Assembly: GCA_963826115.1 (NCBI GenBank)
Contig: CAWGVS010000005.1
Location: forward strand, 256,001-320,000
DNA length: 64,000 nucleotides
Source: an uncultured Candidatus Rokubacteria bacterium
GTDB lineage: Bacteria; Methylomirabilota; Methylomirabilia; Rokubacteriales; DASRDR01
Direction: 5' to 3'
Program-made: the position numbers and the translations under genes
The notes under the pieces: generated by a model
Told to the model about the DNA's origin: nothing
Databases searched by the model: none
Seen by the model: the letters and a program-made list of their open reading frames with translations, nothing else
Shown here: positions 1-64,000 of the stretch, one piece after another
Layout of the letters: each line of letters begins with the position of its first letter
How positions within the stretch are numbered: the first letter of the stretch is position 1

Positions 1-1383
1 CAGCGTCGCCTCGTCCCCGAACCGCGCGACGAGCTGGATGGCCAGCGGGAGCCCCCGCGGCGCGCCGGCCGTGTCGACCTGGCTCACCGGCAGCATGATC
101 GCGGGCTGGCCCGTGATGTTGAACCACACGGTGAATGGGGAGAACGTAAATACCCGTCGCCAATACTCGTCCACGTCCTCCAGCATCATGTCGATCCACC
201 CGAGCTTGACCGCGCCCGGGGTGGCGAGGCCCGGAGTGAGGAGGACGTCGAAGCGCTGGTGGAAGGCGGCCATCTGGCGGCCGAGCCGGTGGGCGGTCTG
301 TGTCGCCTTGACGTAGTCCGGCGCCGCGATGTGCTCGCCCCGCGCCGCCGTGTCGAACGTGACGTTCTCGACCTCGCCGCGACGGGGCGGTCGGCCGGCG
401 GTGGGGTGCGACCGGACGTTCACGGCGGAGTTGGCGGCGGCGATGGTCAGGAACGTCGGAACGACCGCGTTCCCGTCGATCTCGGGGTCCGCCTCGGACA
501 CGTCGTGGCCGAGCTCCGCCAGGAGGGCGGCGGTCTCCCGTACCAGCGCCGCGCACCGCGGATCGACCGGCGCGCCGTTCGGCGCGCGGAGCGTCCAGGC
601 GATCCGGAGCCGGCCCGCGGGCGCGCCCACCTCGGCGAGGAACGGTCGTGAGGGCTGAGGCGCGGCGTACGGGTCGCCCGGTCCCGCGCCCGCGGTCGCG
701 TCGAGGAGCGCCGCGCAGTCGCGGACACTCAGCGTCACGGCGTGCTCGGTCGACAGGCCGCCCAGTCCCTCGCCCGTGTACGGCGCCATCGTGTTCCGGG
801 CGCGCGTGGGCTTGAGGCCCACGAGCCCGCAGCAGGCCGCCGGCGCGCGGATCGATCCGAAGCCGTCGCTCGCGTGCGCCATCGGCACGATGCGGGCGCC
901 GGTGGCCGCGGCCGCGCCGCCGCTCGAGCCCCCCGAGATCCGGGTCGGGTCCCACGGATTCTTCGTCGCCCCGTAGAGCTGGGGCTCGCAGGTGAGGGAG
1001 AGCCCGAGCTCGCACGTGCTGGTGCGGCCGAACACCACCAGCCCGGCGCGCTTCAACCGCGCGACATGCTCGCTGTCGGCGGCGGCCGGCGGCGTGTCCG
1101 CGAAGAAGCGGGAGCCCCGCATCGTGCGGACGCCGGCCAGCGAGGCCGTGAGGTCCTTCAGGAGGTACGGGACGCCCCGGAAGGGCCCGTCGGGCAGGCC
1201 GTCGGCGATCGCCTTCCGCGCGTAGTCGTAGAGCGGGAGCACGACGGCGTTGATCGTCGGGTTCCGCGCCTCGACCCGCTCGATGGCGGCGTCCAGGAGC
1301 TCGGTCGGCGTGACCTGCCGGCGGCGGACGAGGTCCGCGAGCCCGAGGCCGTCGTACGCTTCGTAGTCGGCGAAGCCCGCCAT
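1..1383 (-). CDS. Amidase signature family protein (runs off the window edge; absent from ORF track)
   Basis: Manual translation from ATG at 1383: MAGFADYEAYDGLGLADLVRRRQVTPTELLDAAIERVEARNPTINA...GVPYLLKD...NPWDPTRISGGSSGG...SDGFGSIRAPAACCGLVGLKPTR. GGAGG SD upstream. Confidence 0.93.
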   Translation of the reverse strand, partial: MAGFADYEAYDGLGLADLVRRRQVTPTELLDAAIERVEARNPTINAVVLPLYDYARKAIADGLPDGPFRGVPYLLKDLTASLAGVRTMRGSRFFADTPPAAADSEHVARLKRAGLVVFGRTSTCELGLSLTCEPQLYGATKNPWDPTRISGGSSGGAAAATGARIVPMAHASDGFGSIRAPAACCGLVGLKPTRARNTMAPYTGEGLGGLSTEHAVTLSVRDCAALLDATAGAGPGDPYAAPQPSRPFLAEVGAPAGRLRIAWTLRAPNGAPVDPRCAALVRETAALLAELGHDVSEADPEIDGNAVVPTFLTIAAANSAVNVRSHPTAGRPPRRGEVENVTFDTAARGEHIAAPDYVKATQTAHRLGRQMAAFHQRFDVLLTPGLATPGAVKLGWIDMMLEDVDEYWRRVFTFSPFTVWFNITGQPAIMLPVSQVDTAGAPRGLPLAIQLVARFGDEATL

Positions 1384-1493
1384 GCGTATCCTCCGTGCGC
1401 GGGAGAGTGGGCGATTCCGGGGCGGACGCGGTGTCGGAGCTCAGCTGGCGGACGCGCGCCTGCGTCGCTCGCGCGGGGGTCGCGCCGCGTCCA

Positions 1494-1913
1494 TCATCTG
1501 GTCGGCGTCGCCCACGCGTCCTCGTCGAGCTTCCACGCGCCGGCCTCCTTGACCATCGTCACCTTGCCCGTGGTCGGCCGCCCGTCCCCCGTCTTGGCCT
1601 TGAGCTCCAGCACCGCCTTGCTCGTGCCGACCTGCTGGCTCGTGACCGCGATGTCCTGGAGCTTCTCCTTGGCGATGCTCATCTTGAGCATCTTCTCGAC
1701 CTCGGCCTTGGGCGCCTTCTGGAGGAGGGTCTTGTACTCCTGCGAGACGTGGGGAAAGAGGGCGTCCGGGGTGGTGGCCTTGCTCGCCGCATCGAGGTAC
1801 GCCTTGTAGGCGTCGAGCGGCGTTCGCGTCTGTGCGGACGCGGGTATCGCGGTCGCGGCGATGACGAGCGTCAGGGCGAGCAGGCCGAAGGCGTTCAGCC
1901 GGAGGGTTCGCAT
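1494..1913 (-). CDS. Secreted hypothetical protein (NTF2/DUF4878-like)
   Basis: Signal peptide MRTLRLNAFGLLALTLVIAATAIPASA, C-terminal GKVTMVKEAGAWKL, GGGAGG SD. Confidence 0.75.
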   Translation of the reverse strand: MRTLRLNAFGLLALTLVIAATAIPASAQTRTPLDAYKAYLDAASKATTPDALFPHVSQEYKTLLQKAPKAEVEKMLKMSIAKEKLQDIAVTSQQVGTSKAVLELKAKTGDGRPTTGKVTMVKEAGAWKLDEDAWATPTR

Positions 1914-2089
1914 GTCGCCGTCCTCCCTTTGGTGTTGCGACGAGCGTAGTCGACTCGGCGGGTGATCACAACCACGGAAGGCGGGTGTCGAGACGACCCG
2001 CGCGCGCCGCTGCGGGCGGAGGTAGCGCCGTGCGTACAATGGACCGCGGCGGCGTCGGGGCGCGTGACGGCCCGGCCGCCGGGACAGCC

Positions 2090-2767
2090 ATGCGGATCCT
2101 AGTCGTCGAGGACGAGCGCAAGGTCGCGAGCTTCATCCGACAGGGGCTCGAAGAGGAAGGCTACGCGGTGGACGTGGCCGTCGACGGGCCGGCGGCGGTC
2201 GAGCTGGCCCTCGGCGGGACGGCGTACGACCTCGTGGTCCTCGACGTCATGCTCCCCAAGCGCGACGGGTTCGCCGTCCTCCGGGATCTCCGGGCCCACC
2301 GGATGACCGCGCCGGTCCTGATGCTGACCGCCCGCGACAGCGTGCCCGACCGCGTGACCGGCCTCGACCTCGGCGCGGACGACTACCTCACGAAGCCGTT
2401 CGCGTTCGAGGAGTTCCTGGCGCGGGTCCGCGTCCTCCTCCGCCGCGCCGGCGCGCAGCGGACGCCGGTCCTCCGGCTCGCGGACCTCAGTCTCGATCCC
2501 GCGACGCGCCGGGTCACGCGGGGCAGCCGGACGATCGTCCTGACCGCGCGTGAGTACGCGCTCCTCGAGTACTTCCTCCGCAACGTGGGGCGCGTGCTGA
2601 CCCGACCCATGCTGGCCGAGCACGTGTGGGGAATCGACTTCGACCCGGAGAGCAACGTCATCGACGTCTACGTCGGGTATCTCCGGCGCAAGGTCGACCT
2701 CTCCGGCGAGCTGCGCCTCCTCCACACGACGCGGGGCACCGGATACGTTCTCAGGGCGGAGCCGTGA
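2090..2767 (+). CDS. OmpR-family two-component response regulator (CusR/MprA-like)
   Basis: MRILVVEDE receiver, LDVMLP, GADDYLTKPF, winged helix SNVIDVYVGYLRRK. TACAAT -10-like hexamer at 2035-2040. Confidence 0.95.
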   Translation: MRILVVEDERKVASFIRQGLEEEGYAVDVAVDGPAAVELALGGTAYDLVVLDVMLPKRDGFAVLRDLRAHRMTAPVLMLTARDSVPDRVTGLDLGADDYLTKPFAFEEFLARVRVLLRRAGAQRTPVLRLADLSLDPATRRVTRGSRTIVLTAREYALLEYFLRNVGRVLTRPMLAEHVWGIDFDPESNVIDVYVGYLRRKVDLSGELRLLHTTRGTGYVLRAEP

Positions 2768-4182
2768 GCCCACGGCCGCGGGCGCTCGGCCTTCGCGCGC
2801 GCCTGACGCTCTGGTACGGCGGCGTCCTCCTGATGGTGCTCCTGATGTTCGTCGCCCTCTCGTACGCGGCCCTCCGCTGGACGCTCCTGAGGGACGTCGA
2901 CAGCACCCTCATGGTCGTGGCTCAGGTCGTGCAGGACTCGGGGTACGCGGGGTCCCCGCGCGGGCCGGCCCTCGATCCGGAGGCGCGGCTTCGCGCTCTC
3001 CTCGGACCGGACTTCTACGACCGGGTCCTCCGGCTGCTCGACCCCGAGGGCGAGCTCGACGTCGACGTGTCCGAGCCCCGCGCCCGACCGCTTCCGCTGT
3101 CGCCGGAGGCGCGAAGCAACGCCCGACAGGGCGTGCCAACCTTCGAGACCATCCGGACCGGGACGAGCGACCACGTGCGACTTCTCACCATGCCCGTGAC
3201 GCGAGGCGGGCGCCTGGTGAACCTCATCCAGGTCGGCATCCCGCTCCGGCGGACCCGCGAGGCCCTCGACAGCTACCTGCGGGTCCTGCTGGCGCTGGTG
3301 CCGCTCGCGCTCGGCCTGGCGACGGTGGGCGGGGCGCTGGTCGCCCGCCGGGCGCTCGCCCCCGTCGGGCTCATGTCGCGCACCGCGCGGCGCATCACGG
3401 CCGAGGATCTCGCGGAGCGGATCCCCGCGCGCGGGGCGGGGGACGAGCTCGACCATCTCGCGGAGACCCTCAACGCGATGCTGGCCCGCCTGGAGGCGGC
3501 GTTCAGCGAGGTGCGCCGCTTCGCGGCCGACGCCGCGCACGAGCTCCGGACGCCGCTCACCGCGCTCCGCGGCGAGCTCGAGGTGGGGCTGCGCGCCGAC
3601 CGATCGCCGGAGGAGTACCGGCGCGTCCTCCAGTCGACGCTCGAGAGCGCCGAGCGGCTCGTCCGCCTCGCGGAGGACCTGCTCGCCTTGTCTCGCGCGA
3701 CGGCCGGCGGCCTCGCGCGGTCCGGCCCCGTGGACGTCGAGGCGCTGGCGCTCGGGGCGCTCGACGCCGGGGCCCGGCTCGCCCAGGGGCGGGGGGTCAC
3801 CGTGCGGCTCGGCGCCGTCGCGCCCGCCACCGCGCAGGGCGACCCGGCGGCCCTCGAGCGGGCGCTGCTCAATCTGGTCGACAACGCCGTGCGCTACACG
3901 CCGGCCGGCGGCAAGGTGGAGATCTCGACCGCCCCGGCCGACGGCTGGGTGGACATTGCCGTCCAGGACAGCGGTCCCGGTATCGCGCCGGAGGACGCGG
4001 CCCGCGTCTTCGAGCCGTTCGTCCGGCTGGAGGCCGGTCGCGCCCGGGAGGCGGAGGGCTCGGGACTGGGCCTCGCCATCGCCCGGTCGATCGTCACGGC
4101 CCACGGGGGCACCCTGACGCTCGACCCGACCCCCGGGGCCGGCAGCCGGTTCACGATCCGCCTGCCGCGATCGCATGACTAG
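2764..4182 (+). CDS. Sensor histidine kinase (2 TM, HAMP, HisKA, HATPase)
   Basis: GTGA overlap with the regulator stop. FAADAAHELRTPL H-box, NLVDNAVRY, DSGPGI, GSGLGLAI. Confidence 0.95.
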   Translation: MSPRPRALGLRARLTLWYGGVLLMVLLMFVALSYAALRWTLLRDVDSTLMVVAQVVQDSGYAGSPRGPALDPEARLRALLGPDFYDRVLRLLDPEGELDVDVSEPRARPLPLSPEARSNARQGVPTFETIRTGTSDHVRLLTMPVTRGGRLVNLIQVGIPLRRTREALDSYLRVLLALVPLALGLATVGGALVARRALAPVGLMSRTARRITAEDLAERIPARGAGDELDHLAETLNAMLARLEAAFSEVRRFAADAAHELRTPLTALRGELEVGLRADRSPEEYRRVLQSTLESAERLVRLAEDLLALSRATAGGLARSGPVDVEALALGALDAGARLAQGRGVTVRLGAVAPATAQGDPAALERALLNLVDNAVRYTPAGGKVEISTAPADGWVDIAVQDSGPGIAPEDAARVFEPFVRLEAGRAREAEGSGLGLAIARSIVTAHGGTLTLDPTPGAGSRFTIRLPRSHD

Positions 4183-4579
4183 GTCAGCGCTCGTCGTGGG
4201 TCTGGTGGTGCTCGGGTGCGGCGGGCTGTTTGCAGCCGCTCCGGAGGTGCCTCCGACCGGCCGGATCGCCCGCTGCGCCGTCGATCCCGTCGTCGGGACT
4301 CCCGGGGGTCCCTTCGCGAGCCTGCGCGTCACCTGCGACGACGTGGCGGCGCTTCTCGAGCGGGCCAAGGTCGTCACGGAGTGGCAGTGGCTCCACGAGT
4401 ACAGTCACGTGGCGTTCGGCGACCGGACGGGACGCCTGACGCTGGACGACGGGACCGTGCTGCGCTGGCTGGTGCGGCCGGGAGGCCTCGCGTGTCTGGA
4501 GTGGCCGGACGGTCGGAAGGCATACCTGGCGCGCTGCTGCGGGGAGCGGCCGCCCGAGGCCGGCGGCCGGGCGCCCTGA
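4175..4579 (+). CDS. Hypothetical exported protein or lipoprotein
   Basis: Overlaps the kinase stop. Hydrophobic N-terminus with LGC. Confidence 0.6.
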   Translation: MTRSALVVGLVVLGCGGLFAAAPEVPPTGRIARCAVDPVVGTPGGPFASLRVTCDDVAALLERAKVVTEWQWLHEYSHVAFGDRTGRLTLDDGTVLRWLVRPGGLACLEWPDGRKAYLARCCGERPPEAGGRAP

Positions 4580-4637
4580 CGGGTCGTTTCGGGCCGGCCG
4601 CCGGCCCGTGATCCACGCCTCGCGTACCTGAGAGAAA

Positions 4638-4665
4638 TCTCATCCGGCTCTCATCGACCTCTCAT
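4638..4665 (+). promoter_or_regulatory. Triple direct repeat TCTCAT-N5-TCTCAT-N5-TCTCAT, putative OmpR-family operator for htrA
   Basis: TCTCAT at 4638, 4649 and 4660 (11-bp period), about 105 bp upstream of the protease ATG. Confidence 0.7.
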
Positions 4666-4770
4666 TTTGGTCGTGCACGCTCCGGGGCAGAGACGGGCGA
4701 GGCCTCCACGTCCGGCATACCGCCGGCCCGGCACGCCCGAACGGAAGCGACAGGAGAAGGAGAGAGATCG

Positions 4771-6222
4771 ATGAGCACGCAAGTGCGTCGCCGAGGCTAC
4801 ATCGCGGCAGGCCTCGCCACGCTGACGGGGGCGGCCCTGCTGGCCATGATCCCGCAGCTCGGCTTCGGCCGGACGGGCCCGGACACGCTCTGGAGCGACG
4901 AGGCCCCGAAGGTCGCGAGCCAGCCCGTCACGGCTCCCGACTGGGTGAGTCTGGCCAAGGTGCTCAAGCCCGCCGTCGTCAACGTCAGCACGAAGAAGGT
5001 CGAGTCCGGCCCGTCGCTTCCGAAGGGCCTGGACCCGGACGATCCGTTCGCGCAGTTCTTCAAGCAGTTCGAGCGGAAGCCCCACGCCGTGCGGAGCCTC
5101 GGCTCGGGCTTCGTCATCCGCGCCGACGGCTATATCGTCTCGAACAACCACGTGGTGGACGGGGCCAGCGAGATCCGCGTCCGGCTGTCCGACGGACGTG
5201 AGCTGCCCGCCAAGGTGCTTGGCCGCGACCCGAAGACCGATCTCGTACTCCTGAAGATCGAGGCCACCGGCCTGCCGACGATCCCCGTCGGCGACTCGGG
5301 GACCCTCGAGGTCGGCGAGCCGGTCATGGCCATCGGGAACCCCTTCGGGCTCGAGCAGACCGTGACGACGGGTATCGTGAGCGGGACCGGCCGCGTCATC
5401 GGCGGCGGCCCCTACGACGACTTCATCCAGACCGACACGTCGATCAACCCCGGAAACAGCGGCGGCCCGCTGATCAACGGGCGCGGCCAGGCGGTCGGCA
5501 TCAACGCCGCGATCTTCAGCCAGACCGGCGGCTCCATCGGGATCGGGTTCGCGATCCCCGTGAACCTCGCCAAGCCGGTCCTCACGCAGCTGGCGGCCGA
5601 CGGCCACGTGACGCGTGGATGGCTCGGGGTCTCGATCCAGCCGGTGACGTCGGATCTGGCCAAGAGCCTGAAGCTCAACGAGACCACCGGCGCGCTGGTC
5701 TCGAGCGTGACGGACGGCTCGCCCGCCGAGAAGGCCGGTCTCAAGGCCGGCGACGTGATCGTCGAGTTCAACGGCGAGAAGGTGGCCCGCGCGGACCGGC
5801 TGCCTAGCTTCGTGGCGATGACGCCGATCGGGCGAGAGGTTCCGATGTCCGTGATCCGGGACGGGAAGCCCCTCCGACTGACCGCCAAGGTGGGGGAGCA
5901 GGTCGAGGCCAAGGAAGCCGCGGCCAAGCCCGAGAAGGCCGAGGCCCGGCTGGGCCTCACGGTCGAGCCGATCACGCCGCGCCTGGCCGAGGAGCTGAAG
6001 CTCCGCGACAAGGCCGGCCTCGTCGTTCGCGGCGTCGACGACGCGAGCCCCGCGGCCGACGCGGGCATCCAGGCGGGGGACGTCATCGTGGAGGTGAATC
6101 GGCAGCCGGTCCGCAGCGCGGCCGACATGCACCACCAGCTCGACAACAACGCGAAGGGCACGCCCGTCCTGCTGCTCGTTCATCGCGGCGCGGGCAGCCT
6201 CTTCGTGACCGTGACCGCGTAG
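4771..6222 (+). CDS. htrA: HtrA/DegP (Do) serine endoprotease with two PDZ domains
   Basis: GSGFVI, SNNHVV, DLVLLK, IQTDTSINPGNSGGPL, two PDZ repeats, N-terminal signal/TM. Confidence 0.95.
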   Translation: MSTQVRRRGYIAAGLATLTGAALLAMIPQLGFGRTGPDTLWSDEAPKVASQPVTAPDWVSLAKVLKPAVVNVSTKKVESGPSLPKGLDPDDPFAQFFKQFERKPHAVRSLGSGFVIRADGYIVSNNHVVDGASEIRVRLSDGRELPAKVLGRDPKTDLVLLKIEATGLPTIPVGDSGTLEVGEPVMAIGNPFGLEQTVTTGIVSGTGRVIGGGPYDDFIQTDTSINPGNSGGPLINGRGQAVGINAAIFSQTGGSIGIGFAIPVNLAKPVLTQLAADGHVTRGWLGVSIQPVTSDLAKSLKLNETTGALVSSVTDGSPAEKAGLKAGDVIVEFNGEKVARADRLPSFVAMTPIGREVPMSVIRDGKPLRLTAKVGEQVEAKEAAAKPEKAEARLGLTVEPITPRLAEELKLRDKAGLVVRGVDDASPAADAGIQAGDVIVEVNRQPVRSAADMHHQLDNNAKGTPVLLLVHRGAGSLFVTVTA

Positions 6223-6240
6223 TTCCTTCCAGTCCGGCGG

Positions 6241-6278
6241 GGGATTCCGTGCCGCCATCGCGGCGGCGCGGAATCCTC
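6241..6278. terminator. Long GC hairpin between convergent genes
   Basis: GGGATTCCGTGCCGCC-ATCGC-GGCGGCGCGGAATCCT inverted repeat. No clear U-tract. Confidence 0.5.
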
Positions 6279-6322
6279 GGCGCCGACCCTCTGTTCCGAG
6301 TCGTGCGCCTGGGGATGCGAGC

Positions 6323-7496
6323 CTAGGGTCGCGCTTCGTCGGTGTACGGCGCCTGGCGGGCCAGCTCCGCGATGAACTTGTCGGCGGCCGCGGCCCCGGC
6401 GTACGTGTCCACGCCCAGCAGCGCGTCGTAGCAGGGCAGTCGCGCCGTGAGCTTGGCGGCGCGGCGCTGGAGCACGGCTTCATCGACCGAGACCTCGCCG
6501 TCCGGGCTCGAGAAGGCCTCGGACACCTGTCCGGCGAACTCGGCCGTGAACCAGGCCGCGCGGAGCCGCTGGGCGGCGGTTCCGGCGTCAAGCGGCGCGA
6601 GCCGGATTCCGGAGACCGCGTCGCTCACGCGCGGGAACACCAGCATCCACGCGTCGGCCCCGGACAGCGGAGTCGTGCCCGCCACCTCGCAGAGCTGCGC
6701 CGGCGTGAGCCTGGCCGCCCCGTCACCGGCGGGCTTGCCGGGCCGCGCGCCCGGCGGGTCGCCCTCGGCCAGCGTCCGCGTGTGCTGATAGGCGCGGGTC
6801 TGGATGCGCTCGGCCATGGCCGGGAACGTCGCCAGCGTCGATGGTCGCAGCTTGACGACAGTCGGCATGCCGCGGAGGCGAAGGCGGCCGTCTTCCCGGT
6901 GGAGCAGCACTCGGTCGTTCGCGACGAACGCCGTCCCGGCCGCCTGCAGCGCGTGAAGCAAGAGCGTCGTCTTCCCGGCCCGCTTGGGTCCGGCCAGCAC
7001 CACGCCGCGCGCATCGACGGCAAAGGCGGCCCCGTGCACGAGGAGGCCGTCACCCCGGTGGCAGGCGACCATCGCCATCTCGCGGACGACCCGCATGAGG
7101 GCCGATCGGACGAGACGCGGCCGCGGGGGGACGAGGATCCCGACGTGCCCGCTGCGGCGATCGATCAGGTAGAAGGCTTGGTAGTCCGTGTCGAAGAGAA
7201 TCCGCTCGTCGGGCCCGCTGCCGGTCCATTCCGGATGGCGCACGATCCGTCCGTCGAGCGCGAAGCACGGCACCGGGGGTGCGTCCGGGCTGGGACCGCG
7301 CGCGAGCAACGCGGCGTGCTTCCTGGCGTCCGTGTCGACGACCACCCAGCGGTCGCTCCCGTCGGGGGCGCTCGCCTCGAAGGCGGGGGTCAGGAACTCC
7401 TGGAGCCAGGCGACGATGCGAGGGCTCGGAGCTGGCCACGCCCACCGTCAGGCGACCGTACCGGAAGCCCTGGCGGGCGATGGACGAGGGATCCAT
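6323..7496 (-). CDS. HprK-related P-loop kinase (one apparent +1 frameshift near 7414)
   Basis: GLLVHGAAFAVDARGVVLAGPKRAGKTT and ANDR motifs. Removing one base joins MDPSSIARQGFRYGRLTVGVASSEPSH to LAWLQEFLTPAF. Confidence 0.7.
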
Positions 7497-7513
7497 GGCC
7501 CGGGGCCCGCCGG

Positions 7514-8492
7514 TCACCGGGAGGGGAGCCACCGGCCGGCTACCGGGGAGCCTTCGAGGAACGCGTGGAGAGGCATCCAGGGCGTCCGACGCTCGCCCGG
7601 TACCCGCCTTGAGATGGAAGTGCGCCGCGTCCACGAGCACGGCGAGCGCCCAGAAGGAGAAGTGCGCCAGGTAGGCCGCCGGGCTCCGGTGCTCCGCGTA
7701 TCCATCGAGGAATGCCGTCGCCGTCGAATCGGCCATGGGCCAGCGGTACCAAGTCCGGGCCAGGTCGAAGTCGAGGATTCCGATCCGCAGGGTCTCGTTG
7801 TCGATGACGTGAGGGCGGCCTCCCGCGTCGCGGACGAGGTTCTCGCCGCAGAAGTCGTGGTGGACCACGCCGATCTCGGCGTCGGCGGGAGCGTGATCGC
7901 CGGCGAGGGCGACCGCGCGCAGCCGTGAGGCGGCCGACAGCGCCCCCAAGCCCTCGAGCGCCTCGGCCTGTCGCCGGAGGAGCTTCAGCCGTACCCCGCG
8001 CCGCGCCCTCCACGGCACCGCGAGGGCCGGACGCGGCACGCGGTGGAGCGCCCCGAGAACCTGGCCGCATCGCCGGGCGAAGGCCGGATCCACGTCGAGC
8101 TCGCCGAGCGGCTCCCCTGGGCGCCATTCCTCGATGAGGGCCGCGCCGGCCTGCGCGATCACGGCCGGAAAGTTCCGGCGGTCCACGAGCGCCAGGATGG
8201 TCGTGACGAGCGTTGTCTGGGCGGCGCTCGGCAAGCGCCGTCCCTTGAGGATGCGGCCGTCCGCCAGCTCCAGCCGGAACGAGGCATGCTCCACGGCCGG
8301 TCCCCACAACCTCGTGAGCGTCACGATGCGGCGGGTCGGGACGGCGAGCGCGGCCACGAGGCGCTCGAGGTCCGGACCCATCGAACCAGCGCCCGCCGTC
8401 CCGACGGCCGCGCGCGGTTCGGGTGCTTCGGCCACTCTGCGCGCCCTCCTCTCCGCCCGGCCCGAACGGACCTGAGTGTCCCGGCGAGGCAT
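7514..8492 (-). CDS. Aminoglycoside-phosphotransferase/choline-kinase-like protein (apparent +1 frameshift near 7572; start uncertain)
   Basis: LGALHRV, VVHHDFCGENLV (HxDxxxxN), VIDNE and DFDLA motifs. Confidence 0.75.
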
Positions 8493-8656
8493 CGATTCTC
8501 GCATGATGCCCGCTGTCGACAAACGGTTCGGCTGGCGGACGACGCCCTGATGGGGCGCGTGTCGAACGAGAGGGCGCACGGCTTGACGGTTTCGCGACCA
8601 TCGACGAAGATTTCGCGGAGGGCACGGGCCGCACCGACGGGCCCGTGCGGGCCACC

Positions 8657-9403
8657 ATGTACGCGCAGACGAACATCCAGCTCTACCAGCAGCTTCGATC
8701 CGATGGCCACTCGAGCTCGGAGCTGGCGGTGGTCGCTGCCGCGTACCGATCGGCCTCTCGGCTGTATGCTGGACGCTTCCTGGCGTCCGGCCGAGTGTTC
8801 ATTGCGCACGTCGTGGGTGTGGCAGGCATTCTCGGAACCCTCCGTCTTCCGATCGGCGTCGTGGCTGCCGGTCTCGTTCACAACGCCTACGGCACCGGCG
8901 ATTTCGGGCCCGGGCGGTCCGGGACGTCGGACAGACCGCGCCGGTTCCTCCGGCAGGCGGTGGGTGAGGACGTCGAGAGCTACGTCTTCGGCTTCCGCAA
9001 CCACCCATGGACCAGGCGTGCCATCGAAGGGGCCCTCGCCGACCCCGGCCGGTTGAATTCCATGGAGCGGATGGTCCTCCTGATGAGGCTGGCCGACGTC
9101 CTGGAGCACCATCGGGATCTCGACTTGCTGCACGGGGGCGACGCCGAGGCGCGCCGGGAGCGGATCCGGCGCGATGGATCTCTCCGGACCGAGCTGGCGC
9201 GCACGCTGGGTTTTCCAGAGCTCGCTTCCGAGCTCGACAGGGTGTTCGAGGAGACCCTCTCGTCCGAGTTGCCTCGCGAGCTGATCAGGGGCGACTCCCC
9301 GAGCGCGGGGTTTGTCCTCGCACCGCGCTCCTACCGGAGACGCTGGTCGGTGCGTCGCGCTCTGGCCTCGGTTATCGAGGCCCGAGACAGGAGCCGCTCG
9401 TGA
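8657..9403 (+). CDS. HD-domain-like protein (DUF6817-like), paralog 1
   Basis: YAQTNIQLY...ASGRVFIAHVVGVAGIL...AAGLVHNAY resembles the RelA/SpoT HD N-terminus with HN in place of HD. Confidence 0.7.
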   Translation: MYAQTNIQLYQQLRSDGHSSSELAVVAAAYRSASRLYAGRFLASGRVFIAHVVGVAGILGTLRLPIGVVAAGLVHNAYGTGDFGPGRSGTSDRPRRFLRQAVGEDVESYVFGFRNHPWTRRAIEGALADPGRLNSMERMVLLMRLADVLEHHRDLDLLHGGDAEARRERIRRDGSLRTELARTLGFPELASELDRVFEETLSSELPRELIRGDSPSAGFVLAPRSYRRRWSVRRALASVIEARDRSRS

Positions 9404-10281
9404 CGGCGCCGCCGAGCGGGTACGCACAGACAAACGTGCAGCTGTACCGGCAGATGCAGGCCGAGGGCTACACCGGGGCGGAGCTGGCGCGAGTCCGCCG
9501 CGCGTACGAGCTTGTGATGGTCCTGTTCACGGCGACCTACCGTCCCTCGGGCAAGCCGAACATCGACCATCTCGTCGGTACCGCCAGTATCCTGAGTCGT
9601 CTCCATGCGCCGGTGGAGCTCGTGCTGGCCGGCCTCCTCCACTCGGTCTACCAAGACGGAGACTTCGGCGGGCCGGTCCCCGGCATCACCCGGCGGAAGC
9701 GCGAGATCGTCACGGGCGCCGTCGGCCCCGACGCCGAGATGCTCGTCGCCCGGTACGCCGTCATGCGGTCGGATGTCGCTGACCTCTCGGTCTTCCGGGC
9801 CGAGATCCCGGCTCTGGATCGAATAGGTCGACATGTGGTAGTGCTCCGCCTGGCGGACGTGCTGGAGGACCATCTGGACCAGGGCGTTCTGTACTGCTCG
9901 AATGCGACGGGCCGCCAAAGGTCCAGTCGGCGGATGCGCCCGGAGCTGGTGGCGATGGCGGAGGAGCTGGGCGTCCCCGTCCTGGCTCGTGAGCTCGACC
10001 GGACACTGGCCGCCGTCGCGTCTGCCGGCGTTCCCGCCGAGCTCTGCGGGGCGCCAGGGCGGAACAGAGTCTTTCGCGTATCGCTCCCGTCCTATCGGCC
10101 CCGTCTGTCGGTGATGCTGGGCCGGGCCCTGATTCAGGGCGGTCGGCACGTGCGGTCGCGGCTGCGCGGGGGACTCGGTCGCGTGGGCCGCTGGCGTCGA
10201 TCCCGATCCGACGGGCGTCCGGCGCCGCTCGGGAGCACCGAAGCCGCGCGGCCGTTCGACGGCGGTGGCCACTCGCGCTAG
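9400..10281 (+). CDS. HD-domain-like protein (DUF6817-like), paralog 2
   Basis: GTGA overlap. YAQTNVQLY...RPSGKPNIDHLVGTASIL...AGLLHSVY...RLADVLEDHLD. Confidence 0.7.
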   Translation: MTAPPSGYAQTNVQLYRQMQAEGYTGAELARVRRAYELVMVLFTATYRPSGKPNIDHLVGTASILSRLHAPVELVLAGLLHSVYQDGDFGGPVPGITRRKREIVTGAVGPDAEMLVARYAVMRSDVADLSVFRAEIPALDRIGRHVVVLRLADVLEDHLDQGVLYCSNATGRQRSSRRMRPELVAMAEELGVPVLARELDRTLAAVASAGVPAELCGAPGRNRVFRVSLPSYRPRLSVMLGRALIQGGRHVRSRLRGGLGRVGRWRRSRSDGRPAPLGSTEAARPFDGGGHSR

Positions 10282-10292
10282 CCGAGCGCCAC

Positions 10293-11216
10293 GTGCTCTG
10301 GGCGATCACCTCGTACTTCAACCCGGCCGGATACCGCCGTCGGCTGGAGAATTTCCGGGAGTTCCGCCGCCGCCTCGCCGTACCGTTGCTCGCCGTGGAG
10401 CTCCGGTACGACACGGGATTCGATCTGAAAGACGGTGATGCGGACATGCTCGTGCGCCTGCCGGGACGAGACGTCCTCTGGCAGAAGGAGCGGCTCCTCA
10501 ACGTGGCGCTCGAGCGCCTTCCAGGCGAGTGCACGCTGGTGGCGAGCGTCGACTGTGACGTCATCTTCGAGCGCGAGGATTGGGCGACGGACGTGCGCGC
10601 GCGATTGGAGCGCTTCCCGGTCGTCCAGCTGTTTACGCGCGTCCACCATCTCCGTCGCGAGTGGATCTCCGGGGACGCGCCGCGGGACGCGGTGCTCTTC
10701 GCGCAGGAGGGGTCGGCGAGCGCCATCGGACGCGGGCAGGATCTCGTGACGGTTCTGGGCACCACCACCGAGCGCCATGCCGGTGTCACGGTGAGCGGCC
10801 TCGGCTGGGCCTACCGGCGGGAGACGCTTGCGCGGCACGGCTTCTACGACGCGTGCATCGTCGGCGGCGGCGATACGGCCATGATCTGCGCGGCGCTCGG
10901 GCGGCCGGACATCGCGGTGGGTGTCCACGCCATGAACGCATCGCAGGAAGCTCGGTACCGGGTATGGGCGAGCGAGTTCCACCGCACCGTTGCTGGCCGG
11001 ATCGGCTGCCTTGACGGCGATCTCTTCCACCTGTGGCACGGCCGACTCGAGGATCGCCGGGCCCGCCAGCGTCACCTCGGCCTGGCGCCCTTCCGTTTCG
11101 ACCCCCGGCGCGACATCGCGCTCGACGGCGCCGGCTCCTGGCGATGGAGCTCGGACAAGCCCGGGCTCCATGCCTACGTGCGGGACTACTTCACCGCGCG
11201 CCGCGAGGACGCCTGA
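10293..11216 (+). CDS. GT-A-fold glycosyltransferase-like protein
   Basis: WQKERLLN, DCD (DxD), GGGD and HLWHG motifs. Confidence 0.65.
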   Translation: MLWAITSYFNPAGYRRRLENFREFRRRLAVPLLAVELRYDTGFDLKDGDADMLVRLPGRDVLWQKERLLNVALERLPGECTLVASVDCDVIFEREDWATDVRARLERFPVVQLFTRVHHLRREWISGDAPRDAVLFAQEGSASAIGRGQDLVTVLGTTTERHAGVTVSGLGWAYRRETLARHGFYDACIVGGGDTAMICAALGRPDIAVGVHAMNASQEARYRVWASEFHRTVAGRIGCLDGDLFHLWHGRLEDRRARQRHLGLAPFRFDPRRDIALDGAGSWRWSSDKPGLHAYVRDYFTARREDA

Positions 11217-11258
11217 GCTGGACCCTCACGGGGCGCGGTCTCCACCCGACCGGCAGGG

Positions 11259-12107
11259 CTACGGCGTGGCGCCAGGGACGAGCACGCGGGGGACTTCCCG
11301 GCCGAACACGGCGAGCTCCGAGAAGGTGCTGACCGGAGTGCCGACGAAGGCGTGGGTCGAGCGCAGGAGCCAGAGGTCGACCAGCGCGTCCTGGATGGCG
11401 TCCGGCGTCCGCCGATCCAGCGTGCGCGGCTCGGTCTGGACGACCCGCGCCCCGTAGCGCTTCCCGAGGGTCTCGCGCACGCCCTCGTACGGGGTCGGCC
11501 CAGCCCTCGGGTCGCCGGCGCCGTCGTCCGTCGCCAGCAGAATGCCGGCATCCGGCATGTCCGCCAGGAACCGATCCACGGCGGCCATCGCCGCGGTGGT
11601 GTTCCCGCAGAGCTCCGGGCGGCGGTTGTGATAGTCGCCCCGACGGAGGTGGAGGCCGATCATGGTCGCGCGGAAGTGGCGCGCGCGAAACTCCCGCACG
11701 CGGTCCGCGAGCTCGGGCAGAGGCTCGAGCCGCGTCAGGATCCCGGCGCATCGGGCGTGAAGTGGCGCGTGCTCCGGATACATCCACGGACGGAGCAGCC
11801 AGTACGAGTGGCCGAGCACGATCTCCGGTCGTGGGTCGTTGAAGAGATCGGGAAGCGGCAGGTGGCGATCACGGATGTTGAGACTCCACAGGGAGCGCTC
11901 GAGCCCGGCGACGTCGGTCACCGGCCAGCCGCTTTCGAACAGCTGATGAAACCCGGCGGCGCATGCCGGCGTCCGCGGCCACAGCATCGTGAAGGCCCGG
12001 CCACTCGCCTCGGCGACGATGACGCCCGAGGCGAGGACCATGAGACGGTTGCACAGCCCGCCGCCGCAGAAGACCGTGAGCGTCGGCCGTGGATGCCCGC
12101 CGGACAT
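11259..12107 (-). CDS. Fucosyltransferase-like glycosyltransferase (NodZ/GT11/GT23 type)
   Basis: GGGLCNRL, IGLHLRRGD, LLATDD and DLWLLRSTHAFVGTPVSTFS motifs. Confidence 0.75.
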   Translation of the reverse strand: MSGGHPRPTLTVFCGGGLCNRLMVLASGVIVAEASGRAFTMLWPRTPACAAGFHQLFESGWPVTDVAGLERSLWSLNIRDRHLPLPDLFNDPRPEIVLGHSYWLLRPWMYPEHAPLHARCAGILTRLEPLPELADRVREFRARHFRATMIGLHLRRGDYHNRRPELCGNTTAAMAAVDRFLADMPDAGILLATDDGAGDPRAGPTPYEGVRETLGKRYGARVVQTEPRTLDRRTPDAIQDALVDLWLLRSTHAFVGTPVSTFSELAVFGREVPRVLVPGATP

Positions 12108-12297
12108 TGGCGCCCGCCATGATAGCGTACTGCGGAGCGGGTTCCTGGGCTGCTCTGCTGGATTCGCGCGTGATTCACCGGCCGTTCCGGTCTCGAGCCG
12201 GCTCGGGCCCGTGGTAGGGTAGTCGCCGGCCCGTACCGGGGCGGCCGGCGGCGGGTCGACGCGGACCACGATCATCATGTGGGGGTTCGAGGAGAGA

Positions 12298-13278
12298 GTG
12301 GCGACGGGCACGGGCACTGAGCCGGGCCTCTCGCTCCCTCTGGTATCGGTCGTGGTGCCCGTCCTGCACGATCCTCCCGGCATCCAGGAGTGTCTGCGGG
12401 CGCTGTCCCGCCAGACGTATCCGCAGGAACGGTTCGAGATCATCGTGGCGGACAACGGCTCCATGGATGGCACCCGGGCCGTCCTCGAGGGCTTTCGTGG
12501 CGTGATGGGCTCCCGTCTCACGGTGGTGGTGGAGGACCGCGTCCGGACCTCCTATGCCGCCCGGAACTGCGGGGTTCGCGCCGCCCGGGGCGAGATCCTG
12601 GCCTTCACCGACGCGGATTGCGTGCCCACGGCCGGCTGGCTCGAGGGGGGCGTTCGCGCCCTCCGGGCCGGAGCCGAGTACGCGGGCGGACGGATCGTGG
12701 TCACCTATCGGGGGTCCCGGCCGAACGGCTACGAGTACTGGGACTCCGCGACGCGCTTCAACCAGCAGGCGTACGTGGGGCGACACTACGCGGCGACCGC
12801 GAACCTGTTCGTTTACGCCAGCGTGCTCGCGCGTCACGGTGGATTCCGTTCCGAGCTGGTCTCGGGAGGCGACCGTGAGCTCGGAGTCCGGCTGTGGAAG
12901 GCGGGCGAGCGCCTCGTGTATGCTCCGGACGCCGTCGTGACGCATCCCGCCCGCTCCACCTTGCGGAGTGTCTTCCGGAAGAGTCTGAGACTGGCCCGGG
13001 CCCAGCGCCGCCTGCACCAGCTCGGGGTGGCCAAGCCCTGGGAATGCGGGCGCAAGCTGAGGAGGTCCATGTGGCGCTGTCCGGTCCCTCGGGACTGGAC
13101 CGGCCGACCTCCGCTCCACGTCATCATCGCGGCGCGGCTGCTTCATCATGGCAACGCGTGGGTGCTGGCCACGGTGTGCGTCACGCACGGCCTCCAGGGG
13201 TGGTTGCGTCTCGGGCGCCCGATCCGACAGTCTCCTCCGGCGCTGAGTCCGAGAACAGGGTCGCCACCCGGGCCCTGA
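12298..13278 (+). CDS. Glycosyltransferase family 2
   Basis: VSVVVPV, IIVADNGSMD, AARNCG, LAFTDADC, GGDRE. Confidence 0.9.
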   Translation: MATGTGTEPGLSLPLVSVVVPVLHDPPGIQECLRALSRQTYPQERFEIIVADNGSMDGTRAVLEGFRGVMGSRLTVVVEDRVRTSYAARNCGVRAARGEILAFTDADCVPTAGWLEGGVRALRAGAEYAGGRIVVTYRGSRPNGYEYWDSATRFNQQAYVGRHYAATANLFVYASVLARHGGFRSELVSGGDRELGVRLWKAGERLVYAPDAVVTHPARSTLRSVFRKSLRLARAQRRLHQLGVAKPWECGRKLRRSMWRCPVPRDWTGRPPLHVIIAARLLHHGNAWVLATVCVTHGLQGWLRLGRPIRQSPPALSPRTGSPPGP

Positions 13279-13384
13279 GTCCCCGCGGCTCCGAGGCAGC
13301 GTGATGCTTCGGGTTCCCGCGGCCCGGGCGTACGATAGCCGCCGGGATGAGCCGCGTCTCTCTTTCCGATCCCGGACCTTCGGC

Positions 13385-14317
13385 GTGAGGGGACGCCCGT
13401 GCTTTCTCAAGCCCCGCGGGCTCGCCCCCGGGGACCGCGTCGCCGTGGTCGCCCCCGCCGGCCCCCTCGATCGCGAGGCCATGGACGCCGGTCTCCGGAT
13501 CCTGGGAGAGCGGTACAGCGTGTCGTGGGACCCGGCGCTCCTGAGCCGCGTGCGATACCTGGCGGGTGACGACGCGCGGCGAGGCAACGAGCTCGCCGCG
13601 GCCCTGGCCGACCCCGCGGTCCGGGGCGTCGTCGCCGCGCGGGGTGGCTACGGCGCCATGCGGATCCTGCCGCGCGTGTGGCCGCGCGCCGACGGCGGGC
13701 CGTCGAGTCCTGGTCCCGCCAAGCCGCTCGTGGGATTCTCGGACATCACCGCGCTCCACGCAGCCCTCCAGGCCGCGGGTCGCGTGAGCGTGCACGGGCC
13801 AGTGGTGACCCAGCTCGGGACCCAGCCCGCGGCGGTCGTCGAGCGCTTCTTCGCCCTCCTCGAGGACGCGACGGCGCCGCCCGCGCCAATCCAGGGCACG
13901 CCGGTTGTCGGCGGGATCGCCGAGGGGCCGATTCTCGGAGGGAACCTCTCGGTCCTCACGCGGCTCCTCGGGACTCCATGGCTTCCCGACCTCGACGGCG
14001 CGGTGCTGCTCCTGGAGGACGTGGGGGAGCAGCCGTACCGGATCGACCGCATGTGGACCCACCTCCGGCTGGCAGGCGTCCTCGACCGCGTGGCGGGAGT
14101 GGCGCTCGGCGATTTCACGGACTGCGAGACGCCGGGCGCGGAGTTCACCCTCCGCGACGTCCTCTGGGGCCTGGCGGCGGAGACGGGTCTGCCGTGCGTC
14201 GGTGGGCTGCCCGTCGGTCACGGCGCGGTGAACGTGCCCGTTGCGCTCGGGACGCGGGTGCGTCTTGACGGGGGTGCCGGCGCGCTGTCGTTCCTGGAGC
14301 CCGCCGTCGCGGGCTGA
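13385..14317 (+). CDS. ldcA: LD-carboxypeptidase (peptidase S66)
   Basis: ARGGYG, GFSDIT (catalytic Ser), GGNL, LEDVGE, PVGHG. Confidence 0.9.
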   Translation: MRGRPCFLKPRGLAPGDRVAVVAPAGPLDREAMDAGLRILGERYSVSWDPALLSRVRYLAGDDARRGNELAAALADPAVRGVVAARGGYGAMRILPRVWPRADGGPSSPGPAKPLVGFSDITALHAALQAAGRVSVHGPVVTQLGTQPAAVVERFFALLEDATAPPAPIQGTPVVGGIAEGPILGGNLSVLTRLLGTPWLPDLDGAVLLLEDVGEQPYRIDRMWTHLRLAGVLDRVAGVALGDFTDCETPGAEFTLRDVLWGLAAETGLPCVGGLPVGHGAVNVPVALGTRVRLDGGAGALSFLEPAVAG

Positions 14318-14341
14318 CCGGCGGCCCGCTCGGGTTGCCGA

Positions 14342-14642
14342 TCAGTCCAGGTAGAGGCCGATCAGTCCCTTGGCGCGGACCGACTCCGCGTCGGTCTGCG
14401 TGTCGAGCCGCGCGCGCTCCTTCTCGAGGTAGGCGCGCGACTGCGGCGTGCCGAGGTCGCCGATGGCCTTCAGCGCCGTCGCGCGGTCCTCGAAGTCACT
14501 CTTGGCATTCTCGGCTTGCTTGGCCCAGGAGGTCGAAGTGCTGCTCGGCGCGCAGGATGCCGAGGGCGGACAGGGCCGCGCGCATGAGGAACGCCTCCCG
14601 CCGATCCGGTGCCACGAAGATCCGTCCCGACACGATGATCAT
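14342..14642 (-). pseudogene. Chimeric remnant: ABM-monooxygenase-like N-terminus joined to a HEAT-like C-terminus, with a +1 frameshift
   Basis: MIIVSGRIFVAPDRREAFL + MRAALSALGILRAEQHFDLL / AKQAENAKSDFEDRATALKAIGDLGTPQSRAYLEKE...LYLD*. Length 301 nt. Confidence 0.45.
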
Positions 14643-14918
14643 CTCGCACCCGCCATCCGGCCTGAAGCTTCCCCGCCTGGGCGGGGCATGCGTCACCCGA
14701 TAGCCTCCCGGAGGACCCCGCAATCGACATCCGACCCGGACCGGACAGCCCGGCCAGCCTTTCCGGGCGTCGGGCCCTCCTTCCGGCGCGCATGGCCGCC
14801 AGGGCCGCTGGCGCGCCGGCGCGTCCATGGGTAAGAATGTCGTGCGACCGTGGCCGTCACCCTCTCGGACGACCGATCATCCGACCGGGCTCCCGGGAAA
14901 CCGGGCAGGGAGGAATCC

Positions 14919-16508
14919 ATGGCTCAGCGCCTCGTGACCGCCCGGAGCACTCGGCTCGCGCTCGCCGTCCTGCTCTTCGTCATGGCAGGGTGGCTCGGAC
15001 CTCGGCCGGCCGACGCCCAGGGATCACCAGCAGCCAGCCCGAAGCGCGGGGGTGTTCTCCGCGTGGCCATTATCGGAGAGCCGCCCTCGCTCGATGGTCA
15101 CATGACCACGGCGACAATCACGCGGGAGATCGGGTCGCAGATCTTCGAGACTCTCTTCACCCTCGACGGGCGCTTCGAGACCGTGCCGCATCTTGCCGAG
15201 AGTCACGAGGTGCAGGATGGCGGAAAGCGCTACGTCATCCAGCTCCGGAAGGGCGTCCGGTTCCACAACGGGAAGGAGATGGGTGCGGCCGACGTCGTCG
15301 CCTCGCTCAGGCGTTGGGGCGCCGTGTCGTCGACGGGCAAGACCATCTTCAAGACGGTCGAGGCCGTCGAGGCCCGGGGCCCCTCGACCGTGGAGATCCG
15401 CCTGCGGGAGCCGTCGGTCATCCTTCCGACAGCGCTCGGCGCGATCGGCCCGTTTGCGGCGATCTATCCCAAGGAGGTCATCGACGCGAGCGGCGACGGC
15501 CCGCTCAAGGAGTTCGTGGGGACCGGGCCGTTCCGGCTGGCCGAGCACCGGCCCGATCGGCACATCAAGCTGGTCCGCTTCGACGGCTATGCGGCCCGAT
15601 CGGAAGCGCCCAGCGGGCTCGCCGGCCAGCGAACGGCGTACCTGGACGAGCTCCTGTTCATGCCGGTGCCCGAAGAGGCGACGCGCTACGCCGGGCTCAC
15701 GTCGGGCGAGTACGGCTTCGCGCAGCAGCTCCGCCCGGATCACTACGAGAGTCTCCGGACCGCCACCGGCGTCACGCCCGTCGTCGTGAAGCCGTACGGC
15801 TGGGCGGTGCTCGTCCTGAACCTGAAGCAGGGGCTCCTGATGGACAAGCGGATCCGCCAGGCCATCCAGGCCGCCGTCAGCGTGGATCCGGCGATGCTGG
15901 TCGCCATGGGGCATCGTGATTTCTTCCGGGTGGACCCGGGCCTCTTCTTCCCGGAGCAGGCGTGGCACTCGAAGGCCGGCGCGCGCCTCTACGACCAGAA
16001 GGATCCGGCAAAGGCGCGCCGGCTTCTCCAGGAGGCCGGCTATCAGGGCCAGCCCGTGCGGTGGATGGTCACCACCGAGTACGAGCACCACTACAAGCCG
16101 GCGCTGGCAGTCAAGAGCCAGCTCGAGGAGATCGGTCTCAAGATCGACCTCCAGGTCTCCGACTGGGCCACCGTCGTCCAGCGGCGCAACAAGGCCGAGC
16201 TGTGGGACATCTTCAGCACGGCCGTGGTCTTCGAGGCCGAGCCGAGCACGTCCGTCCAGGTCCTGTGCGAGTGGCCGGGCTGGTGGTGCACGCCCGAGAA
16301 GGACGGGCTCCTCCAGGCGATGGCGCGGGAGCCGGACGTCAAGAAGCGCTTTGCCCTGTGGGAGAAGGTTCAGACGCTCTTCTACGAGGACGCCGCGCGC
16401 GTCAAGCTCGGCGACTACTTCCGGATGGACGGGCGGCGCGCCGACGTCCAGGGGTACCAGCCGGGCCCGTACATGCGGTTCTGGAACGTCTGGCTCGATC
16501 GGAAGTAG
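14919..16508 (+). CDS. ABC transporter substrate-binding protein, family 5 (peptide/nickel)
   Basis: Signal peptide, PKRGGVLR, LRKGVRFHNG, VGTGPF. Confidence 0.93.
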   Translation: MAQRLVTARSTRLALAVLLFVMAGWLGPRPADAQGSPAASPKRGGVLRVAIIGEPPSLDGHMTTATITREIGSQIFETLFTLDGRFETVPHLAESHEVQDGGKRYVIQLRKGVRFHNGKEMGAADVVASLRRWGAVSSTGKTIFKTVEAVEARGPSTVEIRLREPSVILPTALGAIGPFAAIYPKEVIDASGDGPLKEFVGTGPFRLAEHRPDRHIKLVRFDGYAARSEAPSGLAGQRTAYLDELLFMPVPEEATRYAGLTSGEYGFAQQLRPDHYESLRTATGVTPVVVKPYGWAVLVLNLKQGLLMDKRIRQAIQAAVSVDPAMLVAMGHRDFFRVDPGLFFPEQAWHSKAGARLYDQKDPAKARRLLQEAGYQGQPVRWMVTTEYEHHYKPALAVKSQLEEIGLKIDLQVSDWATVVQRRNKAELWDIFSTAVVFEAEPSTSVQVLCEWPGWWCTPEKDGLLQAMAREPDVKKRFALWEKVQTLFYEDAARVKLGDYFRMDGRRADVQGYQPGPYMRFWNVWLDRK

Positions 16509-16520
16509 GCGGAGGGAGAC

Positions 16521-16715
16521 ATGAGCGACGTGACGCTGGACGAGGTGAGGGCGCGGGCGGCGGCGGCGGGCCTCACGCTGAGCGACGCGCAGCTGGCGAT
16601 CGTGCAGCGCATGCTGGCCGACACGCTGGCGCCGCTGCGCCGGACCGACGCGAGCGCCATGCGGGCGGTCGAGCCCGCGGTCACCTTCGACGCGGGTGGG
16701 GGAGCCGGGGAATGA
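16521..16715 (+). CDS. Small AtzG/GatC-like amidase accessory subunit
   Basis: 64 aa, helical, ending EPAVTF. Stop overlaps the amidase ATG (ATGA). GGAGGGAG SD. Confidence 0.65.
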   Translation: MSDVTLDEVRARAAAAGLTLSDAQLAIVQRMLADTLAPLRRTDASAMRAVEPAVTFDAGGGAGE

Positions 16716-18110
16716 TGCCGTCCGACGATCTGGCCTATGCGGGGATCCGCGAGCTGGGTCGGCGCTTTCGGTCGGGGGCGCTCTCCCCGGTCGAGCTGAC
16801 CACGTTCCAGCTCCGGCGCATCGAGCGCCTCGAGCCGACGCTCCATGCGTTCGTGACGGTCACGGCCGACCGCGCCCTGGCCGACGCGAAGGCCGCGGAG
16901 GCCGCGATCGCCCGCGGCGACCGCCGCCCGCTCCTGGGCATCCCGGTCGCCTACAAGGACCTCTACGCCACGCGCGGCATCCGGACGACCGCCGGCTCCG
17001 CGCTCCTCGAGGACTGGGTGCCGGACGACGACGCGACGTGCGTCACCCGCCTCCAGGACGCCGGGTGCGTCATGCTGGGCAAGCTCATCACGCACGAGTT
17101 CGCGTGGGGGATCCAGACACCGGGGCACCGCTTCCCGCCCGCGCGCAATCCGTGGAGCCGCGACCACATTCCGGGCGGCTCGTCGAGCGGCTCGGGCGCG
17201 GCGCTCGCCGCGGGGCTGTGCGCGGGCGCGCTCGGCTCCGACACCGGCGGCTCGATCCGCGGGCCCGCCGCGTTCTCCGGCATCGTGGGCCTCAAGCCCA
17301 CGTACGGGCGCTGCAGCCGCGCGGGCGTCGTCACGCTGTCGTGGACGCTCGACCACACCGGACCCATGGCCCGCACCGTGGAGGACTGCGCCTACCAGCT
17401 CCAGGCGCTGGCCGGCCACGACCCGCTCGATCCGGCCTCGAGCCGCGCCCCCGTCGCGGACTATCTCGCGCGCGCTGGGGCAGCCCATCCGCGGCCTCGC
17501 GATCGGCGTGCCGTCGCGCGACTTCTTCCTGGAGGGCACCGATCCCGAGGTCGCCGCCGCGTTCGAGGCGTCGCTCGCGACGCTCCGCTCGCTCGGGGCG
17601 GATGTCCGGGACGTGGCGATCCCCCACATCTGGGACACCCCGGTGTTCATGGTCATCCTGGCGTCTGAGGCCTTCGCCTACCACGAGCGCGACCTCCGCG
17701 AGCGCCCCTGGCTGTACGGCGAGCTGTTGCGGGACCGACTCCTGCACGGTGGGCTCTACACCGGCGCGGAGTACGTGCAGGCGATGCGCCTCCGTGAGCG
17801 ATTGCGCCGGGAGATGCGCGAGGCGCTGCGCACCGTGGATCTCCTCGCGACGCCCACGATGCCGAAGCCCGCGCCGACGTTTGCCAGCGCCTATGACGGC
17901 AAGGTGGGCTTCCCGCGGAGCAACACGCCGCCTTTCAACCTGAGCGGGCTGCCGGCGCTCGCGCTACCGTGCGGGTTCACGGGCGGCGGCCTGCCGATCT
18001 CGCTGCAGCTGGCCGGCCGACCGTTCGACGAGGCCACGGTGCTGCGTGCGGGGCACGCGTACGAGCAGGCCACGGAGTGGCACACTCGCCGGGCGCCTCT
18101 GGCCACGTGA
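16712..18110 (+). CDS. Amidase signature family protein (apparent +1 frameshift near 17470)
   Basis: GIPVAYKD, GGSSSGS, GSDTGGSIRGPAA. The C-terminal half (PFNLSGLPALALPCGF) is in another frame. Length 1399 nt. Confidence 0.88.
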
Positions 18111-18335
18111 TCGGGTGGCGAGGCGCGTCTCGCGCCAGCCGGTCCCCCGCTCAGGGCCTCCCGGACGTCGAGCGTGTCGTGAGGAATCCTTCAGGGGTTG
18201 GACGCCATCGCAGCCACGAGGATGCCGAGGCGTGGCATGGTCGATATTCGCCAGTGATCCCCGCCCGCGCGCGGGCAGGGTGTGGGCCGCGTGGGCGTTG
18301 AAGTGGGCCGTCGGCTCGCTTATGTATGGAGTGGC

Positions 18336-19610
18336 ATGAGGACCTCCTGTCGCCGGCGCTGGTGGCCGTGGCTGCTCGTCCCGGTGGTTCTCGCCGGCTG
18401 CATGTTCCGCGACCTCAGGCAGAACCTCGCCACGATGAACGAGTACGCCGTTCTCCGCGGGACCGTCCGCACCGACCACGCGACCGATCTGCCGATCGTG
18501 GTCGTCATCTACTCGGGCGAGAAGGGCCGCGAGGAGCTGGTGGACTACTTCGTCCTGGCGGGACCGGGGCCGTACTTCTTCTTCGTGCCCGCCGGGGAGT
18601 ATCGTCTCGCGGCGTTCGAGGACGTCAATCGGAGCTTCACCTACCAGCCCGGCGTCGAGCCCTCCGCGCTGCTCCGCGGCGGGCAGCCGATCACCGCGGA
18701 GGGCGGCGCGACCGTGGAGGGTCTCGACATCGAGATCCGTGGCGCCGGGCGCGAGCGCGTCCCGTTCGTCTTCACGTCGTCGGTGACCGAGGAGTCGGGC
18801 GAGCGGTCCCTGGCCGAGTTCCACCTCGGCGAGGTGACGAGCCTGGACGACCCGCGCTTCTCGGAGGAGAGCGCGCGTCGGGGGCTGTGGCAGCCGGCAG
18901 ACTTCCTCCGGCAGGTCGGCGCCGGCGTGTACTTCCTCGAGCCGTACGATCCGCAGAAGGTCCCGGTGCTCTTCGTCCACGGCGCCCTCGGCCACCCGCG
19001 CAACTTCGCCACCTTGATCTCGCGCCTCGACCGCAACCGGTTCCAGCCGTGGCTCGTCTACTACCCGACGGCCGTGGGCCTCACGCCGACCGCCACGTCC
19101 CTCGACCGCTGGATGCAGTACCTGTACGTTCAGCACCACTACCCCCGCCTGGCAGTCGTCGCTCATAGCATGGGGGGGCTGGTGGCGCGGGCCTTCGTCA
19201 ATCGCGTGATCACCGCGAACGACGGTCGCACCGAGGGCATGCGGCTGTTCTTCACCATGTCGACGCCGTGGGGCGGGCACGCGGCGGCCCAGCGGGGCGT
19301 GGACCGGGCGCCGGTCGTCGCGCCCTCCTGGTACGACATGGCCACGGGGAGCCCCTTCCAGCGCTCCTTGCTCGACACGGCGCTGCCGCCGATGCTCGGG
19401 CACGATCTGCTCTTCAGCTTTGCGGGCGGTCCGCGCCGGATGGGAGAGGCCAACGACGGGGTCGTCACCGTCGCGAGCCAGCTCGAGCCTCGCGTGCAGT
19501 CCCATGCGCGCGCGGTGCGCGGCTTCAACGAGACGCACACCTCCATCCTGGAGAGTGTCGAGGTGTCGGCGCTCCTGAACGCAGAGCTGGCCGTGGCGAC
19601 CGCGCGGTAG
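18336..19610 (+). CDS. Alpha/beta-hydrolase lipoprotein (lipase/PGAP1-like), paralog 1
   Basis: LAGC lipobox, PVLFVHG, AHSMGG nucleophile elbow, NDGVV, HTSIL. Confidence 0.85.
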   Translation: MRTSCRRRWWPWLLVPVVLAGCMFRDLRQNLATMNEYAVLRGTVRTDHATDLPIVVVIYSGEKGREELVDYFVLAGPGPYFFFVPAGEYRLAAFEDVNRSFTYQPGVEPSALLRGGQPITAEGGATVEGLDIEIRGAGRERVPFVFTSSVTEESGERSLAEFHLGEVTSLDDPRFSEESARRGLWQPADFLRQVGAGVYFLEPYDPQKVPVLFVHGALGHPRNFATLISRLDRNRFQPWLVYYPTAVGLTPTATSLDRWMQYLYVQHHYPRLAVVAHSMGGLVARAFVNRVITANDGRTEGMRLFFTMSTPWGGHAAAQRGVDRAPVVAPSWYDMATGSPFQRSLLDTALPPMLGHDLLFSFAGGPRRMGEANDGVVTVASQLEPRVQSHARAVRGFNETHTSILESVEVSALLNAELAVATAR

Positions 19611-19799
19611 CACCCGCCCGACCTGCGCCAACCCTCCCGAGCATCGCCCGCCGGGCCGCCTTTCGGCTTGACGCCCACGCCTTCCGGCGCGACTGTCGTG
19701 ATTGGCCCGGAGTCGAGGAACGCCGGCCGCCGCCGGGAGCTCCGGGTCCGTTCCGCAACAGGCCCAGGGGCGCCGGCCCGGCGCCCGGAGGGAGGAGCC

Positions 19800-20270
19800 A
19801 TGCGCAGCGAGAAGCGGGTTCCGTGGTATGCGCTCATGGTCGCGCTCTCCGTCGTCGCCGTGACGGGACCGGAAGCGGTCGCCCAGACCGCGGGCCCACG
19901 GGCGGCGATCGAAGCCGCCAACGCGAAGTTCTCCGCGGACTTCGCGAAGGGGGATGCCAACGCCGTCGCGTCGCACTACACCTCCGGCGCCTGGGCCTTC
20001 CCGCCGAACGGGGAGATCACCCGCGGCCGGGAGGCTATCGGGAAGCTCTGGAAGGGCGCCATGGACGGTGGTGTCAAGCAGGTGAAGCTGACCACCGTCG
20101 AGGTGGAGGCCCACGGTGATGCCGCCCACGAGGTGGGCACCTACGCGCTGGTCGGCGACGCCGGCAAGCAGGTCGACAACGGCAAGTACGTCGTCGTCTG
20201 GAAGCGCGAGGGAGGGCAGTGGAAGATTCACCGGGACATCTGGAACACCAGCGCGCCGGCGCCGAAGTAG
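19800..20270 (+). CDS. Secreted SnoaL/DUF4440 (YybH-like) protein
   Basis: Signal peptide, GREAI, GKYVVVWKREGGQWKIHRDIWN. GGAGGAG SD. Confidence 0.85.
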   Translation: MRSEKRVPWYALMVALSVVAVTGPEAVAQTAGPRAAIEAANAKFSADFAKGDANAVASHYTSGAWAFPPNGEITRGREAIGKLWKGAMDGGVKQVKLTTVEVEAHGDAAHEVGTYALVGDAGKQVDNGKYVVVWKREGGQWKIHRDIWNTSAPAPK

Positions 20271-20298
20271 CGGATCCGCCAGCAGGGAGGAGCTCCGG

Positions 20299-20757
20299 TT
20301 GACCGTTCGGCTCGACCACATGATCGTTCCCGCCCGGGACCGCCGAGCGTCCGCCGAGCTTCTCGCCACGCTCCTCGGCGTGCCCTGGTCGAAGTCCGGT
20401 GTCGGCCCCTTCTGTCCCGTCTACGTCAATGACGGGTTGACCCTGGATTTCGATCAGGCCGACGGCCCCATCCCCATCCAGCACTACTGTTTCCGCGTGA
20501 GCGAGGCTGACTTCGATCGCATCCTCGGGCGGATCAAGGCGCGCGGCATCGCGTACCGGAGCGGGCCGCACGGTCCGGCCGACATGCGGATCGGCAGCCA
20601 CGGCGGCGGCCGGCTCGTGTACTGGAACGAGCCCGACGGGCACGTCTGGGAGGCGCTGACCGTGAGTTACGCTCGACCGCCGAAGCGCGCGGCGCGGAAG
20701 AGCGCGGGGCAGGGGAACGCGCGCCGGCGGCCAGGATCATCGCGGGCCGGACGCTGA
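20299..20757 (+). CDS. VOC/glyoxalase family protein
   Basis: TTG start after GGAGG. LDHMIV, QHYCF, YWNEPDGHVWE. Confidence 0.85.
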   Translation: MTVRLDHMIVPARDRRASAELLATLLGVPWSKSGVGPFCPVYVNDGLTLDFDQADGPIPIQHYCFRVSEADFDRILGRIKARGIAYRSGPHGPADMRIGSHGGGRLVYWNEPDGHVWEALTVSYARPPKRAARKSAGQGNARRRPGSSRAGR

Positions 20758-20920
20758 CCTCGAGGTCGCCCGGCGTGAATCCCGAGCACGCCGTGGTCTG
20801 CTTCGTGGGGACCCTGTGGGAGAACCGGTCGTTCGGAGGTGGTCGATCCACCAGCACGTGATCGAGATGTCGCGCGCGGGGCGGCGTTTCCCGGGCGCGG
20901 GGAGGGCGAAGGCAGGGGCG

Positions 20921-22207
20921 GTGAGCGGACGGAGCCTCCCCCGCGTGCGCTGGTGGCTGCCCTGGCTCGCCGCCCTGGTGCTCTCGGGCTGCATGTTCCA
21001 CCGGCTCGGGCGCGACCTGGATCAGGCGCGCGAGCACGCCGTGCTCCGGGGCTCGGTGCGCACGGAACACCCGAGCGACTTGCCGATCCTGGTCCTCGTC
21101 TACGCGGGCGAGGTGGGCCGGGAGCGCCTGGTCGACACCTTCGTCATGGCCGGGCCGGGCCCGTACTACTTCCTCGTGCCGGCCGGGACCTATCGCCTCG
21201 CCGCATTCGTCGACGTGAACCGCGACTTCACCTACGAGCCCGGCGTGGATCCCTCGGCGCTGCTCCGGGCCGGCGAGCCGGTGCCGGCGCTCGGCTCGAC
21301 CACGCGTGACGGCCTCGACATCGAGATCCGCGACGCCAGCCGGGAGCGCATCCCCTTCGCGTTCTGGTCCGCCGATGGCGATGGCCTCGCCGAGGGACCC
21401 GAGGCCGACATCCGCTTCGTCGGCGCGGTGACCCGCATCGACGACCCTCGTTTCACGGACGGCAACGCGCGCCGCGGTCTGTGGGAGCCGGTCGAGTTCG
21501 TCCGGCAGGTCGGCGCCGGCGTGTACTTCCTCGAGCCCTACGACCCGACGAAGATCCCCGTGCTGTTCGTCCACGGGGCGCTCGGGCAACCGGGGAACTG
21601 GGCCGCCATCGTCGCGGCCCTGGACCGCAACCGGTTCCAGCCGTGGCTCGCCTACTACCCGACGGCGGTGCGCCTCGAGGCGACCACGATGGCGCTCGAC
21701 CGCTGGATGGAGCAGCTCTACGTCCGGCACCGCTACCGCCGCCTGGCGGTCGTCGCCCACAGCATGGGCGGGCTCATCGCCCGCGCCTTCATCAGTCGCG
21801 TCCTCGCGGCGGGCGACGGCCGCGCCGAGGGGCTGCGTCTCTTCGTGAGCGTGTCGACGCCGTGGGACGGGAGCTCGCTCGCGCAGAGGGCCGTCGAGCA
21901 GTCGCCCGTCGTCGCCCCCTCCTGGTACGACGTGGCGCCCGGGAGCCCGTTCCTCCGCACCCTGCTCGAGCCGGAGCTGCCGGCGACGCTTCCCCTCGAC
22001 GTCCTCTACAGCTACGGGGGGAGTTCGCCCTTCATGTACAGCGAGCCGAACGACGGCTCGGTCATGGTTGCGAGCCAGCTCCTCCCCCGAGCCCTGTCGC
22101 GCGCCCGCACGGTGCACGGCTTCAAGGAGTCGCACACCTCCATCCTGCGCAACCCTGAGGTGGCGGCGCTCCTGAACGCGCAGCTGGCGACGATCGCGGG
22201 GGAGTAA
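20921..22207 (+). CDS. Alpha/beta-hydrolase lipoprotein, paralog 2
   Basis: LSGC lipobox, AHSMGG, collinear with 18336-19610. Confidence 0.85.
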   Translation: MSGRSLPRVRWWLPWLAALVLSGCMFHRLGRDLDQAREHAVLRGSVRTEHPSDLPILVLVYAGEVGRERLVDTFVMAGPGPYYFLVPAGTYRLAAFVDVNRDFTYEPGVDPSALLRAGEPVPALGSTTRDGLDIEIRDASRERIPFAFWSADGDGLAEGPEADIRFVGAVTRIDDPRFTDGNARRGLWEPVEFVRQVGAGVYFLEPYDPTKIPVLFVHGALGQPGNWAAIVAALDRNRFQPWLAYYPTAVRLEATTMALDRWMEQLYVRHRYRRLAVVAHSMGGLIARAFISRVLAAGDGRAEGLRLFVSVSTPWDGSSLAQRAVEQSPVVAPSWYDVAPGSPFLRTLLEPELPATLPLDVLYSYGGSSPFMYSEPNDGSVMVASQLLPRALSRARTVHGFKESHTSILRNPEVAALLNAQLATIAGE

Positions 22208-22347
22208 CCTGCGCGAGCGCGGGGGCCCGCGGCCACACGCGCGCGGGGCGCCCGGTCGGCCTCGGACGCCCCGTCAACGCTTGACTCGGACCGGCCCCGG
22301 GGCGGATTCTCGTGACGGAGCCAGCACGGGCGAGGCGCGCGACGCAG

Positions 22348-23460
22348 ATGCCGAAGCTCACCACCGACCAGGTCAACTACCTGAACGTCGGCCTCATGCT
22401 CCTGGCCGCGGGGCTGGCCTTCTGGCGGCCGTTCGAGCTGTTCCTGCTCGTGTACGCGGTGCTCGGGCCGGCGCACTACCTCACGGAGATCTCCTGGCTG
22501 CACGACCGGAAGTACTTCACCACCCGGCCATACGATCCCGCGGTCCTGGTCGCGATCAGCGTCCTGGTGACGCTCTGCGTGTTCGACCTGGTCCCGGGCG
22601 TGCCGGCGGCGGCGGTGACGTGGCTCACGCTCTTCGGGTTCGCCGCCGCCCTCGTGTTCGCGCTCGTGCCGGGCGCCCCGGGCCGCGCGATCGGGATCGC
22701 CGGAGCGGCCGTGGTCGCCACGGTGCTGGCGGAGGCTCCCGCCGCCGAGTCGGTCTTCCGCCTCTTCCTTCCCACGCTGATCCACGTCTCGCTGTTCACG
22801 GGGGCGTTCATCCTGATCGGGGCGCTGCGCGGCCGGAGCGTGTCGGGGCTCTTGTCCCTGCTGGTCTTCGTCCTGGTGCCGGTCGCCTTCCTCTACGTGC
22901 TTCCCGGACGCGAGCAGTACGGCGTCTCGGGCTACGTGCGGTCGGCCTACGGGTACCTCCGGGACGACGGGACGTTCTCCGACGGATTCATCGGGCTGAA
23001 CCACCAGCTCCTGACGATCTTCAACCTGCACGACTTCGGGCGACCGGCAGGGGACATCGCGGGATTCGTGCGCGGCGTGAACGCGTACCTGTACGGGAAC
23101 CCCCTGGCGCTGGCGGTGATGGCCTTCATCGCATTCGCCTACACGTACCACTACCTGAATTGGTTCTCGAAGACGTCCATCATCCAGTGGCACCGGATCC
23201 CGCGGGCGCGCTCGGCCGCGGTGGCGCTCGTGTGGCTCGCCTCGGTGGCGCTGTTCGCCGTCGACTACCGGCTGGGTCTCCAGTGGCTGTTCTTCCTGAG
23301 CTTCACGCACGTGGCGCTCGAGTTCCCCCTGAACCACCTGACCTTCGTCGGTATCGGCCGCGAGATCGCGGGGCTCCTGGGGGGCGGGGCGCCACGCGCT
23401 GCCGCCGCGATGCCGGCGCGGCCAGCGGGGTCCGACGGACGTCCGCGGCGCCCCTCCTAG
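22348..23460 (+). CDS. Polytopic membrane protein with several intramembrane His motifs
   Basis: About 9-10 hydrophobic segments. GPAHYLTE, TLIHV, YHYLNW, THVALEFPLNH. Confidence 0.75.
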   Translation: MPKLTTDQVNYLNVGLMLLAAGLAFWRPFELFLLVYAVLGPAHYLTEISWLHDRKYFTTRPYDPAVLVAISVLVTLCVFDLVPGVPAAAVTWLTLFGFAAALVFALVPGAPGRAIGIAGAAVVATVLAEAPAAESVFRLFLPTLIHVSLFTGAFILIGALRGRSVSGLLSLLVFVLVPVAFLYVLPGREQYGVSGYVRSAYGYLRDDGTFSDGFIGLNHQLLTIFNLHDFGRPAGDIAGFVRGVNAYLYGNPLALAVMAFIAFAYTYHYLNWFSKTSIIQWHRIPRARSAAVALVWLASVALFAVDYRLGLQWLFFLSFTHVALEFPLNHLTFVGIGREIAGLLGGGAPRAAAAMPARPAGSDGRPRRPS

Positions 23461-23490
23461 CGTCGCTGGGGAGTCCGCTCGCTGCCTCGC

Positions 23491-23688
23491 ATGCGCGAAG
23501 CCGACGCCGGGGCGGACGTGGCGGTCGCAGCTCTTCGGGCGCGCCTGGCCGTGATGGTGGGCGGGTCGCTGGTGCGTGGCACCTACCGGTACACGCGGGT
23601 GTGGGCGCGGGAGGGCGGCGGAGCGTGGCGCGACGTCGGCGGGCACGTGAGCGCGGTTCCCGAGGGCGAGGGCACGACGTCGGTTTGA
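23491..23688 (+). pseudogene. C-terminal fragment of a DUF4440/NTF2-like gene
   Basis: Only the last strands are present (GTYRYTRVWAREGGGAWRDVGGHVS). Confidence 0.45.
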
Positions 23689-23713
23689 CACCCAAGGCGG
23701 TGCGCCGCATAGT
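23685..23713 (+). promoter_or_regulatory. Sigma70-type promoter of the ATPase-VWA operon
   Basis: TTGACA-N17-CATAGT ending 12 nt before the ATG at 23726. Confidence 0.6.
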
Positions 23714-23725
23714 GGGACCGCGGGC

Positions 23726-25120
23726 ATGACGAAGCCGAGCACCGTCGGCGAGCTGCGGCAGACAGGCTACATGCCGCGCTCCGTCAAGACCGAGATCCGC
23801 CAGAACCTCATCCGGAAGCTCGAGCGCGGCGAGCGCGTCTTCCCCGGCATCGTCGGCTTCGACGAGACTGTCCTGCCGCAGGTCGAGAACGCGCTCCTGT
23901 CCGGCCAGGACCTGATCCTCCTTGGCGAGCGCGGGCAGGCCAAGAGCCGACTGGCCCGCGCGCTGGTAGCCCTCCTCGACGAGTCCGTCCCCGCCCTCGC
24001 CGGCAGCGAGGTCAACGACGACCCGCTCCAGCCCATCAGCAAGGCCGGGCGCGCGCTCGTCGCGGAGCTCGGGGACCGGGCGCCCATCGAGTGGCTGCCG
24101 CGGGACCGGCGCTACGGGGAGAAGCTCGCCACGCCCGACATCACGATCGCCGACCTGATCGGCGAGGTGGACCCCATCAAGGTCGCCGAGGGGCGCTACC
24201 TCGCGGACGAGCTCACGATCCACTACGGGCTGGTCCCGCGGACGCACCGGGGCATCTTCGTTCTGAACGAGCTGCCCGATCTCGCGGAGCGGATCCAGGT
24301 GGGCCTCCTCAACATCATGGAGGAGCGGGACGTCCAGATCCGCGGCTACCTGGTGCGGCTCCCGCTCGACCTCCTGGTCGTCGCCTCGGCGAATCCGGAG
24401 GACTACACGAACCGCGGGCGCATCATCACGCCGCTCAAGGACCGCTTCGGATCCCAGGTCCGGACCCACTACCCGCGGACGCTCGCCCACGAGATCAGCA
24501 TCGTCGAGCAGGAGGCCATGCGCTTCGCCTCCGACGGCTACAAGGTCGAGGTGCCGCCCTACATGCAGGAGATCGTCGCCGAGCTGACGCACCTGGCCCG
24601 GCGGAGTCCGGAGGTCAGCCAGCGGAGCGGCGTGAGCGTGCGCGTGTCGATCACCAACTACGAGAACCTCGTCTCGAACGCGCTCCGGCGGGCCGTGCGC
24701 CTCCGGGAGCCGCTGGCGGTGCCCCGCGTCTCGGACCTCAGCGCCACGCTCGCCTCGACGGCCGGGAAGATCGAGCTCGAGACCGCCGGCGACGGCGACG
24801 AGACCAAGGTGGTCGAGCGGCTCGCCCAGAAGGCCGTCCTGTCGGTCTTCAACCGGCACTTCCAGGCTGCCCAGTTCGGCGATCTGCTGGAGGCCTTCGG
24901 CCGCGGGATGACGTGGGACGTGGGCGAGGTCATGCCGGCCGCCGACTACGAGCGGCAGGCGTCGCGCGCCGCGGGATTCGGCGCCGCGATGTCGCGCCTG
25001 GAGGCCTCGGGGCACCCGGCCCGCGTCGCTGCCGCCGTGGAGTTCGTGCTCGAGGGGCTCCACCTGAACCGGAAGCTCAACAAGGACCGGGGCACCGGCG
25101 GACCGCGGTACAAGGCGTGA
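23726..25120 (+). CDS. MoxR/magnesium-chelatase-like AAA+ ATPase
   Basis: GERGQAKS Walker A, FVLNELPDL Walker B variant, ANPEDYTNRGRIITPLKDRF. Confidence 0.9.
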   Translation: MTKPSTVGELRQTGYMPRSVKTEIRQNLIRKLERGERVFPGIVGFDETVLPQVENALLSGQDLILLGERGQAKSRLARALVALLDESVPALAGSEVNDDPLQPISKAGRALVAELGDRAPIEWLPRDRRYGEKLATPDITIADLIGEVDPIKVAEGRYLADELTIHYGLVPRTHRGIFVLNELPDLAERIQVGLLNIMEERDVQIRGYLVRLPLDLLVVASANPEDYTNRGRIITPLKDRFGSQVRTHYPRTLAHEISIVEQEAMRFASDGYKVEVPPYMQEIVAELTHLARRSPEVSQRSGVSVRVSITNYENLVSNALRRAVRLREPLAVPRVSDLSATLASTAGKIELETAGDGDETKVVERLAQKAVLSVFNRHFQAAQFGDLLEAFGRGMTWDVGEVMPAADYERQASRAAGFGAAMSRLEASGHPARVAAAVEFVLEGLHLNRKLNKDRGTGGPRYKA

Positions 25121-27120
25121 GGAGCCGGTACTCCCGCTGGGACGGCTCCCAGTCGCTTCCCGACTTCGACGCCGACGACCTCCTGGCGGCGATGGCGGAC
25201 GACCTGGTCGCCGACGGGGACTTTCGCCGCGCCCTCGAACGGCTCCTCCGTCAGGGCTTCCGCACGCGGGACGGCGAGCAGGTTCCGGGCCTGAAGGACC
25301 TCCTCGAGCGCCTCCGCCGCCAGCGCCAGTCACTGCTCGACCGCCACGACCTGGGCGACGTTCTCGGCGAACTCCGGAAACAGCTGCAGGACGTGCTCGA
25401 TACCGAGCGGCAAGGTATCGATCGCCGCGTCGAGCGCGCGCGGCAGGGTGCCAAGGACGGCCAGCCCGAGGCCGAGGCCCACCGCCAGGAGCTCGAGCGG
25501 ATCGCCGGCGAGCGCCGCGCGGCGCTGGACGCCTTGCCGGAGGATTTGGGCGGCGCGGTCCGGGGGCTCCAGGACTACCAGTTCGTCGACCCCGAGGCCT
25601 GGCAGAAGTTCCAGGAGTTGATGCTCCGGCTCCGCCAGGAGATGACGCAGAGCCTGTTCGGCCAGCTGAAGCAGGGCATGGAAGGGTTCGGCTCCCAGGG
25701 GAGCGAGGGGCTCCGCCAGATGCTGAGCGATCTCAACCGGATGCTCCGCCAGCAGGCGGCGGGCGGCCAGCCCGACGTCCAGGGGTTCATGAATCGCTGG
25801 GGGCAGATGTTCCCGGGCGTTGAGAGCCTCGACCAGCTGCTCGAGCAGATCGCGCGACAGTCGGCGCAGATGCAGTCCTTGCTGGAGAGCCTGACCCCCG
25901 AGCAGCGGCGGGAGCTCGAGGCCCTACAGCAGGAGATCCTCGGCGACCCCGGCATGCAGGAGGCGCTCGCGGAGCTGGGCGAGCATCTCGATCGCCTGGG
26001 GCTCGGCCAGCGCACGCGGCGGTACCGCGCGCAGGGCGAGACGCCGCTCTCCCTCCAGGAGGCTCTCCGGCTGATGGGAGAGCTCCATGGGCTCGACCGG
26101 CTGGAAGAGGACCTACGGGACGCGGAGCGCACGGGCCGCGCGGACCGCGTCGATCCCGCCGCGGTGCGGGAGGCGCTCGGCGAGCAGGCGGCCCAGGAGG
26201 CGGAGGCGCTCCGGCGCCTCGCCGAGAAGCTCAAGGACGCCGGCTATCTCGAGCAGCGAGGGCGCCAGTGGGCGCTCACCCCGCAGGCGATCCGCAAGAT
26301 CGCGCAGCGCGCGCTCGCCGAGGTGCTCGGCCAGCTCCGGCGCGACCGTCCCGGGCGCCATCGCGTCGACGCTCGCGGGGCCGGCGGCGACCCGACGGAC
26401 GAGAGCAAGGCGTACGAGTTCGGGGATCCCTTCCTTCTGGACCTCCGCGAGACGCTGGGCGCGGCCGTGCGGCGCCAGGGGCCGGGGGTCCCGGTCCGCC
26501 TGGAGCCGGGCGACTTCGCCGTCCGGCGCACGGAGCTCTCCACGCGGTGCGCGACCGCGCTCCTCCTCGACATGAGTCGCTCGATGATCTACCGCGGCTG
26601 CTGGACCTCGGCGAAGAAGGTGGCGCTCGCCCTCCACGCTCTCATCCGGGCCCAGTACCCGCAGGACGCGCTCTACGTGATCGGGTTCTCCCTCTACGCC
26701 CGGGAGATCGACGCGGACGAGCTGCCCTCGGTGGTCCTCACCGACCGCCACTACGGGACGAACATGCAGCACGCCCTCCAGCTGGCGCGGCGGCTCCTCG
26801 GCCGCCACCGCGGCGGGAACCGCCAGGTGGTGATGATCACCGACGGCGAGCCGACCGCCCACCTCGAGGGCAGCGAGGCGTACTTCGACTATCCGACCAC
26901 GCGGCGGACGTGGCAGCTCACGCAGGCCGAGGTGCTGCGCTGCGCCCGCGAGGGCGTCACCATCAACACGTTCATGCTCGAGGACAGCCCGGGGCTGGTC
27001 CGCTTCGTCAGCGAGATGTCGCGGATCAACCGGGGGCGCGCGTTCTTCGTCCAGCCGGACCGGCTGGGCGAGTACGTCCTCGTGGACTACCTCGCCCGGA
27101 AGCAGAAACGCGTCGGGTGA
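25117..27120 (+). CDS. VWA-domain partner of the ATPase
   Basis: GTGA overlap. RYSRWDGSQ N-terminus, MIDAS DMSRSM, GTNMQHAL, ITDGEPT. Confidence 0.9.
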   Translation: MRSRYSRWDGSQSLPDFDADDLLAAMADDLVADGDFRRALERLLRQGFRTRDGEQVPGLKDLLERLRRQRQSLLDRHDLGDVLGELRKQLQDVLDTERQGIDRRVERARQGAKDGQPEAEAHRQELERIAGERRAALDALPEDLGGAVRGLQDYQFVDPEAWQKFQELMLRLRQEMTQSLFGQLKQGMEGFGSQGSEGLRQMLSDLNRMLRQQAAGGQPDVQGFMNRWGQMFPGVESLDQLLEQIARQSAQMQSLLESLTPEQRRELEALQQEILGDPGMQEALAELGEHLDRLGLGQRTRRYRAQGETPLSLQEALRLMGELHGLDRLEEDLRDAERTGRADRVDPAAVREALGEQAAQEAEALRRLAEKLKDAGYLEQRGRQWALTPQAIRKIAQRALAEVLGQLRRDRPGRHRVDARGAGGDPTDESKAYEFGDPFLLDLRETLGAAVRRQGPGVPVRLEPGDFAVRRTELSTRCATALLLDMSRSMIYRGCWTSAKKVALALHALIRAQYPQDALYVIGFSLYAREIDADELPSVVLTDRHYGTNMQHALQLARRLLGRHRGGNRQVVMITDGEPTAHLEGSEAYFDYPTTRRTWQLTQAEVLRCAREGVTINTFMLEDSPGLVRFVSEMSRINRGRAFFVQPDRLGEYVLVDYLARKQKRVG

Positions 27121-28322
27121 CGGGCGCGCCCGGCCTCCAGGCCCTCCTCGACGAGGGGGCCGCGACGGGGGTCTTCCCGTGCGCCACGGCCGTGGTGCTC
27201 CACCGGGGCCGCCGGGTCTTCGAGGGGGCGGCGGGCGGCGCGACGCTCGACACGGTCTTCGACCTCGCGTCGCTGACGAAGATCATGGCCACGACCGGCG
27301 CGTTCCTGGCGCTGTGGCGCGATCGTGCCCTTCTTCCCGAAACTCCCGTCGCGCGCGTCCTCCCGGAGGCGGTGGTCGGCCGCGCCGGCGCCACGGTGGC
27401 CGATCTCCTCGCCCATCGCGCAGGAGTGCCGGCGTTCCTGCCGCTGTTCGCGCCGATCGTGCGCGCGACGCCCGCGCTGCTCGAGCCTGATTGCCCGGCG
27501 CGGGTCCGCGCCGCCGCGCGGGCCGAGGTGGTGGCGCGAGCGCTCGCCGTCGCCGCGACGGTCGCGCCCGGAACGCGCTACGAGTACAGCGACCTGGGCT
27601 TCATCCTGCTCGGCGAGATCCTGGAGCGGATCGCGCAGCGCCCCCTGGAGGCCCTCGTCACCGAGCGCGTGGCGAGACCGCTCGGCGTCGGCGCGCGCTT
27701 CCACCGCATCTCCGCCCGGAACACGTGGGCGCCCTCGGCCGACGGGGGAGCTGAGCCTCGCCGAGGACTCGCCGTCGCGCCGACCGGACGAACGCGTCCT
27801 CGGGAGCCGGCGCCGGGGCAGGAGGGGCTCTGGGAGCTCTTTGCGCCGCATCCATCGCCGCCGGGCGAGGTCGACGACGATAACGCCTGGGTCATGGACG
27901 GCGTTGCGGGCCACGCTGGCCTGTTCGGCACGGCGGCCGACGCCGCGGCGTTCGGCCAGGTCGTCCTGGACGACCACGCGGGCGCCGGGCGCCTGGCCGC
28001 GGTCGACCAGTGGGCGGCGGCGCTCCGCCGCGACACGGCGACCCCTGGCAGCCCGTGCGGTCTCGGCTTCCAGACCCGCCTTCCGGGCGACCCGGTCGGC
28101 GAGAGCTCGGCGGGGCGGCTCGTGGGCACGGTGCCGCCGGGGGCGGTCGGCCACGTCGGGTTCACCGGGACGAGCCTCTGGGTCGATCTTGGACGGAGCC
28201 TGGTGGTGGCGCTCTGCACGAACCGGGTCGCGGGGTCGCGCGGCCGCGCCGAGGTCAGGATTCGCGACTTCCGCCCGCGATTTCACGATGCCGCGGTGGC
28301 AGCCGTCGAGGACGCACGCTAG
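27117..28322 (+). CDS. Serine hydrolase, beta-lactamase/AmpC-like family
   Basis: FDLASLTK (SxxK), YSD, GHAGLF, GHVGFTGT. Confidence 0.9.
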   Translation: MTGAPGLQALLDEGAATGVFPCATAVVLHRGRRVFEGAAGGATLDTVFDLASLTKIMATTGAFLALWRDRALLPETPVARVLPEAVVGRAGATVADLLAHRAGVPAFLPLFAPIVRATPALLEPDCPARVRAAARAEVVARALAVAATVAPGTRYEYSDLGFILLGEILERIAQRPLEALVTERVARPLGVGARFHRISARNTWAPSADGGAEPRRGLAVAPTGRTRPREPAPGQEGLWELFAPHPSPPGEVDDDNAWVMDGVAGHAGLFGTAADAAAFGQVVLDDHAGAGRLAAVDQWAAALRRDTATPGSPCGLGFQTRLPGDPVGESSAGRLVGTVPPGAVGHVGFTGTSLWVDLGRSLVVALCTNRVAGSRGRAEVRIRDFRPRFHDAAVAAVEDAR

Positions 28323-28371
28323 CCGAGCGGCGCGCGTCGGCGTCTCCGCCGCCCTCGGCGATCGACCATCG

Positions 28372-28461
28372 TCACGGCCGCCACTCGTACTTGCGCGAGC
28401 GCAGATAGACGTCTGCGACGGCGTCGGCGAGCGTCGCCGCGCGCAGCAGGGGGCCGGCCAT
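28372..28461 (-). pseudogene. Internally deleted GNAT acetyltransferase remnant (29 codons)
   Basis: MAGPLLRAATLADAVADVYLRSRK joined directly to YEWRP*. GGAG SD present. Confidence 0.45.
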
Positions 28462-28565
28462 GGCTCCACCGATTGTGCCCTACCGGGTGAGCCGCAGCCG
28501 CGAGAGTAGAATGACCGTAGGGATTCAGCGCGGCGGTGACCGACTGCATCGAGACAGGAGGCAAC

Positions 28566-29192
28566 GTGACAGAGCCGGTGACGCTCCAGATCTTCTCCGA
28601 CTACGTCTGACCCTGGTGCTATCTCAGTACCGTGCGTATTGAGAAGCTCAGGACGGAGCACGGCGTCAAGATCGAGTGGGTGCACTTCCCGCTGCACGCG
28701 GATACGCCGGCGGAAGGCCGCGCGCTGGCGGATCTCTTCGCGGGGCGGAACGTCGATCTCCGCTCGATGCACGCGCAGATGAAGGCGCGCATGACCGCCG
28801 AGGGGCTGCCCTACGGGGAGCGCACCATGACCTACAACAGCCGGCTCGCGCAGGAGCTCGGCAAGTGGGCGGACACGCAGCCGGGTGGCGAGGCGATCCA
28901 CGACGCGATGTTTCGCGCCTACTTCGTGGACACCCGCGACATCTCGCGTCCCGAGGTGCTGCTCGAGATCGCCGAGGGCGTGGGGCTCTCGCGCGAGGCG
29001 GCCCGCGAGGTGCTGGAGCGGCGGACGTTCAAGGACGCGGTGGACGCGGACTGGGAGCTCTCGCGCCAGTACGGGATCAGCGGCGTGCCGACGTTCGTCG
29101 CGGGGCGCTTCGGCGTCGTCGGGGCCCAGCCGTACGAGACGCTGGAAGCGCTCGTGCGAAAGGCGGAGGCGAGCGGGGGCGCCGGGGGCTAG
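28566..29192 (+). CDS. DsbA/FrnE-family thiol-disulfide oxidoreductase, probable selenoprotein (UGA=Sec at codon 15)
   Basis: AGGAGG SD, then GTG: VTEPVTLQIFSDYV[TGA 28608-28610]PWCYLSTVRIEK, in frame with ORF 28632-29192. Matches the SDxxCPWCY motif. GVPTF cis-Pro motif. Confidence 0.88.
28612..28652 (+). promoter_or_regulatory. Putative bacterial SECIS hairpin
   Basis: Upper stem TCTCAGTAC/GTATTGAGA with loop CGTGC, and lower stems GCT/AGC and CCTGG/TCAGG, directly after the UGA. Confidence 0.7.
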
Positions 29193-29226
29193 CACGTGGC
29201 GCCCGCCGCGTCGGGCTTTCCGGGCG

Positions 29227-29538
29227 CTACGGCGTGAAGGTCTCCAGGATCTCGTAGTGCGCGACGGTCTTGTCGAAGTCGACCATCATCGCCTGGACCA
29301 CCTGCGGGACCACGGCGACGTCGCTCGTCTCGCCCGAGAACTGCCGGATCGCGTCCATCGTTGCCCACGTGGTGACGACTCGAAACTCGACGCCCGCCGC
29401 CACCTTGCGGTGCAGGATCGACGCCGACACGAATCCCGCCATGCGCGCGAACTTCGGGAAGATGTGGTCCTGGAGGTGACGGACGTAGTTGTCGGCCTCC
29501 GTCGCACGGGTCACGCCCCGCCAGTGCCTCGAGATCAT
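29227..29538 (-). CDS. Antibiotic biosynthesis monooxygenase (ABM) family protein
   Basis: MISRHWRG...GFVSASIL...VTTWATMDAIRQFSG...VAHYE. Confidence 0.85.
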   Translation of the reverse strand: MISRHWRGVTRATEADNYVRHLQDHIFPKFARMAGFVSASILHRKVAAGVEFRVVTTWATMDAIRQFSGETSDVAVVPQVVQAMMVDFDKTVAHYEILETFTP

Positions 29539-29638
29539 CGCCGCCCCTCTCCCGGCCGCCCGCGCGGCCGCTGACCGTCCCGGCTACGGTACCCTATCGC
29601 CGCGTTCCACAACGAGCCAAGCCGACCCCGGAGGCGCC

Positions 29639-30613
29639 ATGCCCGACCCCGTCATCGTGATGCCGCCGAACCGGAACTTCGAGCCCGACGTCCTGGCGAT
29701 CGCGCGCCGGCTCTTGCCCCCGGGGTTCGAGCTTCGTCTGATCACGGCCGACGAGCTTGCGCCGGCCCTGCGTGACGCCGACTACCTCATGGGCTTCGTC
29801 GGGACCCTGGACGATGCGACCCTGGCGGGCGCCCGCCGGCTCCGGCTCATCCAGCTCCTCAGCGTCGGCTACGATCGCTTCAACCTGGCCGGCGCCCGTG
29901 CGGCGCGGATCCCGGTGGCGGTCAACGGAGGGGCCAACGCCATCGCGGTCGCCGAGCACGCGGTCATGCTCATGCTGGCGACGCTCCGGCACCTCATGGA
30001 CATGGACGCCAACGTGCGGGCCGGACGGTGGAGCGCGGGGGTGAAACGTCTCTACGAGCTGTGGAGCTCGACAGTCGGGATCGTGGGGATGGGGCGCATC
30101 GGCCAGGAGGTCGCGAAGCGGCTCGCGGGGTGGGGGGTGACGCTCGTCTACTTCGATCCGTTTCGGCTCCCGCCGGCGCGCGAGCAGGAGCTCGGCGTGT
30201 CCTTCCTGTCCCTGGAGGATCTCCTGGCCCGGTCGGACGTCGTGACCGTGCACGTCCCGCTGTCGAGCGCGACCCGCCACCTGATCGGCGGCGCGGCGCT
30301 CGCTCGCATGAAGCCCACCGCGGTGCTGGTCAACACGTCGCGTGGCGAGCTGGTGGACGAGGCGGCCCTGGCCGCTGCCCTGGACGGGGGACGGATCGGC
30401 GGGGCCGGGCTCGACGTCCTGTCCGCCGAGCCGCCGCCGGCCGACCATCCGCTGCTCCGGGCGCCCAACGTCGTCCTGACGCCGCACATGGCGGGGCCGA
30501 CCTGGCAGAGCTGGCCCCGGCGCTTCGGGAACGGCTACGCCAACATCGCGCGCGTCCAGCGGGGCGAGCCGCCCCAGTGGGTCGTTCCGGAACTCGCGGA
30601 TCTGATCCGCTGA
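29639..30613 (+). CDS. D-isomer-specific 2-hydroxyacid dehydrogenase
   Basis: AVAEH, GMGRIG, VNTSRG, GLDV, TPHMAG. Confidence 0.93.
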   Translation: MPDPVIVMPPNRNFEPDVLAIARRLLPPGFELRLITADELAPALRDADYLMGFVGTLDDATLAGARRLRLIQLLSVGYDRFNLAGARAARIPVAVNGGANAIAVAEHAVMLMLATLRHLMDMDANVRAGRWSAGVKRLYELWSSTVGIVGMGRIGQEVAKRLAGWGVTLVYFDPFRLPPAREQELGVSFLSLEDLLARSDVVTVHVPLSSATRHLIGGAALARMKPTAVLVNTSRGELVDEAALAAALDGGRIGGAGLDVLSAEPPPADHPLLRAPNVVLTPHMAGPTWQSWPRRFGNGYANIARVQRGEPPQWVVPELADLIR

Positions 30614-30629
30614 GTGATACGCTCGGGAC

Positions 30630-32099
30630 GTGGCCACGGTGGACGACGGCCTCGTCCTGGATGACGTCGATCCCGCCACCATCCGGCGGGTCCACCTGGT
30701 CGGGGTCGCCGGGACCGGGATGGGGGCCTTCGCCGGGATGCTGAAGGCGGCGGGCCACGAGGTCACCGGCAGCGACCAGAACGTCTATCCCCCGATGAGC
30801 GACATGCTCCGCACCTGGGGGATTCCGGTGTTCACGCCCTACGACCCGGCGAACCTCGACCTCGTCAAGCCGGACCTGGTGGTCATCGGGAACGTGATCC
30901 GCCGGGTCAACCCGGAGGCGACCGAGGTGCGGACCCGGCGGCTCCCGCAGATGAGCTTCCCCGCGGCGCTCGGCGCGTTCTTCCTGGAGCGCCGCCACTC
31001 CGTCGTCGTGGCCGGGACCCACGGCAAGACCACCACGACCGCGCTTCTCGGGCACGTGCTGGTGGCCGCCGGGCGCGACCCGTCCTTCCTCGTGGGCGGC
31101 GTCGCCCGGAACTACGATTCGAGCTTCCGGCTCGGCGCGGGGCCCCATTTCGTGGTCGAGGGCGACGAGTACGACACCGCCTACTTCGACAAGGGGCCGA
31201 AGTTCCTCCACTACCGCCCGCGGACGGCCGTCCTCACGAGCGTCGAGTTCGACCACGCCGACATCTTCCGAGACCTCGACCACTACGAGGCGGCGTTCGA
31301 CCGGTTCGTGCGCATCCTCCCCGCTGACGGATGTCTCGCCGTGGGCGCCGCGTACCCGAACGCGGTGAGGATCGCGAAGGCGGCGGCCGCGCGCGTCGTC
31401 ACCTACGGCCTCGAGGTGGCCCCGGGCGTCGACTACGCCGCGGGGGACCTCACCCACGGGGCCGCGGGCGCGCGGTTCACGGTCTGGGAGCAGGGCCGGC
31501 GTCTCGGCGTGGCGACCCTGCCCGGTGGCGGCGCCCAGAACGTCGAGAACGCCCTCGGCGTGGTCGCCGCGACGCGGTCCCTCGGGCTAGGCTTCGAGGA
31601 GATCGCCGCGGGGCTGGGGACCTTTTCGGGGGTGAAGCGCCGCCAGGAGGTGCGCGGCGAGTCAGGCGGGGTGACCGTTCTGGACGACTTCGCCCACCAT
31701 CCGACCGCCGTCCGCGCGACGATCGCGGCGATCCAGGCGCGCTTCCCCGGCCGGCGCCTGTGGGCGGTGTTCGAGCCCCGGTCGAACACCAGCCGGCGCC
31801 GGATCCACCAGGACGAGTACGTCGAGGCGCTCGCGCTCGCCCCGCTGGTGGCGCTCCGGGTTCCGGAGCCCCACGACATGGTGCCCGCGGACCAGCGTCT
31901 CGACGCCGACCAGGTGGTCGCGGCGCTCCGGGCGCGCGGCGTGGACGCCCGCGCCGAGGCCGACGTGGACCAGCTGGTCCGCGTGGTGGCCGACGGCGCC
32001 CGTCCCGGCGACGTCGTCCTGGTGATGAGCAACGGCGCCTTCGGCGGCTTCATCGATCGCCTGCTCGCCGCGCTCAGGTCCGGCGTCACGATGCGCTGA
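30630..32099 (+). CDS. mpl: Murein peptide ligase (UDP-MurNAc:tripeptide ligase)
   Basis: GVAGTGMG, YPPMS, GTHGKTTT, EGDEYDTAYFDK, DDFAHHPT, FEPRSNT, MSNGAFGG. Confidence 0.92.
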   Translation: MATVDDGLVLDDVDPATIRRVHLVGVAGTGMGAFAGMLKAAGHEVTGSDQNVYPPMSDMLRTWGIPVFTPYDPANLDLVKPDLVVIGNVIRRVNPEATEVRTRRLPQMSFPAALGAFFLERRHSVVVAGTHGKTTTTALLGHVLVAAGRDPSFLVGGVARNYDSSFRLGAGPHFVVEGDEYDTAYFDKGPKFLHYRPRTAVLTSVEFDHADIFRDLDHYEAAFDRFVRILPADGCLAVGAAYPNAVRIAKAAAARVVTYGLEVAPGVDYAAGDLTHGAAGARFTVWEQGRRLGVATLPGGGAQNVENALGVVAATRSLGLGFEEIAAGLGTFSGVKRRQEVRGESGGVTVLDDFAHHPTAVRATIAAIQARFPGRRLWAVFEPRSNTSRRRIHQDEYVEALALAPLVALRVPEPHDMVPADQRLDADQVVAALRARGVDARAEADVDQLVRVVADGARPGDVVLVMSNGAFGGFIDRLLAALRSGVTMR

Positions 32100-32313
32100 C
32101 GCCGCGCGGCCGGATTACCGCGCGGGCCCATCCGACTCGACCCGGCACGCGGCCGAGGTCTGCCGACACGGAGCCACGCGGCGGTGTCGACACCCGACGC
32201 CGGCTCTCGGCTTGTCAGGATTTCTCCCCCTTGCAGGCGTTGGAGTTGGCGCTACCTTCCCGCTCAGGGCGATGCGACGGGGGAGTTCCCGGGTGCGCCC
32301 GAGGAGGCACGGC

Positions 32314-33714
32314 ATGGCTGTGATCGAAGCGGTGACCCTGGACGGGGGGCGTATCACCCTCGACGACGGGACGGTCGATGGCCTGCGCAAGGGATTGCGG
32401 GGCGAGCTGATCCGGAGCCGGGAGGCCGGTTACGAGACCGCGCGCCGGGTGTGGAACGGCAACATCGACCGCCGACCGGCGCTCATCGCGCGGTGCGCCG
32501 GCGTCGCCGACGTGCAACGGGCCGTCGACTTCGCGCGCGCCCACGGCCTCCGCCTTTCCGTGCGGGGCGGTGGGCACAGCGCGCCGGGGTACGGCACCAA
32601 CGACGGCGGGCTGGTCATCGACCTGTCGCCGATGAAGGGCATTCGCGTGGACCCGGCCGCCCGCACGGTCGAGGCGCAGGGTGGCGCGCTCTGGCGCGAT
32701 CTCGACCACGAGACCCAGGCGTTCGGGCTCGCGACGACCGGCGGCACCGTCTCCAACACCGGCATCGCCGGGCTGACGCTCGGCGGTGGCCTGGGGTGGC
32801 TGATGGGCAAGCACGGGCTCACCGTCGACAACCTGATCGCCGTCGACGTCGTGACCGCCGACGGACGGTTCCGCACGGTCAGCGCGACCGAGGACCCGGA
32901 TCTCTTCTGGGCCCTGCGGGGCGGCGGCGGCAACTTCGGGGTGGTCACGTCGCTCCGGTACCGGCTGCACCCGGTGACGACCGTGCTCGGAGGGCTGGTG
33001 ATCCATCCGCTGGACCACGGACGGGACGTCCTCCGGTTCTACCGGGACTTCTGCGCCGGGCTGCCGGACGAGGCGGAAGCCTACGCCGGCGTCCTGACCT
33101 CGCCCGAGGGACAGCCAGTGGTGGCGCTGATCCTCGGCTACAACGGGCCGATCGTAGACGGAGAGAAGGCGCTCGCGCCGGCGCGCCGCTTCGGGCGGCC
33201 GGTCGCCGACCTCGTCGGGCCGATGCCGTACGGCGCGCGCCAGACGCTCCTGGACGACCCGAACGCGAAGCACGGTCTCCATCGGTACTGGCGGGCCGCG
33301 TTCACCGAACGCATCACCGACGAGTTCATCGATGGCGTCATGTATGGGGCCGCCCGATTCAGCTCGGCGCTCAGCGCCATGGTCTTCTTCTACGTGCACG
33401 GCGCGGCGACGCGCGTCCGGCCGGCCGAGACGGCGTTCGCGGCCCGGCGACCCCAGTGGGACTTCGACCTCATCGGGCAGTGGACGGACGGCGCGGAGTC
33501 CGCCAATCACGTCGCCTGGGTGCGCGCCATGTGGAGCCGGCTGGAGCCCCATCTCGAGGACAGCGGGTACGTCAACCACCTCGCCGAGGACGACCGCCCG
33601 GAGAAGGTGCGCGCGTCGTACGGAGAGAACTACCAGCGGCTGCGCCAGATCAAGACGGTCTACGATCCGACGAACCTCTTCCGCGCCAACGCGAACATCC
33701 CGCCCGCGTCGTAG
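32314..33714 (+). CDS. FAD-binding oxidoreductase (berberine bridge enzyme-like)
   Basis: RGGGHS, GLTLGGG, LRGGGGNFGVVT, YVN, KTVYDPTNLF. Confidence 0.93.
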   Translation: MAVIEAVTLDGGRITLDDGTVDGLRKGLRGELIRSREAGYETARRVWNGNIDRRPALIARCAGVADVQRAVDFARAHGLRLSVRGGGHSAPGYGTNDGGLVIDLSPMKGIRVDPAARTVEAQGGALWRDLDHETQAFGLATTGGTVSNTGIAGLTLGGGLGWLMGKHGLTVDNLIAVDVVTADGRFRTVSATEDPDLFWALRGGGGNFGVVTSLRYRLHPVTTVLGGLVIHPLDHGRDVLRFYRDFCAGLPDEAEAYAGVLTSPEGQPVVALILGYNGPIVDGEKALAPARRFGRPVADLVGPMPYGARQTLLDDPNAKHGLHRYWRAAFTERITDEFIDGVMYGAARFSSALSAMVFFYVHGAATRVRPAETAFAARRPQWDFDLIGQWTDGAESANHVAWVRAMWSRLEPHLEDSGYVNHLAEDDRPEKVRASYGENYQRLRQIKTVYDPTNLFRANANIPPAS

Positions 33715-33789
33715 GCGGGCGAGGGGGGCGCGCCAGCGCCACGACGCTGTGCGCGCGCCCCTGGCGCCTCGCGGCGCTCGGGCGAGCCT

Positions 33790-34917
33790 TCAGCTGCGCG
33801 TCGGCGCGACGTCGGTCGGCCGGCCCGTGACCTCGTAGCGCCGGAGCGCGGCCTCGTCGAGGACGATGCCGTGTCCCGGGCGGGCGGGGGGCGCCATCTC
33901 GCCCCGCTCGACGCGGATCGGCTCCGCCAGGAGCCCGATGTCGGTCAGCGATCCGCCCTGGAGGTCCTCCAGGATCAGCCCGTTCGGCACCGCGCAGAGC
34001 GCGTGGATCGACAGCTCCATCGCGAAGTGCGGCGCCACGGGCAGGTTGAAGCTCTCGGCGAGCTTCGCGATCTTGAGCCACTCCGTGAAGCCGCCGACGC
34101 GCACGATGTCCGCCTGCACGACGTCCAGCGCGCCGGCTCGCATGAAGTCGGCGAACTCGTACCGGGTGTACATGGTCTCGCCCGCGGCGAGCGGGATCCC
34201 CGCGCCCTCCCGGACCCGGCAGTGGGCGACCCGGTCGTCCGCCAGCACGGGCTCCTCCAGCCAGAACGGGGCGAAGCGCGTGAGCATCTGCGCCCGCCGG
34301 ACGGCCTCGCCCGCCGTCCACTTCTGGTTGGCGTCGAGCATGACCAGCACCTCCGGTCCCACCAGCCGCCGGACGGCGCCCACGCGCTCGACGTCCTCCT
34401 CGGGGTTGTCGCGCCCGACCTTCATCTTCACGGCCCGGTAGCCCTGGTCGAGGAAGCCGCGCATCTGATCGAGGAGCGGCTCGCCCTCGAGGTGCATGTT
34501 GATGCCGCTCCCGTAGGCGCGGATCCGGTCCCGCGCACCGCCCATGAGCCGGTACACGGGCACTCCGGCGTGCTTGCCCAGGATGTCCCAGAGCGCGACG
34601 TCGACGGTGGCAAGGGCGTAGCGGGTGAGGCCGCCGGAGCCGAGAGAGTGGAGCTCCCACCAGCAGCGCGTCCACACGCGCTCGACATCCCGCGGGTCCT
34701 GGCCCCGGACGAGCGGGGCGAGATAGGTGTCGATCAGCTCCCGGATGGCGGTGCCGCCGAGCCCGCCGGTGTAGGCGAAGCCGGTCCCGGTCAGCCCCGA
34801 GTCGGTCGTGACCGTGGTCACGATCCACTCCCAGTGGTTGACCCTCTGGATGGAGTCCTGGATCCGAATGGGCGGGGGAATGCGGTACAGCCGGGCCGAG
34901 ACGTCCTTCACGCGCAC
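33790..34917 (-). CDS. Mandelate racemase/muconate lactonizing enzyme family protein
   Basis: GTG start after GAGGAG. DVALWD, KMKVG, DANQ, WLEEP, GE, APH. Confidence 0.9.
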   Translation of the reverse strand: MRVKDVSARLYRIPPPIRIQDSIQRVNHWEWIVTTVTTDSGLTGTGFAYTGGLGGTAIRELIDTYLAPLVRGQDPRDVERVWTRCWWELHSLGSGGLTRYALATVDVALWDILGKHAGVPVYRLMGGARDRIRAYGSGINMHLEGEPLLDQMRGFLDQGYRAVKMKVGRDNPEEDVERVGAVRRLVGPEVLVMLDANQKWTAGEAVRRAQMLTRFAPFWLEEPVLADDRVAHCRVREGAGIPLAAGETMYTRYEFADFMRAGALDVVQADIVRVGGFTEWLKIAKLAESFNLPVAPHFAMELSIHALCAVPNGLILEDLQGGSLTDIGLLAEPIRVERGEMAPPARPGHGIVLDEAALRRYEVTGRPTDVAPTRS

Positions 34918-35114
34918 TGGAGATGCTCCTCTCGTGGGAATGGGTCGCTGCTCGTCGTCGCGCCGCCAGGGTACCCCGAATCGTCGGAGCACGAGGTGCG
35001 TTCCCCCGACGGACTGCTCATCAGCCGGCGCCGACGTCCCCGGGGCCTGGCGCCCCGCCGACGCCTTCGGGTATCTTCGGTGACGAGGACAGGACGACTC
35101 AGGTGCGCGGGTCG

Positions 35115-35189
35115 TTCGCCCTCGTGCTCGTGTTCCTGCTGCTCCAGAAGTGGTTCGTGTCGGGCCTGACCATGGGCGCGGTGAAGTGA
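35115..35189 (+). pseudogene. C-terminal remnant of a carbohydrate ABC permease (MalG-type)
   Basis: LVLVFLLLQKWFVSGLTMGAVK* is the typical end of CUT1 permeases. No upstream body is present. Confidence 0.6.
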
Positions 35190-35244
35190 TCGCCGCCCCG
35201 GGCCGTCCGCGCCGGGCCATGACCCCATCACGGAGGCCGATCCC

Positions 35245-36591
35245 ATGAGCGGAGCGAGCGACCGATCCAGGACAAAGCGGTACATCCGGGCCGCGCGCGT
35301 CGTCACCGCGAGCGCGAACGGCGTCATCGAGGACGGCGCGGTCGCCGTCGAGGGCTCCCGCATCACGGCGGTGGGACCGGCGGCCGAGGTGACGCGCGGG
35401 GCCGTTCCGGGGGCGGTCGAGACGTACGCCGACGCGACCCTGATGCCCGGGCTGGTCGATGCCCACGCTCACCTCACGCTGGCCGCCGACCGCCGGACCT
35501 ACGAGCAGATGGTGCTCGACCCCGACGAGATGATGGCGCTGGTCTCGGTGTCGAACCTCCAGCGGCACCTCGCCTGCGGCGTGACCACGCTCCGAGACAA
35601 CGGGGGCCGCAATCGCGTGACGTTCATCGTGCGGGAGGCGATCAACCGCGGGTACTTCATCGGGCCCCGGTTGCTGCTGAGCGGCCGGCCGGTGACGCAC
35701 CGCCACGGCCACTTCTACTGGTGCAACGGCGTGGCCGACGGCATCGAGGCGATCCGCGCGACCGTCCGGCAGCTGGTGGCCGAGGGCGCCGACCACATCA
35801 AGATCATGGCCTCGGGCGGCGCCACCGCCGGCAACATCCCGTACTACGCCTCCTACGGCGTGGACGAGCTCCGCGCCGCCGTCGACACCGCGCACGGGCT
35901 CGGCCGGCTGACCACCGCCCACTGCCGGGCCAAGCAGTCGATGATCAACGCGCTCGAGGCGGGCCTCGACTGCATCGAGCACGGGGAGTTCCTGATCCCC
36001 GGCAAGGTGGTCGAGTACGGGGAAGGCATCTCGTCTCGCGGTGTCATGGAATACGATCCGGCGGTCGCGGAGCGCTTCGCCCAGCAGGGCACGTTCATCA
36101 GCTACACGTTCCAGGCCGGCGGCTACGACTCGCTGGTCGAGCTGCGCCAGAAGGCGGGCCACGAGCGGCTGACCGCCGTCGAGACGGCGCGCCGGGACGC
36201 TCTCGAGGCCTACTACGACATGAAGCTCGAGATCTTCCGGCGCCTCCTCGGCGACCGCATGCACCCGTACCTGGTGGTCAGCAGCGACGCCGGGCCCTTC
36301 GACTGCGAGTTCGGACGGATGCACTACGGGCTGGAGCTGGCGGTCGAGGCGGGCATGAGCCCGCTCCAGGCCATCGAGGCGGCGACATCCCTCGCGGCGC
36401 GCGCCTGCGGCGTCGCCGACATCGTGGGTTCTCTCGAGGTGGGCAAGGAGGCCGACCTCCTCGTCGTCCACGGCAACGCCCTCGCCGACGTTCGGCGGAT
36501 GGCCGAGGTCGCCGCGGTCTACAAGGCGGGCCGGAAGGTCGGCGTCCTGCCGGAGCACTCGCTCCTGCCGACGACGGAGCGCCTGGGCTAG
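35245..36591 (+). CDS. Metal-dependent amidohydrolase (prolidase-like)
   Basis: PGLVDAHAH, IKIMASGG, TAH, IEHG, SSDAG, GSLEVGKEADL. Confidence 0.92.
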   Translation: MSGASDRSRTKRYIRAARVVTASANGVIEDGAVAVEGSRITAVGPAAEVTRGAVPGAVETYADATLMPGLVDAHAHLTLAADRRTYEQMVLDPDEMMALVSVSNLQRHLACGVTTLRDNGGRNRVTFIVREAINRGYFIGPRLLLSGRPVTHRHGHFYWCNGVADGIEAIRATVRQLVAEGADHIKIMASGGATAGNIPYYASYGVDELRAAVDTAHGLGRLTTAHCRAKQSMINALEAGLDCIEHGEFLIPGKVVEYGEGISSRGVMEYDPAVAERFAQQGTFISYTFQAGGYDSLVELRQKAGHERLTAVETARRDALEAYYDMKLEIFRRLLGDRMHPYLVVSSDAGPFDCEFGRMHYGLELAVEAGMSPLQAIEAATSLAARACGVADIVGSLEVGKEADLLVVHGNALADVRRMAEVAAVYKAGRKVGVLPEHSLLPTTERLG

Positions 36592-37092
36592 ACGGAGTGG
36601 GGATGGAGGTCGTGCGCCGTGGCGGCCTATCGGAGTCTCCTGGCCCGGGCGGAGGTGCTCTTCGCCACGCGCATCCCGCCGGAGGTCGTGGAGCCAGCGG
36701 CCGCTGCCGCGAAGCTCCAGGCCGAGATCGTGGCCATCTATCGTCGGATGAACGAGCCGGTCCGACGGGGTTCCGGCGGCGGCCGGAGGATACGGGGCGC
36801 CGTCCTGCTGGGCGACGCGAGACTGGCGACAGTCTCGCGTTCGCTCCGTGGCTGGCGACCGTCCAACCCCTGAACCGCGCCTAGTTCCTCTCTCGCGCGC
36901 TCCGGTACATGGATTGCCCGGACGTCGCGGCGACCCTCGAGCACGATGCAACGGGCGGATTGATGGCTTGTGTAGCGTGCGCCACCATATTAGGCTTGCG
37001 TCGGGCTTTCCAGCGTCCCCATATGTGGCGTGAGAAAGGACTGGTAAGCGTTTCACCCGGGCCTTTCCGCGACACTCAGAAAGGAGACTAGG

Positions 37093-37389
37093 ATGGCACG
37101 AAAAGCGGTCAAGAGAGCAGCAGCGAGGCGCGCCGTGAAGAAGCGCGCGGTGAAGAGGGCCGTCGTCAGGCGCGCCGTGAAGAAGCGCGCGGTGAAGAAG
37201 GCCGTCGTCAGGCGCGCCGTGAAGAAGCGCGCGGTGAAGAGGGCCGTCGTCAAGCGCGCCGTGAAGAAGCGCGCCATGAAGAAAGCCGTGGCGAAGAGAG
37301 CCCTGAAGCGCGCGATCGTCAAGCGCGCGATCAGACGAGCCATCATCGCCAACGCACTGCAGGAAAGGGGCGCCGCTTCAACCGAGTAA
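37093..37389 (+). CDS. Histone-H1-like basic repeat protein
   Basis: AAAGGAG SD. 98 aa with about 41 Lys/Arg in AVKKR-type repeats. Confidence 0.8.
   Translation: MARKAVKRAAARRAVKKRAVKRAVVRRAVKKRAVKKAVVRRAVKKRAVKRAVVKRAVKKRAMKKAVAKRALKRAIVKRAIRRAIIANALQERGAASTE
37126..37293 (+). repeat. 42-bp coding tandem repeat, 4 copies
   Basis: Units start at 37126, 37168, 37210 and 37252 and encode (R/K)RAVKKRAVK(R/K)AVV; the 4th copy is diverged. Confidence 0.9.
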
Positions 37390-37773
37390 AGGTCGCTCCG
37401 GGCGCGTTTGCGTCCGGGCTTCGCATTTAGGGCCAGCGGCGGGGACCTGGGGCGGCCGTCGCCCGCGCGTCGGCCGGCGTCGGCAGTGGGACAATTGTCG
37501 ATCGCCGGTGGGCGCGCGGGTGAGCGGGCCGTGATACTCGGGCAACGGCCGCGCGGCGGCGGCACGAGGGCTGCCAAGCGCACCAGCAAACTTCAGCGGC
37601 GCCACGAGAGCGCTGTCGAACCGGCGCGCCACGGCGGCTCATGCTCCGACGAGGTTGGCGTCGTTGCCACTTCGTGGCCATGGCGATGGGCGCTCGGGCT
37701 CTCGGGGGTGCTCAACGGTTTTCAGCGAACGCCCGTGCGTGAACACCGGTCGCTGCGCCTAGTCGCGTCGATC

Positions 37774-38673
37774 GTGTCGACGCCGATCACCTTCGTGCAG
37801 ATGGCCGACCCGCAGTTCGGCCAGTTCGCCCACTTCTCCGGCCGCACGCCCGAGGAGCTCGCTCGCTACCGGCGGCACGGGCTGAACGTGCGCCCGGCTC
37901 CCAAGGTCGAGCATTTCCGCGAGGAGACGCGGCGGTTCGAGGCCGCGGTGGCGATGGCCGGGGCCGCCCGGCCGCGCTTCGTCGTCGTGTGCGGCGACAT
38001 GGTGAACGCCGCCGGCGACCCCGCCCAGGTCGCCGAGGTGAAGCGGATCGCGGCCGGCCTGCCGGCCGGCGTGCCGCTCCGCTACGTGGCGGGGAATCAC
38101 GACGCGTGTCCCGACAACGAGGTGCCCGACCCCGAGAGCCTGGCGCGCTACCGCGCCGACTTCGGCCCCGACTACTACGCCTTCCGCGAGGACGACGCGC
38201 ATTTCCTGGTCCTGAACGCCTGTCTTCTCCAGCATCCCGAGCGGGCGCCCGAGGACTTCGACCGCCAGATGGCCTGGCTCGAGGGGGCGCTCCGGGACGC
38301 GGCGCGCGCCGGCGCGTCCCACATCGTCGCCTTCACCCACCAGCCGCTCTTCATGGCAAATCCCGAGGAGCCCGACGAGGACTACCCGTGGGCGCCGAGC
38401 CCCCCGGGCCGTCCGCCGGGCTACTGGGCCGTCCCGCGCGCGCGGCGCATGCCGGTCATCGAGCTGTTCCGCCGCTACGGGGTCCAGGCGACGTTCTGCG
38501 GCCACTGGCACCGGAACCACGAGACGCGGGACGGGGACATGCTGGAAGTGCTCACGAGCTCGGTGGGCTACCCCCTCGGCGACGACCCCTCCGGGATCCG
38601 CGTCGTCCGGCTGACGGCGTCGGGCGTCGAGCACGAGTATCGCCCGCTGCCGCTGGCCGGCGCGGCCTTCTGA
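37774..38673 (+). CDS. Calcineurin-like metallophosphoesterase
   Basis: ADPQ, CGDMV, GNHD, FTH, GHWH. Confidence 0.9.
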   Translation: MSTPITFVQMADPQFGQFAHFSGRTPEELARYRRHGLNVRPAPKVEHFREETRRFEAAVAMAGAARPRFVVVCGDMVNAAGDPAQVAEVKRIAAGLPAGVPLRYVAGNHDACPDNEVPDPESLARYRADFGPDYYAFREDDAHFLVLNACLLQHPERAPEDFDRQMAWLEGALRDAARAGASHIVAFTHQPLFMANPEEPDEDYPWAPSPPGRPPGYWAVPRARRMPVIELFRRYGVQATFCGHWHRNHETRDGDMLEVLTSSVGYPLGDDPSGIRVVRLTASGVEHEYRPLPLAGAAF

Positions 38674-38783
38674 GCACGCCCGCGGGCCGCCGGGGCCGGG
38701 GGCCGCTCCGATCTGCCCCGACCGCCCGTCTAAGTGTAGAGTGAACCTGCCGGGGACGATCCCCCGGCCCCGAGGAGGTCTCG

Positions 38784-39443
38784 ATGGCGCTCTTCTCGTT
38801 CAGGAAGAAGGCAGGCATCCCCACGGCCGAGGAGGCCCTTCCCGGCCGGAGCGAGCCGATCGCGGTGACGGACCGGCACTTCGTGACGCGGCGGTCGATC
38901 AAGCCGCCATTCCCGGAGGGGCTCGAGCAGGCCGTGTTCGGGCTCGGCTGCTTCTGGGGCGCCGAGCGGAAGTTCTGGCAGACCGAGGGCGTCCATACGA
39001 CCGCGGTCGGCTACGCGGGCGGCGCCACCCCGAACCCGACCTACGAGGAGGTGTGCTCCGGGATGACCGGCCACACCGAGGCGGTGCTGGTCGTGTTCGA
39101 CCCCAAGGTCGTCTCGTACGACTCGCTGCTCCGCGTCTTCTGGGAGACCCACGACCCGACGCAGGGCATGCGCCAGGGGAACGACGTCGGCACGCAGTAC
39201 CGATCGGCGATCTACACGTACGGCGATGCCCAGGCCGCGGCCGCGATCGCGTCGCGCGACGCCTACCAGCCCGCGCTCTCGCGCGCGGGTTACGGCCCGA
39301 TCACGACGGAGATCCGTCCCGCTCCGCCCTTCTACTACGCCGAGGGATATCACCAGCAGTACCTCGCGAAGAATCCGGGCGGGTACTGCGGGATCGGCGG
39401 CACGGGCGTGGCGTGCTCCGTGGGGGTGGCCGCCGCGCGCTAG
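38784..39443 (+). CDS. msrA: Peptide methionine sulfoxide reductase A
   Basis: [36 protein letters not shown]. Confidence 0.97.
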
Positions 39444-39567
39444 CCGCTGAACGCCTTCCTCTTCGCGCGCGGCGAGGGGAAAGCCCGGCACTCGTCCGCC
39501 GGGTCGGGTGTCGTCCGACCCTTGACTTGATCGGACCGCAGGTCCAGTGTGGGTCGTGGAGTTGATC

Positions 39568-39864
39568 GTGACCAGACGGACCCGTTTCGCGTCCCTGTTG
39601 CCCGTCGTCGTCTTCCTTGCCCTGCGCGCCCTGTCGCACGCTCACCCGTTGCCGCTGCCGTGGACGACGGGCGTGTACGACGGCGGTGGGCTCGACGACG
39701 TCCTGCAGACGATCCGCATCTCGTACACGTCGGGACTCGACGTCCGTCACGTCGTCGCCGGCGTGCTGCGCGCCCCGACCGGGCTGGTCACGGTTCCCCG
39801 GGCGTCGTTCGTCAGGGTCGCCGCGCTCAGCCTGGCCCACTCCCGGGCGCCGCCTCTCGCCTGA
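39568..39864 (+). CDS. Small exported protein ending in RAPP, candidate ribosome-arrest leader peptide
   Basis: GGAG SD then GTG. Hydrophobic signal segment, WTTGVYDGGGLDDV, C-terminal HSRAPPLA*. Confidence 0.65.
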   Translation: MTRRTRFASLLPVVVFLALRALSHAHPLPLPWTTGVYDGGGLDDVLQTIRISYTSGLDVRHVVAGVLRAPTGLVTVPRASFVRVAALSLAHSRAPPLA

Positions 39865-39983
39865 TCTCCGCCCTCTCGCCGCTCCCCGCCGGCGCCGCCG
39901 CGTCCAGTGCGGCCTCTCGCCGGCTCACGACCGAATGAGACACGGATCGGTCGCGCGTCTCGCGCGACCGTGGGAGGACAACC

Positions 39984-40235
39984 ATGTTCAGGAAGCTCGC
40001 GATCGTGGCGCTCTTGCTCGTGTTCGCCGCCGCCCCCGCGTGGGCGGACGAGATCTCCGGGAAGATCCAGAAGGTCGACGCAAGCGACCGCTCCATCGTG
40101 CTCGAGGACGGCACGCAGCTCTGGCTGGGCGACTCGGTGGCAGCCGACGCGCTCCAGGAGGGAGCCACCGTGAAGGCGTCCTACGAGGAGAAGGACGGCA
40201 AGAAGATCGTCACCGAGATCGAGGTCTCGCAGTAG
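39984..40235 (+). CDS. Small secreted OB-fold protein (DUF1344-like)
   Basis: GGAGG SD, signal peptide ending AWA, GKIQKVD...IVLEDG...LQEGATVKASYEEKDGK. Confidence 0.8.
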   Translation: MFRKLAIVALLLVFAAAPAWADEISGKIQKVDASDRSIVLEDGTQLWLGDSVAADALQEGATVKASYEEKDGKKIVTEIEVSQ

Positions 40236-40280
40236 CAGAAGAGGGCGACCGGGCGCGCCGCGCGTCGGCGCGCCCGGTGG

Positions 40281-41030
40281 TCACCGGGGCGGAGGCGCGT
40301 CGAGCTCCGCCCCGGCCAGGAATCGCTGGATCGCCTCGGACGAGATGACGAGCGTCTCGCCCGGCACAGGGATCTCCATGACCCGGCCGGGCGCATCGCG
40401 CGCGGCGATCTGCGCGGTGCGGTAGCCCTCGACGACGCCGACCAGCTCGCCGGTCTCGGCGTCGAACACCCCGGCGCCGCTGGCGCCGTAGCTCACCGTC
40501 GTGTCCACGAGCCGCACCGGGCCCTCGGTCGCGGTCGTCTCCGTGCCGGTGCCCACCTGGCTGACGGTGCCGCTGGCGAGCGTCATCCGGCGGCCGCGGG
40601 GGAACGCCACCACCCACACGTCGTCGCCGAGGTGCGCGGTCTCCCGCCGCCGCGCCGGCGGCAGCACGAGGTCCGGCACCAGGAGGAGCGCCAGGTCCAG
40701 CTCGCCGTCCGCGCGCACGACGGTGGCGGGGAACCGCTCGGCCGCGCCGGTCGTCCGGACGTGGATGGTCTCCGGGACGGGCGGGGCGACGAAGTGGCCT
40801 GCCGTGAGGATCCAGGTGCACCGGCGGTCGGGATCCGACGCGATCACGACACCCGATGCCGCGCGGCGTCCACCGCCGGGACGCTCCGCCAGGAGCTGGA
40901 CGGCGGAGGGGAGGACGCTCCGGAGGACCTCCGCGCGGACCGGTGAGCGGGACGCCGTCGCGCATCCCGCCGTCAATACGAGCGCGGCGACGACTGCGAG
41001 CGCGATCCGTTCATCGACCGGTCGTCTCAC
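40281..41030 (-). CDS. Trypsin-like serine protease lipoprotein
   Basis: TAGC lipobox and catalytic triad motifs ILTAGH, DLALL, GASG. Confidence 0.85.
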   Translation of the reverse strand: MRRPVDERIALAVVAALVLTAGCATASRSPVRAEVLRSVLPSAVQLLAERPGGGRRAASGVVIASDPDRRCTWILTAGHFVAPPVPETIHVRTTGAAERFPATVVRADGELDLALLLVPDLVLPPARRRETAHLGDDVWVVAFPRGRRMTLASGTVSQVGTGTETTATEGPVRLVDTTVSYGASGAGVFDAETGELVGVVEGYRTAQIAARDAPGRVMEIPVPGETLVISSEAIQRFLAGAELDAPPPR

Positions 41031-41086
41031 GCGGCCCTCCTGCTTTCCCACGGGCCAGCAAGCCCAGCTCGATCGGGCTGGAGGGA

Positions 41087-41103
41087 TGCTAGCAGAGTGC
41101 CAA
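41087..41103 (-). promoter_or_regulatory. Putative sigma54 (-24/-12) promoter
   Basis: Minus strand TTGGCAC-TCTGC-TAGCA, about 57 nt upstream of the protease start. Confidence 0.55.
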
Positions 41104-41138
41104 GTCGGACCGACAAGGAAACCTGGCCGGGCCCTCGG

Positions 41139-42209
41139 TCAGGGCGTCGCCCCGGCGCGCTGCCTGATGAGCTCGTCGAACGGCCCGGAGATCCGGACGA
41201 TCTCGTTCACGGGCCAGGCCCCCTGGTTGATCGTGGCGACGAAGAGGTCGCCGGCGATCCCCGCCCGGCGCGTCTCCGGTGTGTCTGGGGCGAAGGCCAG
41301 CCCGCGCGGCGCGTCCCCCTGGCTGTAGGCCGCGAACGGGACGCGCCGCCCGTCCGGCGTGACGACGAACAGCTCGGCGCCCTGGCGATCGGCGACGAAG
41401 AGGTGGCCGCCCGGCGTCGCGGCGATCGACGCCGGGATCGGGCCCCGCAGGAGCAAGGCCGGCGACCCGTCCGGCGTCACTCGCCAGACCTCGCCCGGGC
41501 CCTGCTGCCACGGCGCCTCGGCGTTCGCGTCGGCGCCGATCCACAGGGCGTCGGACGCGTCCATGGCGAGGACCCGCGGGCGCTGCACCGAGACGTAGCG
41601 CGGGTCCAGGACGCGGCCGCCGGGGTCGAGACGGAGGACACGCCCCGCCTCCCGGTCGGCGACGTAGAGCCGTCCGGCCGAATCGACCGCAACGCCCTCC
41701 GGCTGGCGGAGGAGCGGCGTCTGGTCGCGAGGGGGCGTTCCGCCCGCGAACAGCTCGGCGCGCCCGTCGATCATGCGATAGAGGACGCCGAGCCGGCGGT
41801 CACGGTCGAACGTCGTCACGAACAGCTCGAGTCCCGATCGGACGGAGGCGATCTGGGCGTTCCGGAGGGGCGGCCCGTAGAGGTACCGGGACTCGGTGTC
41901 GGGGGTGATCCGGCCTCCGCCCGGAGGCACGCGATAGACGGGCGCGAGGTCGTCCGTCTCGCCCGTCTGGTAGCGGCCGCCGGTTCGGGCGAGGTAGAGA
42001 CTCCCGGTCCGGTCGAACACGAGCGTCGAGGTGGAGGGGATGCCGCGCGACGCGCGCCCCGTGGCGAACCCTTGCCCCGAGACGTAGACCTCCTTCGCGA
42101 AGCCCGCGGGCAGCCGGATCTCGGCCGAGACGCCCGTCGCGACGAGGGCGAGGGTGACGAGGACAACCGGGGTGGCCAAGCCTCGGAGCCGGGCGGACGT
42201 TGCGATCAT
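41139..42209 (-). CDS. Secreted NHL-repeat/beta-propeller protein
   Basis: Signal peptide, LRQPEGVAVDSAGRLYVAD, PRGLAF repeats. Confidence 0.8.
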   Translation of the reverse strand: MIATSARLRGLATPVVLVTLALVATGVSAEIRLPAGFAKEVYVSGQGFATGRASRGIPSTSTLVFDRTGSLYLARTGGRYQTGETDDLAPVYRVPPGGGRITPDTESRYLYGPPLRNAQIASVRSGLELFVTTFDRDRRLGVLYRMIDGRAELFAGGTPPRDQTPLLRQPEGVAVDSAGRLYVADREAGRVLRLDPGGRVLDPRYVSVQRPRVLAMDASDALWIGADANAEAPWQQGPGEVWRVTPDGSPALLLRGPIPASIAATPGGHLFVADRQGAELFVVTPDGRRVPFAAYSQGDAPRGLAFAPDTPETRRAGIAGDLFVATINQGAWPVNEIVRISGPFDELIRQRAGATP

Positions 42210-42272
42210 CGCCTCCGCGTGCCTCGCTCTCCAATCAGCACGGTAGTCGACCCGAATGCGGCTCGCAAGCCG

Positions 42273-43109
42273 TCAGTGCGCGCCGGCCGGGACCTGACCG
42301 ACCGCCAGGATGTGGGCGTGCAAGCCCAGGAGCGAGGGCTCGCTCTCGACCGCGCGGGCGGCGACCATGATTTCCCGGCGCCGCTCGGGATCCGCCCAGC
42401 GCGCGGCGAGGTCGGGAAGCGCCCACGCCGGTCCCTCGACCCCGAGGAGGGCGTCCAGCGAGAGCCCCGCCTCGAGGACCTCCGCCCGTAGGTCGTCCGG
42501 ATGGTGAAAGAACGTGGTCGTGAAGTAGTCGTGGGTGGTCGGGTTGCGATGCTGGCCGTCGGCGAGGTCCCGCTCGACGATGGCGCGGAACGCGGGGTCG
42601 GCGAGGAACCCGTCGACGAGTCCCGAGAGGAGCGAGGCGAAGCGTGGGACCCCCGCCGCGAAGACGCGCCCGCCGGGACGGAGGACGCGGCCGGCCTCGC
42701 GGAGGGCCGCGATCCGGTCTCCGCGTTCCGTCAGGTGGTAGAGCGGCCCAAGGAGGAGCACCGCGTCCGCGGATCCCGACGCTTCCTCGAGGCGACGGGC
42801 GTCCCCCACCCGCGCCGCGATCGTCTGGCCGGCCTTCGCGGCCGCGTCCCGGGCCTGGTCCACGTGGAGCGGCACCGCGTCGATCAGGGCGACGCGGTAG
42901 CCCCGCCGCGCAAGCCACACGGCGTACACGCCGGGGCCGCCGCCGACGTCCAGGACCGTCGCGGGCGGGGCGGGGAGCCACCGCTCGAGGATGTCGCAGG
43001 TCCGCGCGAGCTCGAGAAGCCCGTGGCCCTCGCCGAGGCGCGCGGCCTCGCGCCCTCGCGCGTAGTAGGCAAGGGCTTCGGGCGGGAGCGCGGCGGGCGG
43101 CTCGGCCAC
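42273..43109 (-). CDS. Class I SAM-dependent methyltransferase
   Basis: VLDVGGGPG, GDAR, LLLGPLYHL, RVLRPGG. Confidence 0.92.
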   Translation of the reverse strand: MAEPPAALPPEALAYYARGREAARLGEGHGLLELARTCDILERWLPAPPATVLDVGGGPGVYAVWLARRGYRVALIDAVPLHVDQARDAAAKAGQTIAARVGDARRLEEASGSADAVLLLGPLYHLTERGDRIAALREAGRVLRPGGRVFAAGVPRFASLLSGLVDGFLADPAFRAIVERDLADGQHRNPTTHDYFTTTFFHHPDDLRAEVLEAGLSLDALLGVEGPAWALPDLAARWADPERRREIMVAARAVESEPSLLGLHAHILAVGQVPAGAH

Positions 43110-43163
43110 GGGGCGAGTGTATCGTGGCGTGCCCCGCCCGGCCATGAAGGGCGGCCGCGCGCG

Positions 43164-43192
43164 TTGACGGCCTCTCCGTCTCCTGACACGAT
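43164..43192 (+). promoter_or_regulatory. Sigma70-type promoter
   Basis: TTGACG-N17-CACGAT upstream of the SDR gene. Confidence 0.45.
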
Positions 43193-43262
43193 GCCCCGCG
43201 CGGGTGGCGGGACAGGCCGCGCGGCGGCCGATCGGCGCCGACCCGCCCACGGGGAGGAAGGG

Positions 43263-44021
43263 ATGAAGCTCGAGGGAAGGCGCGCCCTGGTGACGGGCGC
43301 GGGGTCCCGCGGCATGGGGCAGGCGATCGCCGAGGCCCTCGGAGCCGAGGGGGCCGACGTGGCCGTCCACTACTACGGCGACGGCGCCGTGGCGCGGGAG
43401 CTGGTCGACCGGCTGCGCGCGTCGGGCCGGCGCGCCGTCGACCTCGGCGCCGACCTCGGCGACCCGACGGTGGCCCGCGCGCTCGTGCGGCGCGCGATCG
43501 ACGCGCTGGGCGGTCTCGACGTCGTCGTGTGCTGCGCCGCGGTCCTCTCCCGGGTGCCGTTCCTCGACCTGACCGACACCGAGTGGGATCGCGTCCACGC
43601 CGTCAACCTCCACGGGTACTTCGCCGTGGGCCAGGAGGCGGCGCGGCACATGGTCGAGCGCGGGGGCGGCGGCCGGATCGTCATGGTGAGCTCGGTGAAT
43701 CAGGTCACCGTGAACCGCGGCATCGCCCACTACGTCGCGACCAAGGGCGGCGTCATGCAGCTCGCCAAGGCGATGGCCCTCGAGCTCGCGCCCAGCGGAA
43801 TCACCGTAAACCTGATCGCGCCGGGGACCGTCGAGACGGACCTGAACCGCGCGTTCCTCGCCGACCCCGAGAATCGGCGGGCGAAGCTCGGCCTGATCCC
43901 CATGGCGCGGATCGGCCGTCCCGAGGACGTCGCGGGCGCGGCGGTGTTCCTGGCGAGCGACGCTGCCGCCTACGTGACCGGCGCGACGATCGTCGTCGAC
44001 GGGGGTCTGACGCTCGAGTGA
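43263..44021 (+). CDS. Short-chain dehydrogenase/reductase
   Basis: VTGAGSRGMG, YVATK, NLIAPG, VDGG. Confidence 0.93.
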   Translation: MKLEGRRALVTGAGSRGMGQAIAEALGAEGADVAVHYYGDGAVARELVDRLRASGRRAVDLGADLGDPTVARALVRRAIDALGGLDVVVCCAAVLSRVPFLDLTDTEWDRVHAVNLHGYFAVGQEAARHMVERGGGGRIVMVSSVNQVTVNRGIAHYVATKGGVMQLAKAMALELAPSGITVNLIAPGTVETDLNRAFLADPENRRAKLGLIPMARIGRPEDVAGAAVFLASDAAAYVTGATIVVDGGLTLE

Positions 44022-44110
44022 GGGGCGTCCCCCGACAGGGCGATCACCGGCGCCACCGGGTAGAATGAGGGCGCCCGGCCGTCGAGCCGGGCAGACCCGT
44101 GAGGAGGGGC

Positions 44111-45298
44111 ATGGACAGGGAAACGCGGCTGGTGCACGCCGGCCGGGACCCCGAGCGGCAGGAGGGGATCGTCAATCCGCCCCTCTATCGCGCCTCGACG
44201 ATCCTCTATCCGACGATGGCCGCGTACGAGGGCCGCTTCGAGCGCCGGTACACGAGCTACGCCTACGGCATCCACGGCACGCCGACCACGATGGCGCTCG
44301 CCGAGGCCGTGGCGGAGCTCTCCGGGGGCGCCCGGACGGTGCTCCTTTCCTCCGGCCTCTCGGCGGTGACGCAGGCCCTGACCGCTTTCCTCCGGCGAGG
44401 CGACCACCTCCTGATCGCGGACACGGTGTACCAGCCGACCCGCGCCTTCTGCCAGGACGTCCTCGCGCGCTATGGCGTCGACGTCACCTTCTACGATCCG
44501 CGGGTGGGCGCGGACATTGCCGGTCTCATCCGCCCGACGACGCGCGTCGTGTACCTCGAGTCGCCGGGCTCCCAGACCTTCGAGGTCCAGGACGTCCCGG
44601 CGATCGCCGCCGCCGCCCGCGCGCGCGGCGCCGTCGTGATGCTGGACAACACCTGGGCCACGCCGCTCCACTTCCGTGCGTTCGACCACGGCGTCGACGT
44701 CGAGATCCAGGCGCTGACGAAGTTCGTCGCCGGTCACTCGGACCTCCTCCTGGGCGCGGTCACGACGCGGACCGAGGAGCTGTACCGGGCTGTCCGCGAC
44801 GGCGCGTCGACGTTCGGGGACTGCCCGGCGCCCGACGTGTGCTACGAGGCGCTGCGGGGCCTCCGGACACTCGCCGTCCGCCTCCGCCATCACGAGGCCT
44901 CGGCGCTCCGCGTGGCGGAGTGGCTGGCGCGCCGGCCCGAGGTCGCCCGCGTGCTCCACCCGGCGTTGCCGGACGACCCGGGGCACGCGCTCTGGAAGCG
45001 GGACTTCCGCGGCGCGTCGAGCCTGTTCGGCGTGCTGCTGCGCACGGGCTCGGTGTCGGCGGTGGCGGCGATGGTCGACGGCCTCGGGCTGTTCAAGATC
45101 GGCGCAAGCTTCGGGGGCTTCGAGAGCCTGATCGTGCCCGTGCGGCCGGACCGCACGGCGCGACCCTGGCGGGAGCCCGGGTTCCTCCTGCGCTTGCACG
45201 TGGGCCTGGAGACCGTCGAGGACCTGATCGCCGACCTCGAGGCGGGCTTGGCCCGGCTCGGAGCGGCGCTCCAGCATGAGGGGGAGACGCGGAGATGA
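44111..45298 (+). CDS. metC: Cystathionine beta-lyase
   Basis: VNPPLYRASTI, YGIHGTPT, ESPGSQTFE, DNTWATP, TKFVAGHSD, SFGGFESL. Confidence 0.9.
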   Translation: MDRETRLVHAGRDPERQEGIVNPPLYRASTILYPTMAAYEGRFERRYTSYAYGIHGTPTTMALAEAVAELSGGARTVLLSSGLSAVTQALTAFLRRGDHLLIADTVYQPTRAFCQDVLARYGVDVTFYDPRVGADIAGLIRPTTRVVYLESPGSQTFEVQDVPAIAAAARARGAVVMLDNTWATPLHFRAFDHGVDVEIQALTKFVAGHSDLLLGAVTTRTEELYRAVRDGASTFGDCPAPDVCYEALRGLRTLAVRLRHHEASALRVAEWLARRPEVARVLHPALPDDPGHALWKRDFRGASSLFGVLLRTGSVSAVAAMVDGLGLFKIGASFGGFESLIVPVRPDRTARPWREPGFLLRLHVGLETVEDLIADLEAGLARLGAALQHEGETRR

Positions 45299-46617
45299 CG
45301 GCGGACGCGGGACAGCCGGCGGTGGCGTTCGAGGGCAGGGCGGAGGGGACCGCGCGCGCGGCGAGCCGCGACGCGTCGCTCCGGGATCGGGCGCGCCGGG
45401 TGATTCCCGGCGGCATGTTCGGCCACCAGAACGCGGCCAGCTGGCCCACCGAGTTTCCGCAGTTCCTCGAGCGCGGGCGGGGATGCCGCATCTGGGACGT
45501 GGACGGCCGCGAGTACCTGGACTTCGTGTGCAGCTTCGGCCCGATCGTCCTCGGCCACGCGCACCCCGCGGTCGAGGCGGCGGTCGAGCGCCAGCGTGGC
45601 CTCGCTGACTGCCAGAACGGCCCGTCCCCCCGGATGGTGGAGCTCGCGGAGCGGCTGGTCGATCTGGTGCCGCACGCGGACTGGGCGCTGTTCCAGAAGA
45701 ACGGCACCGATGCCACGACGCTCGCCCTCTCGATCGCGCGCGCGGCGACGGGCCGGCGGAAGGTCCTGGTCGCCCGCGGGGCCTATCACGGCTCGGCACC
45801 CTGGTGCACGCCGCGGCCGGCGGGGACGACGTCCGAGGACCGCGCCCACCTGATCCACTTCGTCTACAACGACCTGGCGAGCGTCGAGGCCGCCGCGGAC
45901 CAGGCTGGCGGCGACCTCGCGGCGGTGCTGGTGTCGGCGTTCCGCCACGACGCGCGCTTCGATCAGGAGGAGTGCGATCCGGCGTTCGCGCGCGGGATCC
46001 GGGCGCTCTGCGATCGGCGGGGCGCGGCGCTCGTTCTCGACGACGTGCGCGCCGGCTTCCGGCTCCACCTCGGCGGGAGCTGGGAGCCGCTCGGCGTGCG
46101 CCCGGACCTGTCCGCGTACAGCAAGGCCATCGCCAACGGCTACCCGCTGGCGGCCGTTGTCGGCCGGGACTCGCTCCGCGCCGCCGCCCAGCAGGTCTTC
46201 GCGACCGGGTCCTTCTGGTGCGCGGCCGTGCCGATGGCCGCCGCGATCGCGACGCTCGAGGCGCTCGAGGCGGAGCGGGGGATCGAGCGGATGGCCCGCG
46301 CCGGGACGCTCCTCCGCGAGGGGCTCGCCCGTCAGGCGAGGGCGCACGGGCTCCGGGTCCGGCAGACCGGCCCGGTGCAGCTTCCGTTCATGACGTTCAC
46401 CGCCGACGTGGCCGCGGGCACGTTCGACCGCGCGAACCTCTTCACGGGCGAGGCCGCGCGGCGCGGCGTATGGCTCCACCCCTGGCACAACTGGTTCATG
46501 TCGGCGGCGCACACCGAGGCGGACGTGCGGGCGGCGCTGGAGCGGACCGATCCCGCCTTCGCGGCGGTGCGCGCCCGGTTCGGGCCGGACGGGGACGACT
46601 CGGGAGGGCGGGCGTGA
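45295..46617 (+). CDS. Class III aminotransferase (glutamate-1-semialdehyde aminomutase-like)
   Basis: WDVDGREYLD, KNGTDAT, AYHG, DDVRAGFR, SKAIANGYP. Confidence 0.88.
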   Translation: MTADAGQPAVAFEGRAEGTARAASRDASLRDRARRVIPGGMFGHQNAASWPTEFPQFLERGRGCRIWDVDGREYLDFVCSFGPIVLGHAHPAVEAAVERQRGLADCQNGPSPRMVELAERLVDLVPHADWALFQKNGTDATTLALSIARAATGRRKVLVARGAYHGSAPWCTPRPAGTTSEDRAHLIHFVYNDLASVEAAADQAGGDLAAVLVSAFRHDARFDQEECDPAFARGIRALCDRRGAALVLDDVRAGFRLHLGGSWEPLGVRPDLSAYSKAIANGYPLAAVVGRDSLRAAAQQVFATGSFWCAAVPMAAAIATLEALEAERGIERMARAGTLLREGLARQARAHGLRVRQTGPVQLPFMTFTADVAAGTFDRANLFTGEAARRGVWLHPWHNWFMSAAHTEADVRAALERTDPAFAAVRARFGPDGDDSGGRA

Positions 46618-47537
46618 AGGTCTATGACGGGCTGACGGAGTACGTCGCCTCGGCCGAGGAGGCCGAGCGCCTCCGGCAGACGCTCTATCGCACGGACCTG
46701 TCGGCGCGGGCCACCGTCCTGCCCGGCTACCGGGCCCGCCTCGAGCCGGCCGACCTCGCGCGGTTCCGTGGCCAGGGCTATCTCGCGATGGAGGGCCTCC
46801 TCACGCTCGACGAGGTCGCTCGCTGCGCCGGCGCGCTCGACGACCTCGCCCGCCGGAGGCCGGAGGGCGTCGGCATCCAGGACGAGCCCTACTACCAGAC
46901 GGGTGGCGACGCGTCCCAGGCCGTCCCGCCGGAGCTCCGGGTGCGGAAGCTCTGGAAGTTCGCCGGTGTCGACCCGGTTCTGGGCGGGGCGGTGGCGGCG
47001 CCGCGGATCACCGCGATCCTGGACCAGCTGATCGGCCCCGGCGCGCGAATGATCCAGGACATGGCGCTCATGAAGCCGCCGCACCGCGGCGCCGAGAAGC
47101 CCTGGCACCAGGACAACGCCTACTTCGACTGGACGCCGCTCGACGGCGTGCTCGGCGTGTGGATCGCCCTCGACGCCGCGACGGTGGAGAACGGCTGCAT
47201 GCAGATCGCGCCCGGATCCCACCGGGCGGGGCCCGCGCCCCACTACCACGTGCGCGACTGCCAGCTCGTCGATCAGGAGGCGCGGGTGGCCGGCGCGGAG
47301 GTGGTGCCGCTCGCGCCGGGAGGCGCCCTCTTCTTTTCGGCGCTCCTCCACCACGGGACGCCGCCGAACCGGAGCGTCGATCGTCGGCGGGCGCTCCAGT
47401 TCCACTACGCGGCCGCGCGCTGCACGCGGATGACGTTCCAGGAGCACATGGCGTACTTCGACATCGGCGGGGCCTACGTGGGCTGCCGGGACTGGGACAT
47501 GGACGCCGGCGTATCGCGCGCGAGGCTCTCGCCGTGA
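46614..47537 (+). CDS. Phytanoyl-CoA dioxygenase (PhyH) family Fe/2OG enzyme
   Basis: WHQD, WIALD...ENGC, PGSH, HHG...N...RR. Confidence 0.92.
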   Translation: MKVYDGLTEYVASAEEAERLRQTLYRTDLSARATVLPGYRARLEPADLARFRGQGYLAMEGLLTLDEVARCAGALDDLARRRPEGVGIQDEPYYQTGGDASQAVPPELRVRKLWKFAGVDPVLGGAVAAPRITAILDQLIGPGARMIQDMALMKPPHRGAEKPWHQDNAYFDWTPLDGVLGVWIALDAATVENGCMQIAPGSHRAGPAPHYHVRDCQLVDQEARVAGAEVVPLAPGGALFFSALLHHGTPPNRSVDRRRALQFHYAAARCTRMTFQEHMAYFDIGGAYVGCRDWDMDAGVSRARLSP

Positions 47538-47559
47538 TCGCGGGAACGAGGGGAGCGCG

Positions 47560-47853
47560 ATGAGCCAGCAGGCGCGGGCGACGGTCCAGGCGGACAACGA
47601 GCACGTGAAGGTGACCGAGTGGCGGTTTGCGCCGGGCGAGGCGACCGGCTGGCATCGTCACGGGTACGATTACGTCGTCGTCCCGATGACGACCGGGCCC
47701 CTACGCATCAAGTCCGCCCAGGGCGAGATATCGAACGACATCGTGCCCGGCCAGTCGTACTTCCGGACGGGCGGCGCCGAGCACGACGTGTGGAATCCGA
47801 CCAACCGCGAGGTGGTCTTCGTGGAGATCGAGCTCAAGTCTCTACCGCGATGA
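47560..47853 (+). CDS. Cupin protein (BauB-like)
   Basis: VTEWRFAPGEATGWHRH...EHDV...FVEIELK. Confidence 0.85.
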   Translation: MSQQARATVQADNEHVKVTEWRFAPGEATGWHRHGYDYVVVPMTTGPLRIKSAQGEISNDIVPGQSYFRTGGAEHDVWNPTNREVVFVEIELKSLPR

Positions 47854-49121
47854 AGCTCACCGGCATCCCCCGCGCGTCGAGCTTCCCGCGGATGGTCCGC
47901 GTGAAGCAGACCTTCCGCGGCCCGACGGTGGAGAACGTGCCCGACGCGGTGCGATCGGCGCTGAGCCGCCTCGCGCTGCCCGTCAAGGCGGGCCAGTCGG
48001 TGGCCCTGACCGTCGGGAGCCGCGGCGTCGTCAACATCGACGCGATCGTCCGCTCGACCGTCGACCACCTGAAGGGGCTGGGGGCCAGGCCCTTCATCAT
48101 CCCCGCCATGGGCAGCCACGGCGGTGGGACGGCGGAGGGCCAGCGGTCGGTCCTCGAGCACTACGGCGTCACCGAGACCACGATGGGCTGTCCGGTGCGC
48201 GCGACGATGGACGTGGTCCAGGTCGGCGAGGCGCTGGGGCTCCCGATCTGGCTCGACCGCTACGCGGCGGAGGCCGACTGGGTCGGCGTGATCAACCGGG
48301 TCAAGCCGCACACCGGCTTCACCGGCGACATCGGCTCGGGCCTCCTCAAGATGATGACGATCGGCACCGGCAAGCACCGCGGGGCCGTCCAGGCCCACCG
48401 GGCGAACATCCGGCTCGGCTACGAGCGCATGATCACCGAGCTCGGCTCGGCGATGCTCCGGAGCGGACGGATCGCGTTCGGGCTCGGCGTGGCCGAGAAC
48501 GGCTACGACGAGACGGCGCTGGTGGAGGCCTTCCTCCCCGACGAGCTCGAGGCCGGGGAGCGCGAGCTCCTCCGGAAGGCGCGCGCCTGGATGGCGAAGC
48601 TGCCGTTCGACCAGGTCGACCTCCTGATCATCGACGAGATCGGGAAGGAGATCTCCGGCACCGGCATGGACACGAACGTGATCGGCCGCCACGCCACGTG
48701 GTTCGAGCGGCCGTTCACGACGCCGCGGGTCACGTTCATCGTGGTGTGCGACGCGACGGCGAACACGTACGGCAACGTCAACGGCATCGGGCTCGCGGAC
48801 TTCACGACGCGCCGCCTGGCCGACAAGGCCGACTGGGAGCCGACCTACGTCAACGCGCTGACCGCCTGCTCGCCCGGCGGCCCCAAGCTCCCCGCGGTGC
48901 TCGACACGACCCGGGAGGCGATCGCGGTGGCGCTGTCGTGCCTCGGCCTCGACCGGCCGGAAGACGCGCGCGCCGTGCGGATCCAGAACACGCTCCGGCT
49001 GACCGAGGTGGAGGTGTCGGAGGCCTTCGCGGGCGACCTCGTTGGTCGCGACGACCTCACGGTCCTCGGCGACCCCGCCGAGATGGCCTTCGGCCCCGAC
49101 GGCGCGCTCCCGCCCTTCTGA
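47850..49121 (+). CDS. LarA/DUF2088-like (lactate racemase domain) protein
   Basis: ATGA overlap. VGSRG, PAMGSHGG, NRVKPHT, GKEISGTGMD, NGIGLAD. Confidence 0.8.
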   Translation: MKLTGIPRASSFPRMVRVKQTFRGPTVENVPDAVRSALSRLALPVKAGQSVALTVGSRGVVNIDAIVRSTVDHLKGLGARPFIIPAMGSHGGGTAEGQRSVLEHYGVTETTMGCPVRATMDVVQVGEALGLPIWLDRYAAEADWVGVINRVKPHTGFTGDIGSGLLKMMTIGTGKHRGAVQAHRANIRLGYERMITELGSAMLRSGRIAFGLGVAENGYDETALVEAFLPDELEAGERELLRKARAWMAKLPFDQVDLLIIDEIGKEISGTGMDTNVIGRHATWFERPFTTPRVTFIVVCDATANTYGNVNGIGLADFTTRRLADKADWEPTYVNALTACSPGGPKLPAVLDTTREAIAVALSCLGLDRPEDARAVRIQNTLRLTEVEVSEAFAGDLVGRDDLTVLGDPAEMAFGPDGALPPF

Positions 49122-49124
49122 GCC

Positions 49125-49538
49125 GTGAACCCGCTGGGACTCGAGGTCGGGCAGCGCGCCCGCCGGACCAAGACCGTCACCGCACGCGACGTCGAGCTCT
49201 ACGCGGAGATCACGGAGGACCGGAATCCCCTCCACTTCGACCCCGGGTTCGCCGCGCGCACGAAGTTCGGCCGCCTGGTCGCCCAGGGCGGGATCACCGC
49301 CGGCATGCTGAACGCGCTGGTTGCCATGGACCTGCCCGGCCCGGGCACGGTCTTCATGAGCCAGTCGCTCCGCTACCTCGCGCCGACGTACCTCGGCGAC
49401 ACCCTGACGGCCGAGGTCGAGGTCCTGGCCGTCAAGCCGGACAAGCCCGTCTGCCAGCTCAAGGCGACCATCACCAACCAAAGCGGGACCGTCGTCCTCG
49501 AGGGGGAGTGCTGGACCTACACGCTGAGGCCGGCGTGA
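49125..49538 (+). CDS. MaoC-family dehydratase
   Basis: EDRNPLH, FGRLVAQG, LPGPG. Confidence 0.9.
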   Translation: MNPLGLEVGQRARRTKTVTARDVELYAEITEDRNPLHFDPGFAARTKFGRLVAQGGITAGMLNALVAMDLPGPGTVFMSQSLRYLAPTYLGDTLTAEVEVLAVKPDKPVCQLKATITNQSGTVVLEGECWTYTLRPA

Positions 49539-49604
49539 GGGCGCGGATCGAGGAGGCTCCAGGCTCGCGCGGACCGCATCGATCAGGAGTCGACGTCTGA
49601 CCCC

Positions 49605-50000
49605 GTGATCCGGCGGCTCGACCACCTCGTCCTGACGACACGCGACCGCGATCGCTGCGTCGACTTCTACACCCGCGTCCTCGGGATGGGGCTCGAGACG
49701 TTCGGCGAGGGGCGTCTGGCCTTCCGCTTCGGAGACCAGAAGATCAACCTCCACGAGGCGGGGCGGGAGTTCGAGCCCAAGGCCGAGCGGCCCACGCCCG
49801 GCGCGCTCGACCTCTGCTTCCTCGCGCGGGAGCCGCTCGACGTGGTGATCCGGCGTCTCGAGGCGGCGGGCGTCCCGATCGAGCTCGGCCCGGTGCCGCG
49901 GACCGGCGCGACGGGCCCGATCCGCTCGGTCTACGTGCGCGATCCCGACGGGAACCTCGTCGAGATCTCGGAGCCCGTCCCACGGTCGGGGCGCTCGTAG
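49605..50000 (+). CDS. VOC/glyoxalase family protein
   Basis: LDHLVL, QKINLH, DLCF, YVRDPDGNLVE. Confidence 0.92.
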   Translation: MIRRLDHLVLTTRDRDRCVDFYTRVLGMGLETFGEGRLAFRFGDQKINLHEAGREFEPKAERPTPGALDLCFLAREPLDVVIRRLEAAGVPIELGPVPRTGATGPIRSVYVRDPDGNLVEISEPVPRSGRS

Positions 50001-50004
50001 CGCG

Positions 50005-51624
50005 GTGCGAGCGCGCATCCGGCCCCCGGCGCAGCGCGGGCCGCTCCTCGGTCGCCGGGCGTTCCTCGGCGGCGTTGCGGCGCTCGCGGCGTCCGGCCTC
50101 GGCGGCTGCGCGACCCCGGCGCTGCCGGACCTCGCCGGCCGGGACCCCTTCAGCCTCGGGGTGGCGTCGGGCGAGCCGGGGCCGGACGGGTTCGTCCTGT
50201 GGACCCGGCTGGCGCCGCTTCCGCTCTGGCCGGATCCGGCCGCGCCGGGCGGGCTGACGACCGGCGACGTGCCGGTGCGCTACGAGATCGCCGCCGACGC
50301 CGGCATGCGCACGATCGTCCAGTCCGGCCACGCGATCGCGGAAGCCGCCTACGCGCACTCGGTCCACGTCGAGGCGAGCGGGCTCGAGCCGGCCCGGCCC
50401 TACTGGTACCGCTTCACGCAGGGGGACGCGCGGAGCCGCGTCGGCCGCGCATGGACCGCGCCGCCGCCCGGCCAGCCGCTCCGGACACTCCGCTTCGGCT
50501 TCGTGTCCTGCGCGAACTACGAGCACGGATACTTCTCCGCCTACCGGCACCTGGCCGACGAGTCGCCGGACCTCGTGGTGTTCCTCGGCGACTACATCTA
50601 CGAGTACGTCGAGCGGGTCCGTCCCACGGTCCGGCGGCACAGCGACGGCGTCGAGGCGAAGACGCTCGCCACCTACCGGAACCGATATGCCCAGTACCGG
50701 CTCGATCCCGATCTCCAGCGACTCCACGCGGAGGTCCCGGCGCTCGTCACGTGGGACGATCACGAGGTCCAGGACGACTACGCGGACCGCTGGTCGCCGT
50801 CGTTCGACGATCCCGAGGTCTTCCTCGCGCGGCGCGCGGCCGCGTACCAGGCTTTCTACGAGCACATGCCGCTCCGTCCGAGTCGATCCCGGCCGGAGGG
50901 ACTGGCGCTCCGGATCTACGACCGCTTCGCGTACGGCGACCTGGTGGAGTTCTCCGTGCTCGACGGGCGGCAGTACCGCTCCCGCGAGGCCTGCGCGACG
51001 GTGCCGGGCTACGGGGGCGGCCACTTCGAGGCCGACGCCTGGTGCCCGGAGCGCCGGGACCCCGGCCGGTCCATCCTCGGCGCCGCGCAGGAGGCCTGGC
51101 TCTTCGACGGGCTCGCGCGCTCCCGGGCGCGGTGGAACGTCCTCGCGCAGGACGTGCTGATGGCGCAGCTCAAGCAGCGGGTGCCGCTGGTCGACATGGT
51201 CGGCCACTGGACCGACGCCTGGGACGGCTACCCGGCGACTCGCGACCGGCTCCTCGCCCGGGTGGCGGTGACCCGCGTGGCGAACCCCGTGGTGATCACC
51301 GGGGACCTCCACTCCTTCTGGGTCAACGATCTGAAACAAGACTTCAACGACCCAAGGTCTCTCACCGTCGCCACGGAGCTCGTCGGCTCGTCCGTCTCGT
51401 CCCCGGGGCCGTCGTACGAGCAGTTCATGCGCTGGATGCCCGACAACCCGCACGTGCGGTACTTCGAGAGCCGCCAGCGCGGCTACGCGATCGTCGATCT
51501 CGCGCCCGAGCGCATGGCCGCGCGCTTCCGAGCGCTGTCGGACGTCCGGGATCCGCAGGCCACGGTGTCCACGCTGCGGAGCTTCGTCGTCGAGTCCGGC
51601 CGGCCCGGCGCGGTTCCGGCCTGA
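50005..51624 (+). CDS. phoD: Alkaline phosphatase D, Tat-exported
   Basis: GRRAFL Tat motif, GVASG, GDYIYE, WDDHE, WDGY, GDLH. Confidence 0.93.
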   Translation: MRARIRPPAQRGPLLGRRAFLGGVAALAASGLGGCATPALPDLAGRDPFSLGVASGEPGPDGFVLWTRLAPLPLWPDPAAPGGLTTGDVPVRYEIAADAGMRTIVQSGHAIAEAAYAHSVHVEASGLEPARPYWYRFTQGDARSRVGRAWTAPPPGQPLRTLRFGFVSCANYEHGYFSAYRHLADESPDLVVFLGDYIYEYVERVRPTVRRHSDGVEAKTLATYRNRYAQYRLDPDLQRLHAEVPALVTWDDHEVQDDYADRWSPSFDDPEVFLARRAAAYQAFYEHMPLRPSRSRPEGLALRIYDRFAYGDLVEFSVLDGRQYRSREACATVPGYGGGHFEADAWCPERRDPGRSILGAAQEAWLFDGLARSRARWNVLAQDVLMAQLKQRVPLVDMVGHWTDAWDGYPATRDRLLARVAVTRVANPVVITGDLHSFWVNDLKQDFNDPRSLTVATELVGSSVSSPGPSYEQFMRWMPDNPHVRYFESRQRGYAIVDLAPERMAARFRALSDVRDPQATVSTLRSFVVESGRPGAVPA

Positions 51625-51825
51625 CCGACGCCCGGTGACGCTCGCCCTCGGTGCGCCGCCCGCCCGCCGTCCGAGGCCGTTGCCGTACCGCCACGGGGAG
51701 CAGCCGCCCGGCGCGACGATCCTCTCCCCGTCCGACTGACCGGCCGGTCGCCACGGTCCGCCGTGGTCGACCGAGCCGGCCAGCCGGTACAGCTGACTAC
51801 CCCGGCACGCTTGCGGCCGGGGCCC

Positions 51826-52644
51826 TCACGGGTGGCTGGGTGTGTTCACCCACACGGCGTCGATCCGGGCGTCCATGGCCGCCAGGCTCGGGGTCGGACA
51901 GTTCGGCGCGAAGCTCCCCACGCGGAGCGACTTGAAGGGCTCTGCCGCGGGGTTGTGGCGGGCCTGGGGGAGGACGTCGCCGTAGTGCATGGTCTGCTCC
52001 ACGACGAATGGCCGCGTGAGCGTCCGCACGATTCGCACGACGAAGGCCCTCGCCGCGCGATCCCAGCGAAGCGTTGCGACTGCCGGCTCGCCGATCCTCA
52101 CGGTCCCGAGGTCGACGTTGTTGAAGAACCCGATGCTCGTCGACATGAACCCGCCGACGCGGAGGGAGGTGGCGGGCAGCGACGGGTCGTCCGTTCGCCG
52201 CTCGACCATGAGGTACGCGATCACGTCCTCGTCCGGGTTTCCCGTCGCCCCCGCGTTGAAGAAGGCGCCATGGACGAGCATCTGCGGGTGCGCCGCCTCC
52301 TCGGGGTTGGCCGGGCAGGCCCGGGCGCTGGCGCCCTTGACGACGAAAAGCGCGCGGATCGTCTCGATCGCCTCGGGCTCCGCGAACAGGACCTGCGACT
52401 CGGCGAACGTCACCTCGCCGGGCGGCTCCTCGGCGCCGTAGCCCCGCACCGCGAGGCGCAGATGGCCGTTCTGCACCTCGCGCGCGCAGATGGCCGTCGG
52501 CCCGCACATGGGCGGGGTGATCCACTTGTCCGGATCGATGTCGTTGCCCTGGAAGTGATCGTAGATCCGCATGCCTTCGGCGTGGGCGGGCAGCCACGCG
52601 AGGCACACCAGCAGCGCACACCCGACCGGACTCAATCGCTTCAT
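51826..52644 (-). CDS. Secreted hypothetical protein with several Cys
   Basis: GGAGG SD, signal peptide MKRLSPVGCALLVCLAWLPAHA, YDHFQGNDIDPDKW. Confidence 0.7.
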   Translation of the reverse strand: MKRLSPVGCALLVCLAWLPAHAEGMRIYDHFQGNDIDPDKWITPPMCGPTAICAREVQNGHLRLAVRGYGAEEPPGEVTFAESQVLFAEPEAIETIRALFVVKGASARACPANPEEAAHPQMLVHGAFFNAGATGNPDEDVIAYLMVERRTDDPSLPATSLRVGGFMSTSIGFFNNVDLGTVRIGEPAVATLRWDRAARAFVVRIVRTLTRPFVVEQTMHYGDVLPQARHNPAAEPFKSLRVGSFAPNCPTPSLAAMDARIDAVWVNTPSHP

Positions 52645-52987
52645 CGTCGCCTCCACCAGTTGATGGGTTTCGGACACGTCGCCCCGCGGCCCCTCGTGTG
52701 CCCGGCGCTCTCGGGGAACCCCCGGCCGCCCGGCGGCGGGTCGCGGCCTGGCGAACGCCAGACGGGTGAGCACGGGTCATGCCACGGGGACGCCCAATGA
52801 AGTCAACAGTTTGGAGAGGCCGTGGGTCTCCCCGTAATGGGGGAACGGGTGGAGGCTCGGCGAATTGGGGGGCCGGCGTGACGGACGGCGGCGTCGGCAA
52901 TCGCCCGTCGCCGCGCGCGGCGGGCGCGGGTATCCTGGGACGGCTCGGATTCCTAGTCAGCGCGTCCTCAAAACCACAGGAGGCCTC

Positions 52988-53938
52988 GTGGAGACCGTCG
53001 GGTTGATCGGGCTCGGGAACATGGGCGGGGGCATGGCGGGGAACCTCTTGAAGGCGGGCTACCCGCTGGTGGTCCACGATCTCAGGCCGGAGGTCGTGCG
53101 GGACTTCGCCGCGCGGGGCGCGCGGCCGGCGGGCTCGGCGGCCGAGGTCGCGCGGCTCGCCGAGGTGACGCTGACGTCCTTGCCGGGCCCCAAGGAGGTC
53201 GAGGCGGTGGCGACGGGCGCCGACGGGCTCCTGGCCAGCATGCGGACGGGGAGCGTCTGGGTGGACACGACGACCAGCCGGCCGACGCTGATCCGCCAGC
53301 TCGAGCCGCGCTTCCGGGCCAAGGGCCTCCACGTCCTCGACGCGCCGGTGAGCGGGGGCAAGACCGGAGCGGCGACACGCAACCTGGCGGTGATGGTCGG
53401 CGGCGAGCGGGCCGTCTACGACCGGGTGAAGCTGGTCCTCGACGCGATCGGAGACAAGGTCTTCTACGCGGGGGCGATCGGCGCGGGCTCGGTCTGCAAG
53501 CTGGTCCACAACATGGTGGGCCACAGCGTGCGGCAGGCCGTGGCGGAGGCGCTCACGCTGGGCGTCAAGGCGGGCGTGGACGCCGAGTCGGTGTGGGAGG
53601 GCCTCCGGCGGGGCGCCCTCGGCCGGATGCACTACCTCCACGAGGGCATGCCGAAGACCGTGTTCCGCGGCGCGTACGACCCGCCGATGTTCAGCCTCGC
53701 GCTCGCTCGGAAGGACATCGGGCTCGCCACCGAGCTGGCCCGCGAGTTCGACGTGCCGCTGCCGATGACGAACCTCGCCGAGCAGATCGCCATCGAGGCG
53801 ATGAACCGCGGCTGGGGCGGGCTCGACAACAACGTCGTCTTCCGGCTCCAGGAGGAGGCCGCGCGGGTGGAGGTTCGGGCGCCCGGGATCGACCCCGCGC
53901 GCGCGGCCCGATTCATCACGACGCACCCGGACGCCTGA
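52988..53938 (+). CDS. Beta-hydroxyacid dehydrogenase (3-hydroxyisobutyrate dehydrogenase family)
   Basis: [24 protein letters not shown]. Confidence 0.93.
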
Positions 53939-54016
53939 GACGGGACCGATGCCTCCCGCGCGACGGGGGTGCTATCCTGACGAGACGCTCGACGACGAGC
54001 GGAAGGAGCGGAGCGC

Positions 54017-54454
54017 ATGACGCACGCCGAGACGACCGGACGTCATCAGCCGGCCCGGGCCGTTCACGAGGACGAGCGCCCGTGGGAGCTGCTCCGCTGG
54101 CCGGGGCAGTGGAGCAAGATGCTCGTGCACCCGACCTCCGAGCGGCCGACGGACCCGAACGCGGGCCTCGTCCGCTACGAGCCGGGCTCGCATCATCCGT
54201 TCCACAAGCACGAGTTCGCCCAGGTCTGGTACATCGTCGAGGGCCAGTTCCGGATCGGCGAGCGCACCTACGGCCCCGGCACGATGCTCTTCTACCCGGA
54301 CCCGCACTTCGAGGACCCGCTCCAGACGGACACCGGCGGGGTCATGCTGTTCGTGCAGTACCAGGGTCCGGACACCGGGGGGCGGCCCGTCTACGACGGC
54401 CGGTTCAACATGACGGCGCGAAAGCGAATCGAGGAGGAGAACGTCGAGGCGTAG
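54017..54454 (+). CDS. Cupin-domain protein
   Basis: HPFHKH...WYIVEG...YGPG. GGAG SD. Confidence 0.8.
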
Positions 54455-54471
54455 GCCCGCGGCGTCCCGTC

Positions 54472-55572
54472 ATGGGGAACACCTTCGGCCAGCTGTTCCG
54501 GGTGACGACGTGGGGCGAGTCCCACGGCGCCGCCACCGGCGCGGTGATCGACGGCTGCCCGCCGCGCCTGCCGCTCGGCGAGGCCGACATCCAGCCGGAC
54601 CTCGATCGCCGCCGCCCGGGCCAGAGCCTCCTCACCAGCCAGCGGAAGGAATCCGACACCGTCCGCATCCTGAGCGGGGTCTTCGAGGGGCTGACTCTCG
54701 GGACGCCGATCGCCCTCGAGATCCAGAACGAGGACATGCGGCCCGGCGACTACCGCGAGATGCAGGAGAAGTACCGGCCGAGCCACGCGGACTACACGTA
54801 CGACGCGAAGTACGGGGTCCGGGACTGGCGGGGCGGGGGACGAACGAGCGCGCGCGAGACGGCGGCCCGCGTTGCGGCGGGCGCGGTGGCGCGGAAACTC
54901 CTCCACGTCCGCTGGGGCGTCGAGGTCGTGGCCTGGGTGGCCCGCGTCGGCCGCATCGCCGCCGAGTGCGACGTCGAGCGCGTGACCCGGGAGGACGTGG
55001 AGCGGACGCCGATCCGCTGTCCCGATCCCCCGGCGGCCGAGCGGATGATCGCGGCGGTCGAGGCGGCGCGGAAGGACGGCAACTCGCTCGGCGGCCTGGT
55101 GACCTGCGCCCTCCGGGGCTGCCCGCCCGGCTGGGGCGAGCCCGTGTTCGACCGGCTGGAGGCGGATCTCGCCAAGGCGGCGCTGAGTCTCCCGGCGAGC
55201 AAGGGGTTCGAGATCGGCTCCGGGTTTGCCGGGACCGAGCTCACCGGGCGCGAGCACAACGACGAGTTCTACATGGACGGCGACCGCGTGCGCACCCGGA
55301 CGAACCGGAGCGGCGGCGTCCAGGGCGGCATCTCGAACGGCGAGACGATCTACTTCCGCGTCGCCTTCAAGCCCACCGCGACGATCATGTCGCCCCAGCG
55401 CACCGTGGACGTCCGTCACGAGGACACGGTGCTCCAGGCGAGGGGGCGCCACGATCCCTGCGTCCTCCCGCGCGCCGTGCCCATGGTGGAGGCGATGGCC
55501 GCCCTGGTCCTCGCCGACCACGCGCTCCGGCAGGAAGCCATCCGCGCCGGCGCGTCCCCCCCGAAAGACTGA
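54472..55572 (+). CDS. aroC: Chorismate synthase
   Basis: GNTFG, GESHG, RPSHAD, SARET, GGISNG, RHDPC. Confidence 0.97.
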
Positions 55573-55584
55573 CGGGAGGTCTCC

Positions 55585-56805
55585 GTGCACGCCTTCCTCG
55601 CCCCGCTCCGGGGCATGGGACGGGAACGCCTGGTGTTCCTCTGGCTGGTGACCGGCGGGCACACCGCCATCCACTGGTTCCAGACGATGTTCGCGGTCGT
55701 CCTGCCGTCGGTCACCCAGGGGCTCGGACTCAACGAGGTCCAGACCGGCTACCTCCAGTCCGCCCGTCAGCTCACGTCCGGCAGCATGAACCTGCCGTTC
55801 GGCATCCTGGCGGACTCGTTCGCGCGCCAGCGCGCGGCGATCCTCGCCTCGGCGCTCTTCTTCATGGGGCTGGGCTACTTCTGCTTCGCGGCGGCGCCGA
55901 ACCTGGTCGGGGCCTTGGTGGGCGCCGCCCTCGTAGGCCTCGGCACGGCCGCGTGGCACCCGCCCGCGATGGGCGCCCTGTCGGCGCGCTTCCCCGAGCG
56001 GCGGGCCACGGCGCTGTCGATTCACGGGATGGGGGCCACCGTCTCCGACACGCTGACCCCGCTCGCGGTCGGCGCGCTGCTCGTCGCGATGTACTGGCGA
56101 GACTTTCTCCACGCGCAGCTCCTGGTGGGCGTGGTCGCAGCGGTCCTGGTGTGGCTCGGCCTGGCGCGACAGTTCACCCAGGCCACCGCGCGCCCGACCG
56201 GGCGGAGCTTCGCGGGCGACGTGCGGACGATCCTCGTCAATCCCGCGTTCCTGGCCGTGTCCTTCGCCGACGGTCTCATGGCCATGGCGCGGCAGGTCAT
56301 CCTGACGTTCTTCCCCCTGTACATCCAGATCGGCCTCGGCCGCGGGGCCTTCGAGCTCGGGGTCTACGTGGCGCTCCTCCACGGCATGGGGACGGTCTCC
56401 CAGCCGCTCCTGGGTATCCTGGCCGACCGCGTGGGGCGCAAGGCCGTGCTGGTCCCGTCGTTCCTGCTCCTGACCGTCTTCTATCTCCTCCTGGGGCGCG
56501 TCGCGCCGGGCTGGCCGCTCGGAGTCCTGGTCCTGGCGATCGGCGTGTTCTTCTACACGCTCGTGAACATCACGAGCGCGGCGGTCCTCGACGTGGCCGG
56601 CTCCCGCACGCAGTCGTCGGCGTCGGGGCTCAGCACCGCGATCACCCAGCTTATCGTGCTGCCGTCGCCCGTCCTGGCGGGCTGGCTGGTCCACCGCTTC
56701 GGGTACGGCGCGGCGTTCAACCTGGCGGCCAGCTTCATGGCCATCGGCATCCTCGTCATGCTGCCCGTCCGGCTCTACGGCGGCCAGGGCCGGGCCGCGG
56801 CCTGA
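55585..56805 (+). CDS. MFS transporter
   Basis: About 12 TM segments, GILADSFARQ and GILADRVGRK motifs. Confidence 0.92.
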   Translation: MHAFLAPLRGMGRERLVFLWLVTGGHTAIHWFQTMFAVVLPSVTQGLGLNEVQTGYLQSARQLTSGSMNLPFGILADSFARQRAAILASALFFMGLGYFCFAAAPNLVGALVGAALVGLGTAAWHPPAMGALSARFPERRATALSIHGMGATVSDTLTPLAVGALLVAMYWRDFLHAQLLVGVVAAVLVWLGLARQFTQATARPTGRSFAGDVRTILVNPAFLAVSFADGLMAMARQVILTFFPLYIQIGLGRGAFELGVYVALLHGMGTVSQPLLGILADRVGRKAVLVPSFLLLTVFYLLLGRVAPGWPLGVLVLAIGVFFYTLVNITSAAVLDVAGSRTQSSASGLSTAITQLIVLPSPVLAGWLVHRFGYGAAFNLAASFMAIGILVMLPVRLYGGQGRAAA

Positions 56806-56825
56806 CCCGCGCGGAGGGAGACCCC

Positions 56826-57839
56826 ATGGAGCGTCGCGCCTTCGGAAGGACGGGCCTCGCGGTGTCGGCTCTCGGCTTCGGAAGCTGGCCGATGAGCGGG
56901 GGGAACCGCTACGGCGCGATCGAGGATGCCGAGGCGATCCGCGCGATCCACCGGGCGCTCGAGGGCGGCGTGAACGTGGTCGACACCGCGCCGGCGTACG
57001 GGTTCGGCCACGCCGAGGAGGTGGTGGGCCAGGCCCTGCGGGGACGCCGGCCGGGGGTCATCCTCGTGACCAAGTGCGGGCTCGCTTGGGATCCCGGCAG
57101 CCCCGTTATCCGTCGTGACACCTCGCCCGCGAGCCTCCGGCACGGGGTCGACCTCTCGCTCCGCCGGCTCCAGACCGACGTGATCGACGTCTACCTGATC
57201 CACTGGCCGAACGCCGACACGCCGTTCGAGGACGCCTTCGGCGCGATGGACGACATCGTCCGCGCGGGCAAGGTGCGGTTCGTCGGCGTGTCGAACTTCA
57301 CGGTGGCGCAGATGGAGGCCTGCATGCGCGTGCGCCGCGTGGACGTCGTGCAGGTGGGCTACCACCTTCTCGACCGCCGGATGGAGCAGGAGGTGTTCCC
57401 GTACTGCGCGCGTCACGGGATCGGTGTCATGGGCTACGGGCCTCTGGGCCACGGTCTGCTCACCGGCGCGTTCACGGCGACGACGCGCTTCGTGGACCCC
57501 GACTGGCGGGCGAAGGGGATTGCCTTCGGCCAGCCCATCTTCACGCCGGAGAACTTGCCGAGGAACGCGGCGGTCGTGGACCGGCTGCGACACGAGGTGG
57601 CGGAGCCGCTCGGCGTGCCGGTTAGCTACGTCGCCCTCGCCTGGGCCCTCCGGAACCCCGTCGTCACCACGGCGCTGGTGGGCGCGCGCCAGCCGTCCGA
57701 GGTCGAGGACAACCTGAGGGGCGTGCAGCTTAGCCTGTCCGCCGCCGACGTCGCGCGGATCGACGAGATCCTCCGGGACGCGGCCGGAACGATCCGTGCG
57801 TTCACGCCGCTCCGCCCGGCGATGGAGCTCTGGGAATAG
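56826..57839 (+). CDS. Aldo/keto reductase
   Basis: DTAPAYG, TKCG, IDVYLIHWP, GVSNF. Confidence 0.95.
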   Translation: MERRAFGRTGLAVSALGFGSWPMSGGNRYGAIEDAEAIRAIHRALEGGVNVVDTAPAYGFGHAEEVVGQALRGRRPGVILVTKCGLAWDPGSPVIRRDTSPASLRHGVDLSLRRLQTDVIDVYLIHWPNADTPFEDAFGAMDDIVRAGKVRFVGVSNFTVAQMEACMRVRRVDVVQVGYHLLDRRMEQEVFPYCARHGIGVMGYGPLGHGLLTGAFTATTRFVDPDWRAKGIAFGQPIFTPENLPRNAAVVDRLRHEVAEPLGVPVSYVALAWALRNPVVTTALVGARQPSEVEDNLRGVQLSLSAADVARIDEILRDAAGTIRAFTPLRPAMELWE

Positions 57840-58032
57840 TCTGATCGCGGGGTTGCCGGCTTCTTCTCCCCTCGGCATCGACGGGAGCCGGAGCCGGGCT
57901 GCGCCCCTGGACTGCCGGGGAGCGCTGTGGTAGCCGTGGCCGGTAGCCGGTATGACGTGGCCGGCGGCCGTGCGGACCTGAACCCTCCAGGCATGAGGGC
58001 CTCGATGGCCGTGACAGCGTGATGTCGATGCT

Positions 58033-60777
58033 GTGGGACGACCGGTGGCTGGATCCGTAGAAGCGCGCGATCCAGAGGGCTCGCCGTCGCCCGCCTCGTC
58101 TCTCGGGTGGCTGGCCGCCCTCGTCTCCTACGCGACCTACGTCGCGGGAGTTGTCCTCTTCACCTGGCCGCTTGCCCTGCATCCCGCCACTACGTGGGCC
58201 AACCACCACGACCCGCCCCTCTTCACATGGGTCATGGCATCCATGGCGCGCTGGCTGGCGGCCGGCCCTCGGACGCTCTTCGATGGGGGCGCCTTCTATC
58301 CCTACGGGGAGAGCCTGGCGTTCAGCGAGCCGCTGCTCCTGCCCGCGATCCTGGGTCTGCCGGGCTTCGCATGGGGCGACCCTATCCTCACGTACAATCT
58401 CCTGGTCCTGCTGCTGTGGCCGCTGAACGGCCTGGCGATGGCGTGGGCGGCGTGTGAGCTCACCGGCTCGCGCCGGGGCGCCTGGATCGCCGGCGCCGTG
58501 TTCAGCGTCTCCCCCTACTTCGTCCAGTACCACCTCGAGTTCAACATGCTTCCGGCCGCCCCGGTCCCAGTGGCGCTTGTCGCCTGGGTCCGGTGGCTCG
58601 AGCGCCAGGAGACGCGTTGGCTGGCTCTGGCGCTTGGCGCGCTCACGCTCCAGGGCCTCACGTCCTGGTACTACACGATTGCCACCGGGTTCGCGTTCGT
58701 GGCGCTGACGGTCGCTTACGCCTGTTTGCGCTGGCACGGGTGGCGCATCTGGCGCGACGCGGGGATGCTCGCCGTGGGCATCGTGGCCGTCGCCGCGATT
58801 CTCGTGCCTGTGGCGTGGCCGTACGTCATCGTCAAGAGCGAGCTCGGACTGGAGCGTGACATCCGAGACGTGCTAGAGCACCATGCGGACCTCCTCGGCT
58901 TCGTCGAGTCGGTGTCGCGGTTTCCCATCCCGCGGGGGCCCTGGCGCCATGAAGGCACCGAGACGTCGCCGTTCGTGGGGTTCGGCGTCATGGCTCTCGG
59001 AGCTCTCGCGCTCGCTCGCGGATGGCGCGAGGATTTCCGGTCGTCGGGCGGCCCCGCATGGCTCGCCCGTGGCGCCGGCCTGACCCTGCTCCTCACGATG
59101 GGCGGTTTCGCGGCCCTCGTCCTGCACCGTCGCCCCTTCAACCTTCGAGCCGTGGGGGTTCACCGACACCTCGGCGCCGGCATCTTCGTGACGCTCGCGC
59201 TCGCGATGGTGTTCGTTCTTCTCCTCGCGCGGGGATGGAGGGAGGCGCGGGCCCGCGCCTCGCGGCGGCTCGACGCCGGGGACTGGGCGGCGCTGCTCGC
59301 CGCACTGGCAGCCGTGTCCGTGGTGCTGGTGCTCGGTCCCGTCGTGCACGTCGCCGGCCGTTCGCTCGGCCGAGGGCCGTACGCCGAGCTCTACCGGGTG
59401 CTCTTGCCGCTGCACGCGGTGCGAATCAGCGTCCGCTTCGCCATCCTCTGGGTGGCCGCGCTCGGCCTCCTGAGCGCCTTCGGATGGCGGCGGCTGGAAG
59501 CACGGGTGCCGGGAGCTTCGCGGCGGCGGCTCTGGTTCGCCTGTGTCGTGGTGGCGCTCGTCGTCGAGTACACGATGAAGCCCATCGACATCGTGGGAAT
59601 CGAGGCCCCACGACCCGTGGATCTCGTGTTGCGCGCGGATCCCGCGGACGTCGCCGTCCTCGAGTGGCCCACCGCCGTGCCGGGCGTCGACGCCGATGCG
59701 ATGTTCCGGTCCCTGTTCCACGGCAAGCGCGTCGTGAACGGGTTCTCGGGATTCCGCGTGGAATCGCTTCACGACCTGTCGGGGCTCTTGACGAGGCCGG
59801 GCCGGCCGTTTCCGTCGGAGCGGGCCCAGGCGGCCCTGCGCGAGATCCATCCCCTGCGGTACCTCGTCGTTCGGACGGCGGCCGTCAGTCCCGCCTGGCG
59901 ATCGTCGTGGCGCGAGACGAGCGGCGCACCGCCGCCGACTCTGCGGTTCCTCGGCACGTACGACACCGAGGATCTGTATGAGGTCATCGCCGAGCCCGAT
60001 CGGGGGACGCATCTCGAGCGCCACGTGTCCGGCGGCTTCATCCGGGAGCACCCGGAGCTGGAGCTCGAGGTCGCCGCGGTCCGCGCGGCAGCCTCTTCGG
60101 GCCCGTCGCCCTTCGTGGACGTCACGCTGAACGGCGGCGCCCTTGGGCGGGTCGCCATGTCGGAGGCCGGCGTCACCCTCAAGGCGCGCGCGGATCGGCA
60201 CATCTACCGGGCGGCGCCGAATGCGTTTGCCCTCGACTATGGCTATGCCTGGCCGCTGGCCCACCTGGGAGCGCGCCACCGGATCGGGACGACGGGCGTA
60301 CTCAGCCCCGTGGATCTCCGGGTCTGGAGCAGCGGCGGCCCCTTCCGACGGCCCGGCAGCCGCATCCGGCTGAACGTCGACGAGCTGTCGCCGGACCTTC
60401 GAGGCTACAACCTGGTCGCGATAGGCGCGGACGGACACATTCTGGCGATCGCGGCGTTCGACACCTTCGGCGAGGCCGGCGCGTCGGCGAGGCTGCGGGA
60501 CTGGGTCCGCGCCCTCCCCGGCGGCACCATCGTGGCGGGGGCCGTCCGCGACGAGGCGTCGCGGCTCCTCGAGGCGGACGCGGTCGCGGCGCTCCGGGAC
60601 CTCGGGGTGGCCGGCGACCTGAGAGGCCGGTTCCGGTCTGCCCACGCGTTCGTCGGCGTCAAGGGCGCGGCGGTCGGCGCCGCGGCCGAGGCGACCGGCC
60701 CCCCCGAGGCCGAGGTGGCCATCGGGGACCCGCCGCCGGAGCCGGGCTTCACGCTCCGCCGCTTCTCTCTGCACTGA
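58033..60777 (+). CDS. YfhO/GT-C-like polytopic membrane protein with a C-terminal ILEI (FAM3-like) domain; start uncertain
   Basis: FYPYGESLAFSE, many TMs, VNGFSG, and GYNLVAI...FDTF...IVAGAVRDEAS...FRSAHAFVGVKG. Confidence 0.75.
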   Translation: MGRPVAGSVEARDPEGSPSPASSLGWLAALVSYATYVAGVVLFTWPLALHPATTWANHHDPPLFTWVMASMARWLAAGPRTLFDGGAFYPYGESLAFSEPLLLPAILGLPGFAWGDPILTYNLLVLLLWPLNGLAMAWAACELTGSRRGAWIAGAVFSVSPYFVQYHLEFNMLPAAPVPVALVAWVRWLERQETRWLALALGALTLQGLTSWYYTIATGFAFVALTVAYACLRWHGWRIWRDAGMLAVGIVAVAAILVPVAWPYVIVKSELGLERDIRDVLEHHADLLGFVESVSRFPIPRGPWRHEGTETSPFVGFGVMALGALALARGWREDFRSSGGPAWLARGAGLTLLLTMGGFAALVLHRRPFNLRAVGVHRHLGAGIFVTLALAMVFVLLLARGWREARARASRRLDAGDWAALLAALAAVSVVLVLGPVVHVAGRSLGRGPYAELYRVLLPLHAVRISVRFAILWVAALGLLSAFGWRRLEARVPGASRRRLWFACVVVALVVEYTMKPIDIVGIEAPRPVDLVLRADPADVAVLEWPTAVPGVDADAMFRSLFHGKRVVNGFSGFRVESLHDLSGLLTRPGRPFPSERAQAALREIHPLRYLVVRTAAVSPAWRSSWRETSGAPPPTLRFLGTYDTEDLYEVIAEPDRGTHLERHVSGGFIREHPELELEVAAVRAAASSGPSPFVDVTLNGGALGRVAMSEAGVTLKARADRHIYRAAPNAFALDYGYAWPLAHLGARHRIGTTGVLSPVDLRVWSSGGPFRRPGSRIRLNVDELSPDLRGYNLVAIGADGHILAIAAFDTFGEAGASARLRDWVRALPGGTIVAGAVRDEASRLLEADAVAALRDLGVAGDLRGRFRSAHAFVGVKGAAVGAAAEATGPPEAEVAIGDPPPEPGFTLRRFSLH

Positions 60778-61024
60778 CCCTGGGCCGGGGGATCCTTCCC
60801 GCTCGGGGTCCGCCGGACGTTCCGGTGGGGCCGGCCGGGAGGTCGAATACTCCGTGAGATTCACGCGTTTCGGTCCATCCGACGGCGGCCGTCGGGGCCT
60901 GATCGACGCCTGCCCGGGCCCTCGCGCCGGGTGGCCGGGGCCGGATCGGCTACTATCGATGCATGGAGGCAGGTCGACCCCGCGGGGGTGCCTTGCGCGG
61001 GCCGCTCGACTCGGGGCGCGAGCC

Positions 61025-62530
61025 GTGACGCCCCCGTCGCGGTCGGAGGAGCGCGCCGCCCTCCAGCAGGAGCTCCGCGAGCTCCGCACCGTCAACGAGC
61101 TCATCCGGACGCTCACCTCGACGCTCGAGCTCCCGGAGATCCTCCGAATCGTCCTCGACCGGCTGAAGAACCTGACCCAGGCTGAGGCGCTGTCGCTGAT
61201 GCTGTACGACGCGGAGCGCGACGAGCTGGTGTTCGCCGCGACCGAAACGCTCCGCGAGAACGCGGCGGTCGGCCTTCGCCTGCCGCCGTCGCGGAGCCTT
61301 GCCAGCTGGGTGGCGCGGAGCGGCGAGAGCGCCATCGTCAACGACGTGGAGCACGACCCGCGCTTCTACCCCGAGATCGACCGGCTCACTCGCTTCACCA
61401 CGCGCAACCTCCTGGCGGTGCCGATCCTCCGGCAGGGCCGCCTGATCGGCGTCCTCGAGGTCGCCAACCGCTACGGTGGCATCGCCTTCGAGGAGGACGA
61501 CCGATTGCACCTCGAAGGGCTCGCGCGGGAGGTCGGGGAGGCGTGCGACCCCGACCGGCTCTGCCACGACGCGGACGCGATGAGGGACCTCCTGTCCCGG
61601 GCCGTCCGGACGGCCCCCAGCGAGGCCGCGGCCCTCCTGCTCCTCGATCCGTCCGGACGGGAGCTCGTGTTCCAGGCGTCGCGCGCCATCCAGCCCGGCA
61701 TGATCGACGGCCTCAGGCTGCCCACGACCCGCGGGATCGCGGGGTGGGTCGCGCGGCATCGCGAGGCTGTCCGGCTGGACGACGTTGCCGCCGATCCGCG
61801 GCATTTCGCGGGCGTCGGCACCCAGACGGGCCTCGTGCCGCGGACGATGATCTGCGTGCCGATGGTCAGCAAGGGCGAGCTGCGCGGCGTGATCCAGGTG
61901 ATCAACAAGGTCGACAACTCGACGTTCACGGAGACGGAGCTCGGCGTCGCCCAGACGCTCGCCGACCACGCGGCGATCGCGATCGAGAACGCGTCGCTCT
62001 ACCGACAGGCGTACCTGGCGTCGATCACGGACGACCTGACCGGGCTCGGCAACACCCGGCACTTCCATCGGAGCCTCGCGGAGGTCATGGCGCGCGCCCG
62101 GTCGGTCTCGCTCGCCGTGCTCGACCTCGACAACTTCAAGGCGGTGGTCGACCGGTGGGGACATCTCGCGGGCTCTCGGGCGATTGCGCAGATCGGCCGC
62201 ACGATCGGCGCGCTGGTCCGGCCCGGCGACGTCGCGGCCCGCTTCGGCGGCGACGAGTTCGTGATCGTCCTCCCCGAGACGGACGTCGCCGAGGCGCAGC
62301 GGGTCGCGGAGTCGATCCGCAAGGCCATCGAGGCTTGCCAGACCCTCGAGGGGGAGGACGTCGATCTCTCCCGGGTCACGGCAAGCGTGGGTGTCGCCTC
62401 GTTCCCGGCGCACGCGGCCGACGGCGAGAGCCTGTTCCGGCAGGCGGACGCCGCCATGTACACGGCCAAGCGGCAGGGCAAGAACCGGGTGACGGTCGCC
62501 CCGCCCCCGGAGGCCGCCACCGGGGCCTGA
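61025..62530 (+). CDS. Diguanylate cyclase with tandem GAF domains
   Basis: Two GAF repeats, DDLTGLGN, DLDNFK, I-site RPGD, GGDEF. Confidence 0.95.
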   Translation: MTPPSRSEERAALQQELRELRTVNELIRTLTSTLELPEILRIVLDRLKNLTQAEALSLMLYDAERDELVFAATETLRENAAVGLRLPPSRSLASWVARSGESAIVNDVEHDPRFYPEIDRLTRFTTRNLLAVPILRQGRLIGVLEVANRYGGIAFEEDDRLHLEGLAREVGEACDPDRLCHDADAMRDLLSRAVRTAPSEAAALLLLDPSGRELVFQASRAIQPGMIDGLRLPTTRGIAGWVARHREAVRLDDVAADPRHFAGVGTQTGLVPRTMICVPMVSKGELRGVIQVINKVDNSTFTETELGVAQTLADHAAIAIENASLYRQAYLASITDDLTGLGNTRHFHRSLAEVMARARSVSLAVLDLDNFKAVVDRWGHLAGSRAIAQIGRTIGALVRPGDVAARFGGDEFVIVLPETDVAEAQRVAESIRKAIEACQTLEGEDVDLSRVTASVGVASFPAHAADGESLFRQADAAMYTAKRQGKNRVTVAPPPEAATGA

Positions 62531-62570
62531 GACCTCCGGCCACCTCACCCGGCCGCGCCGGGGCAGACCG

Positions 62571-62732
62571 TCAGCCGCCGTGATCGTGGGGCTGGGGCTG
62601 CGCCTGTCCGAGGGTCACCCTGAGGCAGCCGTAGCAGACCGGCGCCGCGCAGTCCGGGCTCTCGCAGAGCTCGCAGCACTCGACCTCGTCCCCGCACTCC
62701 GAGCACCGGTAGGCGAGGGGGCGATCGCTCAC
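62571..62732 (-). CDS. Small Cys-rich putative metal-binding protein (53 aa)
   Basis: GTGA overlap with the upstream stop. VSDRPLAYRCSECGDEVECCELCESPDCAAPVCYGCLRVTLGQAQPQPHDHGG. Confidence 0.7.
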   Translation of the reverse strand: MSDRPLAYRCSECGDEVECCELCESPDCAAPVCYGCLRVTLGQAQPQPHDHGG

Positions 62733-63457
62733 AACTTTCCTCCCGAGCCGGGCTCCGCGGGCCGCGCGTCCCCGAGCTCCCGCGCGACCCTGACCGCGTC
62801 CTGGCGGCGGAGCAGGCCGACCAGCCTCCCGTCCGACGTCGTGATCGGCACGCTCGTCAGGTCGTGCTCGGCCATGACTCTCGCCATCTCCTCGATCGAG
62901 ACGAACGGGCGGAACGTGCTGGGTCCCGGACGCATGGCGCGCTCGATCCGGAGGTCCGGCGCCGCTTCGAGCTCCGCGGCCCGCAGCAACCCCAGGACGA
63001 TCCGCTGGGCGTTGATCGCCACGCAGGCGTCCCAGCCGGCCGCACGCACCCGGGCGCGCACCTCGCCCAGCCGCTCGTCGAGCGAGCAGGTCGGGACGTC
63101 CGCTCGAGCCACGGTTCCCGCGCGAGGGCGGGCGGCATTGGCGCCCTCCGAGGGCAGTCCCGCCGCCAGCCAGTCGAGCTTGCCGGCGTCGTAGTCGTAG
63201 ACCCGCGTGAATCCGAAGCGCTCGAGCCGCCACGCGGCCCGTGAGCTGAGGTCTCAGGCCGAGTCCCAGCAGTAGACGACGATCGGTCGGCCGGGATCGA
63301 GCGCCTGGCGGGCCTCGGCCTCGAGCTTGCGAAGCGGCAGGCTCATGGCCCCTGGCAGATGGTCCTCTTCGTATTCCTTGGCGGGGAGGACCTCCACGAT
63401 CTGCGCGCCGGCGCGCATGAGCCGCCGGACCTCTTCTCGACCGATCGACTCCGGCAT
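62729..63457 (-). CDS. Rhodanese-CBS fusion, probable selenoprotein (UGA=Sec at codon 68)
   Basis: GGAGGAGG SD. HLPGA...IVVYCWDSA[TGA 63256-63254]DLSSRAAWRLERFGFTRVYDYDAGKLDWLAAGLPSE continues in frame into the CBS pair. Confidence 0.85.
63220..63246 (-). promoter_or_regulatory. Putative bacterial SECIS hairpin
   Basis: GCTC-AC-GGGCCGC-GTG-GCGGCTC-GAGC, starting 7 nt after the UGA. Confidence 0.68.
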
Positions 63458-63521
63458 GATGGTCGCCTCCTCCCAGACGCGCTGGGTCGCTCGAGGAGCC
63501 TTGCCGCTCAGCGTAGCCCGG

Positions 63522-64000
63522 TCAGCGCCACTCGGGGTAGGTCTGGGGCGCGAGCTCGTCCGCGCCCCGGCCCGCCCAGTCGAACTCGCGCATCCGGGGC
63601 CACATGCGCTCGCCGCCGGCCTGGAGCGCGTCGAGGATCGCGCGCTCGTCGGCGGCCAGGACGCGGCCGCCGTCCACCACGACGCGCCCGTCGACCCAGA
63701 CGCGGTCCACGTCCTCGGCGGTCGCGTTGTAGACGAGGTTCTTCACCGGGTCGCGGAGCGGCGTCATGCCGAAGGAGCGGCCCTTCCAGAGGACCAGGTC
63801 GGCCCTCGCGCCCGGCGGCGATGCGGCCGAGGTCGTCCCGGCCCAGCGCGCGCGCCCCGCCGAGGGTGGCCGCGTCGAAGACGTGGGCCGCGGTCGTGGC
63901 CTGGGTGTTGCGCTCCATCGTCTTCGACAGGACCGCCGCCCAGCGCATCGCCTCGATCACGCTCTGCGGGTTGGTGTCGGTCCCGAGCGACATGTTCACG
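63522..64000 (-). CDS. Amidohydrolase family protein, C-terminal part (apparent +1 frameshift near 63817)
   Basis: LGTD, ATLGGARALG..LGRIA / PGARADLV, DVDRVWVDGRVVV. Confidence 0.85.

Follow-up and report, generated by a model that had tools for sequence, protein, structure and literature searches.

A conserved, cysteine-free candidate RAPP arrest leader and its multi-copy family in Rokubacteria

Does a short reading frame that ends in RAPP, lying just ahead of a gene for a small secreted protein, encode a ribosome-arrest leader, and what would such a leader sense? The question arises from a stretch of 64,000 nucleotides (hereafter the window) from an uncultured Candidatus Rokubacteria bacterium, in which an earlier note had described a 98-aa ORF with an export-type N-terminus, an acidic motif and an SRAPPLA* end. 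Translation bears out this description: an Arg-rich start is followed by a hydrophobic stretch, HAHP, the segment W32-T-T-G-V-Y-D-G-G-G-L-D-D44 and the terminal SRAPPLA*, and none of the 98 residues is Cys. Comparison of homologues, gene order and transcript layout indicates that the ORF, a real conserved feature, is very probably a functional arrest leader, on which ribosomes, we infer, would stall.

Leader gene and its surroundings

The features of the locus are collected in Table 1. The GC content of the window is about 72% throughout. The leader follows msrA (38784-39443), whose product is 89% identical to MsrA of a syntenic locus (L054) from an uncultured Candidatus Rokubacteria, and a trypsin-like gene converges from the opposite strand. 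Downstream of the leader, the DUF1344-like secreted protein that had been proposed at a distance of about 120 nt is confirmed by a match to PF07076 (E 1.3e-10; 41.3 bits, cut-off 23.1), and the gap between the leader stop and its start is 119 nt.

Table 1. Features of the leader locus, with positions in the window
Feature	Position	Strand	Basis
Sigma-70-like promoter candidate	39522..39550	+	TTGACT 39522-39527, 17-nt spacer, CAGTGT 39545-39550
GGAG, likely leader Shine-Dalgarno (SD)	39558..39561	+	Sequence; GGAG recurs in L068, L083, L098
Leader ORF, 98 aa, RAPP arrest-peptide candidate	39568..39864	+	GTG start, translation, homologue alignment
Signal-peptide-like segment, residues 1-25, predicted cleavage after S-H-A	39568..39642	+	By eye
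P27-x4-W32-x2-G35-x-[FYW]-D38-x2-[DG]-x-D43-D44, putative sensor	39646..39699	+	Conservation
Moderately hydrophobic helix after DD, 39-50 residues from P-site	39700..39735	+	AF2, family hydropathy
R93-A-P-P96 arrest motif (candidate), then L-A-stop	39844..39855	+	Conservation
C-rich tract over Pro codons, stop and first 40 nt of gap; rut-like	39850..39904	+	Composition, folding
Hairpin directly 5' of DUF1344 SD	39948..39970	+	Kept in 5 subfamily sequences; weak evidence
DUF1344 Shine-Dalgarno GGGAGG	39972..39977	+	Sequence
Secreted DUF1344 protein, 83 aa, CusF/SilF/PilY2-like OB barrel	39984..40235	+	Pfam, alignment, AF2, Foldseek

A strict scan of the region returned no promoters and no terminators, and the promoter candidate of Table 1 was found with a relaxed pattern. 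A TTGACT with a C-A-x-x-x-T hexamer also lies upstream of three other loci of the same subfamily (L068, L083, L098), and the site in the window would presumably serve as the leader promoter. An alternative in-frame GTG at 39547 gives a longer, 105-aa reading; the start at 39568 appears preferable, because the promoter-like site and GGAG precede it. The leader has no family match in Pfam or NCBIfam, and Rfam gave no real match, its lone hit reaching 15 bits where the gathering score is 50.

Two other elements of the window were recorded. At 37093-37389 (+) lies a gene for a 98-aa histone-like repeat protein of Lys, Arg, Ala and Val, with a match to Pfam HC2 below the cut-off (E 0.025). At 40248-40278 a 13-bp GC-rich inverted repeat, recognised by eye and having no T run, separates the convergent DUF1344 and trypsin-like genes; a similar repeat is present in L054.

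Conservation in the close subfamily

Six-frame translation yields 145 R[AG][PG]P words for the window, and 13 lie at most 8 codons from a stop. Since such words are frequent by chance in DNA of 72% GC, a conservation test was needed. A homologue search yielded 50 proteins among 66 candidates, the window's own included, so the alignment comprises the query and 49 homologues. Conservation of the terminal RAPP had been named beforehand as a check on the arrest reading, and R93, P95 and P96 proved invariant in all 50 rows, as are P29, D43, D44, L46 and R50. R[AG]PP followed by no more than three residues ends 47 of the 49 homologues, and the other two look like frameshifted ends. This conservation removes the doubt that RAPP arose by chance.

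The putative sensor is conserved in part as had been predicted. From the YD..DD motif the two final Asp residues are invariant, while the Tyr of the query is mostly replaced at residue 37 by Phe (43 of 50 rows). HAHP is present in the query and is not strict in the subfamily: of 50 rows, 48 keep H24 and 41 keep H26, which is Tyr or Asn in some of the others and is absent from the wider family described below. The suggestion that an Asp/His motif replaces CxxC thus stands for Asp, which is conserved, and for the lack of CxxC (found in 0/50, 0/67 and 0/96 leader sequences); His is not the conserved ligand.

Among the GTDB loci listed, four belong to the window's subfamily, and DUF1344 follows the leader in all four. 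The call was made by Pfam in L068 and by translation, with frameshifts, in L054, and the two short loci have this gap too, with the opening codons of the DUF1344 protein after it. As judged by eye, 10 of the 49 leader homologues share their source and the exact length of the longest contig with a DUF1344 homologue, which lends indirect support to the same linkage. The subfamily is the most divergent branch of the leader tree (length 2.6) and carries about 3 acidic residues against about 6 in the wider family, so its signal may differ.

The signal segment of the subfamily conserves R4, R6, F7, P12 and R20, a Tat-like flavour that is not common to the wider family. Tat-like RRx[FL] occurs in 10 of 48 subfamily sequences. 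A reading as a Tat signal is not favoured for the family, as RRx[FL] was found in just 6 of 98 listed leaders, though RR occurs in 33 of the 98 n-regions.

A large family of leaders

A profile search with the subfamily gave 77 matches: seven long repeat proteins, a few fragments and one leader family with the consensus signal-A-x-A-SPPDPxWIxGxYDxxDxDDVV-spacer-RAPP. The seven long proteins carry FG-GAP/VCBS repeats with only a superficial W..G..D...DD likeness and were set aside. When a profile built from 67 family members was scored against 8,000 candidates, at least 2,067 clusters matched at E 1e-5. A Pfam search of the 67 members revealed no family uniting them, and none of the best 120 of the 2,067 clusters contained a Pfam domain. 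The nearest Atlas clusters to the leader are unnamed ones from Methylomirabilota/Rokuibacteriota (0.96-0.97); the nearest named clusters are one labelled DUF2946 (0.92) and SecM_small (0.91). PF11162 (DUF2946) does not match the query, and among the 67 members it gives a single match, with E 0.38 only. By these comparisons the leader is a divergent member of a large family that has no Pfam entry.

GTDB genomes were then scanned at the DNA level for the N-terminal motif, RAPP being left out of the pattern, and at least 119 loci with at least 121 matches were obtained; the same pattern has one match in the window and none in 100 shuffles. Among the 121 matches listed, 105 have R[AGS]PP 59-62 residues after the motif Trp (RAPP 87, RSPP 12, RGPP 6), 74 of these at exactly W+61, and in 75 of the 105 it is followed by a tail of two residues. 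As a control, R[AGS]PP was found in none of six other same-frame windows of the listed matches and 3 times in the other two frames. The 16 listed misses comprise 5 apparent chance matches in other taxa, 3 cut by the end of the locus, 2 with RASP and 6 frameshifted or truncated. A further 96 proteins have R[AG]PP at W+60/61 in 95 cases. The median identity of the listed leaders is just 36%; the distance from Trp to RAPP is thus kept while the spacer diverges.

Two kinds of variant were noted among the loci. In L012, L015 and the second copy in L035, R-A-S-P replaces RAPP at equal distance, a possible new arrest variant. In L022, L036, L045, L063, L082 and L111, RAPP, RSPP or RGPP stands at W+59 and is followed by 31-105 more residues.

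The 105 listed matches come from 58 genomes and lie mostly in Rokubacteria/Methylomirabilota. By record title, 75 are Rokubacteria/Methylomirabilota, 4 'uncultured bacterium' and 26 carry other names. Several leaders under other names are 85-100% identical to leaders of Rokubacteria-titled records or lie in 'Nitrosotalea' contigs of 66-72% GC (DATIWG, DATJIR); identical leaders (L002/L084 and L075/L033) occur across records titled Acidobacteria or Gemmatimonadetes and Rokubacteria. Some of these titles are therefore probably wrong, or the bins mixed. One genome has at least seven intact copies among the matches listed, three further copies missed by the pattern were found in the flanks of loci, and the window holds one copy in its 64 kb. 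In L009 (2001-2543) two leaders stand back to back on opposite strands, heading AsnB-type and GT2/ArnT-type operons. A quick tree of the leaders from 98 columns is weakly resolved, with 46 of 96 branches open; on it the DUF1344 subfamily forms one well-supported group and the target labels cluster. A literature search, covering papers outside subscription, found no account of the family, its Asp motif or its expansion.

Genes downstream of the leaders

Long flanks were present in 80 of the 119 loci listed, and targets were taken from 71 positive matches. A simple script called the next genes, its calls were corrected by eye with the help of a second gene list, and annotation came from Pfam, NCBIfam and the Atlas; the 71 loci group into 57 clusters at 60% identity, their labels cluster on the tree, and they are to be read as non-independent. 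Among the listed targets, 28 look exported, 23 are envelope glycan or lipid enzymes, 7 are parts of export systems, 6 are other or unassigned genes and 7 are uncertain. The expectation that leaders would precede exported proteins thus applies to the window's subfamily, where DUF1344 follows in the four loci, and to just 28 of the 71 listed targets overall.

The exported group consists of 11 YncE-like propellers (one checked in the Atlas, the others assigned by resemblance), PEP-CTERM-type proteins, lipoproteins encoded ahead of TolC, small proteins encoded ahead of a PQQ dehydrogenase, and DUF1344. The listed enzymes comprise 11 sugar-phosphate nucleotidyltransferases, behind which mreB or hlyD often lies, 3 AsnB-type amidotransferases, GT2, HpnI, an epimerase, an ArnT-like transferase, 2 acyltransferases, 2 methyltransferases and a ketoacyl synthase; an LPG-synthase domain is also found among the listed targets. 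The 7 export parts are 2 TatA, 3 CusA/CzcA-type proteins and 2 adaptors, and heavy-metal-type RND parts make up 5 of the 71. The claim that the regulated gene lies outside the Sec translocon agrees with these counts, sec or yidC, like TonB receptors and copper chaperones, being first downstream gene in 0 of the 71 listed loci. Leaders stand directly upstream of tatA in L017 and L034 (and, by its first codons, in the short L102); 'tatA' is absent from the main text of the arrest-peptide survey PMC10987492.

The DUF1344 protein of the window is relevant to one alternative, namely that the leader senses copper or silver through His, in the manner of CruR and CutF, and controls a CusF-like chaperone. 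Foldseek of its AF2 model has SilF as best match (E 5.7e-4), PilY2 superimposes with an rmsd of 1.7 A, and there is a weak match to CusF_Ec below the cut-off. The Cu(I)/Ag(I) site of CusF and SilF consists of His/Met/Met. This site is missing in DUF1344 despite the fold: neither the mature query nor the consensus of the alignment contains His or Met, and there is one invariant Trp. The two His residues frequent in the subfamily and the DUF2946 label of the nearest named Atlas cluster would also suit a copper leader, but that Atlas match shares just 83 of 256 features, CxxC is lacking, H26 varies, and H24 lies within the signal, at -2 of the predicted signal-peptidase site, with His present in just 41 of 98 listed leaders. 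Taken with the absence of TonB and copper-chaperone targets among the 71 listed, these data make a copper- or silver-sensing leader very improbable.

Transcript layout and RNA at the candidate stall site

Among the matches listed, a relaxed sigma-70 pattern precedes 39 of 101 leaders but 0 of 57 downstream genes, and 1 of 103 leaders contains it internally. An independent promoter of the downstream gene, which the earlier note had named as evidence against leader control, is thus not apparent in any of the 57 listed cases. In the listed leaders the -10 box is mostly followed after 7-9 nt by the first in-frame start, suggesting leaderless mRNAs; the window's subfamily differs in having a short 5' end with GGAG. 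The gap to a same-strand next gene has a median of 124 nt (60 loci among the matches listed). Promoter placement and gene order support the view that the leader is the first ORF of a transcript shared with a co-directional next gene. In L028 and L048 (at about 2001) the leader lies between two CusA/CzcA-type genes and begins at the stop of the first, indicating that some copies act inside an operon.

In the window, the C-rich tract contains the anti-SD CCTCTC at 39853-39858, and in the minimum free energy (MFE) fold the Pro-Leu codons and C-rich tract pair with the SD of DUF1344, with a probability of 0.90 or 0.71 depending on the folding window. The 40 nt after the stop have a C-G skew of 0.35 and 16 YC dimers. 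The MFE of the region is no better than that of shuffles (z -0.07), and the hairpin before the SD shows almost no covariation in a five-sequence RNA alignment.

Codon usage at the arrest motif is biased across the family. Synonymous T was found at the RAPP Ala in 36 of 86 cases against 15 of 110 for the same dipeptides elsewhere in listed leaders, and at the first RAPP Pro in 44 of 103 against 23 of 137 (p ~1e-5 for each); CTCC occurs at the RAPP codons in 74 of 103 listed leaders. The 40 nt past the leader stop are richer in C and YC than those past other genes (95 listed leaders, 135 genes, p < 1e-10), and the rut region of cruR is likewise C-rich (PMC9426467). Across 51 loci among the matches listed, SD pairing is higher with natural codons (0.46) than with synonymous recodings (0.29, p 0.0014), and is no better than with segments swapped between loci (0.41, p 0.23); any anti-SD is thus generic and not locus-specific. 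Pairing probability exceeds 0.3 in just 21 or 33 of these 51 loci, by folding window, and is 0.00-0.02 in L068 of the window's own subfamily. In the window, opening the SD costs 6.4 kcal/mol, and 3.5 kcal/mol once a ribosome footprint is blocked; among the 51 listed loci the cost falls by more than 1 kcal in 25 and rises in 6, a drop for which sequence removal by itself accounts in part. Rut content or slow codons could also underlie the T bias. Under either candidate route, SD occlusion or Rho termination, a stall is predicted to keep the target on.

These data also bear on the idea that the ORF encodes a small secreted protein acting in trans, with RAPP as a constitutive brake or relic and the next gene uncontrolled. 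Such a reading would draw on the facts that stalling is deduced from sequence and that SD pairing is not specific to the locus. It is made highly unlikely by the placement of the promoter-like sites at the leader and not at the target, by the synonymous and non-coding bias exactly at the candidate stall site, by a same-strand gene at a median of 124 nt, and by the fixation at one distance of RAPP, a motif that is strongly avoided in proteomes (PMC12992588).

Geometry of the leader and the putative sensor

Residue distances were counted from the P-site Pro, following PMC10951233. The hydrophobic core of the signal lies at 72-88 residues, the Asp cluster at 51-57 with another Asp at 66, and a hydrophobic helix at 39-50, and Lys and Arg are almost absent at 50-74. 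At the modal spacing, DD and the Arg of RAPP are 48 residues apart. The signal was judged by hydropathy, the A-x-A pattern and eye: at the predicted cleavage site Ala is found at -1 in 98 of 98 listed leaders, this Ala and the following Pro having been part of the scan pattern, and at -3 in 95. The path from the peptidyl transferase centre to the periplasmic exit of SecYEG takes about 50 extended residues (PMC7513700), and helices meet the membrane at about 45 residues (PMC7886326, PMC12002286). At 51-57 residues the Asp motif would thus have just emerged at the moment of stalling, if export is co-translational.

Asp outnumbers Glu by 560 to 8 in the listed scan leaders, where three Asp positions are fixed by the pattern, and by 334 to 17 in alignment A2; the W, G, aromatic and Pro positions of the motif are fixed. 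The strong preference for Asp suggests a shaped site and not mere charge. The motif is not a DxDxDG loop of the canonical kind. An AF2 model of the leader, of low confidence (pTM 0.30), comprises two helices at residues 3-25 and 40-53, the latter with pLDDT ~60-70, and does not resolve a metal site.

The same geometry raises the possibility that the leader reports secretion capacity or membrane potential: the potential would pull the Asp cluster through SecYEG and release the stall, and a de-energised or jammed envelope would leave the targets on. The scarcity of Lys and Arg at 50-74, a hydrophobic segment bracketing the 45-residue insertion point, and the broad envelope functions of the listed targets, TatA included, would all suit such a device. 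The optimum for a pull by the potential is reportedly 47-49 residues, and the Asp cluster lies slightly past it. In an engineered SecM an acidic stretch was pulled and arrest released (Ismail 2015, reviewed in PMC6028853), yet potential alone did not account for all data on SecM constructs in that review. Charge alone also leaves the choice of Asp over Glu and the fixed W, G, aromatic and Pro residues unexplained, and feedback on secretion finds no sec or yidC among the listed targets. Given the leader architecture, potential or secretion sensing is possible though on balance rather unlikely.

Alternatively, a periplasmic protein such as a chaperone, SecDF, a protease or a lineage-specific sensor may grip the W-G-aromatic-Asp motif, its availability setting release. 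Fixed aromatic and Pro residues suit docking, the motif would be accessible at the translocon exit, and a single trans-acting partner would explain many unrelated targets. No recurrent partner gene was found next to leaders in the flanks inspected, and this reading, again given the leader architecture, is decidedly unlikely.

Proposed mechanism

The reading preferred here is that the leader is the cis-acting regulatory first gene of its transcript, whose signal peptide would route the nascent chain to the Sec translocon while the ribosome stalls at RAP/P. The stalled ribosome would cover the C-rich tract, which otherwise may pair with the SD, load Rho, or both, and stalling would thereby keep DUF1344 expressed. 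By then the Asp motif, which lies 51-66 residues from the P-site, would be just outside the SecY channel, and force acting on it would release the stall and turn the gene off. We put the probability of this architecture at roughly 0.75; that the ORF is an arrest leader of whatever design can be held with high confidence. RAPP alone is reported to be insufficient for arrest (PMC12992588).

Within this architecture the likeliest trigger would be the binding of an oxygen-liganded divalent cation, Ca2+, Mg2+ or Mn2+ in type and not Cu, under which the motif would fold, a tentative choice with somewhat less than even odds. The preference for Asp over Glu, the fixed W, G, aromatic and Pro positions and the nature of the targets speak for it. 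In enterobacteria low Mg2+ or Ca2+ induces envelope genes of the ArnT-like type through PhoPQ, and the ArnT-like, GT2, epimerase and LPG-synthase-domain targets found here resemble this kind. CusA/CzcA-type pumps show no obvious fit to a device that is on when cations are scarce (pumps, adaptors and TatA together being 7 of the 71 listed targets).

Copies of the device would head dozens of envelope operons and could form a ribosome-directed regulon. It is speculative, and on present evidence rather improbable, that a lineage has made a genome-wide envelope regulon out of one RAPP arrest peptide, with many leaderless copies that each place an Asp cluster at the periplasmic side of SecY, read periplasmic Ca2+/Mg2+ or membrane potential directly and jointly switch envelope operons. 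If they do, the regulon would span operons for lipid-A, hopanoid and glycan modification, efflux, Tat and secreted proteins and perform a PhoPQ-like job with no transcription factor; we found no earlier natural arrest peptide that responds to a hard cation or to membrane voltage.

The interest of the family lies in its size, its proposed multi-operon envelope regulon and its cysteine-free putative sensor motif. For RAPP leaders before non-Sec genes, the signal sensed and the source of the releasing force are named as open questions in PMC12992588, and the family is well suited to testing them, with thousands of natural variants that share a single fixed geometry, lack Cys and hold an acidic sensor candidate at the translocon exit. 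Should the signal be a hard cation or voltage, nascent-chain sensing would extend beyond copper and secretion feedback, and a portable 300-nt sensor would be at hand. Through the family, regulation in an abundant uncultured soil lineage, where these ORFs carry the label hypothetical, also becomes approachable for the first time.

Comparison with known systems

The earlier note had considered the leader a potential new class on the ground that its target is not part of the Sec translocon. That argument fails, since RAPP leaders before non-Sec genes are already published: Fujiwara et al. 2025 (PMC12992588) describe RAPP/RGPP uORFs encoding small secretory proteins before such genes, RND adaptors and CusA included, with targets such as TonB, YcnI, PCu(A)C, RND and others. 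One member of the present family, PYM39766.1 (locus L030), is an unremarked row in the source list of that work. The main text and 10 supplements of PMC12992588 do not name the family, its Asp motif, DUF1344 or Methylomirabilota/Rokubacteria; the sensor candidates described there use Cys or His, in contrast to the cysteine-free motif, and glycan enzymes, TatA and propellers are missing from its top-30 list of RAPP targets.

The closest likeness is to CruR (DUF2946) of Bordetella pertussis (PMC9426467), which is also the first ORF of its operon, of about 100-150 aa, with an export signal, a C-terminal RAPP 2-3 residues before the stop, a long intergenic gap and a C>G tract at the stall site. 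Its spacing from sensor to RAPP is 45, +/-1-2, against 48 in the leader. The leader differs in carrying an Asp motif in place of CxxC and in preceding genes other than those of copper uptake, and its family is present in multiple copies per genome before unrelated operons. CutF of Rhodobacter capsulatus (10.1101/2025.02.05.636593) is likewise an exported leader, for which sensing of a periplasmic ligand and a stall that frees the downstream SD are proposed, but has CxxxC and a PPP motif, depends on EF-P and stalls with Cu present.

SecM, ApdA and ApdP (PMC10951233, PMC10987492) have a signal peptide, a RAP/P site and a predicted SD-hiding pairing under the ribosome footprint, as proposed for the leader. 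Their targets are different: secA, secDF or yidC follow 0 of the 71 listed leaders and TatA follows 2, and the present family is multi-copy with a strict acidic motif at a fixed distance. Words of the leader family are absent from 12 supplementary files of PMC10987492. Among mycobacteria, the polycysteine 'ribulon' (10.1101/834739) resembles the proposed regulon in its many leaderless sORFs, collective ribosome-directed response and SD unmasking; it senses tRNA charging at Cys codons, whereas the leader combines an arrest motif with an export signal. With regard to the monitors of Sec and YidC (SecM, ApdA, ApdP, VemP and MifM), the geometry of the leader is compatible with release by pulling at the translocon.

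Follow-up and report, generated by a model that had tools for sequence, protein, structure and literature searches.

A probable rhodanese-CBS selenoprotein with a C-x4-U active-site loop, split in annotation by an in-frame TGA

Introduction

The stretch of Rokubacteria DNA analysed here (64,000 nt, referred to as the window) contains a short reading frame that breaks off within a rhodanese domain and a second, CBS-containing reading frame that follows it, and the question raised by this locus is whether the TGA between them is a stop or a selenocysteine (Sec) codon within one gene. In bacterial Sec decoding, SelB together with Sec-tRNA(Sec) recognizes a SECIS hairpin on the mRNA and inserts Sec at a UGA codon. 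The locus very probably encodes a genuine rhodanese-CBS selenoprotein from a single intact gene, and comparison with its relatives establishes codon 68 as a conserved, selected UGA that is followed by a conserved, predicted RNA hairpin.

Gene structure and domain organization

The gene is located on the minus strand at 63457-62729, where translation with TGA read as U gives one 242-aa protein (M1-L242; 242 codons and a stop) that joins a rhodanese domain to a CBS pair, an assignment drawn from this translation, the homologues and the structural model. A second TGA at 62731-62729 closes the reading frame, and a Shine-Dalgarno-like ribosome-binding site, GGGAGGAGG (63474-63466, minus strand), is positioned 8 nt 5' of the ATG at 63457-63455. 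The in-frame TGA is codon 68 (63256-63254, minus strand) and is found five residues past the catalytic Cys63 (63271-63269) in the context VVYCWDSA-U-DLSSRAAWRLERFGF, the active-site loop being C63-W-D-S-A-U68-D69. Under translation table 11 the same region is instead divided into a 67-aa ORF (63457-63254) and a 127-aa ORF started by GTG (63112-62729). The original prediction, made from the sequence and a list of its ORFs, had stated that this list splits the gene mid-domain at an in-frame TGA and that a single 242-aa protein with the loop YCWDSA-U-DLS lies beneath it; the split is confirmed, and the protein, its residue numbers and its coordinates are all correct, with the gene on the minus strand.

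The rhodanese domain is recognized by PF00581 over residues 8-98 (63436-63164), with 54.3 bits against a gathering threshold of 22.2, and the match crosses the TGA, in agreement with the earlier claim that the rhodanese fold resumes past it. An AlphaFold2 model built with 28 sequences is confident across the TGA junction (mean pLDDT 92.9, pTM 0.82), and DSSP assigns to it a strand at residues 59-62, a loop at 63-69 and a helix at 70-80. Cys63 is the first residue of this loop and occupies the canonical position of the rhodanese catalytic Cys, as seen from DSSP, the homologues and the alignment to the Bacillus halodurans protein BH2092 described below. In the established rhodanese fold, loop 63-69 corresponds to the active-site cradle, which starts with the catalytic Cys, and Sec68 is therefore placed at +5 in the cradle beside the retained Cys63. 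In a Foldseek search the rhodanese half is matched by PDB chain 3nhv_D, with an rmsd of 1.6 A over 106 columns and a TMt of 0.71.

In the C-terminal half, Pfam scores only one CBS motif (PF00571, residues 174-225, 62938-62783, 40.2 bits against a cut-off of 24), which is the second of two; the presence of two tandem motifs as one Bateman module (residues ~112-228, 63124-62774) is supported by the fold match to complete pairs. Proteins such as MgtE, AcuB, CBSX1/2, ST2348 and MJ0922 match in Foldseek as complete CBS pairs over 115-141 columns, and the chains that consist of a CBS pair only reach a TMt of 0.74-0.86. Several of the matched structures hold nucleotides (MgtE with ATP, AcuB with AMP, ADP or ATP, CBSX2 with AMP), and by resemblance to these the C-terminal pair would be of the adenine-nucleotide-binding kind. 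No solved chain in the fold search covers both halves of the protein, the best TMq being 0.46.

The neighbours of the gene in the window are not conserved beside its orthologues, with the best shared neighbour cluster found at 5 of 100 loci; thus, any assignment of function rests on the domains alone. The amidohydrolase gene directly upstream has an apparent frameshift near 63790-63810, a neighbouring GGDEF gene also ends in TGA, and a small Cys-rich ORF follows the window gene with a GTGA start/stop overlap and is conserved at no other locus.

Conservation of codon 68

Related loci were pooled from several scans (261 in total) and de-duplicated to 182 distinct 90-nt contexts, in which codon 68 is TGA in 177, TGC in three, TGT in one and CGA in one, and a Cys codon is present at position 63 in all 182. 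Sec forms therefore outnumber Cys forms by ~40:1 at the DNA level. The relatives hold 45-82% protein identity to the window gene, and the expectation that homologues would carry TGA or Cys at this position (177 and four contexts, respectively), with strong conservation on both flanks, is upheld. Within the home phylum (Rokubacteria/Methylomirabilota), full-length relatives are found in 19 of 251 genomes, and all 21 full-length matches in these have TGA in exactly the same column, within YCWDSA-U-DLS or YCHDxQ-U-DLS, at 45-78% identity. When one genome per species is considered, 77 of the best 80 of 400 relatives carry TGA, and the other three have TGC, TGT and CGA once each. A second scan, led by Cys-form proteins, yields at least 522 relatives with TGA in 78 of the best 80, and metagenomes queried with a Cys form return 80 loci, 78 with TGA and two with TGC.

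D65, D69, R73, A75 and L78 are invariant among the aligned relatives and S71 is kept in 174 of the 182 distinct contexts, while in the CBS half a C124-like Cys is found in 159 and a C145-like Cys in 137 of them. Purifying selection acts on the gene on both sides of the TGA.

At the protein level, the codon-68 column of 30 full-length database proteins contains 20 Cys, seven Trp, one Arg, one Ser and one gap. The Trp calls are most likely TGA translated as Trp, since TGG occurs at codon 68 in none of the 182 distinct DNA contexts and the proteins in question match clades that carry TGA in their genomes. The CGA (Arg) locus (L069), in which the hairpin described below is retained, and the Arg and Ser database forms suggest that the chalcogen may be dispensable in some lineages.

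Contigs from public sequencing runs (Logan; X1, X3 and the RNA-library run X19) bridge the TGA site, the X19 contig being 251 nt long with 16 differences to the window and an RNA library being able to contain DNA; none of the public runs contains half of the sampled words. The reading of the TGA as an assembly or sequencing error, or as a recent nonsense mutation in a pseudogene, has a negligible probability and is effectively refuted by the conservation of TGA across the scans: the upstream frameshift indicates that the assembly may contain errors, but independent assemblies from several phyla share the TGA (177 of the 182 distinct contexts), which rules out a TGA specific to this assembly, none of the differences listed for the bridging contigs falls at 63254-63256, and selection is purifying on both sides of the codon.

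The SECIS hairpin

A hairpin with a GUG loop had been noted after the TGA and is borne out by folding. The bSECIS core, CGGGCCGC-GUG-GCGGCUCG (63241-63223, minus strand), begins 12 nt after the UGA and consists of an 8-bp stem with its loop at 63233-63231, 20 nt downstream of the codon. This 19-nt core has a folding energy of -13.1 kcal/mol (z = -3.63), and none of 200 shuffled sequences folds as well; the wider 73-nt stretch, in G+C-rich DNA, does not fold above its shuffles (z = -0.62). The bSECIS model as summarized in PMC13188914 has a 3-9 nt loop with a G within its first two positions, an upper stem of 4-16 bp, 16-37 nt from UGA to loop and a minimum free energy of -7.5 kcal/mol or lower, and the window hairpin agrees with every one of these published values in its GUG loop, 8-bp stem, 20-nt spacing and -13.1 kcal/mol. 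The same holds for its relatives: in the 177 TGA contexts the loop is GUG in 160, GGC in 13 and GUC in four, thus beginning with G in all 177, it is located 20 nt past the UGA in every one, and the energy is -7.5 kcal/mol or lower in 176.

RNAalifold recovers eight upper-stem pairs, with variation at only one of them (A-U in 13, G-U in seven and C-U in one sequence), and two-sided compensatory changes in none of 12 pairs. Such pairs are absent because the stem, sitting in conserved coding sequence, hardly varies, and for the same reason synonymous variation becomes the decisive test. Among the 21 phylum orthologues, 65 columns have a conserved residue of 4- to 6-fold degeneracy, and codon entropy is below 0.3 bit at only four of these, all in the hairpin arms: codons 74, 75, 77 and 78, with Ala74 as GCC in 20 of 21, and Ala75 as GCG, Arg77 as CGG and Leu78 as CTC in all 21. 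Outside the hairpin none of 60 columns is below 0.3 bit or even below 0.63 bit, and no permutation among 100000 reproduces the pattern. The freezing extends across phyla: when 124 distinct Sec forms are compared over 75 columns, these four codons again rank lowest, at 0-0.14 bit, followed by a column at 0.56 bit, and the median outside the hairpin is 1.6 bit. Support for the predicted RNA structure rests on this synonymous-site freezing together with the fit to the bSECIS consensus.

The four Cys-form loci split evenly, with changed hairpin codons and loss of the G-initial loop in L096 and L130, and an exact hairpin in L213 and L214. A search of Rfam at E-values up to 10 returns only matches to mir-1199 and P37, which are chance matches far below the gathering scores.

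Selenocysteine machinery

The source genome (6.24 Mb in 12 contigs) encodes a tRNA-Sec (76.9 bits; anticodon TCA by ARAGORN), which is adjoined by selA (503.7 bits) and selB. Its selD (393.2 bits) has one in-frame TGA in the Sec context GAG-U-ACK and a matching SECIS geometry (UGA + 20 nt, 8-bp stem, GGA loop). The original prediction had made Sec machinery in the genome a point on which it could fail, and tRNA-Sec, selA, selB and selD are all found. Of the other TGA-form genomes tested, 22 of 24 have selA, and it was not found in two, one 95% complete and the other a 1.6-Mb partial MAG. Across the phylum selA is present in 215 of 251 genomes, a count that includes two unpublished ones; being near-universal there, its co-occurrence with the gene is uninformative within the phylum. 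In the one genome with the TGT form, only two selA fragments are seen.

An alternative is that a variant code or near-cognate read-through places one of the standard residues Trp, Cys or Gly at the UGA, and it draws on the Trp that seven of the full-length database proteins (30 in all) show at this column, as if TGA had been translated as Trp. It is nonetheless exceedingly unlikely: the window gene and its GGDEF neighbour both end in TGA, TGG is absent from the 182 contexts, a SECIS-type hairpin is conserved at the nucleotide level, the full Sec machinery is present, and non-TGA homologues have Cys codons. Cys codons in non-TGA homologues are a hallmark of Sec/Cys pairs.

Annotation and distribution of the family

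The remaining reading of the codon takes the TGA as a true stop, with a 67-residue peptide and a separate downstream CBS protein, and it agrees with the table 11 ORFs and with the public annotation of the relatives, which is split at the same place. Among the best 120 database hits, 90 are pieces of 142-178 aa, mostly named 'CBS domain-containing protein' or 'Mg/Co/Ni transporter MgtE', and by their printed N-termini 88 of these 90 begin just past the TGA column. The starts selected by gene callers, however, vary between relatives (MSPRAAW..., MGF..., VYDY..., MPSEG...), and D69, R73, A75 and L78 just past the TGA are invariant. A true stop would also cut the rhodanese domain mid-fold, although the Pfam match runs across it (residues 8-98), the model is confident over the junction and the homologues with a Cys codon are one continuous protein. 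A true stop is therefore very unlikely, and the 90 fragments are better taken as the outcome foreseen by the original prediction, namely that standard gene callers would miss the architecture.

The family is large, with at least 522 relatives among species-representative genomes, yet hidden through systematic splitting in annotation; hundreds of records would be put right by a curated model that allows for Sec. By record title the relatives belong to Actinomycetota, Dormiibacterota, Chloroflexi, Bacillota, Streptosporangiaceae and Rokubacteria MAGs; many are from soil metagenomes, and the family is found mainly in MAGs from soil and other environments. Selenoprotein-rich organisms are described as predominantly anaerobic in the review PMC13188914.

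Proposed mechanism and function

With UGA68 read as Sec, SelB carrying Sec-tRNA(Sec) would recognize the hairpin on the translating mRNA and Sec would be inserted without termination. In the folded protein, Cys63 could carry a persulfide or perselenide, or form a selenenylsulfide with Sec68, which would act as a fast resolving or relay nucleophile; the domain would then be a redox-active sulfur/selenium transferase or a persulfide reductase as opposed to a plain thiosulfate sulfurtransferase, and ligand binding by the CBS pair would tune its activity. As judged from the folds, the original proposal of a nucleotide-regulated sulfur/selenium transferase with a Cys63/Sec68 pair is plausible. The fuller mechanism, in which a Cys63/Sec68 redox loop performs sulfur or selenium chemistry under CBS control, is put forward tentatively, as a possibility with somewhat less than an even chance. 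The acidic character of the loop, in which D65 and D69 are invariant, speaks against it, as does the lack of a conserved neighbour gene. Thiosulfate-binding rhodanese loops are not known to be acidic in this way.

The main rival to this mechanism accepts the selenoprotein but has its acidic Cys/Sec loop bind a soft metal or metalloid, or sense redox state; the CBS pair would then serve for output or dimerization, and the role would be regulatory or detoxifying, like that of the rhodanese-fold arsenate reductases. The two invariant loop Asp residues and the lack of a basic loop residue would suit such a role, as would the two additional Cys of the CBS half (159 and 137 of 182 contexts), the absence of a sulfur-metabolism neighbourhood and the small Cys-rich ORF that overlaps the end of the window gene through GTGA. 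That ORF, however, is conserved at no other locus, the loop helix begins with an invariant R73, no metal-binding family is matched, and the nearest matches by fold are ordinary rhodanese and CBS-pair structures. Such a role is considered unlikely, if not by a wide margin less probable than transferase or reductase chemistry.

A further-reaching reading of the Cys63/Sec68 pair takes the family to be nearly Sec-obligate (~97% TGA), with a C-x4-U selenenylsulfide centre that would constitute a new chemical class of rhodanese; this is regarded as doubtful, and equally doubtful is its companion claim that the rare Cys forms look recently derived. If true, the protein could be a nucleotide-gated persulfide or polysulfide reductase, or a missing selenium-delivery protein that feeds activated selenium to SelD. 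The predicted selenoprotein family is unusual in that Sec forms dominate and in that the catalytic Cys is kept with selenium added beside it, and, as the protein is small and soluble, it would lend itself to studies of the contribution of selenium to persulfide chemistry and of the control of a redox domain by a CBS sensor.

Comparison with known systems

The 2026 review PMC13188914 catalogues five forms of rhodanese selenoprotein (UxxS, UxxG, CxU, UxxG and UxxxxU), and neither a C-x4-U motif nor a CBS domain appears among these five in its main catalogue. The term 'CBS' is absent from the available text of a 2022 selenoprotein review, and both 'rhodanese' and 'CBS' are absent from the main texts of deep-Sep and BSepDB. 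The literature search, which covered main texts, found no combination of rhodanese, CBS domain and Sec, in keeping with the original statement that this architecture is not known to have been characterized, and no model in NCBIfam release 20 reaches its cut-off for the 242-aa protein.

In the CBS half the closest relatives by fold are CBSX1/2, AcuB and the cytosolic domain of MgtE, which resemble residues ~112-228 but of which none is fused to a rhodanese. For the rhodanese half the best match in both structure and sequence is BH2092 from Bacillus halodurans (3nhv/3o3w; E = 1.4e-9, rmsd 1.6 A), in which YCWGPAC stands against YCWDSAU of the window protein; the C-x4-C/U spacing is the same and its first Cys aligns with Cys63, but BH2092 has only Cys at these positions, consists of a single domain and lacks both loop Asp residues. 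It is a structural-genomics rhodanese, and a search of the literature for BH2092, 3NHV and 3O3W found no functional study, 3NHV being named in methods work on fragment libraries.

Among rhodanese selenoproteins, LYCAU (form 3, NF041203, CxU) is similar in that its active-site loop keeps the catalytic Cys and has Sec close to it, but its Sec is at +2 compared to +5 here, it has no CBS pair, and its profile, with a cut-off of 115, gives the window protein 20.6 bits. Elsewhere the source genome does encode a protein with the LYCAU motif. TsoB (form 5, NF045694, UxxxxU) shares an x4-spaced chalcogen pair within a rhodanese domain; however, both of its chalcogen residues are Sec and it includes a membrane part resembling DsbD, where the window protein has Cys63 and a soluble CBS pair, and its profile, with a cut-off of 805, matches residues 21-112 only weakly (23.6 bits). 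In 41 related genomes no protein scores as a TsoB above this cut-off, and a search for short relatives returns only 11 fragments, all of the rhodanese-CBS family. Form 1 (PF00581, UxxS, e.g., WP_010941598.1; PMC13188914) is likewise a rhodanese with Sec, and U68-D-L-S71 fits its UxxS motif, but a CBS domain and an upstream Cys are absent from its entry in the review table, a comparison made by description only.

By convention, selenoproteins are assigned to separate subfamilies when their Sec site or motif differs (PMC9312934). On that basis, with form 1 and TsoB compared by description or profile, the rhodanese-CBS family would represent a further subfamily of rhodanese selenoproteins.

Recoding and apparent spread of the rhodanese-CBS gene

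The SECIS hairpin sequence is kept intact in two forms of the rhodanese-CBS gene that carry TGC (Cys) at the selenocysteine codon, both on metagenome contigs (L213 and L214), and likewise in the form with CGA (Arg) at this position (L069/L152); these loci look like very recent codon switches, each with a 'fossil' SECIS. In the genome that holds locus L130 (G257), the rhodanese-CBS gene has Cys (TGT) where others have Sec, and selA is found only as two fragments covering model positions 61-180 and 189-257; the Sec trait may be decaying in this genome. A TGA-form locus (L180) also occurs in a metagenome-assembled genome titled Candidatus Nitrosopolaris, an archaeon. Its hairpin is of the bacterial type despite this title, and the contig has probably been mis-binned.

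Genomic neighborhood

Directly upstream of the rhodanese-CBS gene, and likewise on the minus strand, lies an amidohydrolase gene (63508-64000) whose reading frame shifts near 63790-63810. The Pfam Amidohydro_1 match falls in the frame of 63999-63802, while a plausible C-terminus (...TYPEWR) is read in a different frame at 63767-63522; the frame change is either an assembly indel error or a true frameshift. On the other side, a GAF-GAF-GGDEF diguanylate cyclase (60854-62530, plus strand) is the convergent neighbor. A 53-aa ORF at 62571-62732 (minus strand) contains nine Cys with CxxC-type spacing, and its GTG start overlaps the TGA stop of the selenoprotein (GTGA). This small ORF has no Pfam match, and no counterpart was found next to the other 99 orthologous rhodanese-CBS loci.

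Further selenoproteins and selenoprotein candidates of the genome

The selD of the window's genome is itself a selenoprotein gene (L012, G000:C5:560187-564104), with its TGA at locus base 1531 in the context GAG-U-ACK; the stem of its SECIS is 8 bp long and is capped by a GGA loop that lies 20 nt past the UGA. A second rhodanese selenoprotein candidate (L131, G000:C5:920000-921600; TGA at locus base 772) has Sec at the catalytic position (VVLY-U-ACPHH), and L131-like rhodanese matches with one TGA are present in many genomes of the same genus. The third rhodanese candidate, on the minus strand (L132, G000:C10:570700-572000), carries the LYCA-U motif of NCBIfam NF041203 (rhodanese_LYCAU), the 'form 3' rhodanese selenoprotein; ahead of this part, its N-terminus is hydrophobic and resembles a membrane region.

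Follow-up and report, generated by a model that had tools for sequence, protein, structure and literature searches.

A conserved cysteine-rich microprotein predicted to form a translationally coupled gene pair with a rhodanese-CBS selenoprotein

The window, by which we mean the whole 64,000-nucleotide stretch of DNA that was analyzed, carries a 53-codon gene for a cysteine-rich protein immediately downstream of a gene for a rhodanese-CBS protein with a predicted selenocysteine (Sec; Table 1). That the small gene is a real, conserved gene and that the two genes constitute a module is, in our estimate, close to certain. Judged by their sequences, they make up a self-contained, translationally coupled two-gene operon, which is inherited as a unit and conserved among soil bacteria that carry the labels of several phyla. 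As an overall explanation we propose, with somewhat better than even confidence, that the selenoenzyme has the small protein as its partner subunit, a metal binder resembling a zinc finger, and that the two would act together in a thiol/selenol relay.

Table 1. Features of the gene pair, in positions of the window
Feature	Position	Strand	Description
Small gene	62571..62732	minus	53 codons + TGA; acidic product of an unnamed family with a PHDHGG C-terminus
GTGA start/stop overlap	62729..62732	minus	start GTG 62732-62730; rhodanese-CBS stop TGA 62731-62729
GGAGG Shine-Dalgarno-like motif	62739..62743	minus	6 nt before the small-gene GTG, within the end of the rhodanese-CBS gene
Rhodanese-CBS selenoprotein gene (predicted)	62729..63457	minus	242 codons; Sec at codon 68 in YCWDSAUDLS
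In-frame UGA, predicted to be read as Sec	63254..63256	minus	conserved in relatives
SECIS-like hairpin	63224..63240	minus	GGGCCGC-GUG-GCGGCUC; begins 13 nt past the UGA
Longer spurious ORF	62571..63233		220 aa; covers the small gene

The small gene and its protein family

A sequence-only reading of this DNA had picked out a 53-codon frame with an HDH tail, whose GTG overlaps the rhodanese-CBS stop and which is masked by a longer spurious ORF. All of this is seen in the window, the masking frame being a 220-residue ORF that runs out of frame across the CBS region. The translated protein has cysteines at positions 10, 13, 19, 20, 23, 28, 33 and 36, ends in H49-D-H51-G-G and contains 9 Asp/Glu versus 3 Arg. 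GC content at its first, second and third codon positions (0.70/0.56/0.93) resembles that of proven neighboring genes (0.75/0.54/0.89 and 0.73/0.51/0.93). Furthermore, dN/dS is below 1 for 96% of 1106 small-gene pairs and ranges from 0.14 to 0.67 for the 25 closest, which points to purifying selection. Gene-caller output for this contig also contains exactly this protein, which falls in a 90% cluster of 5 members. Positions 62300-63700 show no sites resembling promoters or terminators.

Homologs, whose lack had been named as a test against the sequence-only reading, exist in number: an exhaustive HMMER search recovered 104 cluster representatives at E<=1e-3. A word-indexed search at near length returned no matches, and detection of the family required the exhaustive search. 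The members are nearly all 47-66 residues long, and their alignment, which reaches the very C-terminus, gives the consensus CxxCG..CxxC-x4-C-x4-CYxC..PHxHGG-COOH. Within it C10, C13, C20, C23 and C33 are invariant and C28 and C36 are conserved in at least 90% of the sequences. Thus the eight-cysteine pattern originally described holds for seven positions, with C19 being variable. G52 and G53 are likewise conserved in at least 90% of the wider family, and P48, H49 and H51 are also among its conserved positions. The HxHGG-COOH end is present in 38 of the 54 distinct proteins and missing in the other 16, so the core function cannot depend on the tail; some members have long extensions beyond the GG end. 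Since 104 cluster representatives match the small protein and its cysteines are conserved, the small gene is more than a chance frame, and on these sequence criteria we take it to be a real gene.

No family of Pfam or NCBIfam matches the window's small protein at E<=1, which sets it apart from such curated small Cys proteins as zinc ribbons, rubredoxins, the FmdB-type CxxC_CxxC_SSSS family and metallothioneins. When 100 family members were compared with Pfam, only sub-threshold matches were obtained, most commonly to zf-HC5HC2H (11/100, best E 7e-4), with PHD-like, ZZ, RING and Rhodanese_C domains among the others. The nearest clusters in the ESM Atlas are unnamed hypothetical proteins of 50-60 residues (scores 0.93-0.96), and DUF4428 and LIM, which come closest among the named clusters, are no more than weak leads. 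Longer or fused forms of the small protein were not found, which is weak evidence. This unnamed 50-60-residue Cys7 family adds to the catalogue of conserved bacterial microproteins. In GC-rich genomes the genes for such proteins are easily overlooked, hidden as they are inside longer spurious ORFs.

The selenoprotein and its linkage to the small gene

The upstream gene is, by its Sec signals, predicted to encode a bacterial selenoprotein. Its product matches the Rhodanese domain (PF00581; E 2e-14, 54.3 bits versus a cut-off of 22.2) and, at residues 174-225, the CBS domain (PF00571; E 4e-10, 40.2 bits versus 24), of which one repeat was detected out of the two expected. It scores 20.6 against the cut-off of 115 for NF041203 and 23.6 against 805 for TsoB (NF045694). 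C63 aligns with the catalytic cysteine of solved rhodaneses and Sec68 lies at +5, giving an active-site loop of the form C-x4-U. TGA occupies the Sec site in 79 of 80 metagenome relatives, with Cys in locus L046, and locus L022 has Arg in place of Sec; in the genomes of relatives TGA is found at 13 of 14 places, and two other matches are a fragment of the C-terminus and, in genome G060, a weak hit of partial length. The SECIS-like hairpin has a 7-bp stem and a GUG loop. Over it, codons +6, +7, +9 and +10 have their synonymous sites frozen in 74, 74, 74 and 72 of 74 distinct sequences, whereas the flanking codons vary at synonymous sites in the same set. The single-sequence fold of this hairpin is no better than that of shuffles (z -0.26). 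The genome also encodes SelB (347.8 bits) and SelA (576.5 bits), both above their cut-offs, with tRNA-Sec beside them.

The linkage proposed from the window recurs elsewhere: an orthologous rhodanese-CBS gene lies directly upstream, on the same strand, in all 12 small-gene loci with upstream DNA (8/8 in genome contigs and 4/4 further loci). A search from the enzyme side, in which 80 metagenome loci were kept out of more than 524 rhodanese-CBS relatives, recovered the small gene in 56 of the 80; among the 70 loci with at least 170 nt of downstream sequence, it is present in 52 and absent in 18. Of 64 pairs, 55 share a 4-nt start/stop overlap (ATGA or GTGA), 63 have TGA as the stop codon of the upstream gene, and 49 have a Shine-Dalgarno-like motif that belongs to the small gene itself. 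The two proteins also co-diverge (Mantel r 0.66 across 42 pairs, with 0 of 2000 permutations as high). These homologs, the Cys pattern and the linkage support the earlier suggestion of an undescribed two-gene module, for which Pfam and NCBIfam hold no model, and no description of a module joining a rhodanese-CBS protein and a small Cys protein was found in the literature. With about three quarters of the enzyme's closest relatives having a dedicated, co-evolving microprotein, the family gains its first functional handle, and the pair becomes a defined two-component system that is open to co-expression, pull-down, metal analysis and assay.

There is no sign of a third conserved gene: no Pfam family occurs in more than 5 of the 107 nearest neighbors or in more than 6 of the 72 next ones, the maximum there being PsuG from one syntenic clade. 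The window's own pair is flanked by an amidohydrolase-like gene and a GAF-GGDEF gene, which give no functional hint. Across loci, recurring neighbors of the pair belong to thiol, redox and soft-metal themes (merA, merB-like, AhpC/TSA, DsbD_TM, OsmC and ZAS/ECF sigma), and these themes are clade-specific.

The distribution of the pair is sporadic. Of 251 genomes from the phylum of the window, one has it, with the small protein absent from 60 relatives in a single-protein search and from the 250 other genomes of the phylum in a profile search. Its reading as an orphan gene was rejected, because the family is mostly found in other lineages. Nine congeners keep the Sec enzyme; all rhodanese-CBS loci found in them are without the small gene, and by both kinds of search it occurs nowhere in their genomes. 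The linkage is not obligatory, and the partner is dispensable. On the enzyme tree the presence of the partner requires at least five, and most parsimoniously 12, gains or losses. No enzyme residues convincingly separate partner-bearing from partner-less forms, with the differences following one clade.

Predicted fold and proposed mechanism

The AlphaFold model of the small protein has a mean pLDDT of 82, rising to 91-94 over residues 11-40, and shows two short (2-residue) strands and a helix (34-40) arranged around the Cys knuckles, with a tail of lower confidence. Foldseek gave no match at E<=1e-3, all hits being at E>=1.5, and the p300 ZZ domain (6DS6; E 2.5, TM 0.39) is within noise. The same is true of the wide VIA-align comparison, with a best Z of 2.3 and RING, FYVE and PHD at Z 2.0-2.1. 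A PDB sequence search with the family profile retrieved nothing below E 0.026, and only zinc-knuckle look-alikes. The weak fold resemblances are nonetheless all to zinc fingers, namely p300 ZZ, RING, PHD, FYVE and zinc-ribbon ribosomal proteins, and ZZ, RING, PHD and FYVE appear most often in the weak fold and sub-threshold Pfam matches. The likeness to these cross-brace or treble-clef fingers lies in the CxxC knuckles, in a CxxC that opens the only helix and in an HxH close to the end; the differences are seven cysteines instead of the ZZ pattern and the free-standing nature of the bacterial 53-mer. In light of the Cys pattern and these zinc-finger resemblances, all of them non-significant, we consider it likely that the small protein is a metal-binding finger. 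On the same basis, the Zn/Fe-S carrier or persulfide acceptor suggested in the sequence-only reading is a conjecture.

We propose that it would fold as a metal-bound finger of the zinc-knuckle or treble-clef type, in which one site might be formed by C10, C13, C33 and C36 and a second by C20, C23 and C28, perhaps together with a histidine of the tail. The small protein could then pair with the rhodanese-CBS protein as a subunit in roughly stoichiometric amounts, with equimolar synthesis favored by the 4-nt overlap; a direct physical partnership of the two appears probable. At the Cys63/Sec68 loop it might further contribute to thiol/selenol chemistry, whether as an acceptor, donor or resolving partner, and the thiophilic species handled could be sulfane sulfur, selenium or a soft metal. 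Such an active part in a sulfur, selenium or metal relay, as opposed to the role of a purely structural or regulatory subunit, is a tentative suggestion that we hold at somewhat less than even.

Certain known systems offer partial parallels. The source of the Thermoplasma protein TA0289 is reportedly Proudfoot et al. 2008 (PDB 1PVM/2QH1). This protein, which is credited with iron binding in passages of papers citing it, contains a CBS pair and a Zn-ribbon-like domain in one chain (PMC7521041, PMC2447174). It resembles the predicted complex in combining a CBS pair with a small Cys-based metal-binding module, and the CBS region encoded in the window finds the Ta0289 chains at E 4.5e-4 and 5.7e-4. 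In the window, however, a separate, coupled gene encodes the Cys module, whose seven conserved cysteines are followed by a PHxHGG tail, and the CBS region is fused to a Sec-rhodanese. The Ta0289 chains are absent among the nine PDB sequence matches of the small protein at E<=10 and among its fold matches. On the side of the enzyme, the best solved single-domain rhodanese match of the family is BH2092 of Bacillus halodurans (3NHV, 3O3W; E 7e-15), which has the same CWxxAC loop as a Cys-Cys version of the Cys-x4-Sec loop but lacks both CBS domains and Sec. Rhodanese-like selenoproteins of forms 1-5 are presented in the rhodanese passages of a 2026 selenoproteome review (PMC13188914). Compared by motif only, the U-D-L-S of the window fits the 'UxxS' given there for form 1; these passages mention no partner protein, and 'CBS' has 0 occurrences in the main text of the review. 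Finally, the Rhodanese_C domain (PF12368), the C-terminal domain of TrhO/YceA-type proteins, likewise brings a small Cys motif together with a rhodanese. It is matched weakly, below threshold, by 3 of 100 family members (best E 0.006), and was not found in the window's genome.

Alternative explanations

The small protein might instead be a regulatory or inhibitory zinc finger that switches or caps the enzyme, for instance as a redox switch based on zinc thiolate or as a small inhibitor like YacG, and carries no substrate. We regard this as somewhat unlikely, although several observations are in its favor. All seven conserved cysteines could serve as structural ligands, and if these and one histidine all bind zinc, no free thiol would be left for a relay. 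The acidic character of the protein is that expected of a protein-binding rather than a nucleic-acid-binding finger, gyrase-bound YacG is among the weak fold matches, and the retention of the enzyme without the partner in many lineages fits an accessory role. CBS pairs are themselves regulatory modules. The tight coupling of the 55 overlapping pairs, however, points to synthesis in equal amounts, as is more usual for subunits than for regulators, and no sensor or output logic is evident.

A further possibility, which we rate as unlikely, is that the Cys-rich protein and the Cys/Sec loop bind and hand over Hg(II) or a similar soft metal or metalloid, and thus act as a detoxification pair. In one clade the pair is found in merA-merB-like-rhoCBS-small operons (L099, L102 and L104), with MerA scoring 528-581 bits against the TIGR02053 cut-off of 454. 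L109 has the order arsR-merB-like-rhoCBS-small, MerB-like neighbors are also present at L100 and at L063, the latter from another clade, and in L042 the pair is followed by a gene for a P-type metal ATPase. This mer linkage is nevertheless confined to 5 of the 64 pair-bearing loci (L099, L100, L102, L104 and L109) plus L063, which amounts to two independent clades, while most loci, including the window, have no nearby metal genes. Moreover, the mer-linked clade has a divergent tail without the terminal GG, and the MerB-like proteins reach 64-152 bits, far below the NCBIfam MerB cut-offs of 193-200. Part of the selenoproteome review lists a Sec-containing putative mercuric transport protein (PMC13188914). 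The notion of the pair as a consistent component of mer operons was rejected, given that the mer placement is seen in few loci and nowhere around the window's pair. In one clade, the placement inside mer operons connects the Sec enzyme to mercury handling, and the connection can be tested.

The sequence-only reading had also suggested that translation of the small gene may depend on Sec read-through upstream. Taken as the very reason for the module, such that the small protein is made only upon upstream Sec insertion, this appears quite improbable. L022, which has Arg for Sec, still has an ATGA overlap and the small gene; 49 of the 64 small genes have a Shine-Dalgarno-like motif of their own; and no unusual RNA structure masks the start in the window, where folding is no better than in shuffles (z +0.52). 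The conserved overlap geometry, the location of the Sec codon 174 codons upstream of the junction on the same mRNA and the retention of UGA in nearly all relatives would suit such a gate, but translational coupling is common in ordinary operons. It is plausible that in the Sec versions termination at UGA68 during Se shortage would also lower translation of the coupled small gene, as a by-product rather than the purpose of the module.

Urm1, MoaD, ThiS and CysO are ubiquitin-like sulfur carriers with rhodanese-containing activating enzymes, and rhodanese domains load carriers of the Urm1 and MoaD types. The small protein is similar to these in size, in its conserved free Gly-Gly end (HGG in the window, HxHGG-COOH in most of the distinct proteins) and in its genetic tie to a rhodanese domain, and the lower-confidence tail of the model is consistent with a flexible arm. 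It could accordingly be imagined as a sulfur or selenium carrier outside the ubiquitin fold, with its C-terminal Gly-Gly activated and thio- or seleno-carboxylated through the rhodanese on a zinc-finger scaffold. We find this very improbable: the model is not a beta-grasp and no carrier is among the fold matches; the GG end is missing in the 16 proteins mentioned above and followed by long extensions in some; and neither an E1-like (ThiF/MoeB-type) adenylating enzyme nor a JAB protease is encoded among 179 near-neighbor proteins. Equally doubtful is a new kind of carrier, whose PHxHGG-COOH arm would reach into the Cys-x4-Sec loop, get loaded there and deliver its load downstream, with its synthesis tied to Sec insertion; this load may be a thio- or seleno-carboxylate, or S, Se or Hg bound by His/Cys. 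If true, the carrier reading would mean that carrier chemistry at a C-terminal Gly-Gly is not confined to the ubiquitin fold.

That the frame is no gene at all, or encodes the precursor of a ribosomally synthesized peptide with no relation to the enzyme, has a negligible probability: long chance ORFs are abundant at 72% GC, seven cysteines in a short peptide do recall RiPP precursors and a radical-SAM gene adjoins one locus (L035), yet that neighbor is 1 of 179, is below its Pfam cut-off and is joined by no recurring modifying enzyme, and a chance ORF is refuted by the conserved family, the purifying selection, the codon-position GC and the conserved linkage to the rhodanese-CBS gene.

A cysteine-rich small-protein family

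Translation bears out the sequence-only reading that a 53-codon ORF begins at a GTG overlapping the stop of the rhodanese-CBS gene; a GGAGG lies 6 nt 5' of this GTG. As that reading also held, the gene is concealed in the ORF listing, where it forms the end of a 220-aa ORF that crosses the upstream gene out of frame and is not shown separately. Its GC content at the three codon positions (0.70/0.56/0.93) matches that of proven neighbors, unlike that of the other five frames, and existing gene calls for this 2.1-Mb contig include the exact protein, which belongs to a 90% cluster of five members. The protein is acidic (nine Asp/Glu versus three Arg), has cysteines at positions 10, 13, 19, 20, 23, 28, 33 and 36, and ends in PHDHGG.

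The protein has no match in Pfam (2025 copy) or NCBIfam (release 20), and a word-indexed homolog search drew a blank. When 1.84 billion representatives were searched exhaustively with HMMER, 104 proteins reached E<=1e-3 and four of these also <=1e-10. Nearly all of the 104 are 47-66 aa long and aligned through the last residue; the named ones are "hypothetical protein", one being from an Actinomycetota MAG. An alignment of the query with 99 of these (P0046, P0056, P0075, P0080 and P0088, of 71-154 aa with tails resembling read-through, were left out) yields the consensus CxxCGxxIExCAFCxxxxCxxxxCYxCLxxxLGxxxxxPHxHGG, in which C10, C13, C20, C23 and C33 are invariant and conservation is 90% or more at C28, C36, G52 and G53. 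Thus, the eight cysteines claimed earlier are present in the window protein, but the family conserves seven, given that C19 is not conserved. The dN/dS ratio is 0.14-0.67 for the 25 closest gene pairs, and of 1106 pairs 96% have a value below 1. The small ORF is a real gene under selection, and a member of a real family with a conserved seven-cysteine core.

In contrast to this nearly universal core, the tail is frequent rather than universal, with HxHGG ending 38 of 54 distinct complete proteins and other tails the remaining 16. In one variant subfamily (loci L099, L100, L102, L104 and L106, small genes near 5687-5896) PHxHGG is replaced by …YVH(R/P)GAS… and 6-16 further residues follow the motif; members of another (L059, L063, L092 and L107) end in …FLDRL(R/P)…, a tail with zero histidines.

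The neighbors of the pair in the window offer no functional hint: upstream lies an amidohydrolase-like gene, and on the other side a GAF-GGDEF gene converges on the small gene. The stops of these two convergent genes are 40 nt apart, and a terminator-like site looked for between them was not found. A frameshift, a misassembly or decay to a pseudogene could account for the apparent split of the amidohydrolase-like gene. Separately, a 397-aa GGDEF/HD-GYP-type protein shares a 90% cluster with a 57-aa family member (P0007, P0128); the sequences look unrelated, the grouping is probably a clustering artefact, and that a GGDEF gene also converges on the small gene of the window is a coincidence.

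Coordinates of features in the window and in related loci
Locus	Feature	Position	Strand	Remarks
Window	Diguanylate cyclase ORF	60854-62530	plus	GAF-GAF-GGDEF-like; domains named by eye from translation
Window	Small gene	62732-62571	minus	53 residues, then TGA
Window	GTG start of small gene	62732-62730	minus	overlaps upstream stop
Window	TGA stop of upstream frame	62731-62729	minus	
Window	220-aa ORF	62571..63233		
Window	Rhodanese-CBS gene	63457-62729	minus	single 242-residue protein when TGA 63254-63256 is decoded
Window	Hairpin GGGCCGC-GUG-GCGGCUC	63240-63224	minus	begins 13 nt after UGA
Window	Amidohydrolase-like gene	63508-64000	minus	seemingly split over two frames near 63770-63815; ORFs 63508..63999 and 63522..63767 each hold part of one continuous-looking protein
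L099	merA, merB-like, rhodanese-CBS, small gene	2727-5872		
L104	merA, merB-like, rhodanese-CBS, small gene	1698-4850		
L102	merA, merB-like, rhodanese-CBS, small gene	2871-5872		
L109	arsR, merB-like, rhodanese-CBS, small gene	1428-3219		
L035	DsbD/CcdA-type membrane protein	5957-6820		directly after pair
L038	DsbD/CcdA-type membrane protein	2381-3007		second gene downstream of pair; same clade as L035

Linkage to a rhodanese-CBS gene with an in-frame TGA

The upstream gene codes for a protein with Rhodanese and CBS domains, each over its Pfam cut-off, and the window genome has selA and selB over curated cut-offs with tRNA-Sec beside them. Exactly one in-frame TGA, at the Sec position, is seen in orthologs from 9 of 14 congeners, and the 80 best of 524 metagenome relatives have TGA at this site in 79 cases and Cys in one (L046, which has no small gene). 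In alignments with solved rhodaneses, C63 takes the classical catalytic position, with Sec68 at +5 in the same loop; the closest of these, BH2092 (3NHV), has the yCW..aC loop in common with the enzyme. A hairpin downstream of the UGA is present in all relatives examined. Across 74 distinct sequences its codons are synonymously invariant (GCC, GCG and CGG in 74/74, CTC in 72/74), while for Ala, Pro, Ser, Gly and Val in the flanks 3-6 synonymous codons are in use, which points to constraint at the RNA level. Folded alone, the window hairpin does not surpass shuffled sequences (z -0.26), as expected in DNA of 72% GC. Judged from its sequence, the upstream gene is a selenoprotein gene. In two congener matches, L013 (G008:C82) and L005 (G013:C1), the frame is interrupted by a TAG as well as the TGA, and L013 looks frame-shifted at roughly residues 95-130; these may be decaying copies or assembly errors.

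A scan with the small protein, using one genome per species, returned ten loci. L030 was rejected as a chance match of eight residues, and L029, at a contig edge, was left out of the upstream-gene count. In each of the remaining eight (L021-L028), the small gene directly follows a rhodanese-CBS ortholog on the same strand, with TGA in seven and Arg in one, the MAG copy L022 (1-902), whose YCSDSTRDLS is a canonical rhodanese loop. A profile search of 251 genomes from the phylum of one of the MAGs with such a locus, not the phylum of the window, detected the small gene in five, and the four new loci also have rhodanese-CBS directly upstream, bringing the count to 12/12 (11/11 without L024, whose genome is flagged unpublished). 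From the enzyme side, 56 of the 80 best metagenome loci have a small-family match, always just downstream on the same strand, with none elsewhere in these loci. Among the 70 with at least 170 nt after the enzyme stop, the small gene is present in 52 and absent from 18; in the other ten, four small genes are cut by the contig end and six loci are too short.

Where a start could be assigned, 55 of 64 pairs show a 4-nt start/stop overlap (ATGA or GTGA), the enzyme stop is TGA in 63, and an SD-like word precedes the small gene in 49. Distances of the two proteins are correlated over 42 pairs (Mantel r 0.66, 0/2000 permutations as high), with the small protein diverging faster (mean identity 40% versus 67%). 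The two-gene module suggested from the window sequence is thus supported by the family, its linkage, the overlaps and co-divergence: the small gene and the Sec-rhodanese-CBS gene are a two-gene unit, inherited together with a conserved 4-nt overlap.

A 2026 review of prokaryotic selenoproteomes describes five rhodanese forms, and its main text does not contain the term CBS (PMC13188914). Full-text literature yielded no paper combining rhodanese, selenoprotein and CBS domain, and no description of the pair was found among the titles and the opening parts of abstracts of the papers listed, though supplementary catalogues could bear on the status of the enzyme. The module is built from parts of known kinds; what is new is the dedicated microprotein partner with its family.

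Distribution and gene neighborhoods

The pair is sporadically distributed. In the window's own phylum, a profile search found the small gene in one of 251 genomes, the window's genome itself, and a profile check downstream of 13 rhodanese-CBS loci in relatives' genomes found it in none. On a tree of 66 enzymes (45 with the small gene, 19 without, two unknown) its presence requires 12 changes, at least five of these being forced by well-supported branches. The sister of the window enzyme is a copy from a congener that lacks the partner (support 99), and members of the next clade (L031, L032, L034 and L039) all have the partner. The simplest reading, inferred from an unrooted tree, is an ancestral pair that would have undergone repeated loss. 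MAG labels of small-gene loci include Actinomycetota, Chloroflexi, Dormibacterota and one thaumarchaeal bin; the last may reflect mis-binning, given that its contig, of 68% GC, is syntenic with a Chloroflexi-labelled one.

For the pair-bearing loci, Pfam runs on the immediately flanking called genes (107 proteins) and the next genes out (72; 179 in total) show no family in more than 5/107 or 6/72, respectively, although short or atypical genes can be missed by the simple GC3-based script used for calling. Among these neighbors, the module has no third conserved gene. Neighbors include: 1) OsmC and Usp-ABC1 kinase (five loci each); 2) AhpC/TSA-type and ECF sigma/ZAS anti-sigma (four each); 3) DsbD_TM (two); 4) PsuG/PfkB (several loci of one syntenic clade, PsuG being commonest among the 72 with six); 5) MerB-like (L063, L099, L100 and L109). 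Upstream genes of AhpC/TSA type occur in L035 and also in L037, whose locus is almost identical to that of L038, and the DsbD/CcdA-type gene downstream of the pair recalls the known rhodanese/DsbD fusion selenoprotein TsoB.

In L099, L102 and L104 a mercuric reductase (528-581 bits versus the TIGR02053 cut-off of 454), ending in a C-terminal Cys pair in L104, precedes the MerB-like gene, whose products are over the Pfam threshold and far below that of NCBIfam. This clade, in which the variant small protein has a tail running beyond the usual end (…YVHRGAS…), puts the Sec-rhodanese inside a mercury-resistance-type operon.

Predicted shape and possible functions of the small protein

An AlphaFold2 model from a 100-row alignment (mean pLDDT 82, pTM 0.61; block means 70, 92, 91, 94, 74 and 52) has two 2-residue strands (8-9 and 16-17) and one helix (34-40). 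A treble-clef arrangement has one CxxC in a hairpin and another at a helix start. Foldseek gave no match at E<=1e-3, its rows at E 1.5-7 including p300 ZZ, RING, PHD, YacG and zinc-ribbon ribosomal proteins; with VIA-align, the best Z over 48,161 chains was 2.3, and sub-threshold Pfam matches among 100 members were PHD-like (11), ZZ (4), Rhodanese_C (3) and RING (3). Given that all these are sub-significant, we call the predicted structure zinc-finger-like rather than a member of a named finger family; the metal-binding residues and the identity of the metal are likewise putative.

As the most likely mode of action, we propose that the small protein is a metal-bound finger that would bind the enzyme at about 1:1 and join the thiol/selenol chemistry of its Cys63/Sec68 loop, directed at a soft metal, selenium or sulfane sulfur. 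TA0289, in which a CBS protein is fused to a Zn-ribbon-like domain and which reportedly binds iron, offers a precedent for combining a CBS pair with a small Cys-based metal site (cited in PMC7521041, PMC2447174). Alternatively, the finger might be purely regulatory, or it might be a soft-metal shuttle, as the mer-linked clade would favor. The idea of a sulfur carrier that ends in Gly-Gly but has a scaffold other than ubiquitin is opposed by the variable tail, the predicted fold and the want of an E1-like neighbor, there being no ThiF/MoeB-type enzyme among the 179 neighbors. Finally, the coupling may make the small protein selenium-responsive as a by-product; as the main function, the selenium gate suggested by the sequence-only reading, in which the small protein is made depending on Sec insertion upstream, is opposed by the start of the window small gene, which no RNA structure masks, by the SD of their own that most small genes possess, and by the Sec-less L022, which keeps the same start/stop overlap.
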